A DNA stretch of 64,000 nt from Candidatus Marinacidobacterales bacterium (lineage in GTDB: Bacteria > Acidobacteriota > Vicinamibacteria > Marinacidobacterales > DATDRI01). Shown in pieces: positions 1-64,000 of the stretch (its first letter is position 1; every line of letters begins with the position of its first letter). The DNA lies in assembly GCA_965219415.1 (NCBI GenBank), contig OZ244742.1, positions 1,024,001-1,088,000 of the forward strand, in the 5' to 3' direction. The translations under genes were made by a program, and so were the position numbers. The notes under the pieces were generated by a model that was not told where the DNA came from, made no database searches, and was given only the letters and a program-made list of their open reading frames with translations.

Positions 1-1362
1 GGCGCGCAAAATCTTGCCCTCTTCCCCTTCGGGGAAAACGATACGCTTCGCCTCTTTCTTCGCCCGCGAGATGATGGTTCGCATCACTTCCCGGCCCCGC
101 CCGAGCTTGGCCTCCAGTCGGTCGCGGTACTCATCGATGTCGATTTGAATTCGAGCCACCCCGGTCTCCATCGCGGCTCGAGCCACCGCCGGTGCTACCC
201 AAGTGAGAACGCGGGGATCGAACGGTTTGGGAATAATGTAGTCGGGACCGAAACGCATCTTGTCGACGCCGTACGCCCGCATAACGGAGTCGGGCGCGTC
301 TTCTTTTGCGAGGTCTGCCAGCGCGCGAACCGCGGCCGCCTTCATCTCCTCGTTCACCGCCTTCGCCCTTACATCGAGCGCCCCCCGGAAGATAAACGGA
401 AAGCCCAGAACGTTGTTCACTTGGTTGGGATAGTCGGTGCGGCCGGTGGCCATGATCAGGTCGTCGCGAACAGAGGTCGCGTCCTCGTAGGTGATCTCGG
501 GGTCGGGGTTCGCCATCGCCATGATGATGGGCTTGTCGTTCATCGATGCGACCATCTCCCTGGTGACCGCGTCCTTCACCGACACGCCGACGAAGAGATC
601 CGCGCCCACCATCGCCTCCGCCAATGTTCGCTTCTTGATGTCGAGAGCGAAGCGAGCCTTGTAGGGGTTCATCCCCTCCTGCCGCCCTTTGTAGATGACA
701 CCTTTGGAGTCACACATGATGGTGTTCTCCGCCTTGACTCCCAATCCCATCATCAGTTGCGCACAGGCGACCCCCGCCGCGCCGGCACCGTTGAAGACCG
801 CCTTCAGATCCGAAATACGTTTCCCGGTTAGCTCCAAGGCGTTGAGGAGCGCGGCACCAGAAATGATAGCCGTGCCGTGTTGGTCATCGTGAAAGACCGG
901 TATGCTCATCGTCTTCTTGAGCTCTTCTTCGACATAGAAACAGTCTGGTGCCTTGATGTCCTCGAGGTTGATGCCTCCGAAGGTCGGCTCGAGCAATTTC
1001 ACGACCCTGACGATTTCCTTTGGATCTGCGGTCGCGAGCTCGATGTCGAACACATCGATATCCGCGAAACGCTTGAATAGAACTCCCTTGCCTTCCATCA
1101 CCGGTTTGGCAGCCATCGGACCGATGTTCCCGAGGCCGAGTACCGCGGTGCCGTTGGTGACCACCGCCACCAAGTTGCCCCGGGCGGTATAGTTGAAGAC
1201 GTCTTCCGGATTCGCCTTGATCTCGAGACAAGGCACCGCGACGCCCGGTGTGTATGCCAAGGACAGATCTCTTTGGGTCCGGCACGGCTTGGTCGGGGTG
1301 ACCTCGATCTTGCCTTTGCGACCGCTCGAGTGATACTCGAGGGCCTCTTGCTTTCCAATCAC
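1..1362 (-). CDS. maeB: NADP-dependent malic enzyme (MaeB type), runs off the window edge
   Basis: Manual translation from GTG 1362: [42 protein letters not shown]...[15 protein letters not shown]...[23 protein letters not shown]; also HDDQHGTAI and [25 protein letters not shown]-type motifs. Confidence 0.95.
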
Positions 1363-1490
1363 TTTTTCACCTCACGCTGGCTTCTGAGCCAGTCATCATA
1401 GCAGAAGAAGCGATTCCTTAGCGGTACGAAAACCTCGGCGAACGCGGTAAAATGAGAACAAATTCACTATGAAACATTGAGAGGCAAACC

Positions 1491-2849
1491 ATGTGGTGGA
1501 AGTTCTTGGTAGCAATGAGTCTGGCAGGCCTCCTCGGAGCCCGGGCAACCCCACCTCAGAAAAACCCAGCGGTGTTCCCATACGCAATCGATCAGAAGGA
1601 ATTCCCAAACGGCCTCCGACTGGTCGGCGTGCACTTCGACAGCCCGGGCCTGGTCTCCTACTACTCCATCGTACACGTGGGCTCGAGACAGGAAGTGGAG
1701 CCGGGCAGGAGCGGCTTCGCTCATTTCTTCGAGCACATGATGTTCCGCGGAACGGATACCTACAGCGAGGACGAATACAATGCGGTACTGACCGCGGTGG
1801 GCGCCGACCACAACGCCAACACCAGCTTCGATTACACGCGTTATCACATCCTGGCGAGCTCGGATTCGCTGCCGAAGATCGTCGAGATCGAGGCAGACCG
1901 CTTTCAGAACCTCCGTTACAGCGAAGAGCAGTTCAAGAAAGAAGCGGGAGCAGTGCTCGGCGAGTACAACAAGAACGCCGCGAGCCCGGTCCAAGGTCTG
2001 CAGGTCGAGCTCTACCAAAAGGCCTTCCGCGTCCACCCCTATCGTCATCTGGTCATCGGGTTCTTGGAAGACATCAAGGCCATGCCCGCGATGCACGACT
2101 ACAGCCTCGAATTCTTCGACCAATTCTACCGACCTGAGTACACGACGATTCTCGTCGTCGGGGATTTCAACTGGCAAGAACTCACCTACTTGGTCGAGAA
2201 GAACTACGGCCAATGGAAGCGTGGCGCCTACACCGCGAAGATTCCAACCGAACCCACTCAAACGGAACCACAAGAATTCAACGTGGAATGGCCGGCACCG
2301 ACACTTCCCTGGCTGATGATTGCCTACCACGCGCCGGCCTTCAATACCGACAACGCCGAGATCCCAACGCTGGACGTGTTGTCTCAGCTCGCTTTCGGTA
2401 GCACGTCTCCACTTCATAGGAAGCTTGTACTCGAAGAGCAGTGGGTTGATTTCATCGGTGCCGGAGCCTTCGACCAGGCGGACCCCACTCTTTACACAAT
2501 CCTGACCCGCGTGCGCCGCCCCGACAAGCTGCCCGAAGTTCGCACCGCCATCTTGGATCAGGTAGGGCGCCTCGGTACCGAGCGTTTCGACGCCGAGCGG
2601 CTATCGTCGACGAAGAGTCACATGAAGTACCAGTTCTTGATGAATATGAACACCGCCGACGCTGTTGGGAACACCTTGTCCCACTACATTGCGCTTACCA
2701 GTGACCCGCAGACCGTGAACCGTGTCTATGAGCTTTACGACTCGGTGACGCCCGACGCCATGCTCGAGGTCGCAAGTAAATACTTTCGTCCTGAGGTGCG
2801 AACGATCGTAACGCTCACGCAGTCGGCGGACGTCAAGGGAGAGGAATAG
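1491..2849 (+). CDS. M16B (insulinase-family) zinc peptidase, catalytic subunit, secreted
   Basis: HFFEH inverted zinc motif (HxxEH); N-terminal signal peptide. Confidence 0.9.
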   Translation: MWWKFLVAMSLAGLLGARATPPQKNPAVFPYAIDQKEFPNGLRLVGVHFDSPGLVSYYSIVHVGSRQEVEPGRSGFAHFFEHMMFRGTDTYSEDEYNAVLTAVGADHNANTSFDYTRYHILASSDSLPKIVEIEADRFQNLRYSEEQFKKEAGAVLGEYNKNAASPVQGLQVELYQKAFRVHPYRHLVIGFLEDIKAMPAMHDYSLEFFDQFYRPEYTTILVVGDFNWQELTYLVEKNYGQWKRGAYTAKIPTEPTQTEPQEFNVEWPAPTLPWLMIAYHAPAFNTDNAEIPTLDVLSQLAFGSTSPLHRKLVLEEQWVDFIGAGAFDQADPTLYTILTRVRRPDKLPEVRTAILDQVGRLGTERFDAERLSSTKSHMKYQFLMNMNTADAVGNTLSHYIALTSDPQTVNRVYELYDSVTPDAMLEVASKYFRPEVRTIVTLTQSADVKGEE

Positions 2850-2855
2850 ACCACC

Positions 2856-4379
2856 ATGTCCCTGCAATCCCTGCAATCAACGATTGGATGCGCGCTGGTC
2901 TTGCTGGTGGCGGCCTCGCTCGGTGCTGCGAGTCGCCCCGCCTCCCCGACCGATCACCCTTCGGTGATCGTCCCGAGCCCAGGGAACCCACTGGTGAGCT
3001 TTCGACTCATGTTCCACACCGGTTCGTCCAACGATCCCGCCGGGAAGGAAGGGCTCAACACTCTCACCGCGATGATGCTCTCTAGCGGCGGGACCGAAAC
3101 GCTCTCGCTCTTCGAAGTGAACCAGAAGCTCTACCCGATGGCTGGGCTCGTGTCGGCGGAAGCGGATAAAGAGGTCACTACGCTGGTGGGTAGAGTACAC
3201 CGCGACTTCATGGAGGATTTCTATACCGTCTACCGTGACCTCCTGCTTCACCCCCGATTCGATCCCGCGGACTTCGAGAGAAACCGCGACCAACTGTTGT
3301 CGTACGTTACCAAGACCCTACGCGGTAGCGACGACGAACAGCTCGGCAAGACCATGCTCGAGGACATGATTTACTCGGGGCATCCTTTTGGCCACCCGAC
3401 GCAGGGGACGGCGGCTGGCCTTCGGAGCACTACCCTCGATGACGTGAAGACGTTCTACCGCACGCACTACAACTTCGCCGCATTGCGGATGGGTCTTGCC
3501 GGAGATCTCCCCGCCGGCTTCGACGAAAGAGTCCGCGAAGACTTCCAAAAAGGCCTCGCGGAGGGCCCCGTCGCGAGAGCGGACATGTCGCAACCGCCAC
3601 GCGGTGACGGCCTCGAAGTACGGATCGCCAAGAAAGCAGCCGACTCCACAGCCATTAGCCTCGGTTTCGCGTACAGTGTCACTCGCTCCGACGCTGATTT
3701 CTATCCTTTGCTGGTCGCGAACACGTACCTCGGGGATCATCGATCCTTCCACGGCGTGCTCATGAACAAACTCCGCGCCGAGCGCGGGCTGAATTACGGA
3801 GATTATTCCTACATCGAAAAATTCATTCAGGATGGATCAGGCACCTTCCCGCTATCTAACATCGTCCGGCATCAGCAGTTTTTCAGCATATGGATTCGTC
3901 CGGTCGTTCCTACTAACGCGCACTTTGCGCTGCGCGCCGCGATCTGGGAGCTCCGGAAGTTCGTCGAGAACGGAATGAGTGAAGAAGACTTCGTGGCAAC
4001 CCGGAACTACCTGTTGAACTACTCCAAACTGTGGGTGCAAAGCCTGGATCGCCGGCTTGGATACCACCTCGACTCGCGTTTCTACGGAACCGAGTACTAC
4101 ATGGATGAGATCGCGACGCGTTTGAAGTCGATGACTGTCGACGATGTGAACCGCGCGGTGAAGAAGCACCTCGACCGCTGGGATATCCGTGTAGCGATTG
4201 TGAGCTCCGACGCGCATGAGCTCGCCGCCGCCCTCCAGGAGAATCGGGCGAGCCCCATTACCTACCAGACCGAGGGAACGCCCCCGGAGGTGCTCGAGGA
4301 GGACAAGAAGATCGAGCGCTTCGAGCTCCCAGTCAAAGCCGTCGACGTGGTCCCGGTAGAACAGCTATTCGAGCAGTGA
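2856..4379 (+). CDS. M16B peptidase, non-catalytic partner subunit
   Basis: M16-like GSSNDPAGKEG and LRAERGLNYG segments but no HxxEH; tandem with the catalytic subunit. Confidence 0.85.
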   Translation: MSLQSLQSTIGCALVLLVAASLGAASRPASPTDHPSVIVPSPGNPLVSFRLMFHTGSSNDPAGKEGLNTLTAMMLSSGGTETLSLFEVNQKLYPMAGLVSAEADKEVTTLVGRVHRDFMEDFYTVYRDLLLHPRFDPADFERNRDQLLSYVTKTLRGSDDEQLGKTMLEDMIYSGHPFGHPTQGTAAGLRSTTLDDVKTFYRTHYNFAALRMGLAGDLPAGFDERVREDFQKGLAEGPVARADMSQPPRGDGLEVRIAKKAADSTAISLGFAYSVTRSDADFYPLLVANTYLGDHRSFHGVLMNKLRAERGLNYGDYSYIEKFIQDGSGTFPLSNIVRHQQFFSIWIRPVVPTNAHFALRAAIWELRKFVENGMSEEDFVATRNYLLNYSKLWVQSLDRRLGYHLDSRFYGTEYYMDEIATRLKSMTVDDVNRAVKKHLDRWDIRVAIVSSDAHELAAALQENRASPITYQTEGTPPEVLEEDKKIERFELPVKAVDVVPVEQLFEQ

Positions 4380-4429
4380 CCAGCTATCCCTAAAAGGGGC
4401 CGAGCCTCGGGGACCGGGCCCCGATTCAA

Positions 4430-4924
4430 TCAGAGCAAGCCGAGATGGGCGAAGGCGGGCAACACGGGCTGAAGCTGAGCCGCCTGCCGTAGCATCTCGA
4501 GACTTTGACGCTGCGTATCGGTCAAGTGCCCTTGGAAGTTCGCAAGAAACTCTGCTTGTATCATTTCGATGGCCTGGCGGCGCTGGTGAATATTGAGCAC
4601 GGTCAAGCCAATGACCGGCGGGTTTTCGCCGGCCGCGATGAGCCCCTCGAGCTGTTTCTCGAGAACGGCAACTTCCTCACGTATCGGTGTCGTGGCCATC
4701 TGCCGCTCCTTAAGCAGGTTCTTGAAAACCCCGACCTGATCCGGACTCAAGTGAAGAAAACGTGCCACCGCCTCGACGTTCGATTCGGTGCTGCCGCCGT
4801 GGGCGTAGCTCGCCGCGGATCCGGTCAGGAGTAGGAGGACGGACGCTGCATAGATCCAGTAGGGTTTGTGAAATCTCATCATGAACTCTCTCTTTCTGCC
4901 CTTTCGGGGCATTTGTGGTTTCAC
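4430..4924 (-). CDS. Spy/CpxP-like (periplasmic heavy-metal sensor family) secreted protein; start may be an ATG near 4880
   Basis: Signal peptide, helical, LSPDQ and LTDTQ (LTxxQ-like) motifs. Confidence 0.6.
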   Translation of the reverse strand: MKPQMPRKGRKREFMMRFHKPYWIYAASVLLLLTGSAASYAHGGSTESNVEAVARFLHLSPDQVGVFKNLLKERQMATTPIREEVAVLEKQLEGLIAAGENPPVIGLTVLNIHQRRQAIEMIQAEFLANFQGHLTDTQRQSLEMLRQAAQLQPVLPAFAHLGLL

Positions 4925-4931
4925 TGTTCAT

Positions 4932-4957
4932 GACATCGCGCGCCGGGCTGTGGTTCA
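4932..4957 (-). promoter_or_regulatory. Putative ECF sigma promoter (TGAAC-N17-TGTC)
   Basis: Same motif and spacing as the copy upstream of the sigma gene. Confidence 0.6.
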
Positions 4958-5101
4958 GGGGAGCGGAAACATAGCGAAGAAAAACTTGGAATCTACGCCT
5001 GTCGACCGAGAGGGAAAGATAGAACCATCATAAACACTGTTGTTTACAGCTTGACCCGCTCCGGGCGGCTCTTCGCGGACAGCGGTTCGCCGATAACGAA
5101 T

Positions 5102-5127
5102 TGAACGTCCCCTGTTTCGGCGGTGTC
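5102..5127 (+). promoter_or_regulatory. Putative ECF autoregulatory promoter (TGAAC-N17-TGTC)
   Basis: GAAC 5103-5106, TGTC 5124-5127, in-frame GTG at 5134. Confidence 0.6.
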
Positions 5128-5133
5128 TTTAAA

Positions 5134-5709
5134 GTGAGCGACAAGCCTAGGATTCACCCATCCGAGATGAGTAGCTTTGTAGAACCGAGCGCCCGGGAGC
5201 CGAGCGCCGTTCTCGACCGTGAAAAGGACTTCGCGCGTTTGGTCGCCGAGAGCCAGCACCGAGTCGTCGCCATCGCGCGCGGCGTGCTAGGAAACCCCCA
5301 AGATGCCGAAGAGGTTGCACAAGATGCCTTCATCCGCGCCTACCGCTTCTTCGAGAGTTTGCGCGAGGCCGACAAGTTTCGGGCGTGGGTCAATCGAATC
5401 GTGTTTACTCTCGCACTCAACCGAAGGCGCGCCACGCGAAGACGGCTCGACCGCGATACGGCGTGGCACCAGAGCCTCGGTGATATTCCGCAGCAGCAAG
5501 GCCGTTGGGCGGTCGACAAGATTTTCCTGAGTGATGTCCGTGCTCAAATCGATTCGCTGCCCGAGAAACTTCGTATCGTCCTCGTGCTCTGTGCGATTGA
5601 GGACATGGAGGCCACCGAAGTGGCCGCGGCCCTTCGGATCCCAACCGGTACGGTGCGCTCGCGCCTTAACTTTGCGCGTAAGCAACTTCTTTCGATGATC
5701 TCACGATGA
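5134..5709 (+). CDS. ECF RNA polymerase sigma factor
   Basis: DAEEVAQDAFIRAY (region 2), FRAWVNRI, IPTGTVRSRLNFAR (region 4). Confidence 0.93.
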   Translation: MSDKPRIHPSEMSSFVEPSAREPSAVLDREKDFARLVAESQHRVVAIARGVLGNPQDAEEVAQDAFIRAYRFFESLREADKFRAWVNRIVFTLALNRRRATRRRLDRDTAWHQSLGDIPQQQGRWAVDKIFLSDVRAQIDSLPEKLRIVLVLCAIEDMEATEVAAALRIPTGTVRSRLNFARKQLLSMISR

Positions 5710-6209
5710 GAACGTGCGACGACAAATGGAATAATGCGTTGATGGATGTCGCTCTTGGGGTGAAAAGCCCCGAGGTCGACCGGCACGTCCGTGATTGCGC
5801 CAGCTGTGCGGGGGCGCTGTCGAGTCTGCGTGCCGACGCTTCCGCTCTCGACGAAGCGGTCGGTGTGCTCTCGAACGCAAAACCCTCACCGTCGTTCCGG
5901 GCTCAGGTCCTGGCTGGAATTCCCGATGCGCCCGATAGGCCCCTGCGACTCTGGCCCTGGTTCGGGGCTGCGTCAGCGGTGTTGGTTGGGATCGCGGTCA
6001 TGGTCGCTATCATCGTCACAACGACACCCCCGGAAAGGGAATACGTGCCTGATCCGGAAATTGCCAATTGGCGTTCGCCCACCGCGGAGCTTCTCTACTC
6101 CGCCTCCTATAAGCAACTCCAGCAGGTCCCGCGCCTGGGCGGCTTCCATGTTGATTTGCCCGAGACTCTATACGAGGAGAACAACGATGAAGAACACGAT
6201 GACAGTTAG
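5706..6209 (+). CDS. Zinc-binding (ZAS) transmembrane anti-sigma factor
   Basis: HVRDCASC (HxxxCxxC) plus one TM helix; overlaps the sigma stop codon (ATGA). Confidence 0.85.
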   Translation: MRTCDDKWNNALMDVALGVKSPEVDRHVRDCASCAGALSSLRADASALDEAVGVLSNAKPSPSFRAQVLAGIPDAPDRPLRLWPWFGAASAVLVGIAVMVAIIVTTTPPEREYVPDPEIANWRSPTAELLYSASYKQLQQVPRLGGFHVDLPETLYEENNDEEHDDS

Positions 6210-6624
6210 CGCCGCGTTGGGTATCAGCCTCCTCATGCTGTCGCCCATCGCTTTCGCGCAGAAACCGGAAAGAGATCCGATCGCGGAGCACCTATTTCCG
6301 CCCGAGCTCATCATGTCGAACCAGAACGCGATTGGGCTCGACGACGAGCAGAAAAACGCGATCCGCGCGGAAGTGCAGCGTGCACAGGCGCGCTTCAGCG
6401 AAGTCCAGTGGCGGCTCCATGACGCGATGGAAATCCTCGCCTCATTGCTGGAGCAGGAGCCAACCGACGAAGCCGCCGTTATGGAGCACCTGGACGAGGT
6501 CCTCGATGCCGAACGGGAAGTCAAACGCACGCAGCTGACTCTGATGATACGGATCAAGAACGAGCTCAACGCGGAGCAGCGGGCGCGCTTGAGCGAGCTG
6601 CGCGCGAGGGAGCCTCGCGAGTAG
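6187..6624 (+). CDS. Spy/CpxP-like periplasmic protein
   Basis: ATG 6187, MKNTMTV signal peptide; LDDEQ and LNAEQ motifs. Confidence 0.8.
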   Translation: MKNTMTVSAALGISLLMLSPIAFAQKPERDPIAEHLFPPELIMSNQNAIGLDDEQKNAIRAEVQRAQARFSEVQWRLHDAMEILASLLEQEPTDEAAVMEHLDEVLDAEREVKRTQLTLMIRIKNELNAEQRARLSELRAREPRE

Positions 6625-6719
6625 TTTCGCGAGACCGACTGGAAGGCCGAACTCCTGTCTTGAACTAAACGTAACGCCGCCGTCACGAGAGCTACCGATT
6701 TCAAATTAGGGAAAACTAA

Positions 6720-8468
6720 TCAGCGTTCAGCGTTTTCTTTCTCTTGATCGAAGATGATCTTCCCTCCGAGGATGGTCATCATCACGTCCACGTCCTTGAT
6801 CTCCGCGTGTGGGATGGAAGTGATGTCCCTCGACAGCACCGCAAAGTCGGCGAGCTTTCCAGGCGTGATACTTCCCTTGTCTGCTTCTTCATACGCCGCC
6901 CATGCCGAGCCCATCGTGTAGGCCTCGATCGCCTCCGACACTGTCAGAATCTGTTCGGGAAACCACCCTCCGGGAGGTTCGCCGGTCATGGTCTTGCGAG
7001 TCACCGCGGCGTAGATTCCGAGAAGCGGGTTCGCGGGATAGTAAGCGGCATTGGTACCCGGCCAATCGGTCCCGAAACAAAGCCGCGCCCCGCCCATCTG
7101 GAGCGACTTGAACGCATACGCTCCCTTGGATCTTTCCTTACCAATGCGCTCTTCCATCCAACGCATATCATCGATGGCGTGATACGGCTGCACTTCGGCA
7201 ACGATTCCCAGCTTTCCGTAGGTTGAGAAATCGTCGGGCCCCACCACTTGGGAGTGAATAATCCTAAAACGGCGGTCCCACCGCGGGTTCTCTTCGATGA
7301 CCGTCTCGTACATGTCGAGAAGCATCGCAATCGCCTTGTCGCCGATGGCGTGAACGTTGGGTACGAGATGCGCTCGGTCTGCTTCCCGAATCAAGCGCAA
7401 CATGTTCCCTTCCGGATGCATCATGTCTCGAAGCTTGCCGGAGTTCTCGGGATCGTGATCGTAGGGTTCGTTGAAAAGCGCGGAACTGTTCCCCATGATG
7501 CCGTCCACGAACCCCTTCAGGCCTCCAATCTTCAGCATGTCGTTGCCGAAACCGGTCTCGATGCCGACCGCGGCGAGATGTTCCACCATATCGAGTGTCG
7601 GACGAGCCCACACCCGAACCGACAACTCGCCACTGCGTAGGAGCTCCTGGAAGACCCGCATCTGATCCCGACGCGTGATGTCGTGGATGCTGGTCACGCC
7701 GTAGCGACGTAACTCAGCGAGCGCGCGCCGACTTTCGATCAGCCGTTGCTCCCAGGGCTTTTCTCCAATGACCGCCTCGACCAATTCGACTGCGGTGCCG
7801 GTCAGGACTCCGGTCGGCTCGCCGTTCGCGTCCCGCTCGATGCTCCCGCCCTCGGGGTCGGGTGTCTCGGCATCGATCCCGGCCTTCTGAAGAGCGAGAC
7901 CGTTAGCCAAATACATGCTTCGGTCGAAGCGACGAATCAAGACAGGATGTGAGCCGCTGACGTCGTCGACCATCTTGCGAGTGGGCGCGAACGGATCCGC
8001 GGGCTTCGACTCACTCGACTCACCGGAAGCCCCTTCCTCCCAAGCCTCGTAGGCGCCCCAATCACCCCCGATGATCCAACTCTCTTCGGGGAGTCGCTTC
8101 GCCACCGTCGTGATCTCATCTCTGAGTCCTCGTTCGTCGTGAACGCGAAGCAAATTCGCACCCAAAAGAAGGGCCCCCGCCTGGGCGAAATGCGTGTGAT
8201 CGTCGACGAAGCCGGGGACCACGAAGCGTCCTTCGAGGTCGACGATGCGCGTAGACCGGCCGATGCGTGAACGGATCTCGGAGTTGGTGCCCACCGCCAC
8301 AATCCGATCACCAAAGACGGCCACCGCCCCGGCTCGGGGCCGATCCGGATCGACGGTGTAGACGGTCCCGTTCAGAAAAACGAGATCGGCTGGCGGTGCC
8401 TGAGCAGCAAGTGGCGCCGCCAGAAACCAAGCGAGCGAGATCAGCCCGGAAGTTCGAAGTCTTGGCAT
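6720..8468 (-). CDS. Amidohydrolase family 3 (YtcJ-like), secreted
   Basis: PGFVDDHTH, HAIGD, RIIHSQ, GTDWP, GSITPGKLADF. Confidence 0.9.
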   Translation of the reverse strand: MPRLRTSGLISLAWFLAAPLAAQAPPADLVFLNGTVYTVDPDRPRAGAVAVFGDRIVAVGTNSEIRSRIGRSTRIVDLEGRFVVPGFVDDHTHFAQAGALLLGANLLRVHDERGLRDEITTVAKRLPEESWIIGGDWGAYEAWEEGASGESSESKPADPFAPTRKMVDDVSGSHPVLIRRFDRSMYLANGLALQKAGIDAETPDPEGGSIERDANGEPTGVLTGTAVELVEAVIGEKPWEQRLIESRRALAELRRYGVTSIHDITRRDQMRVFQELLRSGELSVRVWARPTLDMVEHLAAVGIETGFGNDMLKIGGLKGFVDGIMGNSSALFNEPYDHDPENSGKLRDMMHPEGNMLRLIREADRAHLVPNVHAIGDKAIAMLLDMYETVIEENPRWDRRFRIIHSQVVGPDDFSTYGKLGIVAEVQPYHAIDDMRWMEERIGKERSKGAYAFKSLQMGGARLCFGTDWPGTNAAYYPANPLLGIYAAVTRKTMTGEPPGGWFPEQILTVSEAIEAYTMGSAWAAYEEADKGSITPGKLADFAVLSRDITSIPHAEIKDVDVMMTILGGKIIFDQEKENAER

Positions 8469-8493
8469 GAGCGACTCCTATTTTTGAATAGCC

Positions 8494-9693
8494 TTACCGA
8501 TCTGTGTAGAGGAGGTAGCGGGCGCGGATTTCTTCGAAACGGCTGAGATCGGCCTGCCATCCCTTTTCGATATCGGCCAGCGGCACATCGGCGTCGATTT
8601 GTTCGCGGATTCGGCTATTCCCCGCCAGGACATCGATGGCCAGCTTTTCTGTTTCGTACTCGTAAGTCTCATCCCGCCACGCGAACTCGTTCGGCCAAAG
8701 CCGCCGCAAGGCCTTGATGATTGCCAGTCCTGTTCTCAACGGGCGATACGTCTCCCGATCGATGACGTGTTGCTGAACGCCGCTGCAGAGCTCGCCCGCG
8801 AATTTGTGGAAGGCCGGCTCGAACGAGGTCGGTCTCATGAGAACCCCCGGAAGATTCTCCTTCTCCAGTTCCGTGACCAACCTCCGCGCGTCGACCCACG
8901 GCGCGCCAACCAACTCGAAGGGCCGCGTTGTCCCTCGCCCCTCCGATAGGTTGGTGCCTTCGAAGAGACAACCTCCCGGATAAACCGTCGCGGTATCCAG
9001 CGTCGGCATGTTCGGTGAGGGCATCACCCAAGGAAGTCCCGTTTCGTCAAACCAGCTCGAGCGAACCCAGCCCTTCATGGGAACGACGGTGAGGTTGCAG
9101 CCAATCCCGAACTCTTGGTTGAAGAGCCCAGCGAGCTCTCCTGCCGTCATTCCATGTCGATTGGCGATCGGGTAGAGCCCTACGAAAGAAACGTAGCTCT
9201 CCTCGATGAGATTCCCTTCGACGCGCAAGCCTCCAATCGGGTTCGGGCGATCCAACACGATCGCCTCTTTCCCATCCCGGGCGCAGGCTTGCATCGCGTG
9301 AGCCATCGTCCAAATGAAGGTGTAGTAGCGAGAGCCGATATCTTGAACATCGAAGACGAGCGCGTCTAGACCTGTCAACATCTGAGGAGTCGGGATGCGT
9401 GTCGCGCCGTAGAGGCTATGAACGGGGATCCCGGCGTCGCTGCGGTCCTCGACTTCGATGTGATCCTGCGCGTGGCCGGCGATCCCGTGCTCGGGGCCAA
9501 AGAGCGCCTTCAACTGTCCCGTCTCCCGCAGTCGATCGGCGGCGTGGCGCATCGCGGAATCGACGGTGGCGGGATTCGCGATGAGGCCTAGACGCTTTTC
9601 ACGGATGGCGTCGACACGATCTTCGAACAACCGCTCCAGGCCCGTCGTGACGGGCGGGGGCTCGGTCGGCGGTCTGGACGAGGAAGGACTCAC
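8494..9693 (-). CDS. namZ: Exo-beta-N-acetylmuramidase NamZ (DUF1343)
   Basis: LFGPEHG, FDVQDIGSRYYT, LDRPNP, PSPNMP, SEGRGTTRPFE. Confidence 0.9.
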   Translation of the reverse strand: MSPSSSRPPTEPPPVTTGLERLFEDRVDAIREKRLGLIANPATVDSAMRHAADRLRETGQLKALFGPEHGIAGHAQDHIEVEDRSDAGIPVHSLYGATRIPTPQMLTGLDALVFDVQDIGSRYYTFIWTMAHAMQACARDGKEAIVLDRPNPIGGLRVEGNLIEESYVSFVGLYPIANRHGMTAGELAGLFNQEFGIGCNLTVVPMKGWVRSSWFDETGLPWVMPSPNMPTLDTATVYPGGCLFEGTNLSEGRGTTRPFELVGAPWVDARRLVTELEKENLPGVLMRPTSFEPAFHKFAGELCSGVQQHVIDRETYRPLRTGLAIIKALRRLWPNEFAWRDETYEYETEKLAIDVLAGNSRIREQIDADVPLADIEKGWQADLSRFEEIRARYLLYTDR

Positions 9694-9779
9694 GTCGGCG
9701 GCTATATTGGCCGAAAAAAGGGGGCCTTTCAAGCTTTCAGGCTCCCTGCGTATTTCCCTCCCCAAAATTCCGTATCACA

Positions 9780-11665
9780 ATGAATGCAATGAGTGCCCTC
9801 GCCGATCCCGAATCGGGGTTGCCAGATCCCCGGCTCTTCGCTCGTCGGCTTCACCTCGCGGAGCCCGACTACACGCGCCCTTTGCTCGAACTGAGCCCCA
9901 AGCAACGCCAAGACATCACGCGCAAGCTCGTCCTACTGTACGGGAAGGAGCGCGCCGAGGCCTGTTTCGAGGAGCTCGAACGGATCATGAGGGTCTACTA
10001 CGCGCACAAGACACCCGAAACGCTGGAGGCGGAAAAAAACCTCGCCCCCGCCGAACGTTTCACGGAAAAAGACATGATCTTGATCACCTACGGGATCTGA
10101 TCACCAGTCCAAAGAAGAAACCGCTTCGCGCCCTATCCGATTTTCTCACCGTCTTCATGGGCTCGATCATTAATACCGTTCATATTCTTCCCTTCTTCCC
10201 TTCGTCGTCCGACAGAGGTTTTTCCATCATCGATCATGAAGAGGTCGACCCGAGTTTAGGAAGCTGGGACGACATCGAGGAGCTCAGCCTGCGGTTCCGC
10301 CTGATGTTCGACGGCGTCTTCAATCATGTTTCAGCTTCGAGTCGCTTGTTTCAGGAGTTCCTAAACGGTAACCCCAATTTCCGAGACTTCTTCATCCGGT
10401 TCTCGACACGTGAGGAGATCAGCGCAGATCACCTGCGCTTGATCCTTCGGCCTCGGGTTACCGATCTCTTGACTGGCTTCCACACAATCGCCGGGAGGCG
10501 GTACGTCTGGACGACGTTCGGTCCCGATCAGATCGACTTGAATTTCAAGAACGAGAGAGTATTCACACACATCGTCGAAATACTTCTCTACTACGTTAGG
10601 CGAGGCGCCGATCTCATCCGGCTGGATGCGATCACTTACCTTTGGTCAGAGCTCGGAACCACTTGTGCCCATCTTCACCAGACACATGCGGTGGTGCAGC
10701 TCTTCCGATGCATCCTCGACGTGGTCGCCCCCAATGTCAGTCTAGTTACCGAGACGAACGTGCCCCATGAAGAGCTCATCACCTACTTCGGCAAGGGAAC
10801 CGATGAAGCACAGATGGTCTACAACTTTGCCCTCCCGCCGTTGGTCCTGCTTTCGTTTCAGGAGGCCAACTGCGAGTTGCTCTCGCAATGGGCCGAGAAG
10901 TTGGAGAACCCGTCCGATACCGCGACCTACTTCAATTTTCTCGACTCTCATGACGGCATCGGGCTCCTCCCGATAAAAAACTTCGTTAGCACGGAAAGAC
11001 TGGACGGCCTGGTAAAAAGGGCGCTTGCCAACGGAGGAATCATTTCCTACCGCGAAGATGCGGAGGGCAAAATGAGCCCGTACGAGATCAATGCGACCTG
11101 GTACAGCGCATTGAACGGGGCGGGCGAGGAAGACATCGATCTGCAGGTCGATCGGTTCCTCGCTTCGAGGGCCATCGCACTCGTTCTCCAGGGCGTTCCG
11201 GGCACCTACCTCCCCAGCTTGCTCGGCGCCCAAAACGACTTGGCATCGGTACTCGAGAGCGGTGAACCGCGTAGCATCAATCGAAAGAGCATCGATGAGG
11301 AAGCTCTCATCGAAAAGTTGGGCGATCGGACGTCGTCCACGTACAAAGTCGCCAGCCGCTTTCGGGAGCTTATTGAAAAACGTACCGAGACGCCGGCGTT
11401 CCATCCGAATGGTGCGCAGCGCATCTTGATGAGCAACCCGGCCGTCTTTTCCCTCGTCCGAGTTTCCACCGATGGCAAGCATCGCGTGTTGGCCCTGACC
11501 AACGTCAGCGCCGATACTCAAGAGGTCTCGTTCTCCAAGGCGGAGGTCGGAGTGGGCACCCGAACCTGGAGGGACATCCTCACCGGCCGCACACAGAATT
11601 CCTCGTCGGGCGACTTGCAAATTACCTTGGAACCCTACCAGAACCTGTGGTTAACGCCGGCCTGA
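9780..11665 (+). CDS. GH13_18 sugar phosphorylase (sucrose/glucosylglycerate phosphorylase-like), one frameshift near 10093
   Basis: MILITYGD split across frames; HILPFFPSSSDRGF, RLDAITYLW, TETNVP, NFLDSHDGIG, YEINATW. Confidence 0.85.
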
Positions 11666-11667
11666 TA

Positions 11668-12342
11668 TCAAACCAACCGCTCCGCCAAATCCTCCAGCGT
11701 CGAGAACTCTTTATCCGGGCGCGCGTCACCGGAAGGAGCCTCTCCCTTGCGGTTGATCCAAACCACTGGAACGCCGAACGCCACAGCCGGCACGACATCG
11801 TGGAAATAACTCTGCGCGGCGTGGAGCCAACCGGTGGTGCCGGAAGCCTCCATCCATTTGCGAGCCTCGCGAAAATGCGGGAGGGCGGGCTTGTAGGACC
11901 TCACTTGCTGGGCGGTCACCAGGAGATCGAAGTCGACTGAGAAATGTTTCAGCGTACCGGCCAACAGATCATCGTCGACATTCGACAAGATGCCGAACTT
12001 AGCGCCGGAGGCGGCAAGGCGGCCGAGCGCGGCGTTGGTGTCGGGGAAGGGACGCCAGCTGGGAAGGCTCTCGGCGAGAAAGCTCGCCCGATCCTTATTG
12101 ATGTGCCAACCGAGTCGTCCTGCGACCCGAAGCGCCGTCTCGTCGAGGACCCCGCGGTAGCTTCGGTACGTCTCTGCCTCGACGGTGGGCTCGATCTCCT
12201 CGTAGGCCTCGAGCACGCTCTGCCTCTCGAGCTTCAAACCATCCTGGGCGGCGGCCTCCAGAAAGGCTCCGCTGATGCCGCCCTCCCAGTCGATCAACGT
12301 TCCATAGCAATCGAATGTGATGACTTCGTACGATCCGGGCAC
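11668..12342 (-). CDS. HAD-superfamily haloacid dehalogenase type II-like hydrolase
   Basis: FDCYGTLIDWE, LSNVD, SYKP, HAAQSYFHD. Confidence 0.9.
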   Translation of the reverse strand: MPGSYEVITFDCYGTLIDWEGGISGAFLEAAAQDGLKLERQSVLEAYEEIEPTVEAETYRSYRGVLDETALRVAGRLGWHINKDRASFLAESLPSWRPFPDTNAALGRLAASGAKFGILSNVDDDLLAGTLKHFSVDFDLLVTAQQVRSYKPALPHFREARKWMEASGTTGWLHAAQSYFHDVVPAVAFGVPVVWINRKGEAPSGDARPDKEFSTLEDLAERLV

Positions 12343-12713
12343 CAGAGACCTCCTTTACTTCGGCCCATTCGGGGAATCGCCCTCGAGATGCTGGTGTAGC
12401 GGCTCTATCAAAAGATCGAATCGTCCAGCCAACCGATCGCGATCGCACAAAAGATGCACGAGTCCCACTAATCTTCCGCCACGGAACGAGTTAGCAATGT
12501 CGCTTTGGTGCGTTAGGCCGATGGTCCGTGGCTGTAGTTTCCGGCTCCAACTCTCCGGATCTTATCACCGGCGAGCAGTTTCCCCTTGAAACTGAGTGGT
12601 TTTGACTAGGCTGGAAACTCCGTATTTTTCCGGGTGGTGAAGGAGACCCAATAGCCTAAGATCCTGCGTCAATGGGTCTGAGCCACGATGCCACCCTCTC
12701 AAAATGGATGACG

Positions 12714-12984
12714 CTAATCAAAGCAATCTATCCTCCTTGGTCTATCGCAGAGGCTAGCCTCGCCATGGGCCTCGTACCGAGACATCCATTTGTAGAAGGT
12801 CTTCCGCGAGATCCCGAAATATCTACAAGTTTTTGAGACATTATGAGTCGTTTCGGCTGCGTGACGAATGATCTTCATTCGCCAGTTCACCAGTCGCTGC
12901 CGTTCCGTCTTCTTCATAGTTGCACTACCTCCCTGTAGCGCTTAAAAGAAGACTAGTGTGTCACCTAGGTCCTGGGGTTTTACA
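12714..12984 (-). mobile_element. IS481-family remnant (left end and HTH fragment)
   Basis: TGT-starting end (TGTAAAACCCCAGG); NVSKTCRYFGISRKTFYKWMSRY HTH; truncated. Confidence 0.75.
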
Positions 12985-13201
12985 AAAAAAAGCCTTGACA
13001 GCTTTCGCGCAACAAATTGCATCGCGATGACGCCGCCTTCAAAAACATCGCTCACGTTCGCTACGCAGCGTCCTGCTGCACTGACCACGCCTTTTTTGAT
13101 TTTTGTTTCATGTCGATCGGGTGTCGCCTTCCTTTCGCGAACTCCGGGCGTTCTAAAACCCCGGAGTATAATTTGGTTACTAACTCTTTGGGGGGTAGAC
13201 G

Positions 13202-13987
13202 ATGCTCGAAAGATTCAAAAACTACTTCGGAAAGCTCGAACGTCTGTCTGACGGCGAGCTGGATCGGCCCGCCTTCGCTCTTCGAGCTTCGGCGAGGCCA
13301 AGCCGAAGCCTTGGCGTAGGCTGGTCGGCGGAGAAACTGGTCTGCGCCGAGAAACAAAACGTTGCCCAGCTGATCGCCCATATCGCCGAGATGTCGAGAC
13401 GGAAGGTCGCGCTCGAGCTCGGTTACAAGAGCACGTTTCACTACTGCGTCGAGCGGCTTCGTCTGAGCGAGGGCTCGGTCGCATCACGAATTCACGTCGC
13501 GAATGTTTCGATTCGCTTCCCTTAACTGCTCGTCGCGCTGGCCGAGAACCGTATCAGCCTCACGGTTGCGGGTCTTCTGGCGCCTCATCTGAGTGAGGAC
13601 AATGTCGATACGCTCCTTGGAGATTGCGCCGGGATGACCAAGAAGGCGGTACTAGAGTATCTCGTTCGCATCGAGCCCAAACCGGTGTTCGAGCCGTCGA
13701 TCCGAAGACGCCCCGCCAGGCCGCTGCCGGTGGAGGCAGCGCCAACGGAAAGACCAACGGCCCCTCCGCGCGAGTTGACGATGAGGACGCAGCAGCTGTC
13801 GCCGAGCTCGCCCAACATCCTCCAGCCAGCCCAGCCCACCGCGTTCAACTTCAGATTCTCGGCCAACCGGAGCTTCAAAGAGAAGTTCGAGCGACTGGCT
13901 GAAGTCATGGGCGTCGAGAATGCTCAAAAGCATATGGCGGAGATCTTGGAGCAAGCTCTGGACGTTGCCCTCGATAAGAAAGAGCTC
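13202..13987 (+). pseudogene. DUF222/HNH-endonuclease-associated protein; in-frame TAA at 13523, no C-terminal HNH domain
   Basis: LIAHIAEMSRRK, LGYKSTFHYCVERLRLSEG; frame continues FP*LLVALAENRISLT into ORF 13634; ends at a junction. Confidence 0.65.
13268..13324. repeat. 57 bp palindromic mini-element, inserted in-frame
   Basis: CCCGCCTTCGCTCTTCGAGCTTCGGCGAGGCCAAGCCGAAGCCTTGGCGTAGGCTGG; related copy at 46433. Confidence 0.7.
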
Positions 13988-15657
13988 CCGTCCAATGGAC
14001 CAATCATCCGCTGCCGTCTTCGGGAGAGAGATTGACGTGGTCCCCCGACGGCCAGTCGATCGCGTTCGTCTCCGCGACCCCGGGTCCGGAAACGGACGAT
14101 GCGAGCGCAGATCCGGTGGTGATCACGCGCTACCTTTACAAGCCAACGGCGTCGGAAGGATTGACGCGGTTCAACGACAACCGCCGGGTGCACATCTTTA
14201 TCGTAGAGCTTGAGACGAAAAAAGTGCGCCAGGTCACGCGCGGTGAGTACTACGAACACTCGGTCGATTGGTCACCCACCGGTGAAAAGATACAGTTCGT
14301 TTCCAACCGGGAGCCTAACCCTGATCAGTTCTTCAACTACGACATCTTCACCGTCAACGTCGACAACGGCTCCATCCGAAGGCTCACCCGAACCGAGAGC
14401 GCCGAGTATCGGCCGAGATGGTCTCCCGACGGCGAGTCCATTTCTTATCAGGGTACGCGACGGGGGCTGACCTCGTCCGAGACAACGATGGAGGACACTC
14501 ACATCTGGCGCATGGACGCCGACGGCGAGAATCGAAAGGAGATCGGAGCCGGCATAGACAACCGTCAGGGGGCTCCGGGTTGGTCATCGGATGGTCGATC
14601 CGTTTACGCGACGGTTCAAGAACGAGGCAACATCCGACTCTACCGGCTCCCTGTCTCCGGAGGCGCGCCCGAAGTCATCGTCGGTGACATCGGAACCGTT
14701 CGCTCGTGGTCGCTAGCGAGAGACGGTGCGGTCGCCTATGGTCTGGACTCACCGGGCGACATGCGTCAGCTCTATCTCAAGAAAAATGGGGTTGTCGAAA
14801 AACTCACCGAGCTCAACCGCGAAATCTTGGCTGCACGCCAGGTTGCCAAGGTCGAAGCTATGCAGTTCTTGAGCTTCGATGGCGTTGAAGTCGAGGCATA
14901 CGTTGTCCATCCGCTCGGTCGGACGCCTGGCTCGAAACACCCACTCATCGTGATGATCAAAGGCGGACCGCACAGCCAGCGCGGATCGAGCTTCAACTTC
15001 AAAGCACAGGCCTACGCTGGCCACGGGTGGGGCGTGATCATGGTGAACTACCGCGGCTTGACCGGCTATGGCCAAGCCTTCGCCGACGCCATTTTCGGCG
15101 ACCAGAACGGTGGCGAAGCCAAGGATGTGATCTACGGTGTGCAGGCGGCCGCCCGTCGCTACGACTGGGTCGACTCGGATCGGCTCAGCATCGAGGGCGG
15201 AAGCTACGGAGGGCAGCTCAGCAACTGGATCATTACACAAACACCGATGTTCAAAGCCGCCATCCCCATCGCGAGCATCTCGAATCTGATCAGCTTCAAC
15301 TATATGGCCTATTATCATGACTATTTGGCGGTCGAGTTCGGGGCGCTGCCCCACCAAGATGATTTGATGGACGTCCTTTGGGAACGTTCGGCACTGAAGC
15401 ATGTCGGCAACGCAAAGACCCCGACCATGCTAGTCCACGGAGAGAACGACAACGACGTTCCGATCGCGGAAGCCGAACAGTATTACATCGCCCTAAAGGA
15501 TGTCGGTGTCGAAACCATCATGGTGCGATACCCCCGGGAAGGCCACGGAGTTCGGGAGATCGGCCACCAAGTAGATCTCATCGATCGCAGCATAAACTGG
15601 TACACGAAGCACTTCCCTTCGCACACATCGACGGCAGCCCCGACGGCGTCCAAATGA
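13985..15657 (+). CDS. S9 prolyl oligopeptidase/acylaminoacyl peptidase, 5' part missing
   Basis: PD40-like WSPDG repeats, GGSYGG nucleophile, HGENDNDV, EGHG; frame begins PVQWTNHPLPSSGERL with no signal peptide or start. Confidence 0.88.
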
Positions 15658-15670
15658 TTTTCGACTAGAC

Positions 15671-16236
15671 ATGGGCTTCTACGACACAGAAGGGGGCGTC
15701 AAAGAATACGTGGAGATGGCCGAGGGGTATGACGGAGCCGAGCTCGTCGAAGTCCTTAAGAAACATCTACCCGAAGGCTCGACCGTTCTCGAGCTCGGAA
15801 TGGGCCCCGGGAAGGACCTCGCTCTTATCAGCCGGTCCTACACGGTCACTGGCTCCGACAGCTCAGCGGCTTTCTCGATCTCTATCGACGAAAGAACAGC
15901 CAGGCCGATCTACTCGTGCTCGATGCCCGAACCATGGCGACGGATCGAAAGTTCGACTGCATATACTCCAACAAAGTGCTGCACCACCTTACGAAGGACG
16001 AGTTGACGACATCCCTTCAGAAACAAAGGGAGGCGTTGAACACCGACGGCCTGCTAATGCATTCTTTCTGGTACGGGACCAAAGAGGAGGAGTACGAGGG
16101 TCTCCGGTTCGTTCATTACACCGAGCAGGAGCTAGAGGAGCTCGCAGCCAATGGCTACCAAGTCCTAGACATGAAGCGCTACGAAGAGATGGCCCAAGAC
16201 GACTCCATCTATTTGCTCGTCAGAAGGACTAAATGA
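15671..16236 (+). CDS. Class I SAM-dependent methyltransferase, frameshift near 15872
   Basis: VLELGMGPG; second frame FDCIYSNKVLHHL. Confidence 0.8.
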
Positions 16237-16265
16237 CCAGCCGAGAATAACAAGGAGGTAAGACC

Positions 16266-16737
16266 ATGTCAGCCAAACCAGTTCCCGAGGGTTATCACAC
16301 CGCCACACCGTATTTGATCATCAAGGGAGCAGCCAAAGCGATCGAGTTCTACAAGAAGGCTTTCGGCGCCACCGAGCTGTTGCGGTTGGCGGCTCCGGAC
16401 GGGAAGCTCGGACACGCCGAGATCAAGATCGGTGACTCGCCCATCATGTTGGCGGACGAGCAGCCGGAGATGAAAGCCCTCAGCCCGGAGTCACTCGGTG
16501 GCTCGCCCGTCTCGATGCTCCTTTACGTCGAGGACGTGGACGCCCGATTCAAGCAGGCCATCGCGGCCGGGGCCACCGAGGTGAGGCCGGTCGCGGATCA
16601 ATTCTACGGAGATCGGTCCGGGATAGTGAAAGACCCCTTCGGGCACACGTGGTCCCTTGCCACCCATGTCGAAGACTTAAACCCCGGAGGAGATCGACAA
16701 GCGGTTTTCCGAGATGGCGAAACAGCAGGGCGGCTGA
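16266..16737 (+). CDS. VOC/glyoxalase (PhnB-like) protein, frameshift near 16680
   Basis: AIEFYKKAFGA, HAEIKIGDS, DQFYGDRSG..KDPFGHTW. Confidence 0.88.
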
Positions 16738-16825
16738 GGTCTCGCTGCTTTTGGAGACCCAGCGCTCGGGTGCTATGCTGCGGGAACGATGAGCGGGGGG
16801 AGCGCTTTGAGTTATAGGAGCACGT

Positions 16826-17654
16826 ATGAACATCCTGCTCTCGCTTGCATGGTCCGCGCTAGCTTTTGCCCTAATCGTCGGTCTCCCGAGTCATCTTCTC
16901 GCCCAAACTAACCCGGCAGATGCCCTAGTCGGTGTCTGGGAAGGTACCAAGCTAGACGGCCGTAACAACCAGTGGGATCTTTTCGGGCCCTTCGAGATTG
17001 AGAAGGACTCGGACGGGATCGTGGTGACCTACTTAGGGAGCCGAGTCGGCGACCGCGACCACCGGATGCACGAGCCCACCTTCAAAGCATCAAGCCTCAG
17101 CATGCAGTGGGGTAGTTGGGGCGGTTGGGTCTTCGAAGCCAAGCTCGTCGACGACTCGCTCCAGGGCCACCTCCGCCACCACGGGATGTCAGAGGCATTC
17201 ACGCTGACTCGACTGGTGGAGCGCACCGACCAGGAGATCGTCGAGCAGTTTGCCTCCAGTTCGGCCCGCAAAGGTGCCTCCCTCCCCAAGCCAATTCATC
17301 AGCATCCTCTTAAACAACGGGCCCGAGGCGGCCATGGAAATCTACGATGGCGTCAAGGAGCAGAATCCGGACTACTCGTTGTTTGGGTCGGGCTCCATCA
17401 ACGGGCTCGGGTATCGCCTGCTTCAGCAGAAAAAACCCGGGCAAGCCGTCGAAGTCTTTAAGTTCAACGTGCTCGCATACCCCGACGATCCCAACTCCTA
17501 CGATAGCCTCGGCGAAGGCTACATGAGCAACGGCGACAAGGAGCTGGCGATCGAAGCGTTCAAGAAGTCACTCTCGATGAACCCCCCGGCGAACGTCCGG
17601 GCGAACTCCATCAAGTTTTTGAACGAACTGGGCGTCGAGTACGACGGAACGTAG
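16826..17654 (+). CDS. Secreted protein with C-terminal TPR, frameshift near 17280
   Basis: Signal peptide; INGLGYRLL...NSYDSLGEGY TPR in the second frame. Confidence 0.7.
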
Positions 17655-17657
17655 GCT

Positions 17658-19433
17658 CTAGAGACCGTGGCAGTTCCGGCAAACCGCGGCCTGCCGAATC
17701 GGAGCGGTCCGATGCCGACCCTCTTCGTAAGGGAAGAGCTCCCCGTGACACTGGACGCACTCCGCCTTACGTTCCAAGACCACGCCGTGAGCCAGCTCGA
17801 AGTGAAGATAGCCTAGCCTTTTCGACCCAACGAGCGTCTCAAGGTCATGGCACTTCGTACACTGAGCGCTGTCCACCGCGTAGACCTCTACCTCTAACAT
17901 GGCCTCCTCGGGCGCTGGGGCCGGCGCCGCTCGTCGGCGTCCATTCGCTGGAAGCTGCGCCAACGCCGTTCGCCCCGCCATGCGGCCGGTCACGATGGAT
18001 GGCCCGAGAAAGGTGCCTTCCAGTCCGGCCTTGCCATTGATACCGGCGAGCCCCGACGCTTCCCCGGCGGCATAGAGACCCGGAATCACTTCTCCCTCCT
18101 TATCCAAGACGCGGGAGCCGGTGTCGACGGCGATCCCTCCCATACTCTTGCGTGCGAGCGGATACTTCCGGATAGCGTAAAAAGGCGGGACCTCTAACGC
18201 CTTCACGTCCCGACAACGCGGGTCGTTACCGAGAGCGAGGCGATCGAAATCGGTATCTTTTTGCCGCTTCACCATCTGGTTGAAGCGGGCCACGGTTCGT
18301 TTCAGGGCATCTTCTGGAAGGCCGGTGGCAGCCGCCAGGCCCTCGAGCGTTTCCGAGGTCTTGGTGAGCTCCTCGTTTTGAAAGATGAGGCGCTCGACTT
18401 TTTCATCACTCCAACCCGAGCCCGTCACTAGGTGATCCTTCTTGCCTTCCGAGTCGAAGACCGCCCAATAGCTACCGGTCGGCTGTCTCAAGAGAGCGGG
18501 AAGCGTGTACTTGGCGGAGAGACATTCGTTGACGAATCGCTCTCCTTCCATGTTCACGAAGATGGAGTCGAACGCTATCGCGTTGACCCCCCGAATCCCC
18601 TCCTCGTAACGAGGATCGGGGAGCCCGGTGACGTAGTTCCATTGGTGATCGAGCCGATGGAATTGTGCGCCGACTTTCTCGGCAAGCTCCAAACCGTATC
18701 CTTGAGAGTTCCATTCCGAGCCCGCGAGAATGCGCTCCGGAAAAGGCATGTCTTTGTCCCAAAACTCTCTGACCTTTTCTAGATTGCTCTGAAAACCACC
18801 GGTGGCGATAACGACTCCCCTCGCGCGACGCTCGACCGCTTCACCGCTTCGAACGTTCGTTCCCCGAACACCCACCACACTCCCTTCTTCCACGAGCAAG
18901 TCGTCGACGCGTGTATTCCACCGGAAGCTCACGTTCCCGCTCTTCAAGTTTGCGAGATAGATTGGCGTCACCAGCCCGAGCCCGCGGCCGACTTCGTTGT
19001 GAAATCGCACCACGCTGTTGCCGGGATGGAACATCATCCCTTGGAACTCCACTCCCAACTCGGTGAGCCAGTCGAACACCTCTTCCCGCGAGTTCTCGAC
19101 GTAGTAACGTACCCAATCCGGATCGGCATCCTCTCCCCAGTTCATGAAGTCGCTATAGGCGAGCTCGACGCTGTCTTCGATCCCGGCCGCCTGCTGAATG
19201 GGGCTTCCGACGATGGCGAGGCCGCCATGAGCCACGACCGCGTGGCCGCCGAAAACGGAGCCCATGTCGATGACTTCCACCCTGGCACCACCCCCCGCCG
19301 CCTCGAGAGCGGCCGAGAGGCCCGAGATTCCGGCACCGACCACGATGAGGTCGGGCTGGGTTTCTCGCCCACACGCCGGCGACAGAGTGACAGCAAGAAG
19401 AAGCGTGAAGAGTGACTTCCTAGAGAAGTTCAT
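17658..19433 (-). CDS. FAD-binding_2 flavoprotein (flavocytochrome c-like) lipoprotein with C-terminal triheme domain
   Basis: Lipobox-like SPAC, GAGISG, ATGGF, SMGGI, GLYAAGE; CTKCH, CVQCH, CRNCH. Confidence 0.85.
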   Translation of the reverse strand: MNFSRKSLFTLLLAVTLSPACGRETQPDLIVVGAGISGLSAALEAAGGGARVEVIDMGSVFGGHAVVAHGGLAIVGSPIQQAAGIEDSVELAYSDFMNWGEDADPDWVRYYVENSREEVFDWLTELGVEFQGMMFHPGNSVVRFHNEVGRGLGLVTPIYLANLKSGNVSFRWNTRVDDLLVEEGSVVGVRGTNVRSGEAVERRARGVVIATGGFQSNLEKVREFWDKDMPFPERILAGSEWNSQGYGLELAEKVGAQFHRLDHQWNYVTGLPDPRYEEGIRGVNAIAFDSIFVNMEGERFVNECLSAKYTLPALLRQPTGSYWAVFDSEGKKDHLVTGSGWSDEKVERLIFQNEELTKTSETLEGLAAATGLPEDALKRTVARFNQMVKRQKDTDFDRLALGNDPRCRDVKALEVPPFYAIRKYPLARKSMGGIAVDTGSRVLDKEGEVIPGLYAAGEASGLAGINGKAGLEGTFLGPSIVTGRMAGRTALAQLPANGRRRAAPAPAPEEAMLEVEVYAVDSAQCTKCHDLETLVGSKRLGYLHFELAHGVVLERKAECVQCHGELFPYEEGRHRTAPIRQAAVCRNCHGL

Positions 19434-19514
19434 ATCGACTCCTAGCCGAAAACAGGCGGTTTTCGCGGGCTATCTTATCCTGCGCCGAGGAGCCGAGTCG
19501 CTCGAATTTTTCGC

Positions 19515-19553
19515 TTGACAGGACCCTTCTGAACATACACACTGGTTGGTATG
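19515..19553 (+). promoter_or_regulatory. Sigma70-like promoter with leaderless start and overlapping TetR operator
   Basis: TTGACA-17-CACACT, 7 nt before ATG; imperfect palindrome CATACACACTGGTTGGTATG. Confidence 0.6.
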
Positions 19554-20171
19554 ACAAAGAAGGACCCAGACGGGACGCGCCAGAGAATCCTCGACGCCGC
19601 CTTTCAGGAAATCTATGAGAAGGGCTTCCGAGCCGCGAGCATTGACCAGATCTTGGCCGATACCGGCCTTACAAAGGGCGCTTTGTACCACCATTTTCCG
19701 AATAAAAATGCGTTAGGATATGCAATCATTGACGAGGTCGTTCGGGGAATGATCGACGAAACATGGATTCGGCCGATGGAAGGGGCGGCCCACCCCGTCG
19801 ATGGGCTCATTTCGACGCTGAGAGGGCTCACCCCCGAACAAATGGGCATGGCCTGTAACTATGGATGCCCATTGGCAAATTTGGCTCAGGAGATGTCCCC
19901 GATCGATGAAGGCTTTCGAGTCCGCATCGAGGCTGCCCTCGATGCCTGGCGCGACGGAATCACCGATTCACTGCTCCGGGGACAGGGCGCGGGCCAGGTT
20001 CGAACCGACATCGACAGCCACAAAGTGGCCGCCTTTATCGTTGCCTCCATCGAGGGAACCGCGAGCATGGCCAAGAACTCCCAAGACCCTTCCATGGTGG
20101 AATCCTGCATGGACAGTCTCGTTCTTTACCTCGAAACGCTACGGGTCCCGGCCCCTGTAGCCGCCGCCTAA
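19551..20171 (+). CDS. TetR/AcrR family regulator
   Basis: ILDAAFQEIYEKGF...TKGALYHHFPNK; GCPL C-terminal motif. Confidence 0.93.
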   Translation: MTKKDPDGTRQRILDAAFQEIYEKGFRAASIDQILADTGLTKGALYHHFPNKNALGYAIIDEVVRGMIDETWIRPMEGAAHPVDGLISTLRGLTPEQMGMACNYGCPLANLAQEMSPIDEGFRVRIEAALDAWRDGITDSLLRGQGAGQVRTDIDSHKVAAFIVASIEGTASMAKNSQDPSMVESCMDSLVLYLETLRVPAPVAAA

Positions 20172-20213
20172 TCATCCCAAAATGACCCCACTTCGCGTTC
20201 CTAGCGCCATATA

Positions 20214-20233
20214 CATACCAACCGATATGAATG
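20214..20233. promoter_or_regulatory. Second putative TetR operator
   Basis: CATACCAACCGATATGAATG shares the GGTTGGTATG half-site with 19534-19553. Confidence 0.6.
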
Positions 20234-20257
20234 TAAATTGTCAATCGGAGGAAAAAA

Positions 20258-22416
20258 ATGAAGACTGATACAAGTGCCACCCGCTTGGTGAGCCGAACGC
20301 TACGGCCGCTGGGTGGTTAAATGGCGATGGCCGGTCCTAGTCACGGTCCTCGCACTCTCCTTCTTAGCCACCGCCGGTGCCCGTCGGCTGGGATTCATCG
20401 ACGAGTACCGCGTGTTCTTCGGTCCCGACAACCCGCAGCTGCTCGCCTTCGACGCGGTCGAGGCCATCTACACCAAGAACGACAACATCCTCATGATTCT
20501 GGAGCCGCCTGACGGCGAAGCCTTCACCAACCAAACGCTGGCCATCGTCGAAGAGATGACCGCTGAAGCCTGGAAGATCCCCTTCGCCATCCGCGTGGAC
20601 TCCCTTTCGAATTTCCAGCACTCCTGGGCCGAGGGCGACAATCTGATCGTAGAGGATCTCGTTCGAGACGCCGAGGCTCTCACACCGGAGGAACTATCGG
20701 CGAAACGGGAGATCGCACTGACCGAGCCGATGCTGTTGAATCGCATCGTTCCCAGCCGCACTCACGTCGTCGGACTCAACATCACCCTTCAGCTTCCCAG
20801 AAAGGAAACCGACGAGACCGCAAGGTCGGTCGCCTTCGCTCGCGAACTCGCGGCACGGGTCGAGGAGGAAAACCCCGGCTTCAAGACGCACATCACTGGG
20901 ATGGCGATGCTCAATAACGCCTTCCAGGAATCGGCGATGAAGGACATGGCAACACTCGTGCCGGCGATGTACCTCGTGATCACTCTCACGATCGTGCTTC
21001 TTCTCCGTTCGGTCTCAGCGACCATCACAAACTCTGGGCGTCATAGCACTTTCGGTCACCAGTGCCCTCGGACTCGCGGGTTGGGCCGGCCTCTCGTTGA
21101 CGCCTCCGTCGACGGCGGCGTTGACGATCATCATGACCCTCGCGGTGGCGGATGCCATTCACATCCTGGTGACGATGCTCAAAGAAATGCGCCACGGAGC
21201 GACCAAGCACCAAGCCGTCGTGGAGAGTCTTCGAGTCAACATGCAGCCGGTATTTCTTACCAGCCTGACGACGGCGATCGGTTTTCTCAGCATGAACTTC
21301 AGCGAGGTGCCGCCGTTCCACGATCTCGGGAACATCAGTGCGACGGGTGTCGCGGCGGCGTGGGTGCTATCGATAACCCTCCTCCCTGCCTTGATGGCGA
21401 TTCTTCCGGTAAAGGTGAAACTCCGCGCCGAACGCACCGCCTCTACGATGGACAAGGTGGCGGACTTCGTCGTCTCTCGACGCCGGCCCCTACTTTGGGG
21501 CGGTGGGCTCGTCGCTCTCCTCATGGCAGCTCTGCTTCCCCTCAACACGCTCAACGACCAATTCGTCAATTACTTCGACGAGTCCATGGCATTTCGCCAG
21601 GACTCTGACTTCGCCATGGAGCACTTGACGCGAGCTTGCCGCGCAATACCTACTCCTCTACGAGATGTCACTCCCCTATGGGCTGGACCTCAACAATCAG
21701 ATCAATGTCGATAAATCGGCTACCAAACTTTCGGTCACCGTCCAGAACATCACGTCGAGGAGCTCATCGGGCTTGTGGAGGCCGGGGAGACCTGGTTACG
21801 AGGCAACGCTCCGGAGCACATGTTCGCGCGCGGCGTCGGCCCCGGTGTGATGTTCTCCTACATCTCGAGCCGCAACGTGAAAAGCATGCTGGTGGGCACC
21901 CTCTTGGCGGCGGGGCTGATCGGGGGAACGTTGGTGCTGGCGCTGAGGAGCGTGAAGTACGGCCTCATGAGCTTCCTCCCCAACCTACTTCCCGCAGCGA
22001 TGGCGTTCGGTCTTTGGGGGCTGTTCGTGGGGCAGATCAACCTCGGACTCTCGATCGTCAGCGGCATGTGTCTCGGCATCGTCGTGGACGACACCGTGCA
22101 CTTCCTCAGCAAGTATCTTCGGGCGCGGCGCGAGAAAAAGCTCAGTTCCGAACAAGCCGTTCGTTACGCCTTCTCGACGGTCGGCACCGCCCTGGTCGTG
22201 ACCTCGATCATCTTGGCGGCCGGATTCTCAATCCTGGCCCAGTCCACTTTCAGCTTCAACGGAGATATGGGACGAATGTCGGCGCTCATCATCGCCATCG
22301 CCCTCGCGGCCGACTTGTTGCTCTTACCCCCGATGCTCATGCAAATCGATCGACCCAAAGACGCGCGAGCTTCCAATATGGAGGAATTGAACGATGAATA
22401 CCAAGCAGCCAGCTAA
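20258..22416 (+). CDS. MMPL/RND family transporter (several frameshifts and an internal deletion near 21630)
   Basis: LAVADAIH, TSLTTAIGFLS, GIVVDDTVHF motifs spread over several frames. Confidence 0.85.
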
Positions 22417-23248
22417 GAGCCGAACCCGTGCCGCAGCGCTCACAAGAGATGACTGGAGACCTTTCTTCTACCTCGTAGCGTTGGCATTGCTTATCGCCGC
22501 CTTTGCATCCAGTCTTTCCGCCACCAGTGCCGACGAAGAGCGCGGTCGCGAAATCGCACTCGAGTGGGACGAGCGCGACACCGGCTGGAGCGACCAGCGG
22601 AGCGAGATCCGGATGGTTCTCCGGAATCGACACGGCGAGGAGAGCACCCGTGAGCTTCGTAGTCGACTCCTCGAGGTCGATGGCGACGGCGACAAGCTGC
22701 TGGTAATCTTCGACCGGCCCCGGGACGTCAAGGGGACCGCCTTCCTTACCTACACCCATCGCACCGGCGCCGACGACCAATGGCTCTATCTTCCCGCACT
22801 GAAGCGCGTGAAGCGCATCTCGTCCAATAACAAGTCAGGGCCGTTCATGGGGAGCGAGTTCGCCTACGAAGACCTTGCCTCGCAAGAGGTGGATAAGTAC
22901 ACGTATCGCTACCTCCGAGAGGACAATGCAAATGACCGCGAGTGTTTCGTGGTCGAGCGCATTCCCGTCGACCAGAACTCGGGCTACACGCGCCACCTCG
23001 TTTGGTACGACAAAGACAAGTATCGGCCGGAGAAGGTCGAATTCTATGATCGGAAGGACGAACTCCTGAAGACACTCACCTACTCCAAGTACGTGCAATA
23101 CCTCGACCAGTACTGGCGGGCCGACGATCTCTTCATGGAAAACCACCAGACCGGAAAGAGCACGTTGCTGTCTTGGAGCCAGTACGAGTTCCGTACCGGC
23201 CTCTCCGACCGAGACTTCGACCGCAACACTCTCAAGCGAGCGAGGTAA
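22394..23248 (+). CDS. Outer-membrane lipoprotein-sorting (LolA-like) protein
   Basis: PRDVKGTAFL, DDQWLYLPALKRVKRI, FMGSEFAYED. Confidence 0.88.
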   Translation: MNTKQPAKSRTRAAALTRDDWRPFFYLVALALLIAAFASSLSATSADEERGREIALEWDERDTGWSDQRSEIRMVLRNRHGEESTRELRSRLLEVDGDGDKLLVIFDRPRDVKGTAFLTYTHRTGADDQWLYLPALKRVKRISSNNKSGPFMGSEFAYEDLASQEVDKYTYRYLREDNANDRECFVVERIPVDQNSGYTRHLVWYDKDKYRPEKVEFYDRKDELLKTLTYSKYVQYLDQYWRADDLFMENHQTGKSTLLSWSQYEFRTGLSDRDFDRNTLKRAR

Positions 23249-23253
23249 GACCC

Positions 23254-24462
23254 ATGACACGCTTCCCGACGAGCAGCCTCATCCTTGGGACGGCGCTTGC
23301 GATGCTCACGCTGGCCGTCATACCGGCCGGCGCCGGCGAGTGGAACGGCAAGGTGTCGTTGGAAGGCCGGCTCTTTCCGCAGAGCGCGCTCAGCACAGAC
23401 TTGTCGGGAAGCAATTTGTCTCTCGCCTTCGAACCGGAGTGGTACCAGGAATGGCAAGACGGACGCCAGCTCTTCCTCTTCGTACCCTTCGTCCGCCTGG
23501 ATCAGAACGATCCACAACGCACGCACTGGGACATTCGAGAGCTTACCTGGCAACTGAACGCCCGCGATTGGGAGCTCCGGGCCGGTGTTCGTCGCGTGTT
23601 TTGGGGAGTGACGGAGTCGAACCATCTCGTCGACATCATCAACCAAACCGACTTGACCGAGAACATCGACGGCGAGGCCAAGCTCGGCCAACCAATGGTG
23701 AATTTCGCCCTGATTCGCTCCTGGGGAACCATCGACTTTTTCACCTTACTCGGCTTTCGCGAACGGAGATTCTTCGGAAGCGATAGCCGGCCTGGCCTAG
23801 CGTTTCCGGTTGACACAGAGAAATCCGTCTACGAGTCGGGTGCCGGCCGGGGCCATATCGACTGGGCGGCCCGCTGGTCCCACGCGCTCGGCCCGTGGGA
23901 CCTAGGCATTTCCCACTTTCACGGTACTAGCCGCGATCCCCGCTTCCTGCCGGAAGTCCGAGAAAACGAGACCGTTCTCGTCCGGACCTACGATCTCATC
24001 GATCAGACCGGACTGGATCTGCAAATGACCCAGGGGGGTTGGCTGTGGAAGGTCGAAGCCATCAACCGCTACGGACAGGGGGATCGGTTCTACGCATTCA
24101 CCGGAGGTTTCGAGTACACCTTCGTCAACGTGAAAAGCACCGGGCTCGACGTCGGTGTTCTGGCTGAATACTCCTTCGACGAGCGAGGTAAGTTGGCGCT
24201 CACACCATTCGACGATGACATCTTCTTCGGAGCGCGCCTCGCCTTCAACGACGTGCAGAGCACTCAGATTCTCACCGGAGCGACGGTCGACCGAGATACC
24301 GGAGCGAGCTTCATCAACGTCGAGGCTAGCCGGCGCTTTGGGGACAGCTGGACGCTGGACTTCGAAGCAAGGACGTTCGTCGGCGTCCCGCGCGAAGACA
24401 TCTTTCTCCACGGAATTCGCAAGGACAGCTATATACAACTCAACTGGTCGTGGCATTTTTGA
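23254..24462 (+). CDS. Putative outer-membrane beta-barrel of the MMPL/LolA-like operon
   Basis: Signal peptide, WGVTES..LVDIINQ, C-terminal aromatic WHF. Confidence 0.75.
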   Translation: MTRFPTSSLILGTALAMLTLAVIPAGAGEWNGKVSLEGRLFPQSALSTDLSGSNLSLAFEPEWYQEWQDGRQLFLFVPFVRLDQNDPQRTHWDIRELTWQLNARDWELRAGVRRVFWGVTESNHLVDIINQTDLTENIDGEAKLGQPMVNFALIRSWGTIDFFTLLGFRERRFFGSDSRPGLAFPVDTEKSVYESGAGRGHIDWAARWSHALGPWDLGISHFHGTSRDPRFLPEVRENETVLVRTYDLIDQTGLDLQMTQGGWLWKVEAINRYGQGDRFYAFTGGFEYTFVNVKSTGLDVGVLAEYSFDERGKLALTPFDDDIFFGARLAFNDVQSTQILTGATVDRDTGASFINVEASRRFGDSWTLDFEARTFVGVPREDIFLHGIRKDSYIQLNWSWHF

Positions 24463-24559
24463 GAACCGAGCCCCAAGCGGGTATGCTCCCATCGCAACAG
24501 AGGAAATCATGAGCTTGCCCGTGAAGGCCAAACGCGGCACGTCGACTCCTTTTGGCCTC

Positions 24560-25040
24560 TCAGGAGCCTTTTCGATCTGACAACAGGCTCCTGCCCTCCA
24601 GCGAGTAGGCCACCAGGTCGGCGACGCCGTCGCCGTTCAGGTCGGTTAACGACTGCAGAATCTTCCCCCAAATCCGTAGTGCAATGCCAGACTTCCATTC
24701 CGTAGTTGTAATTACTCTCGAGGTCCATCGCCGGCCAAGAGCAGATGGCACAGGTTTCGCAGCAATCTGCTACGTCCTGGATAATCCCCGCCAAACCTTC
24801 TTCGTAGTCTTTGTCACGAATCTCTTCCTCCCGGCCGAAGGCGTAGAAGGGACGGAAATCATCAAGCGACCAATCTCTCCAGTCTTGCTCAATCAGGCGC
24901 CCCAGCGCCGATGCCGTTTCATCCACGTTCATGCAGCGCACGTCATCACCCGGGGCGTAACCGACGGTAAACGCGACGGCACAGAGAGCGACACCTGCCG
25001 CCGTGTCATAGATAACTTCGCATCGTGACAACTCCTCCAA
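24560..25040 (-). pseudogene. Gene debris, including an FG-GAP-like fragment
   Basis: DLNGDGVADL in one frame fused to an unrelated ORF. Confidence 0.35.
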
Positions 25041-25301
25041 GACCGACTTCCTAAACGTCTTCCCCTACATACGTGTGGGTTAGCATGCGGAGGTTCCCTC
25101 ATCGCAAGCGTGAACGGCCATGGATTTGCCCCGCAGCCTAACGGCGTGTGAGACCTATCCCGCTTACAGACGACTGCAACTTGGGGCGGTCGCAACCGTC
25201 ACCGGGATCCGCAGCTCCCTCCCCAGAAGCCTGCTTTTCAATTAAGTTGACACAATTCTCTCCCACCCAACACGCGACACGCGAAGCCACGGAGGGTCGC
25301 C

Positions 25302-25837
25302 ATGAAACCGCTATTGTTTGCTTGTACCTGTCTTTTCCTGGCCCGTTGGTCTGGCGAACGCCCAGGCCAGCTCGCCAAGAAAGAAAAAGAGCGCCGGGAG
25401 AAGGCCGACAAGGACGGACCGGTCCGAGTCATCACCGACGAGGATTTGGGAACCGACTCCCCCGAGCCAGAAGACGAAGCCGAGGATATTGAAACGGCAA
25501 CGCCCAGGAAAACGGAATCGTCGGTAGAAGTTTCCGTCCCATCGTCACGAGAACGCATGGCCGGCGACCCATGAAACGAGGTCTTTGCCGGGTTCCGGGA
25601 GGCCTACTGCGAGGCGAGCGAGGCCTTGGAGTTCATGCGTGGTTTTCAAAGACATTGCGAAGAGGGGACCGACCCGCCCCCTCTACCCCGATTGCTGGTG
25701 GCTATTGGATGTTGAACTGCGAAAGGGTACCGGCAGCCATCGACGAGATAAACAACGAGATGAAACAGATTCAGGAGAACTGCTTCGACCAGGCGCGCCG
25801 CACGGGAGTCCTACCAGGGCGAGCGAGATTGAACTAA
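25302..25837 (+). CDS. Secreted hypothetical protein, frameshifted
   Basis: RBS GGAGG, signal peptide, LAKKEKERRE...VITDEDL; C-terminal CFDQARRTGVLPG in another frame. Confidence 0.5.
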
Positions 25838-26132
25838 GCGAAGGTCACCGATAGGCCACAAACGGCGTTTCACTCCGCGGTCACCCGCTTCGCCTGAATC
25901 CATTCGTTCGCCACGCTGCGAAAGATTCCAGCGACCGTTGATTGGGCCACAATTGCGCCATGAAAATCCCCGCGACGTTCTCGTCCGGATCGACCCAAAA
26001 CGCGTAAATCTGAAGCTAATCCCGAAGGCCCAGCCCTTCGGTTTCCGCGAGGTGCTTCCTAGTGGGAGGTACGAAGCGTTTCCACGCGGTGCCGGCAGAA
26101 CGTCGCTGGAGAGAGCGACTAGAGCTCGCATT

Positions 26133-26393
26133 CTAACGGATGGAGCTTTCTTCATGGATGACACTGGCGACTTCTTCGAACGGGTCGAGAACCACTACGT
26201 CTTCGAAATCGCCGTCTCGATCCCGATCGTATTCAATACGGGACCGCCGATTCCGATCATAAAGAATTCTCTTGTCTACAACACCGTCGTTTCGAAATGA
26301 AATGCGGCGTTCCTTGAAGGATCCGTTCTCATACAAAAGCCAATCGTCGATCTGGCCATCGAAATCGAGATCCGAGGTATCTTCGCGTTCGAT
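26133..26393 (-). pseudogene. 3' remnant of a DxDxDG-repeat protein truncated by IS256
   Basis: DLDFDGQIDDW, DRDRDGDFED. Confidence 0.45.
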
Positions 26394-26621
26394 ACCGTTC
26401 GACTCCGGCAGCGAGTGACCAAAGGCGCTGGGTCTCGATCGAAAGCCCTTCTCATGGCTTACAAGCTACTCGACATGGCAAGCCACCGCTGGCGTCGCGT
26501 CAACGCGCCGGGACTCGTAGCTCGTCTTATTCTGGGAGAGAAATTCGTCGACGGACTAAACGAAGAAGCGTGGAACGCCGCCTGACTCAGAAAAGTGATC
26601 CACAACTCTTGACAATATCTC
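26394..26621 (+). mobile_element. IS256-family transposase 3' fragment and right end
   Basis: VRLRQRVTKGAGSRSKALLMAYKLLDMASHRWRRVNA; end CCACAACTCTTGACAATATCTC. Confidence 0.8.
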
Positions 26622-26652
26622 AGGGACACCAATTAACTCCAAAATGGATCAG

Positions 26653-27911
26653 TGAAGTGACCCCGCTTTCGTGGACAGGTTAAGAGTTAGGGATCAAGCG
26701 TCGCGATAGTACCTCCTTTCGAATTGGATAGGCGAGCAATAGTCGATGGCGGAGTGTCGTCGTCGCGGGTTGTACCAGCCTTCGATGAAATCGAAGGTCG
26801 CCATGCGCGCCTCAGCGTGGTAGCGAAACGACCGGCGCTCGATCAGCTCGCACTCGAGCGTCGCGAAGAAGCTCTCGCACATCGCATTGTCGTAACAGTC
26901 CCCGACTGAACCCATCGACGGTCGCACCCCGGCCTCCCGGCATCGCTGGCCGAACGCTAGTGACGTGTACTGCGTGCCCTGGTCCGAGTGATGGATGACG
27001 TCGCCGGGCTTGCGTTGGAACAGCGCCATGTCGAGGGCGCTCAAGACGAGCGACGTCCGCAGGTGGGTAGCCATTGCCCATCCGACGATGCGTCGGCTGA
27101 AGGCGTCCAGCACGACGGCGAGGAACAAGAAGCCCGACCACGTGGGCACGTAGGTGATATCGGCGACCCACAGGCGGTCGGGCCGGTCCACCTCGAAATT
27201 CCTGTCGACGAGATCGGGGGCGGGACGGGCGTCGTCACAGCGAATCGTAGTGTGCGCCCTCTTGCGCCGGTGAACACCTTGAATGCCAGCCTCGCGCATT
27301 AGCCGCGCTACAACGCTTGCGTGAGACGTGGAGCTCGTGTGTCTCTCGTAGCTCGTGGAGAATCCTCGGCGCGCCGTACGTGCTCCGCGACGCGGTGTGA
27401 ATCGCCCGGATCTTCTCAAGCAACTCCGCATCCGACACCGCGCGGGCCGACGGGGCACGCTCAAGCCACGCATAGTAGCCGCTGGCGGAGACGTCCAGCA
27501 GTCGGCACATCGTGGCAACCGGTAGTGAATCCTGGTTCGCCCTCACGAATCGGAAGGCTTCGGTGGTACCGACTCGGTCTCCCGAGCGAACCAGGCCGCG
27601 GCTTTTGAGAGGATCTCCCGCTCCAACCGTAGTTGACGGTTCTCCCGTCGCAGGCGGCGGAGCTCCGCACGCTCCTCACTCGTCAGACCGTCCTGCCTGC
27701 GACCCTCGTCGAGATCCGCCTGGTTCACCCAGTTCCGGATCGTCTGGCCCGAGGGCTCAAACTCTCGCGCCAGCTCTTCGGAGCCGCGGCCAGCTCGCAC
27801 CAGCTCTACCATTTGGCGCCGGAATTCGGCCGCGTATCTGTTTCCCTGCTTTGACATCGTGGACTCCTGTCTCCCAAAGGATTAGGTGTCCACGAAAGCG
27901 GGTCAAGTCCA
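26653..27911 (-). mobile_element. IS3-family element, copy 1 (1259 bp, extra base in orfB near 27313)
   Basis: TG..CA terminal IRs (core CCCGCTTTCGTGGACA); orfA 27543..27857; DDE orfB (WVADITY, HSDQGTQY, NAMCESFF). Confidence 0.95.
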
Positions 27912-27946
27912 AGATCTAGGTTGGGGAACCGTCGGACCATAGGCCC

Positions 27947-28051
27947 GCATAACCAATCGCTGAAGCAGACGGTCGGCCCGACCGTCCCCTCATACGAAAC
28001 CACCTATACTTCGATCTACGTAGCCGACCGCTGCGTAGGTTCTAGTTCGCC
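27947..28051 (+). other. Integron attC site 3 (in the inverted spacer)
   Basis: GCATAAC...CGCTGAAGCAGAC...CCGCTGCGTAG...GTTCGCC; near-identical internally to the reverse complement of 30623-30728. Confidence 0.75.
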
Positions 28052-28238
28052 GGACAGGGCGCAGGACTGATGCGTAGTCGCAGACCCGACGAGCGAAGGG
28101 ATCTGGAGAGCCCGGCGGATGTCATGCCGGAGCCTGCCCATCGGTCTCCAAACTGTCCGAAAGTTGTCCAAAAACTTCCTACAACCCTCTACAATTCTCC
28201 CCAAATCGTGAACCCCGCAGCCGGTCTAACCCTCTGAT

Positions 28239-29496
28239 TGGACTTGACCCGCTTTCGTGGACACCTAATCCTTTGGGAGACAGGAGTCCACGATGTCAAA
28301 GCAGGGAAACAGATACGCGGCCGAGTTCCGGCGCCAAATGGTAGAGCTGGTGCGAGCTGGCCGCGGCTCCGAAGAGCTGGCGCGAGAGTTTGAGCCCTCG
28401 GGCCAGACGATCCGGAACTGGGTGAACCAGGCGGATCTCGACGAGGGTCGCAGGCAGGACGGTCTGACGAGTGAGGAGCGTGCGGAGCTCCGCCGCCTGC
28501 GACGGGAGAACCGTCAACTACGGTTGGAGCGGGAGATCCTCTCAAAAGCCGCGGCCTGGTTCGCTCGGGAGACCGAGTCGGTACCACCGAAGCCTTCCGA
28601 TTCGTGAGGGCGAACCAGGATTCACTACCGGTTGCCACGATGTGCCGACTGCTGGACGTCTCCGCCAGCGGCTACTATGCGTGGCTTGAGCGTGCCCCGT
28701 CGGCCCGCGCGGTGTCGGATGCGGAGTTGCTTGAGAAGATCCGGGCGATTCACACCGCGTCGCGGAGCACGTACGGCGCGCCGAGGATCCTCCACGAGCT
28801 ACGAGAGACACACGAGCTCCACGTCTCACGCAAGCGTGTAGCGCGGCTGATGCGCGAGGCTGGCATTCAAGGTGTTCACCGGCGCAAGAGGGCGCACACT
28901 ACGATTCGCTGTGACGACGCCCGTCCCGCCCCCGATCTCGTCGACAGGAATTTCGAGGTGGACCGGCCCGACCGCCTGTGGGTCGCCGATATCACCTACG
29001 TGCCCACGTGGTCGGGCTTCTTGTTCCTCGCCGTCGTGCTGGACGCCTTCAGCCGACGCATCGTCGGATGGGCAATGGCTACCCACCTGCGGACGTCGCT
29101 CGTCTTGAGCGCCCTCGACATGGCGCTGTTCCAACGCAAGCCCGGCGACGTCATCCATCACTCGGACCAGGGCACGCAGTACACGTCACTAGCGTTCGGC
29201 CAGCGATGCCGGGAGGCCGGGGTGCGACCGTCGATGGGTTCAGTCGGGGACTGTTACGACAATGCGATGTGCGAGAGCTTCTTCGCGACGCTCGAGTGCG
29301 AGCTGATCGAGCGCCGGTCGTTTCGCTACCACGCTGAGGCGCGCATGGCGACCTTCGATTTCATCGAAGGCTGGTACAACCCGCGACGACGACACTCCGC
29401 CATCGACTATTGCTCGCCTATCCAATTCGAAAGGAGGTACTATCGCGACGCTTGATCCCTAACTCTTAACCTGTCCACGAAAGCGGGGTCACTTCA
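28239..29496 (+). mobile_element. IS3-family element, copy 2 (1258 bp, intact orfA 28293..28607 and orfB 28604..29455)
   Basis: Near-identical inverted copy of 26653-27911. Confidence 0.97.
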
Positions 29497-29989
29497 ATCT
29501 AGAATCTCTTCGCCACCTGGATCAAAGTCCAGAGTGAATACGCAACCCCCGCTGTGCAACAGCTCGAACCGGAAGTCGTCTCCAATAGTCATACTGCTGA
29601 AGACAATCAGAATGCAGGCCCCGAACCTGGATGATTCGTCGGTCCTCCGAGAGGTAACCGATGTACTGCCGAATCGGATACTCGTCGGCCTTCGCGCCCA
29701 GTCGACGTTCGACCAAAAGTCGACCCAAAGCGATATCGGATCCGTCCGGTTCCCAATACGGACCTCTGGGCAGGATAGACATCAAGAAATCCGCACGGCC
29801 CGCCGCGAGGCTGTCAGCGCGAAACACCACGGTGTGTGCATCAATGACACGCACGGTATCCCGCTGACCGGGCTCCAAATCCTGGGCCGTCCCTTCTGGC
29901 TCGGCCGTTTTCGGCGGAGCCAAGGCGTCGGTGCAACCGCAATAGAAGAGACCTATCATCAATGCGAACACAGCCGCCGGTCGACTCAC
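29497..29989 (-). pseudogene. Gene-cassette ORF B, putative lipoprotein, interrupted by IS3; last codons lie at 27916-27942
   Basis: ATG follows attC2; lipobox-like FYCGC; YxRQYIGY and GGCVF motifs; frameshift near 29580. Confidence 0.7.
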
Positions 29990-29999
29990 ATCTCACTCC

Positions 30000-30094
30000 G
30001 CATAACGAAAAAGCTCAGCGGCGAGCTGCGCTCGAAATAAGAACAGCCATTCGAAACACCCATCGCCGCTCGTCCGTTGCAGCGCTTGTTATGC
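30000..30094 (-). other. Integron attC site 2
   Basis: Minus strand GCATAACAAGCGCTGCAACGGAC...CGCCGCTGAGCTTTTTCGTTATGC; RYYYAAC/GTTRRRY-type ends; upstream gene's TAA lies in the R'' box. Confidence 0.9.
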
Positions 30095-30610
30095 GCCGCC
30101 AAGTAGGAGCGCTGCCACCCCGATGACGAATACTGCGGCCGAAGCCCCTGTAGCGAGGAGCAGCGCTCTCTTCCACCGAGCCATGGTAAAACCAAAGTAA
30201 TCAGACAGTCGCCTTCCAAAAAGCAGGACCAAGATGACAAGACTAAAGCCGCCCCTGCCTATCGATCGGGCAAACTGGAGAACGATCTGGTCGGGGGATA
30301 CGTCCGCGAGCGACGTGAGCGATGCCAGCACAAAGATGTGATTCAGCACCAGGTAAGAATAGTAGCCGGCAATGAGCCACCAACCCCACTTTCGAGCCTT
30401 CCAAAGGCCAACAGTTCCGGCTGCTATGGCGAGGGCCATGAAGAGCGATCCCAATCGTGAAAGGAGGGGCGTAACTCCGAAGGCACTGGACACACCAGAG
30501 GACCAGCCGATCACGACGCCGCCGATTAGAAGAACGGCGACACCGACGGCGTGAATCACGGTCAGGAACGTAATCAGGCCAGGGCGGTAGTGGCTGGGCT
30601 GGTCAGTCAT
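30089..30610 (-). CDS. Gene-cassette ORF A, integral membrane protein
   Basis: About 5 TM segments; bounded exactly by attC1 and attC2. Confidence 0.8.
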   Translation of the reverse strand: MTDQPSHYRPGLITFLTVIHAVGVAVLLIGGVVIGWSSGVSSAFGVTPLLSRLGSLFMALAIAAGTVGLWKARKWGWWLIAGYYSYLVLNHIFVLASLTSLADVSPDQIVLQFARSIGRGGFSLVILVLLFGRRLSDYFGFTMARWKRALLLATGASAAVFVIGVAALLLGGA

Positions 30611-30622
30611 AAGGTCTGAGGC

Positions 30623-30728
30623 GTATAACGAAAAGCTAAGCAGCGGTCGGCTACGTAGATCGAAGTATAGCTGGTTTCCTATGAGGGTACGGTCGGGCCG
30701 ACCGTCTGCTGCAGCGTGTGTTTTATGC
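30623..30728 (-). other. Integron attC site 1
   Basis: Minus strand GCATAAAACACACGCTGCAGCAGAC...CCGCTGCTTAGCTTTTCGTTATAC; R'' box slightly degenerate. Confidence 0.8.
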
Positions 30729-30843
30729 CACTTAGCATCTGAAGCGGCACCTTCATTTCCACGCTACCCTCCGTCTCTCCCATGGCACGCTCCTCGATAA
30801 TCAGAGTGTCATCTTGGACCCATGCCTTGCGCTGCACAAAGCG

Positions 30844-30955
30844 GAGATATTGTCAAGAGTTGTGGATCACTTTTCTGAGTCAGGCGGCGTTCCACGCTTC
30901 TTCGTTTAGTCCGTCGACGAATTTCTCTCCCAGAATAAGACGAGCTACGAGTCCC
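30844..30955 (-). mobile_element. IS256-family right-end fragment (inverted copy of about 26510-26621)
   Basis: GAGATATTGTCAAGAGTTGTGGATC... matches the reverse complement of the first fragment. Confidence 0.85.
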
Positions 30956-31137
30956 CCCTTTGTGCCAACGTGCGTGAGACAGGGAGACCCTTTGAGTTTA
31001 ATGTAGAGGGCGGAGGAGTGATGTCCCATGAACGCCTCTCCCAGAGAAATGCAGCTTGAGGAAACCTAAGTATGCTCTCATCGAGATCAAGGCAAGTCCC
31101 CCATCGAGAGGGTCATGGACACTGCGAAGGGCCGGCA

Positions 31138-31218
31138 ATTTGGCCGCTCTGGAAGCTTTTCGATCTGACGCCTGAGGGTCGCGGCACCGACTGGTATCCC
31201 AAGCTGTCCTACGATTAG
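31138..31218 (+). pseudogene. C-terminal remnant of a DUF899-like protein
   Basis: IWPLWKLFDLTPEGRGTDWYPKLSYD*. Confidence 0.55.
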
Positions 31219-31229
31219 ACTCCTACTCG

Positions 31230-32486
31230 ATGGAGGTCGAAACTCACGGAAACGATCCCATACCTCCAGAATCTCGCCGCCAGGGTTGGTTCGCGTTCTT
31301 CGCACTCTATTCGGGGGTCAACATTTGCCTACCCATGATGCTCGTGGGCGGCGCGTTCGTCCCCGGCTTATCGCTCACACAGGCAGTCCTCGCGGGGCTC
31401 CTGGGAAACGCTCTCGCGTTCACAATTTCTTCCACCGCCGCCTACCCCGGAACGGACCATGGTCTTCCCACACCGGTCCTGACGAGAGCTTCCCTGGGGT
31501 ATCCGTGGGGAACGTGGCTCCCCTCTCTCGCGATCCTGGTATCGTCGACCGGCTGGTTCGCGGTTCACACCGAGTTGGCGGCGATGGCACTCGATGGCTT
31601 GCTCCGGGCGCTAACCGGCTGGTCAGGACCACTCTTCGTCCCCATCGTCCTCATGGGGGCGGCGAATGCTTTCGTCGCCATCATCGGCTTCAACTGGATC
31701 CGAAAGCTGGCCGCGGTCGCGGTTCCGCTTCTACTGATCTTGTCGGCCTTATTGCTCTTCAGAATCGCGGCCAATCACTCGTTGCCCGACATCCTGTCGA
31801 GGTCGGGACTCGGACCGCTATCGTTTTTGGGTGCGGTCAATATCGTGGTGTCCGCCCAGATGGGAAGTGCGTTTACCGCCGCCGACTTTGCGCGCTACGC
31901 CCGTGATCATCGCTCGGTCTGGATAGGCTCGCTTAGCGTAGCCCCGGTAGCGGCGTTCATGATGGCCCTCGGCGCGATCTCAGCGCTCGCAACCGGCGAG
32001 CCGAATCCTGTTCTAGGCGTCCAGTCACTCGGCTTGGGCGTGGGGGCGCTGTTGGTCATCGCGCTGGCGACTTGGACGACGAGTGACAAGGTTCTCTATT
32101 CAGGCGGGCTGGCCGTGACCAATATATTTCCGAGGTGGCCCCGCTGGCTCAACACTATGGTACTCGGTTCGGTCGGAACCGCCCTCGCCTGCCTCCGATT
32201 GACCCAGTACTTCACCCAGTGGTTACTCCTCTTGGGGACCATCTTCGCACCCTTGGTAGGTCTGCTGATCGCAGACTACTTTGTGTTTAGGCGACGAAGG
32301 CTTGGGGGAATGGAGACCTCGGCCGTGAATTGGATCGCTATCGCGGCTGTCGCCTGCGGAATCATCGCCGGGCGACTGGCACCGCCTGAAACGATTCAAC
32401 CAGTAACGTCTATCGTCGTCACCGCCGGGGTCTACGTCGCCGGGATGAGCTGGTGGAAACGAAGCGGCTTCAGGACGACTCCATGA
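31230..32486 (+). CDS. NCS1 (cytosine/purine permease family) transporter
   Basis: About 12 TM; GWFAV, ADFARYA, ATWTT..K.LYSGGL, IADYF. Confidence 0.85.
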   Translation: MEVETHGNDPIPPESRRQGWFAFFALYSGVNICLPMMLVGGAFVPGLSLTQAVLAGLLGNALAFTISSTAAYPGTDHGLPTPVLTRASLGYPWGTWLPSLAILVSSTGWFAVHTELAAMALDGLLRALTGWSGPLFVPIVLMGAANAFVAIIGFNWIRKLAAVAVPLLLILSALLLFRIAANHSLPDILSRSGLGPLSFLGAVNIVVSAQMGSAFTAADFARYARDHRSVWIGSLSVAPVAAFMMALGAISALATGEPNPVLGVQSLGLGVGALLVIALATWTTSDKVLYSGGLAVTNIFPRWPRWLNTMVLGSVGTALACLRLTQYFTQWLLLLGTIFAPLVGLLIADYFVFRRRRLGGMETSAVNWIAIAAVACGIIAGRLAPPETIQPVTSIVVTAGVYVAGMSWWKRSGFRTTP

Positions 32487-33267
32487 ACTCGATCAGCACG
32501 TCGTTGAACCTGTCCGCATTCTGCAGGGGGACGGAGTGGCCGTCGTCCTCTAACAAGACAGAGCGACCCTTGGGTGCCGTTTTCGCGATGTACTCACCGA
32601 GCGCGAGGGGATAGAAGTCGTGGCCGGTATAGACGGCGAGGCATGGAATCCGCAAGCTCTTCAACACCTCTCGATGATCGAGCCTTAGCTGATTGCGTAC
32701 CGCCTTCATCGCCACGTCGAGAGGAGTTTGGAGTGAGATTTGGTAGACGCTTTGGACTTCCGCTTCGCTCGGATTGAGAAGACAAGCCTCGGCAAACCGC
32801 CATCGTCCATTCAGAGGATCGTTCGCAACGCCGTCGATGTAGTTCATGCACTCCTCTTCTTCTATACCGAGGTCCCAATCCGGAGAGTTCGTTAACTTGA
32901 TGGGACCAGTGACCAGGACGACCCTCGACACATCACCGTCGTCTTGGAACTGCTCGAGGTAGCTGAGCGAAACACTCACGCCCATCGAACGACCGACCAG
33001 CGTTACGTCCTTCAAGCCAAGGCTCCTTATGAGGTGGCGGACGTCGGAGCCGAACTCCTCGAAACTGTACGCCCAGTCGCCTTTCTCGGACTGCCCCATC
33101 CCACGAAGATCGAGCGCCGCACATTGATAGCGGTCCTGAAGCGCGTAAATCTGACGATCCCAGGTCCGATGATTACTCATCCAGCCGTGTACGAAGAGGA
33201 TGGGTCGCCCTTCCCCGCGCGTCACGTAGTAGAGCTCGGCTCCGTCGGGGGTTACCGTTCTCGCCAT
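32470..33267 (-). CDS. Alpha/beta hydrolase (non-heme haloperoxidase-like)
   Basis: HGW oxyanion motif, DLRGMGQS, GRSMG nucleophile elbow, GHS. Confidence 0.88.
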   Translation of the reverse strand: MARTVTPDGAELYYVTRGEGRPILFVHGWMSNHRTWDRQIYALQDRYQCAALDLRGMGQSEKGDWAYSFEEFGSDVRHLIRSLGLKDVTLVGRSMGVSVSLSYLEQFQDDGDVSRVVLVTGPIKLTNSPDWDLGIEEEECMNYIDGVANDPLNGRWRFAEACLLNPSEAEVQSVYQISLQTPLDVAMKAVRNQLRLDHREVLKSLRIPCLAVYTGHDFYPLALGEYIAKTAPKGRSVLLEDDGHSVPLQNADRFNDVLIEFMESS

Positions 33268-33288
33268 CTTCGAGTCCCTGAAGCCCGC

Positions 33289-34506
33289 TCACATGAGAGC
33301 GGGCAAGGAAGTGTAAATCCGCGGCGAGAAAGCGTCCCACCGGATGGGAAGCTCGAGGCTCGTATCGAGGTGGAGTTTCGGAAACCTGCGGAAGAGAGTC
33401 TGGAAAGCGATTTCGAGCTCTGCGGTGGCGAGCGCGGAGCCCGTACAAGCATGACGTCCCAGGCCGAATGCGAGGTGCCGGGACGCATTGTCACGTTGGA
33501 TATTGAAACGATGGGGGTCCTCGAAGACGCGAGCATCACGATTCGCGGAAGCCAAGCCAATGTAGACGATCTGCTCGGGCTCGATGGTCCTCCCGGCGAT
33601 CACGGTTTGCTCGGTCGCCACCTTGAAGATGAACCCTCCCGCCGCGTATCGGAGAACCTCCTGCGCGGCCGTCTTGATGAGCGATTCGTCGTCCTGCAGC
33701 GCTCGTATTTCCGAAGGATTGCTCAAGAAACAATACGCGCCATTGCCGAGCTGCTCCGCGGTGGTGACGATCCCGGCCGCAAGGAACGAGACGCACTGAG
33801 CAGAAAGCTCCTCCTCACTCATCTCGCCGGTCTCCACCTTGCCGATCAAGAACGAAACGAGATCCCTTCCCCGACGCTTGCGTCGTTGCGGTATCAGGTC
33901 TCGAAAATAACGTTCCAGCGCCAGCGTCGCATCGTTCCCCGCCTTGGCTTTCGCCTCGATGTCCTGGGTCGGGGCCCTAAAGAGTGTCGCGACGGCGACT
34001 CCGCTCTCGCAGAACAGTTGTTGATCTGACCTGGGCACGTCGAACATCTCTCCCAAGACGGTCGCCGGGATTACGTCCGCGAAATCCTTCACGAGATCGA
34101 CACGGCCCGAATCCTCCGCCCGATTCAAACAGTCATCGACGACCCGCTGGATAGCGGGGCCCCACCGTTCGACCGCAGCGGGAGTGAAAGCTTCCCACGA
34201 CTGGCGACGCAAGCGAGTATGCTCGGGCGGATCGGACATGAACAAGGCCTTGCTCAAGACACGCCGATAGTCTTTGAAAAGGTCGGGGTCAATCGCCTTG
34301 AGCCGGTCGGGAACGCGGGAGGTCCGGGCGTTGCTCAGGTGAGGATTGAGCAGCGCCTCCGACACTTCTGGATAGCCGGTCGCGAACCATGCTTGAAACT
34401 CCTCCGACCAGTGAACGGGATCCTCCTCGCGCATCCTCTGATACAGAGGATGAGGATCGGCGAGCCGCTCCAGCTGTTTCAAATCGAACGCGACGGTCCG
34501 GGACAT
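33289..34506 (-). CDS. Cytochrome P450
   Basis: DPPEHTRLR, EVLR (ExxR), ANRD, FGLGRHACTG heme loop. Confidence 0.95.
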   Translation of the reverse strand: MSRTVAFDLKQLERLADPHPLYQRMREEDPVHWSEEFQAWFATGYPEVSEALLNPHLSNARTSRVPDRLKAIDPDLFKDYRRVLSKALFMSDPPEHTRLRRQSWEAFTPAAVERWGPAIQRVVDDCLNRAEDSGRVDLVKDFADVIPATVLGEMFDVPRSDQQLFCESGVAVATLFRAPTQDIEAKAKAGNDATLALERYFRDLIPQRRKRRGRDLVSFLIGKVETGEMSEEELSAQCVSFLAAGIVTTAEQLGNGAYCFLSNPSEIRALQDDESLIKTAAQEVLRYAAGGFIFKVATEQTVIAGRTIEPEQIVYIGLASANRDARVFEDPHRFNIQRDNASRHLAFGLGRHACTGSALATAELEIAFQTLFRRFPKLHLDTSLELPIRWDAFSPRIYTSLPALM

Positions 34507-34714
34507 TCGTGTTTCCGTTCAAGCGGATGGATCCCCTCCCTATACCCCAGTGCGGAAGTTGTTGTCAAAGTTGCCCTCACAGCGCTGTCCGTTTCCGGAA
34601 ACCGTTCGTCCCGTTCGCGGGCACCGCAGCGGCCTTGGCAGTGCCGGCCTGCACGATTCGCGGCATTCTCGCGGTCGCCGGCCGGTACAGTTATTGCAAC
34701 TCAGCTGTTGCATT

Positions 34715-36925
34715 GTGAGATTTCTCAACGATCTCCGCTACGCTTCCCGGAGGCTCCGCAGAGCGCCTGGCTTCACCCTAGGAGTCGTCTTGGTCCTGGC
34801 TCTGGGTATCTCCGCGACTACTTTGGTTTTCAGCATCGTCTACTCCATCCTGCTGCGACCTTTGCCCTACACGGCTCCGGATCGACTCGTGCGCATACTT
34901 TCCCTCAACGAGGCGGAAGGCCACCTCGATTGGACTTCCATTTTGGAGGCCCGCGCGTGGCAGAGCGAAAGCGCAACGTTCTCCGATGTCGGGTTCTCGA
35001 CCTATTTCGGCGTCATGTGGCGGACGAGCCAGTGGAATGAGCAGGTCAACCACGGAGTGGTATCCGCAAACTACTTCGATGTTTTCGGCGTTCGACCCGC
35101 CGTCGGGAGATTCTTCGTCAAGGAAGACGAAGCCGCCGATAGCCCGCCACTCGCCGTGTTGAGCCACCGATTCTGGCTCGAACGGCTGGGCGGAAACGCG
35201 GGCATCGTGGAGCAGGTGCTCAACCTCGGGGGAGAGGATCACACGGTGATCGGGGTTGCTCCGCCGGTGATCTACGGCCACGACCTAGGAAGCGACGTGA
35301 GTCCCGAGCTCTGGGTCACCTTGCGAGCCGGCGAAAATCCTCGCAACCCCCACTTCCGGATCTACACCGCTTTCGGGCGGCTCGCGCCCGGGGTGTCCGT
35401 CGGGGAAGCCTCGACTAACCTTCAAGTGGTAAGCGATCGACTGGCGCAGGATTTCCCGGAGACCTACGCCGGGTGGAAAGTGTCCCGTAGAACCCGTGCT
35501 CGACTCGTTCGTCGACCAAACGAGGCCGGGGCTTTACATGCTCCAGGCAGCGGTCGGGCTCGTCCTTCTCATCGCTTGCGCGAATATCGCAAACCTGATG
35601 CTTTCTCGCATCATGGGCGATCGCCGGGAAATCGCGATTCGGCTCGCCTTGGGAGGAGGCCGGAGCGATCTCGTGCGTCAGGTGTTGGCAGAGAGCTTGC
35701 TGCTCGCGCTCGCCGGAGGCACGGTCGGCCTGACCATTGTGGTCTGGGTGCTCCCGGTTCTAACAAGCTTCCTACCGCAGGGTCTCCCGCGTGCGGATGA
35801 GCTCACCGTGGATCGAGCGGTGCTGACCTTCACCATGTTGCTGGCCCTCGGGTCGACCGTAATCTTTGGCCTCTTACCGAGCTTCCTAATGTTGAGAGGA
35901 GATCTTGCAAGCTTCCTCAGGGAGGCTGGAAAAAACATCGGCTCGGCAGGTAGTCGGTTCAAGGATCTTTTCGTCGTCGGGCAAGTAACCATCGCCCTAC
36001 CGTTGCTGATCGGCGCCGGCCTGTTGATCCATAGCTTCGCCTACCTGCAGGAAAAAGATCCCGGATTTGAACCCAAGGAGGTGGTTTCTCTGCGCGTTTC
36101 GTTGCCCTTCCGCCAATACCCCGAACCGGCGAGGCGGGCCGCTTTCTTTGAGAATCTTCTACGAGAAGTAAGACGGCTACCGGGAGTGAGCTCCGCAGGC
36201 GCGACCCTGCAAGTGCCCTACGTCAGCACACAAGCCGACCGAGCAGACTACTCGGTGGAGGGTGATCCGATGCCACCGGCCTCGGAAACGCCAAGAGCAC
36301 TCACCCATGTGATTAGTCCAGGATTCTTCGAAACGCTGGGGGCGCGCCTCGCCCAAGGACGATGGTTCGACAATCGTGACGCGGCCGATTCGACACCCGC
36401 GGTGATCGTCAGTCGCGAGCTCGCGCGCCGGCACTTCGCCGACCGGGATCCGATCGGACGTCGCATTGTCTTTGACATCACGTTGTCCACGAGGTCGCCG
36501 CGCTAGACGCGGCGTTCTCCACGATCGTGGCACGCCCGCGGCTCTATGCTTCGGTGCTCGCTAGCTTCGCGTTTCTTGCTCTTCTCCTGGCCGGCCTCGG
36601 CCTCTACGGAGTTCTCTCTTACGTAGTGAATCAGAGAACACATGAGCTCGGTATCCGAATGGCCCTCGGCGCGCCGCGTTCCAGCCTCCTTGCTGGAGTC
36701 ATGCGCAGAGGATTGAGCCTGACGCTCGTCGGTTTGGCCCTCGGGGCGCCACTGGCTTTCATCTCGGCGCGAGTCTTGGCCACCGTACTCTACGGAGTCC
36801 AATCCATCCACCCCATGACGTTTGCGGTGACGCCCTTCGCCTTGTTGCTAGCCGCCGGATTGGCTTCCTATTTGCCGGCACGTCGGGCAACGCGGGTCGA
36901 CCCCGCGACCACTCTCAGACACTGA
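34715..36925 (+). CDS. ADOP-type duplicated ABC permease; frameshift near 35488, internal deletion near 36500
   Basis: [50 protein letters not shown]. Confidence 0.85.
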
Positions 36926-36953
36926 CCGTCGTAGCTTTCCGCGTCCCCGTGCG

Positions 36954-37774
36954 TTAAGGAGACGTCGGCGCCGCCTCGCCTCCTTTCGCAGCATAGTGGA
37001 TGATCCGGCTCATGGAATCGCGGTGACTACCTTCGACGAACAGGGCCTGGCGCATTGCTTGTCGCTCCTCCGGCGTACGAGTGTCGTTGGCGCGAATGGC
37101 GGCCCTCACTTTAGCGTCTGCCTCCAGGCTCGGTACCACACGCCAGTACGTGATGCTGCCCGGAGCTTCGGTATGGATGAATTCGACATCGATTCCGTAG
37201 GCAAGAATCGTTCCTTCATCGAGGAGCCGGTCGTGCGTGGCCTTGTTACGCTTTTGCCATGATTCTAGATATTCGCGACCTTTTCCCGGTTTGGCTTGAA
37301 CCGAGGACCCAAAGACGAAACCTTCATCCGTTTGCGCGGAACGACCCCGAAACAGCAAGCTCTGGCCCAGGGTGTCGCGATGGTTCTCTATCGAGCCGGT
37401 GAGTTCGGCAGTCCCGTTTCTTACGCTCCGCTTCGCTCAACTTCTCGTCTCGCTCGCCAAAAGGCGTCGATCACCCGTTGAAGGCTCGCGAGGTCTTTAC
37501 CCGACCACCAGGTCGCGTGGGTGTAGCCGTCCTCGGTGTGAATCGACCGGGCGGTCATGGCCCATTCGGTGATGACGCCCTCGGCCAACAGCTTGTCCAG
37601 GATGGGCTTCTGATTTTTCGTGAAATTCTCTTCGTATGAGCTCCAGTGTGTTCTTTTCACGTCCCAGAGAGCTTCCCGATAGTAGTTTCCCGCATCATCT
37701 TGCGCTGCCAGGGGTGCGACGATGCACAAGAGAGCGCTTAGGACAACCAGAAAGGCCAAAACCCTATTCTTCAT
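36954..37774 (-). CDS. Secreted hypothetical protein with two similar halves, frameshift near 37445
   Basis: RBS AGGAGG, signal peptide; repeated DKLLAEGVI..IHTE / DRLLDEGTI..IHTE. Confidence 0.65.
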
Positions 37775-37881
37775 AAGATCCTCCTGCAAAAAAGTGTGTC
37801 GTGGATGTTAGGGGGTCAATTCGCAGGGACGAGTGTATTCATTCTGGAAAGAAATGCAAGAATGTGATGGAGAACGAAGCA

Positions 37882-39333
37882 CTAGCCCTTAATCACACCC
37901 ATCGGGCGGAGTTGTGCGACCTTCTGGCTGATGCCCGCTCCCTGAACCACATCCACGACTTCCGCGACGTCTTTGTAAGCCTCCGGAATCTCTTCCACCA
38001 AAGTGGCTCTCCCTGAGGCTCGGACGATGATCCCCTGCTCTTCCATCTCGCGAACGATGGCGCGTTTGCCGGCGGTCTTCCGCGCCTGGCGACGACTCAT
38101 CCGCCGCCCGGCACCGTGGCAGGTACTTCCAAAGGTCTCCTGATAGGCGCGCTCCGTGCCCACCAAAACATAAGAGTAACGGCCCATGTCCCCGGGGATG
38201 AGGACCGGTTGTCCAACCGCGCGGTAGGCGGAGGGAATCTCGGGATGGCCGGGTGGAAAGGCTCGCGTCGCTCCCTTACGGTGGACGCACAGTTTTTTCT
38301 TCTTGCCTCCGACCCGATGCTCTTCGAACTTAGCGATATTGTGGCAAACGTCGTAAACCAAACCGAGGCCGAGTTTCCCGCGGCCAATTCCGAGCACCTT
38401 CTCGAAGCTCTCGCGCACCAAGTGCGTGATCATTTGCCGGTTAGCGAAGGCGTAGTTGGCGGCCGCCGACATGGCACCTAGATAACGCTTCGCCTCTGGA
38501 GAGGTCAGAGGTGCGGCGCAAAGCTGGCGATCGGGGAGCTCGATGCCGTACTTCGCGGAAGCGCGTAGCATGATCTTCAGGAAGTCGTCACACACCTGAT
38601 AGCCGAGCCCGCGGGACCCGGTGTGGATCGAGACCGTCACCTGTCCGGGGAATAGACCTAGAGCATCGGCAAGCCTCTGGTCGTAGATTTCGGCGACGTA
38701 CTGGATCTCGCCAAAGTGGTTCCCCGAACCGAGCGTCCCCAGTTGCGAGCGCCCGCGTTCGATGGCGCGGGGACTGACCTCGTCAGGATCCGCACCCTCG
38801 AGGCAGCCCCCTTCTTCGATGTACTCGAGGTCAGTTTCGGTTCCGTAGCCGTTGGCCACTGCCCAACCCGCACCTCGCGTGAGAACTCGTCGCAACTCAG
38901 ACTGGGGGAGCTTGAAATCGCGACGGTGCGCCCCGACACCGGTTGGAACATTGGCAAAGAGGGTCTCGACCAACTCCCGGAGTTTTCCGTCGACGTCCTC
39001 GCGACTCAGACCTGAGCGCAGTAGCCGGACTCCTCAGTTGATATCGAAACCGACACCCCCCGGCGAGACCACGCCGTCGTCTTCGGGCGAGAAAGCGGCA
39101 ACGCCCCCAATCGCGAAGCCGTAGCCCCAATGAATATCCGGCATCGCGATGGACCGGCCTACGATACCGGGAAGGGACGCCACGTTGGCCACTTGCTCGA
39201 GGGCAGGATCCCCGCGAAGGGTGTCGACGAAAGACTGGCTCGCGAAGACCAATCCCTCGACACGCATCTTCCCTTCTCTCGGGAGCCGCCAGCGGTTGTC
39301 GTCGATTTTCTGAATCTTGACTTTGCTTGCCAT
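37882..39333 (-). CDS. rtcB: RNA-splicing/repair ligase RtcB, 483 aa, with in-frame TGA (codon 100, putative selenocysteine)
   Basis: The two track ORFs share one frame; [50 protein letters not shown], terminal IKG. Confidence 0.92.
38995..39033 (-). promoter_or_regulatory. Candidate bacterial SECIS element
   Basis: After UGA: GUCC/GGAC lower stem, GCGCUCA-[GGUC]-UGAG(U)CGC upper stem-loop. Confidence 0.75.
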
Positions 39334-39353
39334 CGCGTTTCCTTTCGGACGCT

Positions 39354-39767
39354 TCATAGATCGAAAACGATTGTCGTCGAGAGAGATTTCCCCTGCCTCA
39401 CCAGTGCCATGCGGTGGTAGGTCACCGCCTTCACTTCTCGATCGATGGGATGGCGCTCGGGATCGAGCTTCTCACCCCACGCCTCAGCCTCGAACCGACG
39501 GTCTTCCACGAGCCGGGGCTCGAATCGGGAGAACAGCCATCTTTGGTCTTCATAGAGAAAGAGAAGCTCGGTGAGCCAGGACACCAGGAGCTCTTCGTCG
39601 CTCGCGGCCTCGACGCTTATCGAGACCGACTGCCGCGGTTCGACGGTTCCCAAATCGGTGATGATGTCGAAAAGGGCTCTTGCGGCCTCGGAAAAGAGCT
39701 CCGGCTTCCCTTCCGCGACCACCTCGACCATGTAGTCGGCCGTGTGGTCCAACACGCGGTAGGGCAC
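39354..39767 (-). CDS. Archease (RtcB activator)
   Basis: [14 protein letters not shown]-terminal VFDL; immediately upstream of rtcB. Confidence 0.92.
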
Positions 39768-39926
39768 CGAGACAGACTATGAGCTAGGCGAGTGACCTGT
39801 CAACGAGGTCGGGCTCCCCGGCCAGAAAATCGACACCTTGCCACGCTAGCTATATCTTTTATTTTCAATAGAATAGGCCAAAATAGCCTCCCCCTGATCT
39901 CAACCCAAGCCACTAAAGCTTTTTGC

Positions 39927-39955
39927 TTGACAACGGCTAAGGCAGTCGTTACCAT
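39927..39955 (+). promoter_or_regulatory. Sigma70 promoter of the heat-shock operon
   Basis: TTGACA-17-TACCAT. Confidence 0.75.
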
Positions 39956-39963
39956 ACGGCCCG

Positions 39964-39990
39964 TTGGCACTCGCACGCCGTGAGTGCTAA
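39964..39990 (+). promoter_or_regulatory. CIRCE element (HrcA operator)
   Basis: TTGGCACTC-N9-GAGTGCTAA. Confidence 0.93.
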
Positions 39991-40022
39991 CCCAATAACA
40001 AAAGTAAACCAAAGCGGTAATT

Positions 40023-40469
40023 GTGCCCGTTGCCCACTGGGACCCGTTTCGTGAGCTCGTTGCGCTCCAAGAGCGTATGAACCGGCTGTTCGATCAGACC
40101 TTCTCTCGCTCCCGCTCCCAAGCGGAAGAGTCCAGCGCTGGCACCTGGTCTCCCCCGGTCGATCTCTACGAGTCCCAGGCGAGCCTGGTGTTGAAGGCCG
40201 AGCTGCCGGATGTCGATCAGACTGACATCGAGCTTCGTATCGACAGCAACCGGATCTCCCTCAGGGGCGAACGGCGTATGAAAGAGGCGATCAATCAGGA
40301 ACAGTTCCATCGTATGGAACGAGCCTTCGGCCCGTTCAACCGGACCTTTACTTTGCCGACGACTATTGACTCCGAGAAGGTCAAGGCGGAGTTCAAGAAC
40401 GGCATCCTGATGGTCATCATGCCCAAGCAGGTCGACAAAAACAGCAAGCACATTCCCATCAGCGGCTGA
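40023..40469 (+). CDS. Hsp20/alpha-crystallin small heat-shock protein
   Basis: WDPFREL, PPVDLYE, ERAFGPFNRTF, AEFKNGIL. Confidence 0.93.
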   Translation: MPVAHWDPFRELVALQERMNRLFDQTFSRSRSQAEESSAGTWSPPVDLYESQASLVLKAELPDVDQTDIELRIDSNRISLRGERRMKEAINQEQFHRMERAFGPFNRTFTLPTTIDSEKVKAEFKNGILMVIMPKQVDKNSKHIPISG

Positions 40470-40530
40470 GCCGCAGGAAGACCCCGCGGGGCCATTCGCA
40501 TTTCAGTTAAAAAGGAGGAGGAAGTAGGCA

Positions 40531-40821
40531 ATGAAGATCACACCCATCAAAGAAAACATCGTCGTTAAGCGTCTCGAGGAGACGGAAGAGAAAAAAGTTG
40601 GATCCATCATCATCCCCGACAGCGCCAAGGAAAAGCCCTTGACCGCGGAGGTCATCGCGGTGGGCTCGGGCCGGGTGCTCAAGGACGGCCAAAAGGTCCC
40701 GCTGGAGGTCAAAGTTGGCGACAAAGTTCTAGTCGGAAAGTATTCCGGCTCGGAAGTCAAACTGGAAGACATCGAGTATCTGATCGTCAGAGAAGACGAG
40801 GTACTCGGAATTCTCGAGTAA
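40531..40821 (+). CDS. groES: Co-chaperonin GroES
   Basis: IIIPDSAKEKP, VKVGDKVL, EDEVLGILE. Confidence 0.96.
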   Translation: MKITPIKENIVVKRLEETEEKKVGSIIIPDSAKEKPLTAEVIAVGSGRVLKDGQKVPLEVKVGDKVLVGKYSGSEVKLEDIEYLIVREDEVLGILE

Positions 40822-40883
40822 ACGGCGGGTCTTCGCGCACCCTTCGGGTGCGCCAACCCACCATCACATATATGAGGAGGTAG

Positions 40884-42536
<1,653 letters not shown>

Positions 42537-42560
42537 GGTCCGGACTCAGCGTATACTCTC

Positions 42561-42603
42561 AGCCCCGACCCGCTCTGGTAGGAGCCGGTCGGGGCTTTTT
42601 TTC
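42561..42603 (+). terminator. Rho-independent terminator
   Basis: AGCCCCGACC...GGTCGGGGCT followed by a T run. Confidence 0.85.
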
Positions 42604-42613
42604 TTGTGGCAGC

Positions 42614-43429
42614 ATGAAACTGAAGAATCGCGTAGCGCTCGTCACCGGGGCCGGCTCTGGTATCGGCCGAACCATCTCGATAGCCTTCGCTCGGGAAGGA
42701 GCCATCGTCGTTGTGAACGATCTGCGCTTGGCTGATGCGGAGCGAACTCTCGATGACATCGAGCAAGCTCGAGCACACGCTCTAGCCGCCGACGTATCGA
42801 ACAGTGAAGAGGTCGGCCGCATGTTCGAAGAAGTGGCGAGACGATTAGGAAGACTCGACATCCTGGTCAACAACGCGGGAATCGCCGAACCGCCCGAGAG
42901 ATGGGCCGAGCTCAATCGTATTGCCGAGGCTCGCCTCGCAGAGCTCGCCGCGGGCAAAGGGATCGAAACTCACTGGAACGTCACTGCAAACATGAGCGAC
43001 CACACTTGGCGACGGATGATGCAGGTGCACCTCGATGGCGCCTTCCTCTGCGCGCGTGCGGCGCTAGAGCCGATGAAACGTCAAGGAAAAGGAGCGATCA
43101 TCAACATGTCCAGCACCGCGGCAATCATGGGCCTCGCCGACGCGCCCCACTATTCGGCCGCAAAGGCCGGTGTGTTGGGTTTGACCCGCTCGTTGGCTCG
43201 GGAGGTCGGGGCGTGGAAGATTCGAGTCAACGCGATCGCTCCCGGTTTCGTGGAGACGCCCATGACCGCCCATATCTCGGCGAAGGTCAAGGCAAGCTCC
43301 CTGAAGCACATACCGATGGGTCGCTGGGCGACCGCAGAGGACATTGCCGCCAGTGCGCTTTTCCTGGCGTCCGACGAAGCCGCATACATCACCGGGCAGT
43401 GTCTTTCGCCGAACGGTGGAATGGTCTAG
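42614..43429 (+). CDS. SDR oxidoreductase (FabG-like)
   Basis: TGAGSGIG, NNAG, YSAAK. Confidence 0.92.
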   Translation: MKLKNRVALVTGAGSGIGRTISIAFAREGAIVVVNDLRLADAERTLDDIEQARAHALAADVSNSEEVGRMFEEVARRLGRLDILVNNAGIAEPPERWAELNRIAEARLAELAAGKGIETHWNVTANMSDHTWRRMMQVHLDGAFLCARAALEPMKRQGKGAIINMSSTAAIMGLADAPHYSAAKAGVLGLTRSLAREVGAWKIRVNAIAPGFVETPMTAHISAKVKASSLKHIPMGRWATAEDIAASALFLASDEAAYITGQCLSPNGGMV

Positions 43430-43451
43430 CCACGGTTTCGGCTTGGGGGTG

Positions 43452-44330
43452 TCATTGGGCTCTTTCTGGAACATGTGCGCGTCTCTCCGCCGGTGGAGTC
43501 GTCGACTCACTCATGACCATCGTCTCGCCCGCCGCCTCTCGTTGTTGGAGCTCCCAGATCTTCGCGTACTTGCTAAAGTCGTAGAAGGCGGCAATCGCTG
43601 CCACGATGAGACCCTTCTTGCCATCGAATAATCCCAGACGGACGATGAGATCTCGAAACAGCACCGCGGGCACAATGAACAGGAGCCGCCAGAAATTCAC
43701 ACGGCGACCGGCCTGGAAACGCACGCGGGCGATGATGTTCGAGTACTCGTCGTCCTTGCGAACGCGATCGGTGATGGATTCGGTGGTGTAGTGATGCAGG
43801 GCTCCTTTTAGACGTCCCACCGGTCCATCGATGATGGCCCGCTCGTGGACCACATCTTCCGACACTCGACCTCGCCCGTTCTGAAAGAGGCGCGGAATGT
43901 GAGCAGGCCGCGACCTACCGAACCTCAGGCGTACCCCGCAAAAATAGTTGACTCGTTCCACGGTGTATCCGGACGTTTCTCCAAGAGTCCTTGTCACCCG
44001 CTGGATTTCGCCCGCCAGCACCGGATCCACCACTTCATCGGCGTCGAGTAGAAGGATCCAAACCCCGTTGGCGTGAGCAAGCGCGAGGTTCTTTTGGTAG
44101 CCGAAGCCCTTCCACTCGGGCCGTAGAAGGACGGTGGCACCTAGCCGCGTCGCGAGCTGGCGCGTGTAATCGGTCGAGCCCGAATCTACGACTAGGATCT
44201 CATCGGCCCAGGACACCGCGGTGAGGGTTCGTTCGAGAAGGGCGGCGGCATTGTGGGTGATCAGAACGACGCTCAGCGTCGGACGGGACGAAGGTGGGCC
44301 GTTCTCCTTCGAAAAAACCGCAGCAGACAT
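43452..44330 (-). CDS. GT2 glycosyltransferase (KdtX/LgtF-like)
   Basis: VVDSGSTD, GFGYQKN, LDADE. Confidence 0.9.
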   Translation of the reverse strand: MSAAVFSKENGPPSSRPTLSVVLITHNAAALLERTLTAVSWADEILVVDSGSTDYTRQLATRLGATVLLRPEWKGFGYQKNLALAHANGVWILLLDADEVVDPVLAGEIQRVTRTLGETSGYTVERVNYFCGVRLRFGRSRPAHIPRLFQNGRGRVSEDVVHERAIIDGPVGRLKGALHHYTTESITDRVRKDDEYSNIIARVRFQAGRRVNFWRLLFIVPAVLFRDLIVRLGLFDGKKGLIVAAIAAFYDFSKYAKIWELQQREAAGETMVMSESTTPPAERRAHVPERAQ

Positions 44331-44385
44331 GGAGCCATGATGGTAGGTCTAAGACAGGAACGGAAGCAAATGCGCCAGACGCCCC

Positions 44386-44823
44386 TCAGAGAGAGCTCAG
44401 TTGGCGGACCTTCCTCGTGACCCATTCCTCGCTCGAGAAGATGCGCGGTGCTACCTCGATGACACGTGGCAGGAGAGCGAAAACCGACGGCTGGGTCCAT
44501 TCGGCACCACGCCGCGCCTTGAGACCTCGCCGATTCAGCTCGTCCGCCACTTCGGACATGGTTTTGTCCTCGACGATCATCTCCAACACGAGCAGAAGGG
44601 TCCCCGTTTCAGCTGGATCTTCTTCCAGGTGGAGGCAATCTTTAGAGACTTTGAGACCGAAGGGTATCTCTTCCTTAACGCGGCCGGTCTCTTCCTCGCC
44701 TACTCGAGCCTCACGTTCCCACTCGACCGCGACGAGCCTCCAACCTTCGGCTGCTTTTTCTCTCACGTACTCCGGACTCGGAAGTCCGGCGGCCACCTCT
44801 CGTAAACGCTCCAGTTTGCCCAT
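44386..44823 (-). CDS. Stand-alone recombinase-domain-like protein
   Basis: IPFG...VADELNRRGLKARRGAEWTQPSV resembles the DNA-binding domain of large serine recombinases; no catalytic domain. Confidence 0.6.
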   Translation of the reverse strand: MGKLERLREVAAGLPSPEYVREKAAEGWRLVAVEWEREARVGEEETGRVKEEIPFGLKVSKDCLHLEEDPAETGTLLLVLEMIVEDKTMSEVADELNRRGLKARRGAEWTQPSVFALLPRVIEVAPRIFSSEEWVTRKVRQLSSL

Positions 44824-45022
44824 CAAAACCTCCTCATCACTTACCGGTACGGTCTGCGGAAGAGCAAACCTTGTGCCACGCAACTCCTTCCATTTTCAGC
44901 AAAATAGCCCATCAACCTGCGAGGAGTCGTCCGCCGGTGGGATTTGCATGCGTCGAAAGCGGACACTCAGTTCCTACCCACGACAGTTGGGTTTATACTC
45001 CGACCGGAGGCAGAGAAAGACC

Positions 45023-45253
45023 ATGGCTAGGCGAGAGAAGGAAACCCAAGAGCTGAACGACAAACTATCGGAGCATATGAAAATCATCTTGAAGTGCACA
45101 GCGCCGTCCGAGAAATACGGCCGGCTCTTGCTGGCGTCTCCTCCGGACACCCGCTACCCGTATGTCTACCCACGCGACACGAGTTGCGCCGTGCAACTCT
45201 TCCGCCGACTCGTCGGCTCGCCCGCCGGGTACGATGCCGCCGATCCTCCTTGA
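45023..45253 (+). pseudogene. N-terminus of a GH15/glucoamylase-like protein
   Basis: RBS GGAGG; LASPPDTRYPYVYPRD (GH15 YxYxWxRD-like). Confidence 0.6.
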
Positions 45254-45791
45254 GGATCGGCTTGTGGAATTCTTTCGCGAAATCCTCACCCGGATCCCAC
45301 TCTTTTTCCATGAACCACTCGAATCGTTTGCAAGTGGAGAGATGCTCTGGGATCTCTCCCTTATCGTTCCGGTAACGATCGATCGTGCTCGAGAGCTCGT
45401 CTCCCCGTTTCTTGTTGCCGCTCCAGAAATGGTACTGCGCAAGCACCGCCGTATATTGGAGCCAGGGTCCGTTTCCAGCGTGCACATGGACCGCGAAGTC
45501 GTCGTAGAAGGGGAGATATCGCATGATCATTCCGAACTCGGGATCAGTCAGCTGTTTTTCCAGGTAATTCACGCTCGTTTTCCATCTCATCCTTATAGTG
45601 TAAGAACCCGAAGTAAACGGGCTGAGGATGGTGAAATCGGGCCGTAGATCCATTGTCCCCTCCGGCCTGATACGACGGACATAGCGGTCGCCGGTCATGA
45701 ACAGCTCGCTGACAGAGTGGAAGAACTGTTTGCGGAAGTTTAAGTACGCGGGCGAGATCGCCTTCTTCTCGTCGTACAAAGTGGCGAGCTC
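45250..45791 (-). pseudogene. Inverted internal part of a GH15-like gene
   Basis: RYLPFYDD..GNGPWLQYT, GEIPEH (alpha/alpha-barrel glycosidase C-terminal motifs). Confidence 0.55.
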
Positions 45792-46400
45792 CCACCGGGA
45801 AACCCGGCCTTGGACGCGGGCGACACCATCTATCTGAGCGTTGCCGATGACCAAGGCAACATGGTGTCTCTCATCCAGAGCAATTATCGAGGAATGGGAT
45901 CCGGCCTCTCCCCCGATGGACTGGGGTTCATTTTTCAGGACCGCGGGGAGCTCTTCAACCTGGAGGAAGGACACTACAACTCCTACGCACCGCGCAAGCG
46001 CCCCTTTCACACGATCATCCCCGCGTTCATCACTAAAGACGGTCAGCCCTTCATGAGCTTCGGCGTGATGGGAGGAGACGTCCAACCCCAAGGGCATGCG
46101 CAGATCGTCGTCAATATCGTGGACTTCGACATGAATATCCAGGAAGCTGGTGACGCGCCGAGAATCCGTCATTACGGTTCCTCTCAACCCACCGGGGAAA
46201 AGATGAAGGATGGCGGCTCGCTTGCTTTGGAAAGCGGCGTCGAAGCCGAGGTCCTTCGCGACCTCGTTCAGATGGGCCACCGGATCGAACAAAGACCTGG
46301 CGGGTTCGGCGGTTACCAGGGGATTCGATTCGATAGCGAGAACAAGGTCTACTACGGGGCTTCGGAATCGCGGAAGGACGGTCACGCCGCCGGCTACTAA
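45786..46400 (+). pseudogene. ggt: Gamma-glutamyltranspeptidase, small-subunit portion only
   Basis: GD|TIYLSVAD, SLIQSNY, KRPFHTIIP, GVMGG..QPQGH, SESRKDG; large subunit absent. Confidence 0.85.
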
Positions 46401-46432
46401 TGGTGCCTTTCCTCCTTTTTTCCCTCTCCCTT

Positions 46433-46497
46433 CCGCCTTCGCTCATAGCTTCGGCGGACCCGCCGAAGTCCTTGGAACAGAAGCGGACGGAGGCGGG
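46433..46497. repeat. Second palindromic mini-element, nested in a CCCTCTCCC/GGGAGAGG hairpin
   Basis: CCGCCTTCGCTCATAGCTTCGGCGGACCCGCCGAAG...CGGAGGCGGG. Confidence 0.65.
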
Positions 46498-46522
46498 CTG
46501 GGAGAGGTGAGGGAGACTGTAG

Positions 46523-49153
46523 ATGACACCCTTCTACGGACTCGACGCCAAGCCCAACCTCGCCACGACGCTCCTCTGCGGACTCCAGCACGTGCTGGCC
46601 ATGTTCGTGGGTATCGTCACTCCGCCCCTGATCATCGCCGGAGAAGTGGGCCTGCTTCGTTTCAGTGGACACCTAACGAACGGAGAGGTATATGGGTGTT
46701 CAGATGGCAGAGAAAAAGAAACGTCGGCAGTTCACGAAGGAATTTCGAGCAGAGGCAGTGCAGCTGGTTCGGGAGAGCGGCAAGGCAGTGAGCGTGGTAG
46801 CCCGGGATATCGATGTGACGGAGACGTCGCTTTATGCCTGGGTGAGGCAGGACAGGATCGACCGTGGTGAAGGCGGTCCCGGAACCCTGACGAGCGAGGA
46901 ACTCGAAGAACTGCGTGGCTTCCGAAAGGAAGTTCGGGAGCTTCGGATGGAGCGTGACTTTCTAAAAAAAACGGCGGCGTACTTCGCGAGCGTGAAGAAA
47001 TGAAGTTCGCAGCGATTCGGATCCAAAGCGAGGAGTTCCACGTTTCGTGGATGTGCCGGCTGCTCCAGGTTTCTCGGAGCGGCTACTATGCGTGGCTGAG
47101 GCGGAAGCCCAGCCGCCGTGAACGAGATGACCTGCGCCTGTCCGTAAAAATCGTTGCGTTCTTCCGAGCCAACCGCGGAGTTTACGGAAGTCCTCGTGTT
47201 GTGGACGAGCTCCGTGCGGATGGTGAGTCTGTTGGGCGTCGGCGCGTTGCTCGCATCATGAGAGAGAAAGGCCTGTGCGCGCGCCTGCCGAGACGTTCTC
47301 GGAAGACGACGGATTCGTCGCACTCGCGCCCCGTAGCTCGAGACCTCGTGCAGCGCCAGTTCTTGCCGAAGACCCCCAACGAAGTCTGGGCTGCGGACAT
47401 CACCTACATCCGAACGTGGGAAGGCTGGTTGTATTTGGCCGTGGTCATGGACCTATTTTCGAGGCGCGTGATCGGTTGGGCGGTGGCGAATCATCTTCGC
47501 CGCAGAGCTCGCTGTCTCGGCGCTTCAGATGGCGGTGCGTCACCGACGACCACCGCGTGGGATGGTTCATCATTCGGACCGTGGCGTGCAGTACGCGAGC
47601 AGAGACTACCGCGCGTTCTTGCGACGCCACGGAATCGAGTGCAGCATGAGTCGAAAGGGCGACTGCTGGGACAATGCCGTCGTCGAGAGTTTCTTCGGCA
47701 CGCTGAAAACCGAATCTCTCTACCGACTCGTTCTGCCGACTCGAGCGCAGGCGCGATGGGCTACCGCCGACTACATCACCAATTTCTACAACCCGAGGCG
47801 ACGGCACTCAACGCTCCGGAACGTCAGTCCCATCGAGTTCGAACTTAGACTCTTGGAAGCAAACCGGTTTGCATAGTCAACTTGTCCACCAAACCGGAGC
47901 AAGCTCAGAGCGCTCGAACTAAGCCTAGCGGAGACTACGTTTTTCGTTAGTATGGCGCTCTTCACCTCTGGCGTCACGACGCTCATTCAAGTCAAAAGGC
48001 TCGGCCCGCTCGGGTCAGGTCTATTGAGCGTACAAGGCACGAGCTTCACCTTCGTACCCCTCGCGATCCAGTCAGGACAAGCCGGAGGGCTTCCGCTAAT
48101 TCTAGGCTGACCCTGGCAGCGTCTCCCGTCGAGATGGTCTTGAGCCGATTCATCGGCTTGGCGCGCCGACTCTTCCCCCCCGTCGTCTCCGGCTCGGTGG
48201 TGATGCTCATTGGATTGAGTCTGATCGCAGTAGGCATCACCGATCTCGCCGGCGGCGTCGGCGCTCCCGACGTCGGCAGCGCCGCAAATTTGGCCCTCGG
48301 AGGCTTCGTCGCGGCGACGATACTGTTGCTACACCGATTCGGCGGCGGTTTCGCAAAAACGAGCTCGATCGCTATCGGACTGGTGGCGGGATATCTGGTC
48401 GCGATCCTGCTGGGGCAAGTGGATCTGGCGGCGGCGGAAACCGCTAGCTGGACGCTGCTGCCCGTGCCCTTTCAGTTCGGCCTTGCTTTCGATCCCGTCT
48501 ACTTGTTTCCGTGGATCATCGGTTACTTCGTGACGACCATCGAGTCGATCGGCGATCTCTCCGCCACCTCGGCGGTTTCGCGTGAGCCCGTTCAAGGCCC
48601 GACCTTCATTCGAAGGCTGGAGGGAGGAATACTGGCCGACGGCTTCGGAAGCCTCCTCGCCGGCGTCTTCAACTCCATGCCCAACACCACGTTCTCACAG
48701 AACAACGGCGTCATCGGTTTGACCGGGGTCGCGGCCCGTCGAGTAGGCTTTGCGGTGGCCGGGATCTTGATTTCCCTCGGGCTCTTCCCTAAACTGGCGG
48801 CCCTAGTCGGCTTGATGCCGAGACCGGTGTTGGGCGGCGCAACCATCGTGCTCTTCGCCGCGGTGACGCTCGCCGGCCTGAGAATCGTCGGCGCCAGTGG
48901 CTGGACGAGGCGGAACGAGCTCATCCTCGCCATTACACTTTCGCTCGGCTTAGGAGTCAGTATGGTGCCCGAATGGGTCGGGAACTTGGATCAGTCTATC
49001 GACCACCCAGTGGTGGCGGTGCTCCTTTCATCCATTAAGGTCGTGCTGGAATCCGGCCTCGCGGTTGGCGCCATTACTGCTACACTGATGAACCTAATGC
49101 TTCCTTTGACACCAAGAGACATCAAGCGCTCGGCAACGAATGAGTCCAACTAG
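46523..49153 (+). pseudogene. NCS2 xanthine/uracil permease interrupted by IS3
   Basis: GLQHVLAMF before the IS; resumes ALELSLAE...VQGTSFTF; FSQNNGVI signature. Confidence 0.9.
46647..47907 (+). mobile_element. IS3-family element (different from the 26.6/28.2 kb pair)
   Basis: IRs TGGGCCTGCTTCGTTTCAGTGGACA / TGAGCTTGCTCCGGTTTGGTGGACA; orfA ending 47003 with an A-run slippery site; DDE orfB; GAG duplication. Confidence 0.95.
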
Positions 49154-50483
49154 AACCGCCGGTCCTTTATTCCTTCTCGCCGCCCTTCTCGTTGGCGGAT
49201 GCGCGAACACAGATCCAGAACCAACCGTTGCACCAGTCGACAAAGTCCTTCTGATTTCCATCGACACCCTGCGGCCCGACTTCTTGGGCTCCTACAACCC
49301 GGAGCTCGATACAAGTCCCAACATCGATCGGTTCGCTTCCGAAAGCACGATCTTCACCGACGTGCTCGCCCAAGCGTCCTCCACCGCTCGGTCCCACAAA
49401 TCCATTTTGTACTCGCTTTATCCGAGCGTCCACAAAACGAGTAAATCGACGGTCCCAGAAGAAACGTTGGTCTCACCGCTAGAGACTCTGCAGCGGGTCG
49501 GATTCACTACCACGGGAATCGTGGGTGGTGGACAATTGAAGGCCGAGTTCGGTTTCTCGAAAGGCTTTGACGAGTACATCGAGCTTCCTCCCATCACTCG
49601 GGCCAATCAAATCAAAGCGTTCGAAAAGGAATCGTTTCGTTGGCTCGGCGAGCACCGCGACGATAAATTCTTCCTTTTCCTACATACCTACGAGCCGCAC
49701 TGCCCTTATTCTCCGCCCCAAGAGTACGCGGCCAAACGTGCCGGGTGGTACGAAGGCGACGTCGACCCGGGCAAATGTGGGGCGCGATACTACAACAAGG
49801 TTTTGATGGGAGACGAGGACTATCAATTCGTGCGCGATCTCTATGCGGCTGAGGTCGAGTACGTCGACGCCGCTGTAGGAAGGCTATTCGACGAGCTGAA
49901 GCGGCTCGGGCTCTACGATGAGATGATGATCATCTTCACGTCGGATCATGGAGAGAGCCTCGGAGAGCGTCGCTACGTAGGCCACAATCGACCGTACAAG
50001 GTGCAGCTTCGAGTACCTCTCATTATCAAGCTACCCGGTGTGGCTCCCTCGAGAGCCACCGCCCCGTTGGAGTCCATCGATGTGATGCCCACCGTTTTCG
50101 CAGCGGTTGGCTTGGAACCCACTTATGGTTTCCAGGGGGTGAACCTTATCCCGCTGATGAAGGGCGAGGGTCAGATGGATGAAGAGCGCGTTCGGATCGC
50201 CACCCACCCCAATTTGGTGTCACTCAACCGCGGCCCTTGGCACCTGATCTACAGTCCCAACGCCAAGCGTGTCGAGCTCTACAATCTGAGTGTCGATCCC
50301 GATGAGCTCAAGAACGTTGCCGAAGCGAACAGGCACATCGCGCGAGAACTTCGAGATTACTACGATGAGATGAATCGTCAAAGCCGCGAGCTCGCAGCCC
50401 AATTCACGCTCCGCGAGGGTGGGGCGCCTGTTCTTGACGAAAAGGCTCGCGATGAGCTGAAGGCGCTGGGATATATTCAGTAA
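49140..50483 (+). CDS. Sulfatase-family lipoprotein (Ser-type)
   Basis: Lipobox VGGC, IDTLRPD, SSTARSH, HTYEPH, TSDHGE. Confidence 0.88.
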   Translation: MSPTRTAGPLFLLAALLVGGCANTDPEPTVAPVDKVLLISIDTLRPDFLGSYNPELDTSPNIDRFASESTIFTDVLAQASSTARSHKSILYSLYPSVHKTSKSTVPEETLVSPLETLQRVGFTTTGIVGGGQLKAEFGFSKGFDEYIELPPITRANQIKAFEKESFRWLGEHRDDKFFLFLHTYEPHCPYSPPQEYAAKRAGWYEGDVDPGKCGARYYNKVLMGDEDYQFVRDLYAAEVEYVDAAVGRLFDELKRLGLYDEMMIIFTSDHGESLGERRYVGHNRPYKVQLRVPLIIKLPGVAPSRATAPLESIDVMPTVFAAVGLEPTYGFQGVNLIPLMKGEGQMDEERVRIATHPNLVSLNRGPWHLIYSPNAKRVELYNLSVDPDELKNVAEANRHIARELRDYYDEMNRQSRELAAQFTLREGGAPVLDEKARDELKALGYIQ

Positions 50484-50487
50484 CGCG

Positions 50488-51438
50488 TTAATCCCTGAAG
50501 ATACCCTTCGGCATATGCATGCTCACCAAGACGTGCGGCACGTCGACCACTTCGGATATCTTGAGGTCCCCTGCCAGAGAACAAAGCATGTAGGCCTCTT
50601 GCCGTGATAAACCGCGCTCTTCCACCAGGTATTCGATCATATAGAGCGTAGCCTTCTTCGCAGCCTCGTCGAGGTCTTCCGCGTATGCGGTCACCGCGTA
50701 GTAGTCGTCGGTCTCGTACTGAGGCTCCGTTAGAGACCGCCCACCTTTGATCACGTCCAGTTGGAGGACGATTCGCATCGGGGCCTCGATACCCGTACCG
50801 CAAACCTCTCCGTCCCCCTGTGCAGCGTGGGTGTCGCCGATGGAAAAGAGAGCCCCCTTTACGAGCACCGGAAAATACACTGTCGTGCCCACGACCAAAT
50901 GTTTGTTGTCCATGTTTCCGCCGTTAGCCCGGGGCGGAATCGTCGAAAGCATCTCTTCAGTTGTCGGAGCGACTCCCATTACGCCGGCAAAGGGACGAAT
51001 CGGTAACGAGATATCGTCGGTGAAAGCGACTTCGGTCGCGCCTTTCTCGATGCGAAAGGTCTTTAGGTAGGGGTCGGGGAAATCGTCGGCCAGGAACCCG
51101 AACCCTGGCGACATCGCGCTCCAGGCCCAATCACCGACCTCAATCTCGTGAAGTGTCACGGCGAGCACGTCCCCGGGCTCGGCCGCCAAGACGGAAATGG
51201 GTCCGGTCAAGGGATGAATGGGATCGAAGTCGAGCTTCGAAATATCTTCGACCACCGAGTCTGCCGTGAATTGACCATCCGTCGCCTCCTTGGTCTGAAC
51301 CTCGATGACAGATCCAGAAGGCACCTCCAGCACCGGCGGGATGAGGCCGCTGAAGCGATTGTGAGTCTTGTCGGTTCCTAGAAAATACTGCGGCTCTACA
51401 CGAGTCGCCGACGCCTCCTCACCGGAGTCCACAGGCAT
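50488..51438 (-). CDS. Acetamidase/formamidase family protein (likely lipoprotein; true start further upstream)
   Basis: HPLTGPI, GGNMD, GDTHAAQGDGEVCG. Confidence 0.9.
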   Translation of the reverse strand: MPVDSGEEASATRVEPQYFLGTDKTHNRFSGLIPPVLEVPSGSVIEVQTKEATDGQFTADSVVEDISKLDFDPIHPLTGPISVLAAEPGDVLAVTLHEIEVGDWAWSAMSPGFGFLADDFPDPYLKTFRIEKGATEVAFTDDISLPIRPFAGVMGVAPTTEEMLSTIPPRANGGNMDNKHLVVGTTVYFPVLVKGALFSIGDTHAAQGDGEVCGTGIEAPMRIVLQLDVIKGGRSLTEPQYETDDYYAVTAYAEDLDEAAKKATLYMIEYLVEERGLSRQEAYMLCSLAGDLKISEVVDVPHVLVSMHMPKGIFRD

Positions 51439-51690
51439 CGAGCTCGTGCAGGCGGTAAAAGACAGAAGAAAGAGTAAGACACTTATGACGCCAAGAATCT
51501 ATATAGAAGTTATAATTTTCTCATTATTCATGACCTAGCCTCCCGATCTTGAGAAGCACTATTGCCGTCCAGCAGGGCTGGTAAGCGGGAGGGATAATAC
51601 GTGAGGCGGGCGGTGGGGTCAACAAAAAGCTCAGACTAGAAGCCGATGCCGGGATTCGTCTAGAATGACGTCGCGGAGGAGGGCCTGTCG

Positions 51691-52415
51691 ATGATGAAGC
51701 GTTCAGGGTTACTGCTCTTGACGATGTTAGGCGGCCTGCCATTGCTATCCTGTTCCGGCTTTTGGCCGACGGCTGAACCGGAGGTCCCAGCCGGGAAGCG
51801 GTTCCAAGAGCTCGAGAGGAGACTGCTCCAGGCTGAAACGATTCATATAGAAGGCGGTGCCGGCTCGACGGGAACCGTTGAATCCGCCTTCGAAGGCACA
51901 GTTAGCCTGGCGAGCGGGAATCGTGCTCGTATCCAGTTCGCTGGCCAGTTCGCATCAAACAACGTTCTCGTCGCTCTCGTTTCCGACGGAACCAAGATGT
52001 GGGCCGGGAACGGATCGGACTCGATCGAAGAAGAAGCGCCCGCTGCTTTGAACGAAGGAATTATTGTCGGGCTGACTCGAATGGGCATCCTTTCATAACC
52101 TGGCTGTTCTTAGTGGTGCCTCGGCCCCCGAGGGAACCGACGGCAACGTCCACAAATGGCTCAGCGTAACGAACTTTGCTTGGGCTGGCGAGGAAACGAT
52201 CGACGGAGTCATCACCGAGACGATGACGTTCGACATCAGTGTTGGCGGAGAGCCTTCCGCGAAGGCCAGATTGTGGCTCAACAATGGAAACAGGATTTCC
52301 CGTTCAACGTCAGCAGGTGGTCCAGTTTCCGGATGGAGAGATGACGGCAGTCGAAGTCTACGAAGCCTTCGAGATCGACGCTCCAGTCGAGTCCGGGGAG
52401 TTCATGGTTCCCTGA
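51691..52415 (+). CDS. Hypothetical lipoprotein, frameshifted
   Basis: Lipobox LLSC; coding frame continues after 52093 in another frame. Confidence 0.55.
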
Positions 52416-52474
52416 GTTCCTGGACGATGAGCGAGCTCCGAAACGGCTAGACTCATACTAAAAACGAGGTAAAG

Positions 52475-52750
52475 ATGCATTACATACTCTTCTACGATTA
52501 CGTCGACGATATTCTCGACCGCCGAGGTCCGTTCCGAGAAGGGCACTTGGGCATGGCCAAGGAGTCTCATGCGCGGGGGGACCTCGTGTACGGTGGGGCG
52601 CTCGCCGATCCCGTCGATCAAGCGGTGATCGTTTTCAAGGTCGACGACCCCAAGAAGATCGAAGAGTTCGTCGCCGCCGACCCCTACGTGAAAAACGGGC
52701 TGGTCAAGGAATGGCGGATTCGACCGTGGAACGTGGTCATCGGCACGTAA
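52475..52750 (+). CDS. YciI-like protein
   Basis: RGPFREGH, DPYVKNGLV..W.IRPW. Confidence 0.9.
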   Translation: MHYILFYDYVDDILDRRGPFREGHLGMAKESHARGDLVYGGALADPVDQAVIVFKVDDPKKIEEFVAADPYVKNGLVKEWRIRPWNVVIGT

Positions 52751-52855
52751 GGGTCTGCTAGGGTCTCTGGAAAGACGGAGGCGATCCGGAGAATCTTGAT
52801 CGGAAGGGCCGGGTTGGCTAACCTGAGACGCCGTGCGAGCGCGGCATCTATTTCT

Positions 52856-54238
52856 GGGTTTACGCGGATTCGTGTGGGTAAGTTCTGACGGAAAAACAGT
52901 GTAACTCATTGTGTGGAAAAGGTATCGAGTACTTCATCAGGTGCTGAAAAGTGGTCCATTTTTAGGATAAGCTAACCGAGTGAAAAATTCCCAGTCGATC
53001 CGCTCGCTGTTTGCGCTGCCAGGTTTCGTGGTTGGTGCCGGATTGAAGGGTCTATTCGGTGACCGATACGCCCGCGTCATCCAGCTCAAGAGGCGAAAAA
53101 AACAGCTGTGTGCTCTTACTGTGGGCAACGGTGCCGGGGGCGCTATGACACAAGTGTGCCGGGTCCGCGACCTGTCGTTGGCAGGCTGGCGGATCTATCT
53201 GGAATACGAGCGTCGGCGCGTCAACTGTTCTGGGTGCGGCGGTGTGCATGTAGAACACCTAGACTGGCTGGCGAACAACTCGCGCTACACCCAGCGTTTT
53301 GCGGCGCATGTGGGCAAACTGTGCCGGGATATGCCGAACAAGGCGGTGGCCGAGATGGAACGTCTGCACCACGGTACGGTGAAGGCTCTGGATACGCTCT
53401 ACATGCAAGAGCAGGTCGACCGGGCGGGGCTACCGGCGCCTCGGGCCATCGGTGTCGATGAGATCTCCATCCGCAAGGGACATAACTATCGCGTCATTGT
53501 CAGCGACCTGGAGCGGGCGCGTCCCATCTGGGTGGGCGGTGAGGGTCGCAAAGAAACCGACATCGATTTGTTCTTCAAGGCGCTGGGCGGAAAGAAAAGG
53601 CGCCCGTATCAAGCTGGCCGCCATGGATATGTGGAAGCCCTTCCGGAACTCGGTGATTCACAACGCGCCTAATGCGCGGATCATCTTCGACAAGTTTCAT
53701 ATCATGCGTCATCTGTCAAAGGCCCTCGATGAGGTCCGGCGCGGTGAGTACAAACGCCTCAGCGGCAAGGACCGGTCGTACATCAAGGGGCAGCGTTACA
53801 CTTTGCTTTCCCGGCGGGAGAACCTGAGCCTAGACGGTCGCCGCGCACTCAAAAAGTTGCTCCAGGCCAACCGGCGCCTGAACACCGCCTATATTTTGAA
53901 GGAGGCCTTCGGGCAACTCTGGGATTACCGCACCGAACGCGGCGCTCGCGCCTTTTTCACCCGTTGGAAAGACAGCCTCAAATGGCAACGCCTGCATCCG
54001 TACCAGAAGTTCGCCGGTATGATTGAGTCCCATTGGGATGGTATCGCCTCCTACTGTCATCCGGAGAACAAAGTCAGTCTCGGCCTAGTTGAAGGGGTCA
54101 ACAACAAAATCCGTGTTCTGCAACGACGCGCCCACGGCTATCGCGACGAGGAATATCTCAAGCTGAAGATCGTGGCGGCTTTCCTTCCGCTATTACCCAG
54201 AAATGCAGTTTTCAACCCACACGAATCCGCGTAGACCC
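52856..54238 (+). mobile_element. ISL3-family element (transposase frameshifted) with 8 bp TSD CTATTTCT
   Basis: IRs GGGTTTACGCGGATTCGTGTGGGT / ACCCACACGAATCCGCGTAGACCC; IGVDE, MDMW, FDKFH, EGVNNKI. Confidence 0.95.
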
Positions 54239-55207
54239 CTATTTCTAGCCTTGGTGCCCCTCCTCTGCCCATCCTCCGGCTCCCCTTGCTCATCGATGAC
54301 CACGACCGCACAAGAGGCCGCCCCAACCGGCACGCCGGCTGAAGAGCAAATCGAGTTCAGGGTAGCGGTGGATGCGGTTTACTTGAACGCCGTCGTTACC
54401 GCGGGGAGGCGGCTGATCCCTGGATTGAAGGCGGAAGACTTCGAGATACGGGAGAACGGAGTGCAACAAAAGCTTAGCTTTTTCGCTTCCGGCAATACTC
54501 CCCTCACCATCATCCTCCTGCTCGACGCCTCATCGAGTATCCAGCCGAATGCTCACGGCGTTAGGTCGGCGGCCATCCATTTTGTGCGGCAGTTGCGCCC
54601 GGGGGATCGCGCCATGATCGGATTCTTCAACCAGGATCTCATCTTCCCAACCGATTTCACGGGCGACGTGAACACTTTGGAGCGAGCGATCGAGGGCTTT
54701 CGGCCAGGTGGCGCAACCGCCCTCTATGACGCCGTCCAGGTCTCGCTCGGTGAGCTCTCGGCCGTCAACGGTCGTACCGCACTTCTCGTTTTCGCCGACG
54801 GCACGGACTCTTGGCCATCGGCGGAGGGAAGTGAAATGACGCAGGATGAAGCGGTCGAGCACGGCAAGCTCTCCGACGTAAGTATCTACACGGTGGGCTT
54901 CGAAGGTCGACTCGGATTCGGTTCGGGAGTCAGCGGAGTCAACCGACATTTCCTCGGCAATCTCGCCAACGAAACCGGTGGCCGCGCTTTCTACCCGCAC
55001 GATTTGGAACAGCTCGGCTACCATTTCTCCAAGGTCATGGAGGAGCTACACAGCCAATACCGGATCGCCTACTTACCCAAGGACACCACCCGAGACGGAA
55101 CATGGCGTCGCATCGAAGTTGGGATCAAATACTACGATCACCTCGACGTCCGTACTCGGCAGGGATACTACGCCGTGCAGAAGACGGATCCCACGACCGA
55201 ACCTTGA
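54203..55207 (+). CDS. Acidobacterial VWFA-related (VWA) protein; original start GTG 52833 separated by ISL3
   Basis: DASSS MIDAS motif, TALYDA, ETGGR, QYRIAY, RTRQGYY. Confidence 0.88.
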   Translation: MQFSTHTNPRRPLFLALVPLLCPSSGSPCSSMTTTAQEAAPTGTPAEEQIEFRVAVDAVYLNAVVTAGRRLIPGLKAEDFEIRENGVQQKLSFFASGNTPLTIILLLDASSSIQPNAHGVRSAAIHFVRQLRPGDRAMIGFFNQDLIFPTDFTGDVNTLERAIEGFRPGGATALYDAVQVSLGELSAVNGRTALLVFADGTDSWPSAEGSEMTQDEAVEHGKLSDVSIYTVGFEGRLGFGSGVSGVNRHFLGNLANETGGRAFYPHDLEQLGYHFSKVMEELHSQYRIAYLPKDTTRDGTWRRIEVGIKYYDHLDVRTRQGYYAVQKTDPTTEP

Positions 55208-55220
55208 GAGGAACTAGCCA

Positions 55221-55713
55221 ATGAAAACCCTACTGATCTTGCTTAGCGCCATCGCCCTCGTGCCGATTGGCGCGAATAGCCAAAACGCCAGTGTCGACTT
55301 CGACCGGCGAGTTGATTTCAGCAAGTTCGAGACGTTCGCCTGGCGAGATGGCACCCCGGTCGAGAACGACCTCTCCGACCATCGAATCACCAGCGCCGTC
55401 GAGAACGAGCTCGGTATCAAAGGCTACTGGCAGGAGGAGCAAGAACCCGACATGTACCTCGTTTACCACGCGTCGGCAAAGGAAGAAGTCGATTTGGCCG
55501 GAGCCGGCTACCGCGCGTCGTGAAAATCGCCCGCGACGCTCAAAGTGGAAAAACAACATCGCGGGAACCCTGATCCTCGACATGCTGGACGCCAAGAAGG
55601 GACACCTCTTGTGGCGGGGCATTGCCACCGCGACCGTCGATCCGAATCCTCAGAAGAACCAGACCATCATCAATAAGGCGGTGAGGAAACTGCTCGAGGG
55701 GTTTCCCCCCTAG
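55221..55713 (+). CDS. DUF4136-like secreted protein (stop/frameshift near 55520-55555)
   Basis: [11 protein letters not shown]; [20 protein letters not shown]. Confidence 0.75.
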
Positions 55714-55750
55714 GATCGGCCGCCGGGCCTTACCGATCTACCGACGGCTT

Positions 55751-56398
55751 TTATCCATCTACTGAAAACCCGGTAGGACAAGCAACGCCGGTACCGCCGT
55801 GGCCACAGTAACCGTTCGGGTTCTTGGCCAGGTACTGCTGATGGTAATCCTCGGCGTAGTAGAGCTCGGGGGCATCTTCGATCTCGGTGGTGATGGGATC
55901 GTAGCCCGAAGCTCCCAACACTTCTTCATAGGCATCTCGCGAAGCAAGCGCAGCCTTCTTCTGCTCATCGTTATAGGTATAGATTTCGGATCGGTACTGC
56001 GTCCCGACGTCACCACCCTGCCGCATCCCTTGTGTCGGGTCGTGAGCCTCCCAAAAGATCTTGAGTAGCTTCTCGTACGAGACGACCTGCGGGTCGAACA
56101 CCACGAGCACGACTTCGGTGTGGCCGGTCATGCCGCTGCATACCTCCTGGTAAGTCGCGTTTGGAGTGTACCCTCCCGCGTAGCCGACGGCGGTCGTGTA
56201 GACGCCCTCGGTCTCCCAAAAAGACTTCTCGGCTCCCCAGAAACATCCGAGCCCGAACATCGCCATCTCCATTCCCTGGGGAAATGGCGGCTTCAACGGA
56301 TGCCCATTCACGAAATGGGACTCGGGGACAGACAAGGGCTCGGCCCGCCCCGGAAGTGCGTTTTCCTTCTCCGGTACTTCAGTTTTCTTGACGAACAT
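55751..56398 (-). CDS. msrA: Peptide methionine sulfoxide reductase A
   Basis: [27 protein letters not shown]. Confidence 0.97.
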
Positions 56399-56605
56399 AG
56401 CGACTCCTCGAAACCTCGAATAAGAACACCCAGTTTCTCTCGATTCTCCACCAAGTGCCACCCTTTTGATAAACCATTTAAAATCAGTCACTTAATATCG
56501 CGATCCCAGGTGCCACCCGTTTGGGGAACTCTTCTCTAGCCGCAAACGTTTACAACAGTGGCGCTCGGGATTAGACTCCGGCCGCCAGACGATAGGAGGC
56601 TGAGC

Positions 56606-59110
56606 ATGCCAGGGAAGAGTACGGAAGGCAGGAATGGCGACGGTGATTCTTTCTTGGCCACGGTCTGGCGAAACCTCGCCTATGCAACCCGGAGGCTGAG
56701 GCAGCGCCCCGGTTTCACAGCGATCGCGATCTTGTCGCTGGCAGTCGGAATTGGCGCCAACACTGCCATCTTCACCCTCATCAATGCCGTGTTGTTGAAA
56801 GAGTCCCCCCTCGAGGCACCCGAAGAGCTCGTTAATCTCTACATCGACACACCTGACTTTCATTACAACGTCTTCTCGTACCCGGACTACGAGGACATTC
56901 GAGACGGAACGCGAAACGTGTTCGAAGGCGTCAGCGCGACTAGGATCAACCTCGCGCAGGTCGATCGGGATGGTTCCGTCGAGATGATCTCGGGCGAGGT
57001 GGTCACCGGAAACTACTTCTCTCTGCTTGGAGTTGAAGCGCTGGTGGGCCGAACGATCCTGCCGGGGGACGACGTCAATCCAGGCGCCCATCCCGTCGTC
57101 GTGCTGTCCCACAAGTATTGGCACACCGCGTTCGGCGGGGACCCAACCGTCGTCGGCCGCGAAATGCGTTTGAGCGGACGCCCCTACACGATCCTCGGCA
57201 TCGCACCGCCGGAGTTCATGGGCAGCTTCCGCGGAATGGAACCAGCGGTCTACACGCCGATGATGATGCTCAACGAGCTCCTCGCAACCACCAATGATCA
57301 GTTCGAGGCGCGGGGCAATCACTCCATGTTCGTCAAGGCGCGGCTCACACCCGGTGTATCCATCCCCCAAGTTCAGGTCGCGATGGACGCCGTTGCCGCG
57401 CGCCTGACGGAAGCGGACACCAACAACTGGGACCCCCACGGCAAGTTCATCTCGGTACCGACCGAGAGCGTCATCCTTTTCCCTCCGTTCGATCGGTTTG
57501 TTCGCGCCGCCGCCTGGCTGCTTACCGTCGTCGTCGGCCTCGTGCTGCTCATCGCCTGTATGAACCTTGCAAGCTTTCTCCTCGCTCAAGCTTTGGATCG
57601 CAAGAAGGAGATCGCGCTCCGGCTCGCCCTCGGAGCCACGCGCCGCGATCTCGTCGGACAGATTTTGAGTGAGACGGTCCTCCTCGGAGTCCTGGCAGGC
57701 ACCGCCGGGTTAGCGCTTTCGGTCTGGCTTCTGAAGCTCCTCGTTTCCGCCGACTTGCCGCTCCCGCTCCCCATTACGTTGGATTTGACTCCTGACCCCA
57801 CCGTGCTCGGATTCAGCCTTGCGGTTTCCGTGGTGGCGGGTGTTCTCCTCGGTCTGGTTCCTGCGCTTCAGAGTACCAATCCCGATCTGTCATCCACACT
57901 CAAGGATGAAACAGCGGGTGGCGGCCAATACGGAAAGCTCGCCTTGCGGAACCTCCTCGTCGTCGCCCAGGTGGCCGTTTCTCTCGTCCTCCTGGTCGGA
58001 GCGGGTCTCTTTTTGCGGAGTTTCGAGCAGGTCCAATCCGTCGATCCGGGTTTCGGCCGAGACCCGTCCGCGATTCTGACGATCATGGTTCCCACGACTC
58101 GATTTACCGAGGAGGAAGGACGCGTCTTCATTCGCACCCTACTGTCTCGGTTCCGAGAAATACCCGGTGTCCAATCGGTGGGATTGATCGACAACCTGCA
58201 CCTCAACACCACAAGCACTCAAACCATGGACTTCAATGTGGACGGGGTCGAGCCGCCACCGGAACGCGATTCCCATGCCGCCGATCGCGCCACGGTGGAC
58301 GCCGAGCTTTTCGACGCAGCGGGGATCCGCATCTTGAGAGGCCGCAACTTCAACGATCGAGATCTCGCCGACCGCCCACCGGTTGCCATCATCAGCGAGG
58401 CCATGGCGAAGAAGTTTTGGTCGTCTGCCGAGAACGCTATTGGACAAATGCTTCGCCTCGACGACGACCCAGACCTTGAAGTCGTCGGTGTGGCGAGCGA
58501 CACCAAAGTGCGTTCGTTGGGCGAAGCGCCGCGATCTTTCATTTATATCCCCTACAGCCAAAACTACAAGACCTTCCACACCGTGGTCGCTCGAACGACG
58601 CTCGACCCGGAACGCTTGGCGCTCGACTTGTTGGCCACCGGCCGCCGGGTCGACCCAGACCTATGGGTGTGGGAAGCCAAGAGCATGGACAATCACTTGG
58701 GGATCGTGCTCCTTCCCGCTCGCCTATCTGCGTTCTTGCTTTCCGTCTTCGCGGTGCTGGCCCTCGCGCTGGCCAGCGTCGGCCTCTACGGCATCGTGAG
58801 CTACGCGGTTTCTCAGAGAACCCGGGAGGTCGGGATTCGGATGTCCCTCGGCGCCGACGGAGGTTCCGTGATTCGAATGCTGATGCGGAGCGGGCTGAAA
58901 CTTGTGGCCGTCGGGGGGGTGATTGGCCTCCTCCTGTCCTTCGGGTTGAGCCAGTTGCTGAGTGGACTCCTCTTCGGGATCGAGGCCTTCGACACGTTCA
59001 CGTTCTTCACGGTGCCCGCCGTCCTCATGGGCGCGGCCGTACTCGCCGCCTACGTCCCGGCTCGCCGCGCCAGTCGAATCGACCCCGTCGTCGCCCTTCG
59101 AACCGAATAG
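56606..59110 (+). CDS. ADOP-type duplicated ABC permease (intact)
   Basis: GIGANTAIF, LLIACMNLA, QRTREVGIRMSLGA, PARRASRIDP. Confidence 0.92.
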   Translation: MPGKSTEGRNGDGDSFLATVWRNLAYATRRLRQRPGFTAIAILSLAVGIGANTAIFTLINAVLLKESPLEAPEELVNLYIDTPDFHYNVFSYPDYEDIRDGTRNVFEGVSATRINLAQVDRDGSVEMISGEVVTGNYFSLLGVEALVGRTILPGDDVNPGAHPVVVLSHKYWHTAFGGDPTVVGREMRLSGRPYTILGIAPPEFMGSFRGMEPAVYTPMMMLNELLATTNDQFEARGNHSMFVKARLTPGVSIPQVQVAMDAVAARLTEADTNNWDPHGKFISVPTESVILFPPFDRFVRAAAWLLTVVVGLVLLIACMNLASFLLAQALDRKKEIALRLALGATRRDLVGQILSETVLLGVLAGTAGLALSVWLLKLLVSADLPLPLPITLDLTPDPTVLGFSLAVSVVAGVLLGLVPALQSTNPDLSSTLKDETAGGGQYGKLALRNLLVVAQVAVSLVLLVGAGLFLRSFEQVQSVDPGFGRDPSAILTIMVPTTRFTEEEGRVFIRTLLSRFREIPGVQSVGLIDNLHLNTTSTQTMDFNVDGVEPPPERDSHAADRATVDAELFDAAGIRILRGRNFNDRDLADRPPVAIISEAMAKKFWSSAENAIGQMLRLDDDPDLEVVGVASDTKVRSLGEAPRSFIYIPYSQNYKTFHTVVARTTLDPERLALDLLATGRRVDPDLWVWEAKSMDNHLGIVLLPARLSAFLLSVFAVLALALASVGLYGIVSYAVSQRTREVGIRMSLGADGGSVIRMLMRSGLKLVAVGGVIGLLLSFGLSQLLSGLLFGIEAFDTFTFFTVPAVLMGAAVLAAYVPARRASRIDPVVALRTE

Positions 59111-59194
59111 GACCCCTGGCGGGAATAGGGCGACTTCCGATAAATTAAGGCAGTGCTCGCCGCACCCGGCGAGCCCACCACCGAGGAGGACGTT

Positions 59195-59365
59195 ATGGCC
59201 AACGGTTATGTGTACCGTCGCGAAGTCGCTCGTTCGGGCGTCAGCATGGGCGCCGCACTCGCGATCGCGATCTCATGGTCCAAGAACGGCTCGATTCTCT
59301 GGGCCATCCTGCACGGCATCTTCTCCTGGTTTTACGTGATCTACTACGCTCTGTTCGGCAGGTAG
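59195..59365 (+). CDS. 56 aa small membrane protein
   Basis: RBS GAGGAGG; GAALAIAISWSKNGSILWAILHGIFSWFYVIYYA. Confidence 0.75.
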   Translation: MANGYVYRREVARSGVSMGAALAIAISWSKNGSILWAILHGIFSWFYVIYYALFGR

Positions 59366-59443
59366 CACCGGCGCGCTCCCGAGGCCGGATTTGTTCGAAC
59401 ACCGTCTCTTTGGTATAAACCCATCAAGAGAGGTAGTTCCTAC

Positions 59444-59791
59444 TTGGAAGTCTTCGACCGCACCATTGCCCTCCGACAGGCCCACGGCAACGTAGAGCTC
59501 GTCAAAGAGTGCTGTGAGTCCTTTTCTCTGTCAGCGGACCGAGCTGTCGCCTCGCTTGAGCAAGCGCTAGGGAACCAGGATCCCGAGTCCATCGCCCGCT
59601 TGGCCCGAGAGCTCAAAGCCGGTTCCACCGAAGTCGGCGCAGCCGGATTGGAGGACCTGGCCAGCCAGCTGGTCGAGGCTCTTCCGACGAAAGACTGGCA
59701 CGAAATGAGCGCGCTCCTAACGAAGCTGGCGATGGAGCTCGGCTGGTTCCAGCGGATCATCGACGAGCGAGTCTGCTCCGGAAACCTGTGA
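59444..59791 (+). CDS. Hpt-domain-like protein
   Basis: FDRTIAL..GNVELVKE, ARELKAGS..VGA (canonical His position appears to be R). Confidence 0.6.
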   Translation: MEVFDRTIALRQAHGNVELVKECCESFSLSADRAVASLEQALGNQDPESIARLARELKAGSTEVGAAGLEDLASQLVEALPTKDWHEMSALLTKLAMELGWFQRIIDERVCSGNL

Positions 59792-60246
59792 CCGCCCTCC
59801 CCCTCTCAGAACCCGAGCGGGTCGAAATGGAAGCTCGCTGGAACCGCCATCCCGGCTTGCTTCACATGGGCGCTCGGTTGGATCTCTCCTCACCGGACGT
59901 CGTCCGCTTATCCATCGATCCCATCGAGCCGCACCATCGCGGAGGACTCGGAACCGAAGCGGTCAACGGAGCGATCATTTCTGCGGCTTTTGATTTCACG
60001 ATCGGGCTGGTTGGCCATTTCTGCGCCTCGGGCCGCCGTGTCGGCACCGCGCAGCTCAATGTGCATTTCATTCGGCCCGTGCACGGCGACCGCTTTGAAG
60101 TACTCGGCAGAGTCGTAAGAGCCGGTGTCTCGATGGTATTCGCGGCCGCCGAGCTCCGCGATCAGAAGGGGCAAGTCTGCGCGACGAGTGATGGCATCGT
60201 CTCGGTGTCGAAAGAAGAAGCCACCGCGGATGAAATGGCGCTGTAG
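59788..60246 (+). CDS. PaaI family thioesterase
   Basis: VNGAIISAAFD, TAQLNVHFIRP hotdog motifs. Confidence 0.85.
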   Translation: MTALPLSEPERVEMEARWNRHPGLLHMGARLDLSSPDVVRLSIDPIEPHHRGGLGTEAVNGAIISAAFDFTIGLVGHFCASGRRVGTAQLNVHFIRPVHGDRFEVLGRVVRAGVSMVFAAAELRDQKGQVCATSDGIVSVSKEEATADEMAL

Positions 60247-60249
60247 GAC

Positions 60250-62509
60250 CTACTCCAGTCGCAAGGCCACGACCGGGTCGACTCTCGTGGCGCGTCGCGC
60301 CGGCAAGTAACAAGCGAGAAGCGAGACCGCGACCAGCAGAGCCGCAGTCGCACTCAACGTGACCGGATCCGTCCCCGTCACACCAAAGAGGAAACTGCCC
60401 AGCAGGCGCGAGGCCAGGGCCCCGGCGACGAGGCCGAACCCGAGACCCACCATCACCATTGCCATTCCTTGCCCCAGCACGAGGCGAAGAAGTTGGCCGC
60501 ACGGTGCACCGATGGCCATGCGGATACCCAGCTCTCGGGTGCGCTGACTCACCGAGTAGGAGAGAAGACCGTAGATTCCGACCGCGGCGAGGATCACAGC
60601 AAGGCTGGCGAAGAGACCAAGCAGCAAGGCGTCGAACCGGCGTTGGCCCATCACCTTCGATAGGAAATCATCCAACGTCATGAAACCCGAAATCGCTTGC
60701 GCGCGGTCGACCGCCTTGACTTCCGCACGGACGGCCCCCACGTAGGAGAGCGGATCGGCTTCGGTGCGAACGAGCAATGTCATCGTGGGTACCGGCGCCT
60801 GACGATAGGGAAGATACATAGCGATTTCCGCTTCGGTATCGAGACTCGACTCCCTAACATCCCCCACCACACCGATGACCTCGAGCCAAGGCCCCTCGGT
60901 GGACGGACCGAGCCGCGCACCCAGTGGATCCTGATTAGGCCAGTAGTTCTTCGCCATCGCCTGATTAATCAAAACGACGCCGCCCTTCTCCCACCCTTCT
61001 TCTTCGGTGAAGAGACGCCCGCGGACTAGTGGTATCTGAAGCGTGTCGAAGTACGCCGGCGATACGGCGCGGTAATTCACACTCGGGACTTCATCGGGTG
61101 GCGGCGCCGGGCGCCCGTCGACAAAGGTTGGGATGGCCGAGTTACCGGTCAACGGCAGCCGATGGACGGCACCGGCCGCCTGCACTCCCGGCAGACTTTC
61201 GAGGCGCTCGATCGTTTGTTGGTACAAACGGATCCGCTGCGTAGGCTCGGGAGACTGCGACTGCAAAGGAGTCATCTCCATCGCCAGCACGTTGGTGGGA
61301 TCAAAACCCGGTTCGACCTCGAGCACGTTGCGAAGCTGCGCAGCAGTAGTCCCGCACCGATCACCAGCATCACCGCTAGGGCCACTTCGGAAACCACCAG
61401 CAGGCCGCGGAGTCGTATACGACTCACTCCTTGTGTTTCGGTACGGCCGCGTAGGGAGTCTTGCAGATCGCCGCGCGCAACATGGAGGGCCGGCAGGAGT
61501 CCAAACAAGGCCCCCGCCCCCACCGAAACCAGCAATGCGAAGCCGAGGACTCGGCCATCCATCTGGATCGCATCCGGACGGGGAAGAGTCGAAAGGCCCA
61601 AAGGACTGAAGGCGTCCAGTCCCCAAGCAGCGACCAGCACCCCAATGCCTCCGCCCACTAGAGCCAGCAACACACTTTCGGTGAGAAGTTGACGCACTAT
61701 CTGAGCTCGCCCTGCACCCAACGCGACTCGCACCGCCATCTCCCGTTCTCTTTCCATGGATCGGGCAAGCAAGAGATTGGCGATGTTGGCACACGCAATC
61801 AACAACACGATAGCGACTGCTCCCAGCAACATCAGGACGGCCTTTTCCAGCGAGCCCACGGTTGCCTCGAGCAGGGGCAAAAGTACAACCGTCCAGCCCT
61901 TTTCGAGTCGACCCGCGATGGCGGCCATCTCCGTTTGCGCCTGCTCGGGTGTGACGCCACTTTCGAGCCGGCCAAGAACGCGCAGAAAATGTGCTCGGCG
62001 AGACCCTTCATCGAGATAAAGAGCGTACGGCACAATGAGCTCGACGTCCGGTTGTTGCGGAAACTGAAAGTCCGCCGGCAGGATACCGATCACTGTATGA
62101 AGGGACCCATCGAGCATCGTTTCGCTGCCGAGTGCGCCGGGGTCTCCACCGAATAGTCGCTGCCACAGCCCATGGGTTAACACGACGACCTTGTCGCCCC
62201 CGGGACTGTCCTCGTCTGTCGAGAACGTGCGTCCCAACAGAGGCCGGACCGCCACAACTTCGAAGAGATCCGCGGCCGCCCGAGCGCCACCCACTCGCAC
62301 CGCTCGTCATTGACCAGAAGGTTGAAGCCGTCTTCCCGGTACGCGCCGAGAGCCTCGAAGCTCCGGCTCTGTTCCCTCCACGCGAAGAAGTTTGAAATCG
62401 AGACCGAGAAGTAGGACAGGCCGGCGCTAAGGACGGCAGCCGCGGCGAAGGCGGGATTCTTGGTCAGCACGCGCAGTCCATAGCGGGCATCCCGAAGCAA
62501 CGTTCTCAT
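60250..62509 (-). CDS. ADOP-type duplicated ABC permease; frameshifts and a 5' internal deletion
   Basis: [38 protein letters not shown] across three frames. Confidence 0.85.
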
Positions 62510-62693
62510 CGTTCTACAACCTCCGGTCGTGGTTAGAGCAAGGACTGTGCCCGCCGACGTATCTGTAACCTACTGTCAATCAACGGCATCGGAAAGGGTG
62601 ACGTCACGACGACCTTCTGGTATCGTGCGACGGCGGGAAAATGATGTCTCAAAACCGGACACTTCACATGGGACGACGTAAGGGAGGACGGCG

Positions 62694-63344
62694 ATGTTCG
62701 TAGGACATTATGGTTCAAGCTTTCTAGCCAAGACCCTCGACAAGACGATTCCTCTTTGGCTGCTTTTCCTCGCCGTACAGCTCGTCGATGTGTTTTGGGC
62801 GATCTTCGTTTTGCTGGGCATCGAACACGTGCGGATCGTGCCCGGTTTCACCGCGACGAATCCGTTCGACCTCTACTACATGCCCTACACGCACGGTCTT
62901 CCCGCCACTTTTGCTTGGGCCCTCGGCGGCTTCGTCCTGTACCGGCTCGTGCGAGCGGGGAACGGGAGCCGTGGCGCCTGGCTCGTCGCCGCAGCCATCG
63001 CCTCGCACTGGTTCCTTGACCTTGTCGTCCATCGTCCCGATCTGCCCCTCTACGACAATGCTGCCAAGGTGGGGCTTGGTTTGTGGAATTATCCGATTGC
63101 AACATTCGCCCTGGAGGCGTTACTTCTTTTTGGGGCGATGGCTTTTTACCTTCGTGCGACGAAACCCCTGAGCTCAAGCGGTAGGTACGCGGTGATCATA
63201 TTCGGCGTCCTGATGTTTGCGATCCAGGTCGGCGCTCTCTTGGGTCCACCGCCCGGCTCGGCTCGAGAAGCGGCAATGACGGGACTTGTGGTCTATGTTG
63301 TTTTTGCCGCAGTTGCCTACTGGATCGAGAAGAAACGCGCTTAG
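62694..63344 (+). CDS. Membrane protein, possible metal-dependent hydrolase
   Basis: MFVGH, QLVD, YTHG, SHWFLDLVVH. Confidence 0.75.
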   Translation: MFVGHYGSSFLAKTLDKTIPLWLLFLAVQLVDVFWAIFVLLGIEHVRIVPGFTATNPFDLYYMPYTHGLPATFAWALGGFVLYRLVRAGNGSRGAWLVAAAIASHWFLDLVVHRPDLPLYDNAAKVGLGLWNYPIATFALEALLLFGAMAFYLRATKPLSSSGRYAVIIFGVLMFAIQVGALLGPPPGSAREAAMTGLVVYVVFAAVAYWIEKKRA

Positions 63345-63346
63345 CA

Positions 63347-63940
63347 ATGACCAAGATACATGTTGCCTTGCTGCTTCTCATCGCGTTGGCTCGCCTAGCG
63401 CCCGCTCAGGATGGTGATTTCGGTGCACCAAACCCGAACGCTCCCGAGGAACTCTCGCAGTTCGTGTTTCTCATCGGCAAGTGGCGGTGCGAATCCAAAG
63501 TGAAAGGGCAAGACGGGGAGTACCAGACGTACTCCGCGGTATGGATCGGTCGCTACGTCCTCGATGGCTACGTGATTGCCGACGAGTTTCGCCAAATGGA
63601 TTCCGACGGCCAGCTCACACAGCTTGGTCAAACGTATCGTTCCTACAACTCGGAGAAGAAAACCTGGGTCATGAAATGGCACGACGCGCTCGCCTCCACC
63701 TGGCTGGACCTGGTTCCGGAGGACCTGGGGGGCGTCCGCGTCACCGACACCGCCATCACGTTCAAACATCACCTACCTCCCGGGCCGGTTGCCAAGCTCT
63801 TCCCCCCGCACACGATCTTTCGCATGACGATATCGGACATCTCCCCGGACCATTTCACTTGGCGAGCCCACGTCTCGACCGACGGAGAGAAAACCTGGGA
63901 TCAGGTTCAGGTGCTAGAGGCTTACCGCGACAAAAACTGA
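63347..63940 (+). CDS. Secreted DUF1579-like hypothetical protein
   Basis: Signal peptide; QFVFLIGKW, STDGEKTW. Confidence 0.6.
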   Translation: MTKIHVALLLLIALARLAPAQDGDFGAPNPNAPEELSQFVFLIGKWRCESKVKGQDGEYQTYSAVWIGRYVLDGYVIADEFRQMDSDGQLTQLGQTYRSYNSEKKTWVMKWHDALASTWLDLVPEDLGGVRVTDTAITFKHHLPPGPVAKLFPPHTIFRMTISDISPDHFTWRAHVSTDGEKTWDQVQVLEAYRDKN

Positions 63941-64000
63941 TTCAGTAATTGATGGATGGGTTGTCACCCGGGTAGATGACACCCACTACCAGCATCCCGC

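What the first reader, a model, noticed from the sequence alone, without database searches (positions are those of the whole stretch)
37882..39333. Candidate selenocysteine-containing RtcB RNA ligase: UGA at the catalytic metal-binding Cys
Seen: ORFs 39034..39357 and 37882..38973 are in the same frame, separated only by TGA at 39034-39036. Read through, the sequence is [18 protein letters not shown] and the protein is 483 aa with the TGA at codon 100. All other catalytic motifs are intact ([21 protein letters not shown], terminal KG). Established: in RtcB the Cys of D-I-x-C-G (Cys98 in Pyrococcus horikoshii) ligates the active-site Mn2+ ions and is oxidation-sensitive, and UGA aligned to a catalytic Cys is the hallmark of selenoproteins. 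Inference: a Sec-RtcB, meaning selenium in an RNA repair/splicing ligase rather than a redox enzyme, which pipelines would mis-annotate as a pseudogene. I cannot verify from here whether this has been reported before.
Basis: partly seen in the sequence, partly recalled or inferred. Interest (0 to 1): 0.93.

Follow-up and report, generated by a model that had tools for sequence, protein, structure and literature searches.

The report
Selenocysteine-containing RtcB RNA ligase
This RNA-joining enzyme almost certainly carries selenium instead of sulphur at the residue that holds its two catalytic metal ions, a natural variant found in many bacterial lineages and absent from current selenoprotein catalogues.

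Summary
An intact archease-rtcB operon on the minus strand has one in-frame TGA (39036-39034). It sits exactly at the codon of the metal-bridging cysteine (Cys98 of Pyrococcus horikoshii RtcB).

This is not a pseudogene or a sequencing error:
- The same TGA is present in 5 of 6 related genomes of the family with a full-length RtcB, and in 12 further genomes of a 401-genome phylum sample.
- It is present in at least 120 species genomes of about ten phylum labels.
- dN/dS is 0.04-0.12 on both sides of it.
- Contigs from two other studies keep it.

A hairpin follows it, with a GGUC loop 21 nt after the UGA, which fits the published bacterial SECIS model. It is held at synonymous sites, and other lineages replace it with different stems at the same place. 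Such a hairpin occurs in 90% of TGA genes, against 14% of synonymously randomised versions and 13% of Cys genes.

The genome has tRNA-Sec, SelA, SelB and a Sec-type SelD.

A May 2026 catalogue of 119 prokaryotic selenoprotein families, NCBIfam and five full-text searches show no natural Sec-RtcB, only an engineered one.

Verdict: a real, widespread, apparently undescribed selenoprotein family. Selenium in the protein has not been shown directly.

The parts
39354..39767 (-). Archease gene (137 aa), the activator partner of RtcB. Its TGA stop lies 20 nt upstream of the rtcB start.
   Evidence: Pfam PF01951 Archease, E 7.8e-41, profile 1-136 of 136. Archease lies directly upstream on the same strand in 102 of 117 TGA-RtcB loci and 29 of 36 Cys-RtcB loci that have enough upstream DNA.
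39037..39333 (-). rtcB, codons 1-99. The ATG at 39333 is the start conserved among relatives. An AAGGA-like stretch lies a few bases upstream.
   Evidence: Translation. Start conservation is seen in the prints. dN/dS for this part is 0.04-0.12 among 7 family members.
39034..39036 (-). UGA codon 100 (codon 108 counted from ATG 39357), read as selenocysteine. It aligns with the metal-bridging Cys98 of P. horikoshii RtcB.
   Evidence: The same codon is TGA in 18 of 58 phylum loci, and TGC or TGT in the other 40. It is unchanged in contigs of two other studies.
39000..39020 (-). Candidate bacterial SECIS hairpin: an 8-bp stem with one bulged U, and an apical loop GGUC at 39012-39009, that is nt 25-28 counted from the U of UGA.
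   Evidence: MFE is -8.8 kcal/mol. It meets the published bSECIS model criteria. Codons +5, +6, +7, +8 and +11 are invariant in 7 relatives, although only 13 of 206 comparable codons are. Other lineages have different stems at the same place.
37885..39033 (-). rtcB, codons 101-483. It carries the remaining metal ligands, the His nucleophile (STCHGAGR) and the terminal KG.
   Evidence: dN/dS is 0.04-0.12 downstream of the TGA. In 87 of 92 other TGA loci that reach a stop, the frame stays open for 381-383 codons after the TGA.
37882..37884 (-). TAG stop codon of rtcB

Best explanation
The gene encodes a full-length, functional RtcB 3'-phosphate/5'-OH RNA ligase. It is made from an archease-rtcB operon, and codon 100 (UGA) is decoded as selenocysteine.

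Inferred decoding path: SelB carrying Sec-tRNA(Sec) binds the GGUC-loop hairpin 21 nt downstream of the UGA, inside the coding sequence, and delivers Sec to the ribosome.

Inferred chemistry: the selenolate takes the place of the thiolate of Cys98, the single protein ligand that bridges the two catalytic Mn2+ ions (M1 and M2). The GTP-dependent chemistry is otherwise unchanged: His-GMP, then RNA3'pp5'G, then sealing.

The likely benefit is also inferred, by analogy with Sec ligands of Ni in [NiFeSe] hydrogenases and of Mo/W in formate dehydrogenases. It would be an active site less easily and less irreversibly inactivated by oxidation, possibly with altered metal affinity or selectivity.

Shown here:
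- the UGA, its exact alignment with the Cys, and its conservation under purifying selection;
- the RNA hairpin and its selection at the RNA level;
- the Sec machinery in the genome.

Inferred: that Sec, rather than another residue, is inserted; that the enzyme is active; and what the advantage is.
For: 1. **Position.** The TGA aligns with Cys98, and every other active-site residue is conserved. Pfam RtcB matches over the full length.

2. **Recurrence.**
   - The same codon is TGA in G000-G005 (4 genera of one family, 79-95% protein identity) and TGC in G006.
   - It is TGA in 12 more genomes of the 401-genome phylum sample, from about ten families.
Their records carry labels of about ten phyla.

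3. **Selection.**
   - dN/dS is 0.04-0.12 both upstream and downstream of the TGA, while dS between genera is about 0.7 up to saturated.
   - In 87 of 92 pattern loci whose frame reaches a stop, it stays open for 381-383 codons after the TGA.
   - This is the only full-length RtcB found in the genome.

4. **SECIS.**
   - The window's hairpin has a 4-nt loop GGUC, an 8-bp stem, 21 nt of spacing and MFE -8.8. It meets all four criteria of the published model.
   - Its paired codons are invariant at synonymous sites. The 7-codon windows over the hairpin score highest in the gene (5 of 7 codons invariant), and the changes fall on loop position 4 and the bulge.
   - Of 106 distinct TGA sequences of the short-hairpin type, 95 have at least 5 contiguous bp closing a small loop at nt 22-31, in 53 stem/loop variants.
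   - That is 89.6%, against 13.6% after synonymous-codon randomisation. Cys genes show 13.2% against 9.1%.
   - The 24 long-hairpin sequences use a longer hairpin, with G-C/C-G exchange at pair 18-51 (6 versus 16).

5. **Machinery.** The genome has tRNA-Sec, SelA, SelB and a SelD that itself has TGA in the UxxK motif. SelA was found in all 18 TGA-RtcB genomes tested.

6. **TGA is otherwise a stop here.** It ends 20 of 39 long ORFs in the window.

7. **Independent assemblies.** Strain variants in two other studies keep the TGA.
Against: - There are no protein data. Nothing here shows selenium in the polypeptide or ligase activity.
- Folding of the window's sequence alone is not significant. The 71-nt fold has z = +0.93. 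For the 25-nt hairpin, 31 of 200 shuffles fold as well.
- Raw folding energies of TGA and Cys genes do not differ (-15.7 against -15.3 kcal/mol). Only composition-corrected z-scores do (-1.45 against +0.08). Related sequences are not independent.
- SelA is present in 301 of 401 genomes of the phylum sample, so co-occurrence discriminates weakly.
- An engineered P. horikoshii RtcB with Sec at position 98 cleaved itself at a nearby peptide bond (passages of PMC4150793). Sec at this site is therefore not automatically benign.
- Five of the 92 pattern loci have shorter frames after the TGA (86, 133, 324, 378 and 379 codons).
- Transcript evidence is one 157-nt metatranscriptome contig that does not cross the UGA.
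Confidence: 0.9

Rival explanations
1. Pseudogene: a nonsense mutation has inactivated rtcB and the two ORFs are decaying remnants.
For: A gene caller using table 11 sees two ORFs. One RtcB elsewhere (G175) has a lone TGA at a different site. Second copies in G100 and G010 are frameshifted, so broken rtcB genes do exist.
Against: The TGA is at the same codon in 18 phylum genomes and at least 120 species genomes. dN/dS is 0.04-0.12 on both sides, with dS between genera about 0.7 up to saturated. In 87 of 92 pattern loci the frame stays open for 381-383 codons after the TGA. There are no other stops or frameshifts. It is the only full-length RtcB in the genome.
Confidence: 0.02
2. Sequencing or assembly error: the true codon is TGC or TGT.
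For: A single-base difference separates TGA from TGC. One close relative (G006) does have TGC.
Against: Contigs from two other studies are strain variants with 6 differences over about 750 nt, and they keep TGA. Five related genomes of four genera have TGA.
Confidence: 0.01
3. The UGA is recoded, but not to Sec. One route is Cys insertion by a SelB-dependent non-canonical tRNA. Another is near-cognate read-through (Trp or Cys), with the hairpin acting as a read-through stimulator.
For: A SelB-dependent Cys-inserting tRNA has been described in some bacteria (recalled, not looked up here). Nothing in the DNA distinguishes Sec from Cys insertion. In one search several weaker tRNA-Sec-like matches (31.8-43.6 bits, below the cut-off) were listed and not examined.
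Against: The genome has a canonical tRNA-Sec (69.7 bits, anticodon tca), SelA and SelD. Its SelD uses the same kind of UGA. If Cys were wanted, TGC is one mutation away, and it is used by 40 of 58 phylum loci. Keeping TGA plus a hairpin over saturated dS therefore argues for a distinct residue.
Confidence: 0.05
4. Split enzyme: translation ends at the UGA, and a second polypeptide starts downstream (TTG 38973). The two pieces then assemble.
For: Table 11 gives an ORF starting at TTG 38973.
Against: This would delete the metal-bridging residue and the 20 residues after it ([20 protein letters not shown]), which are conserved as protein in all relatives. It does not explain the hairpin or its restriction to TGA genes. 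The TTG is not conserved as a start (L020 has GTG and L023 CTC at that codon).
Confidence: 0.02

Closest known systems
Cysteine-type RtcB RNA ligases (P. horikoshii RtcB 1uc2/4dwq/7lfq; Thermus thermophilus TTHA1785 2epg; E. coli RtcB; human RTCB)
   Same: The fold family and length are the same (E 4.9e-189 to 2epg and 1e-171 to 7lfq). All metal ligands, the His404 nucleophile and the GTP contacts are conserved. Archease lies upstream as activator.
   Different: The residue that bridges M1 and M2 is encoded by UGA instead of UGY. An mRNA hairpin is embedded in codons +5 to +12.
Engineered P. horikoshii RtcB U98 (UAG98, EF-Tu-dependent Sec insertion; PMC4150793, passages read)
   Same: Sec is at exactly the same active-site position.
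   Different: The engineered form is artificial, SECIS-free and UAG-encoded. It was used only as a read-through reporter and was reported to cleave itself. The form described here is natural, uses UGA plus SECIS, and is conserved in many lineages.
Selenoproteins in which Sec is a metal ligand: formate dehydrogenase alpha (Mo/W) and [NiFeSe] hydrogenases (Ni), as described in PMC13188914 section 7
   Same: Sec replaces a Cys that coordinates a catalytic metal. The review names protection from irreversible over-oxidation as the proposed advantage for the hydrogenases.
   Different: Those are redox enzymes with redox-active metals. RtcB is a nucleotidyl-transfer and ligation enzyme with a binuclear Mn2+ site and no net redox chemistry.
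PYROXD1 protection of human RTCB (PMC12263435, abstract seen)
   Same: It addresses the same weakness: metal-induced oxidative inactivation of the active-site cysteine.
   Different: The metazoan solution is an accessory flavoprotein. Here the proposed solution is a change of the chalcogen in the ligand itself. No link between the two was tested.
Bacterial SECIS consensus model (criteria quoted in PMC13188914 section 5)
   Same: The window's hairpin has a 4-nt loop (model 3-9), an 8-bp stem (model 4-16), G in loop positions 1-2 followed by U, 21 nt of spacing from the UGA (model 16-37), and MFE -8.8 (model <= -7.5).
   Different: The 24 long-hairpin sequences, which form a clade of Nitrospirota-labelled records in the tree, use a much longer hairpin (about 15 bp, 9-nt loop, loop starting near nt 31). 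I did not check it against the model.

Membership tests
RtcB 3'-phosphate/5'-OH RNA ligase (Pfam PF01139) | Full-length match to the family profile | tested here: met
   PF01139, E 7.7e-178, profile 1-426 of 426, with C standing in for U. E 4.9e-189 to the solved structure 2epg.
RtcB 3'-phosphate/5'-OH RNA ligase (Pfam PF01139) | Ligands of the binuclear metal site: M1 = His234, His329, Cys98; M2 = Asp95, Cys98, His203 (listed in PMC9745838) | tested here: met
   In the alignment, Asp, His, His and His are conserved (D97, H206, H237, H331 in 483-aa numbering). The bridging Cys position is the UGA codon, so the ligand is present only if the UGA is read as Sec or Cys.
RtcB 3'-phosphate/5'-OH RNA ligase (Pfam PF01139) | His404 guanylylation nucleophile and GTP contacts (Asn202, Glu206, Asn330, Lys480) | tested here: met
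   STCHGAGR (H406), GSGNHFGE (N205, E209), HN (N332) and terminal KG (K482) all align.
RtcB 3'-phosphate/5'-OH RNA ligase (Pfam PF01139) | GTP- and Mn-dependent ligase activity | not testable with these tools
   Needs enzyme assays.
Bacterial selenoprotein (UGA decoded as Sec through SelB and SECIS) | In-frame UGA aligned with Cys in homologues (Sec/Cys pair) | tested here: met
   18 TGA against 40 TGC/TGT at the same codon in 58 phylum loci. All 121 proteins on file (the 120 best database hits plus my own read-through P0001) have C there.
Bacterial selenoprotein (UGA decoded as Sec through SelB and SECIS) | Protein-coding conservation continues past the UGA | tested here: met
   dN/dS downstream is 0.04-0.12. 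In 87 of 92 loci the frame stays open for 381-383 codons after the UGA.
Bacterial selenoprotein (UGA decoded as Sec through SelB and SECIS) | SECIS hairpin just downstream that fits the bSECIS model (criteria) | tested here: met
   Searches show the window's hairpin fits. One search shows synonymous-site conservation. In one search, 95 of 106 sequences have the hairpin. One search gives 89.6% against 13.6% after randomisation. Single-sequence significance is not met.
Bacterial selenoprotein (UGA decoded as Sec through SelB and SECIS) | Genome encodes tRNA-Sec, SelA, SelB and SelD | tested here: met
   tRNA-Sec scores 69.7 bits against a cut-off of 47, with anticodon tca. SelA scores 475.8 bits. 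The SelB winged-helix domain scores 58.5 bits in a 660-aa frame. SelD scores 328.3 bits and has its own TGA at UxxK.
Bacterial selenoprotein (UGA decoded as Sec through SelB and SECIS) | Selenium physically present in the protein | not testable with these tools
   Needs 75Se labelling or MS.
Any of the 119 catalogued prokaryotic selenoprotein families (Table 1 of PMC13188914, May 2026) | Family or domain listed in the catalogue | tested here: not met
   I read Table 1 in full. There is no RtcB, no PF01139 and no ligase. The words RtcB, ligase and splicing occur 0 times in that paper and 0 times in the BSepDB paper's main text. NCBIfam release 20 has no Sec-RtcB model.

The most novel reading that the evidence does not exclude
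Sec-RtcB is a genuine, widespread and so far undescribed selenoprotein family. It would be the first selenoenzyme of RNA ligation and repair. In it a selenolate bridges a binuclear Mn2+ centre in a non-redox nucleotidyl-transferase.

The Sec/Cys state changed at least 30 times on the RtcB tree. The gene appears to have moved between phyla together with its built-in SECIS. This suggests that the selenolate gives resistance to oxidative or metal-induced inactivation of the ligase. That would be a one-residue alternative to the PYROXD1 protection system of animals.
Probability: 0.55. Interest if true: 0.9.

Novelty: new variant of a known kind. Interest (0 to 1): 0.85.

Why it matters
- **It widens what selenoproteins do.** The 2026 review states that most are thiol-oxidoreductase-like. 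A selenium-containing RNA ligase would extend selenium biology to RNA repair and splicing chemistry.
- **It gives the RtcB field a natural experiment.** The Sec residue sits at the residue whose oxidation inactivates the enzyme. Questions about oxidative control of RNA ligation and about metal selectivity at the M1/M2 site become directly testable with matched natural Sec/Cys pairs. G003 and G006, for example, differ at that codon but keep the same hairpin.
- **It affects annotation.** In at least 120 species genomes this gene will be split or flagged as broken unless the TGA is recognised.
- **It adds covarying SECIS examples.** Three hairpin types occur in one protein family.

Tried and rejected
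- **Single-sequence folding as proof of a SECIS**. It is not significant on its own and I do not use it as evidence.
- **Raw MFE comparison of TGA against Cys genes**. There is no difference, and it is confounded by GC content (0.59 against 0.69). I replaced it with shuffle z-scores and with the synonymous-randomisation test.
- **One RNAalifold consensus for all short-hairpin sequences**. It gave no structure, because lineages use different pairing registers. I counted hairpins per sequence instead.
- **Rfam scan of the hairpin region** at E <= 10. It returned only a chance snoRNA match of 10.1 bits.
- **Global reassignment of TGA.** Rejected, because TGA ends 20 of 39 long ORFs in the window.
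- **Other in-frame TGAs in RtcB genes flagged.**
  - G175's TGA is at another site, and only there.
  - In G274 and G334 the TGA lies upstream of the start.
  - The second copy in G100 and the gene in G010 are frameshifted.
  - None of these recurs. G087's stop was a TAG upstream of the start.
- **Neighbouring genes**. They are P450, MacB/FtsX, cpn60, SDR and a glycosyltransferase. Apart from archease there is no RNA-repair context.
- **Transcript evidence.** The metatranscriptome run X15 gave one 157-nt contig inside the N-terminal part that does not cross the UGA. I do not count it as proof of transcription.
- **Not run.** I did not run a metagenome-wide scan, a structure prediction or a complex prediction. 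Sequence identity to solved structures and the genome scans already answered the questions.
- **Limits of the novelty claim.**
  - Supplements were closed, including BSepDB's Additional File 1 listing its 111 families.
  - Haft and Gwadz 2023 (PMC9879109) is not held.
  - Haft and Tolstoy 2025 I saw only as references 63 and 64 in the review's Table 1.
Full report
**1. The observation**

On the minus strand the window holds a 137-aa archease gene (39767-39354; PF01951, E 7.8e-41). It is followed by an RtcB gene (PF01139, E 7.7e-178, whole profile) that runs to a TAG at 37884-37882. The RtcB frame contains exactly one stop, TGA at 39036-39034, in the context [20 protein letters not shown].

The ATG at 39333 is the start shared with relatives (one search prints). 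I kept the longer reading from ATG 39357 (491 aa, codon 108) as P0001, with C for U.

In the HMMER alignment to solved structures the codon falls on Cys98 of P. horikoshii RtcB (C118 of chain 7lfq_A, which carries 20 extra N-terminal residues). Asp95, Asn202, His203, Glu206, His234, His329, Asn330, His404 and Lys480 are all conserved.

According to passages of PMC9745838:
- Cys98 is the ligand shared by both metal sites and bridges the two Mn2+ ions.
- Its mutation to alanine abolishes every step of ligation.
- It was found oxidised to sulfonic acid in one structure.

The abstract of PMC12263435 says the corresponding cysteine of human RTCB is susceptible to metal-induced oxidative inactivation.

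**2. It is not damage or error**

*Relatives.* I searched 61 related genomes. Of the seven other genomes of the family:
- Six have a full-length RtcB.
- Five of those (G001-G005, four genera counting the window's own, 79-95% identity) have TGA at this codon.
- One (G006, 88% identity) has TGC.
- The seventh (G007, unpublished, 83% complete) gave only a weak partial match. I left it out.

*Phylum sample.* In 401 genomes, 163 had an RtcB match at E <= 1e-60. I fetched or was given 59 loci, of which 58 carry the motif.
- 18 have TGA at the codon: the six of the family plus G155, G176, G251, G267, G281, G286, G291, G336, G350, G404, G417 and G444.
- 40 rows have TGC or TGT (38 distinct sequences; G010 appears twice).
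- Fifteen matches were not listed, so the count of TGA genomes is a lower bound.

All are bacterial. By record title as mapped by treekit, the labels are:

| Label | Stretches |
|---|---|
| Thermodesulfobacteriota | 30 |
| Nitrospirota | 27 |
| Acidobacteriota | 24 |
| Myxococcota | 10 |
| Pseudomonadota | 5 |
| Binatota | 2 |
| Eiseniibacteriota | 1 |
| Gemmatimonadota | 1 |
| Planctomycetota | 1 |
| Unplaced | 19 |

- In 92 of the 120 the frame after the TGA reaches a stop inside the locus.
- In 87 of those 92 it does so after 381-383 codons, the length of the rest of RtcB.
- The five exceptions have 86, 133, 324, 378 and 379 codons.

*Selection.* Within the window's family, dN/dS (Nei-Gojobori) is 0.04-0.12 upstream and 0.04-0.12 downstream of the TGA. 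dS between genera runs from about 0.7 to saturated.

*Only copy.* No other full-length RtcB was found in the window's genome. The other four matches are short, with E >= 2e-7.

*Independent assemblies.* Contigs were laid from public runs.
- One 10,139-nt contig is identical over the stretch. It may be the source.
- Contigs of two other studies are strain variants. X7 record 22 and X10 record 4 each have the same six differences, at 38880, 39022, 39055, 39103, 39124 and 39304.
- None of these differences is at 39034-39036.
- These were contigs, not raw reads.

*Genetic code.* TGA is an ordinary stop here. It ends 20 of 39 ORFs of at least 250 aa in the window, including archease.

**3. The recoding signal**

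*The hairpin.* Directly after the TGA all 18 phylum sequences can form a small hairpin. In the window it is 5'-UGCGCUCA-GGUC-UGAG(U)CGCG at 39020-39000.
- The stem has eight pairs and one bulged U.
- The loop GGUC occupies nt 25-28 from the U of UGA.
- MFE is -8.8 kcal/mol.

*Fit to the published model.* The bacterial SECIS model quoted in PMC13188914, section 5, asks for four things, and all are met:
- a 3-9 nt apical loop on a 4-16 bp stem;
- G in the first two loop positions, mostly followed by G or U;
- 16-37 nt between the UGA and the loop;
- MFE <= -7.5 kcal/mol.

I recall, but did not look up, that GGUC is also the loop of the E. coli fdhF SECIS.

*Why single-sequence folding is not the evidence.* On its own the fold is not remarkable. 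For the 25-nt hairpin, 31 of 200 shuffles fold as well, and the 71-nt fold has z = +0.93. The evidence is comparative.

*Comparative evidence.*
- (a) Synonymous sites. Among the seven family sequences only 13 of 206 conserved four- or six-fold degenerate codons are identical in all seven. Yet codons +5, +6, +7, +8 and +11 (CTG CGC TCA GGT .. CGC) all are. The 7-codon windows over the hairpin score highest in the gene (5 of 7 codons invariant). The two changes within it fall on loop position 4 (CTG/TTG) and the bulge (AGT/AGC).
- (b) Different stems, same place. Other lineages have different stems with a G-U-containing loop at the same distance. Examples are GAAGACC/GGUCUUC, UACGGACC/GGUCUGUA, GAGAACC/GGUUCUC, GCUCGCC/GGCGAGC and CGCACCG/UGGUGCG. 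There are 53 stem/loop variants among 106 distinct sequences, and 95 of the 106 have at least 5 contiguous pairs.
- (c) A longer hairpin in one group. A further 24 sequences use a longer hairpin (pairs 15-54 to 21-49 and further in). Pair 18-51 is G-C in 6, C-G in 16 and unpaired in 2. In the tree of section 5 the largest pure-TGA clade (22 rows, all labelled Nitrospirota) includes such sequences.
- (d) Synonymous randomisation. When each sequence is re-coded synonymously with its own gene's codon usage (200 times each), the share with such a hairpin falls from 89.6% to 13.6%. Cys-coding genes show 13.2% real against 9.1% randomised.
- (e) Composition-corrected folding z-scores are -1.45 for 130 distinct TGA sequences and +0.08 for 38 Cys sequences (Mann-Whitney p = 1.4e-6). 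Raw energies do not differ (-15.7 against -15.3), and relatives are not independent.

Three Cys genes (G006, G174, G452) still carry the hairpin or a near copy. I read these as recent Sec-to-Cys changes. That direction is inference.

**4. The machinery**

The window's genome encodes:
- tRNA-Sec (69.7 bits against a 47-bit cut-off; ARAGORN calls tRNA-SeC with anticodon tca);
- SelA (475.8 bits);
- SelB (C-terminal winged-helix domain in a 660-aa frame);
- SelD (328.3 bits), which itself has an in-frame TGA in TCAG-U-ASK, the UxxK motif listed for selenophosphate synthetase in the review's table.

SelA was found in all five TGA-RtcB relatives and in all 12 TGA-RtcB genomes of the phylum sample. 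This is only weak discrimination, because 301 of 401 sampled genomes have SelA. Several SelA-negative genomes do have a Cys-RtcB, for example G059, G068, G071, G086 and G101.

**5. Context and evolution**

*Operon context.* Archease sits directly upstream on the same strand in 102 of 117 TGA loci and 29 of 36 Cys loci. The other neighbours in the window are unrelated to RNA repair.

*Tree.* I built a FastTree of 243 RtcB sequences (98 TGA, 145 Cys, with the codon's column masked).
- I left out loci lacking 90 codons upstream or 370 downstream.
- The tree needs at least 30 changes of state. Label shuffles gave a mean of 76.8 and a minimum of 65 over 200 shuffles.
- There are 38 maximal pure-TGA clades.
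- The largest has 22 rows, all labelled Nitrospirota.
- One clade of 13 mixes five phylum labels.

This fits frequent Sec/Cys interconversion and some horizontal transfer. The tree is quick and unrooted, so it shows neither direction nor donors.

**6. How it most likely works**

SelB with Sec-tRNA(Sec) binds the hairpin as the ribosome reaches the UGA and inserts Sec100. The selenolate then takes the bridging position between M1 and M2.

I infer that the chemistry of guanylylation and sealing is unchanged, because every other catalytic residue is kept.

I propose that the gain is resistance to irreversible oxidation of the bridging ligand, and possibly changed metal affinity. The argument is by analogy with the Sec ligands of Ni and Mo/W described in the review.

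One caution: an engineered P. horikoshii RtcB U98 cleaved a nearby peptide bond.

**7. What is known**

- Full-text searches for RtcB with selenocysteine (11 papers) and with selenoprotein (7 papers) found no natural Sec-RtcB. Neither did searches for selenoprotein + splicing ligase + SECIS (1 paper), selenoprotein families + bacteria + RNA ligase (0 papers), or older names of the family with selenocysteine. The only hit of substance is the engineered U98 reporter.
- I read Table 1 of the May 2026 review of the prokaryotic selenoproteome in full. It lists 119 families and subfamilies, including those only annotated in GenBank. There is no RtcB, PF01139 or ligase.
- The BSepDB paper's main text has none either.
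- A 2026 review of tRNA-ligase enzymology has no word beginning with 'selen'.
- NCBIfam release 20 has no selenoprotein model for RtcB.
- All 121 proteins on file after (its 120 best hits plus my own read-through P0001) read C at the site.

Limits on this claim:
- Supplements were closed.
- One Haft paper is not held.

A prior mention in a supplementary table or in database annotation therefore cannot be excluded.

**8. Verdict**

Both the observation and the interpretation stand. This is a bona fide Sec/Cys pair at the catalytic metal-bridging residue of RtcB. It has a conserved, covarying SECIS and is widespread in Sec-using bacteria. As far as I could search, it has not been described.

It is a new variant of two known things, RtcB ligases and SECIS-dependent selenoproteins, rather than a new mechanism.

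- Confidence that the UGA is decoded as Sec in a functional ligase: 0.9.
- Interest: 0.85.

Noticed in passing
L013 (G000:C3:3889655-3890587, + strand): The genome's selenophosphate synthetase SelD itself has an in-frame TGA, in ...LVTCAG-TGA-ASKLSP... (the UxxK motif). The organism therefore has at least two predicted selenoproteins.
   Followed up: partly
L021 (G006), L046 (G174), L048 (G452): Cys-coding (TGC) RtcB genes that still carry the SECIS-like hairpin. In L021 and L046 the hairpin core CTGCGCTCAGGTCTGAG is identical. L048 has a near copy. They look like recent Sec-to-Cys conversions and would make natural matched controls.
   Followed up: partly
24 long-hairpin loci listed (e.g. L088, L102, L190): These TGA-RtcB genes use a different, much longer hairpin after the UGA (about 15 bp, 9-nt loop starting near nt 31). 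Pair 18-51 shows G-C/C-G exchange. In the tree such sequences fall in a clade of Nitrospirota-labelled records. I did not check this hairpin against the bSECIS model.
   Followed up: partly
L067 (G175:C1:95600-98100, - strand): An RtcB with Cys at the catalytic site has a single in-frame TGA at a different, non-recurrent position (AADPSHV-TGA-DRAVERG). It could be a nonsense mutation, an error or read-through.
   Followed up: no
window 34550-36506 (+): Two overlapping ORFs in different frames (34550-35800 and 35496-36506) both hit MacB_PCD, and the second also hits FtsX. This may be one ABC-type permease gene with a frameshift, or an ORF-listing artefact.
   Followed up: no
window 39067-39223: A 157-nt contig from a public metatranscriptome run (X15) is identical to this part of rtcB. 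It does not cross the UGA, and DNA carry-over cannot be excluded.
   Followed up: no
P0001 against NCBIfam: The best-scoring NCBIfam models are the 'intein-containing RtcB' exception models (below their cut-offs). Per PMC4150793, the P. horikoshii intein splice junction is at the same Cys98. This one codon is therefore a hotspot for both inteins and Sec recoding.
   Followed up: no
G000:C3, several places: Ten further sub-threshold matches to the tRNA-Sec model (31.8-43.6 bits) were listed. They are probably long-arm tRNAs (Ser, Leu) and were not examined.
   Followed up: no
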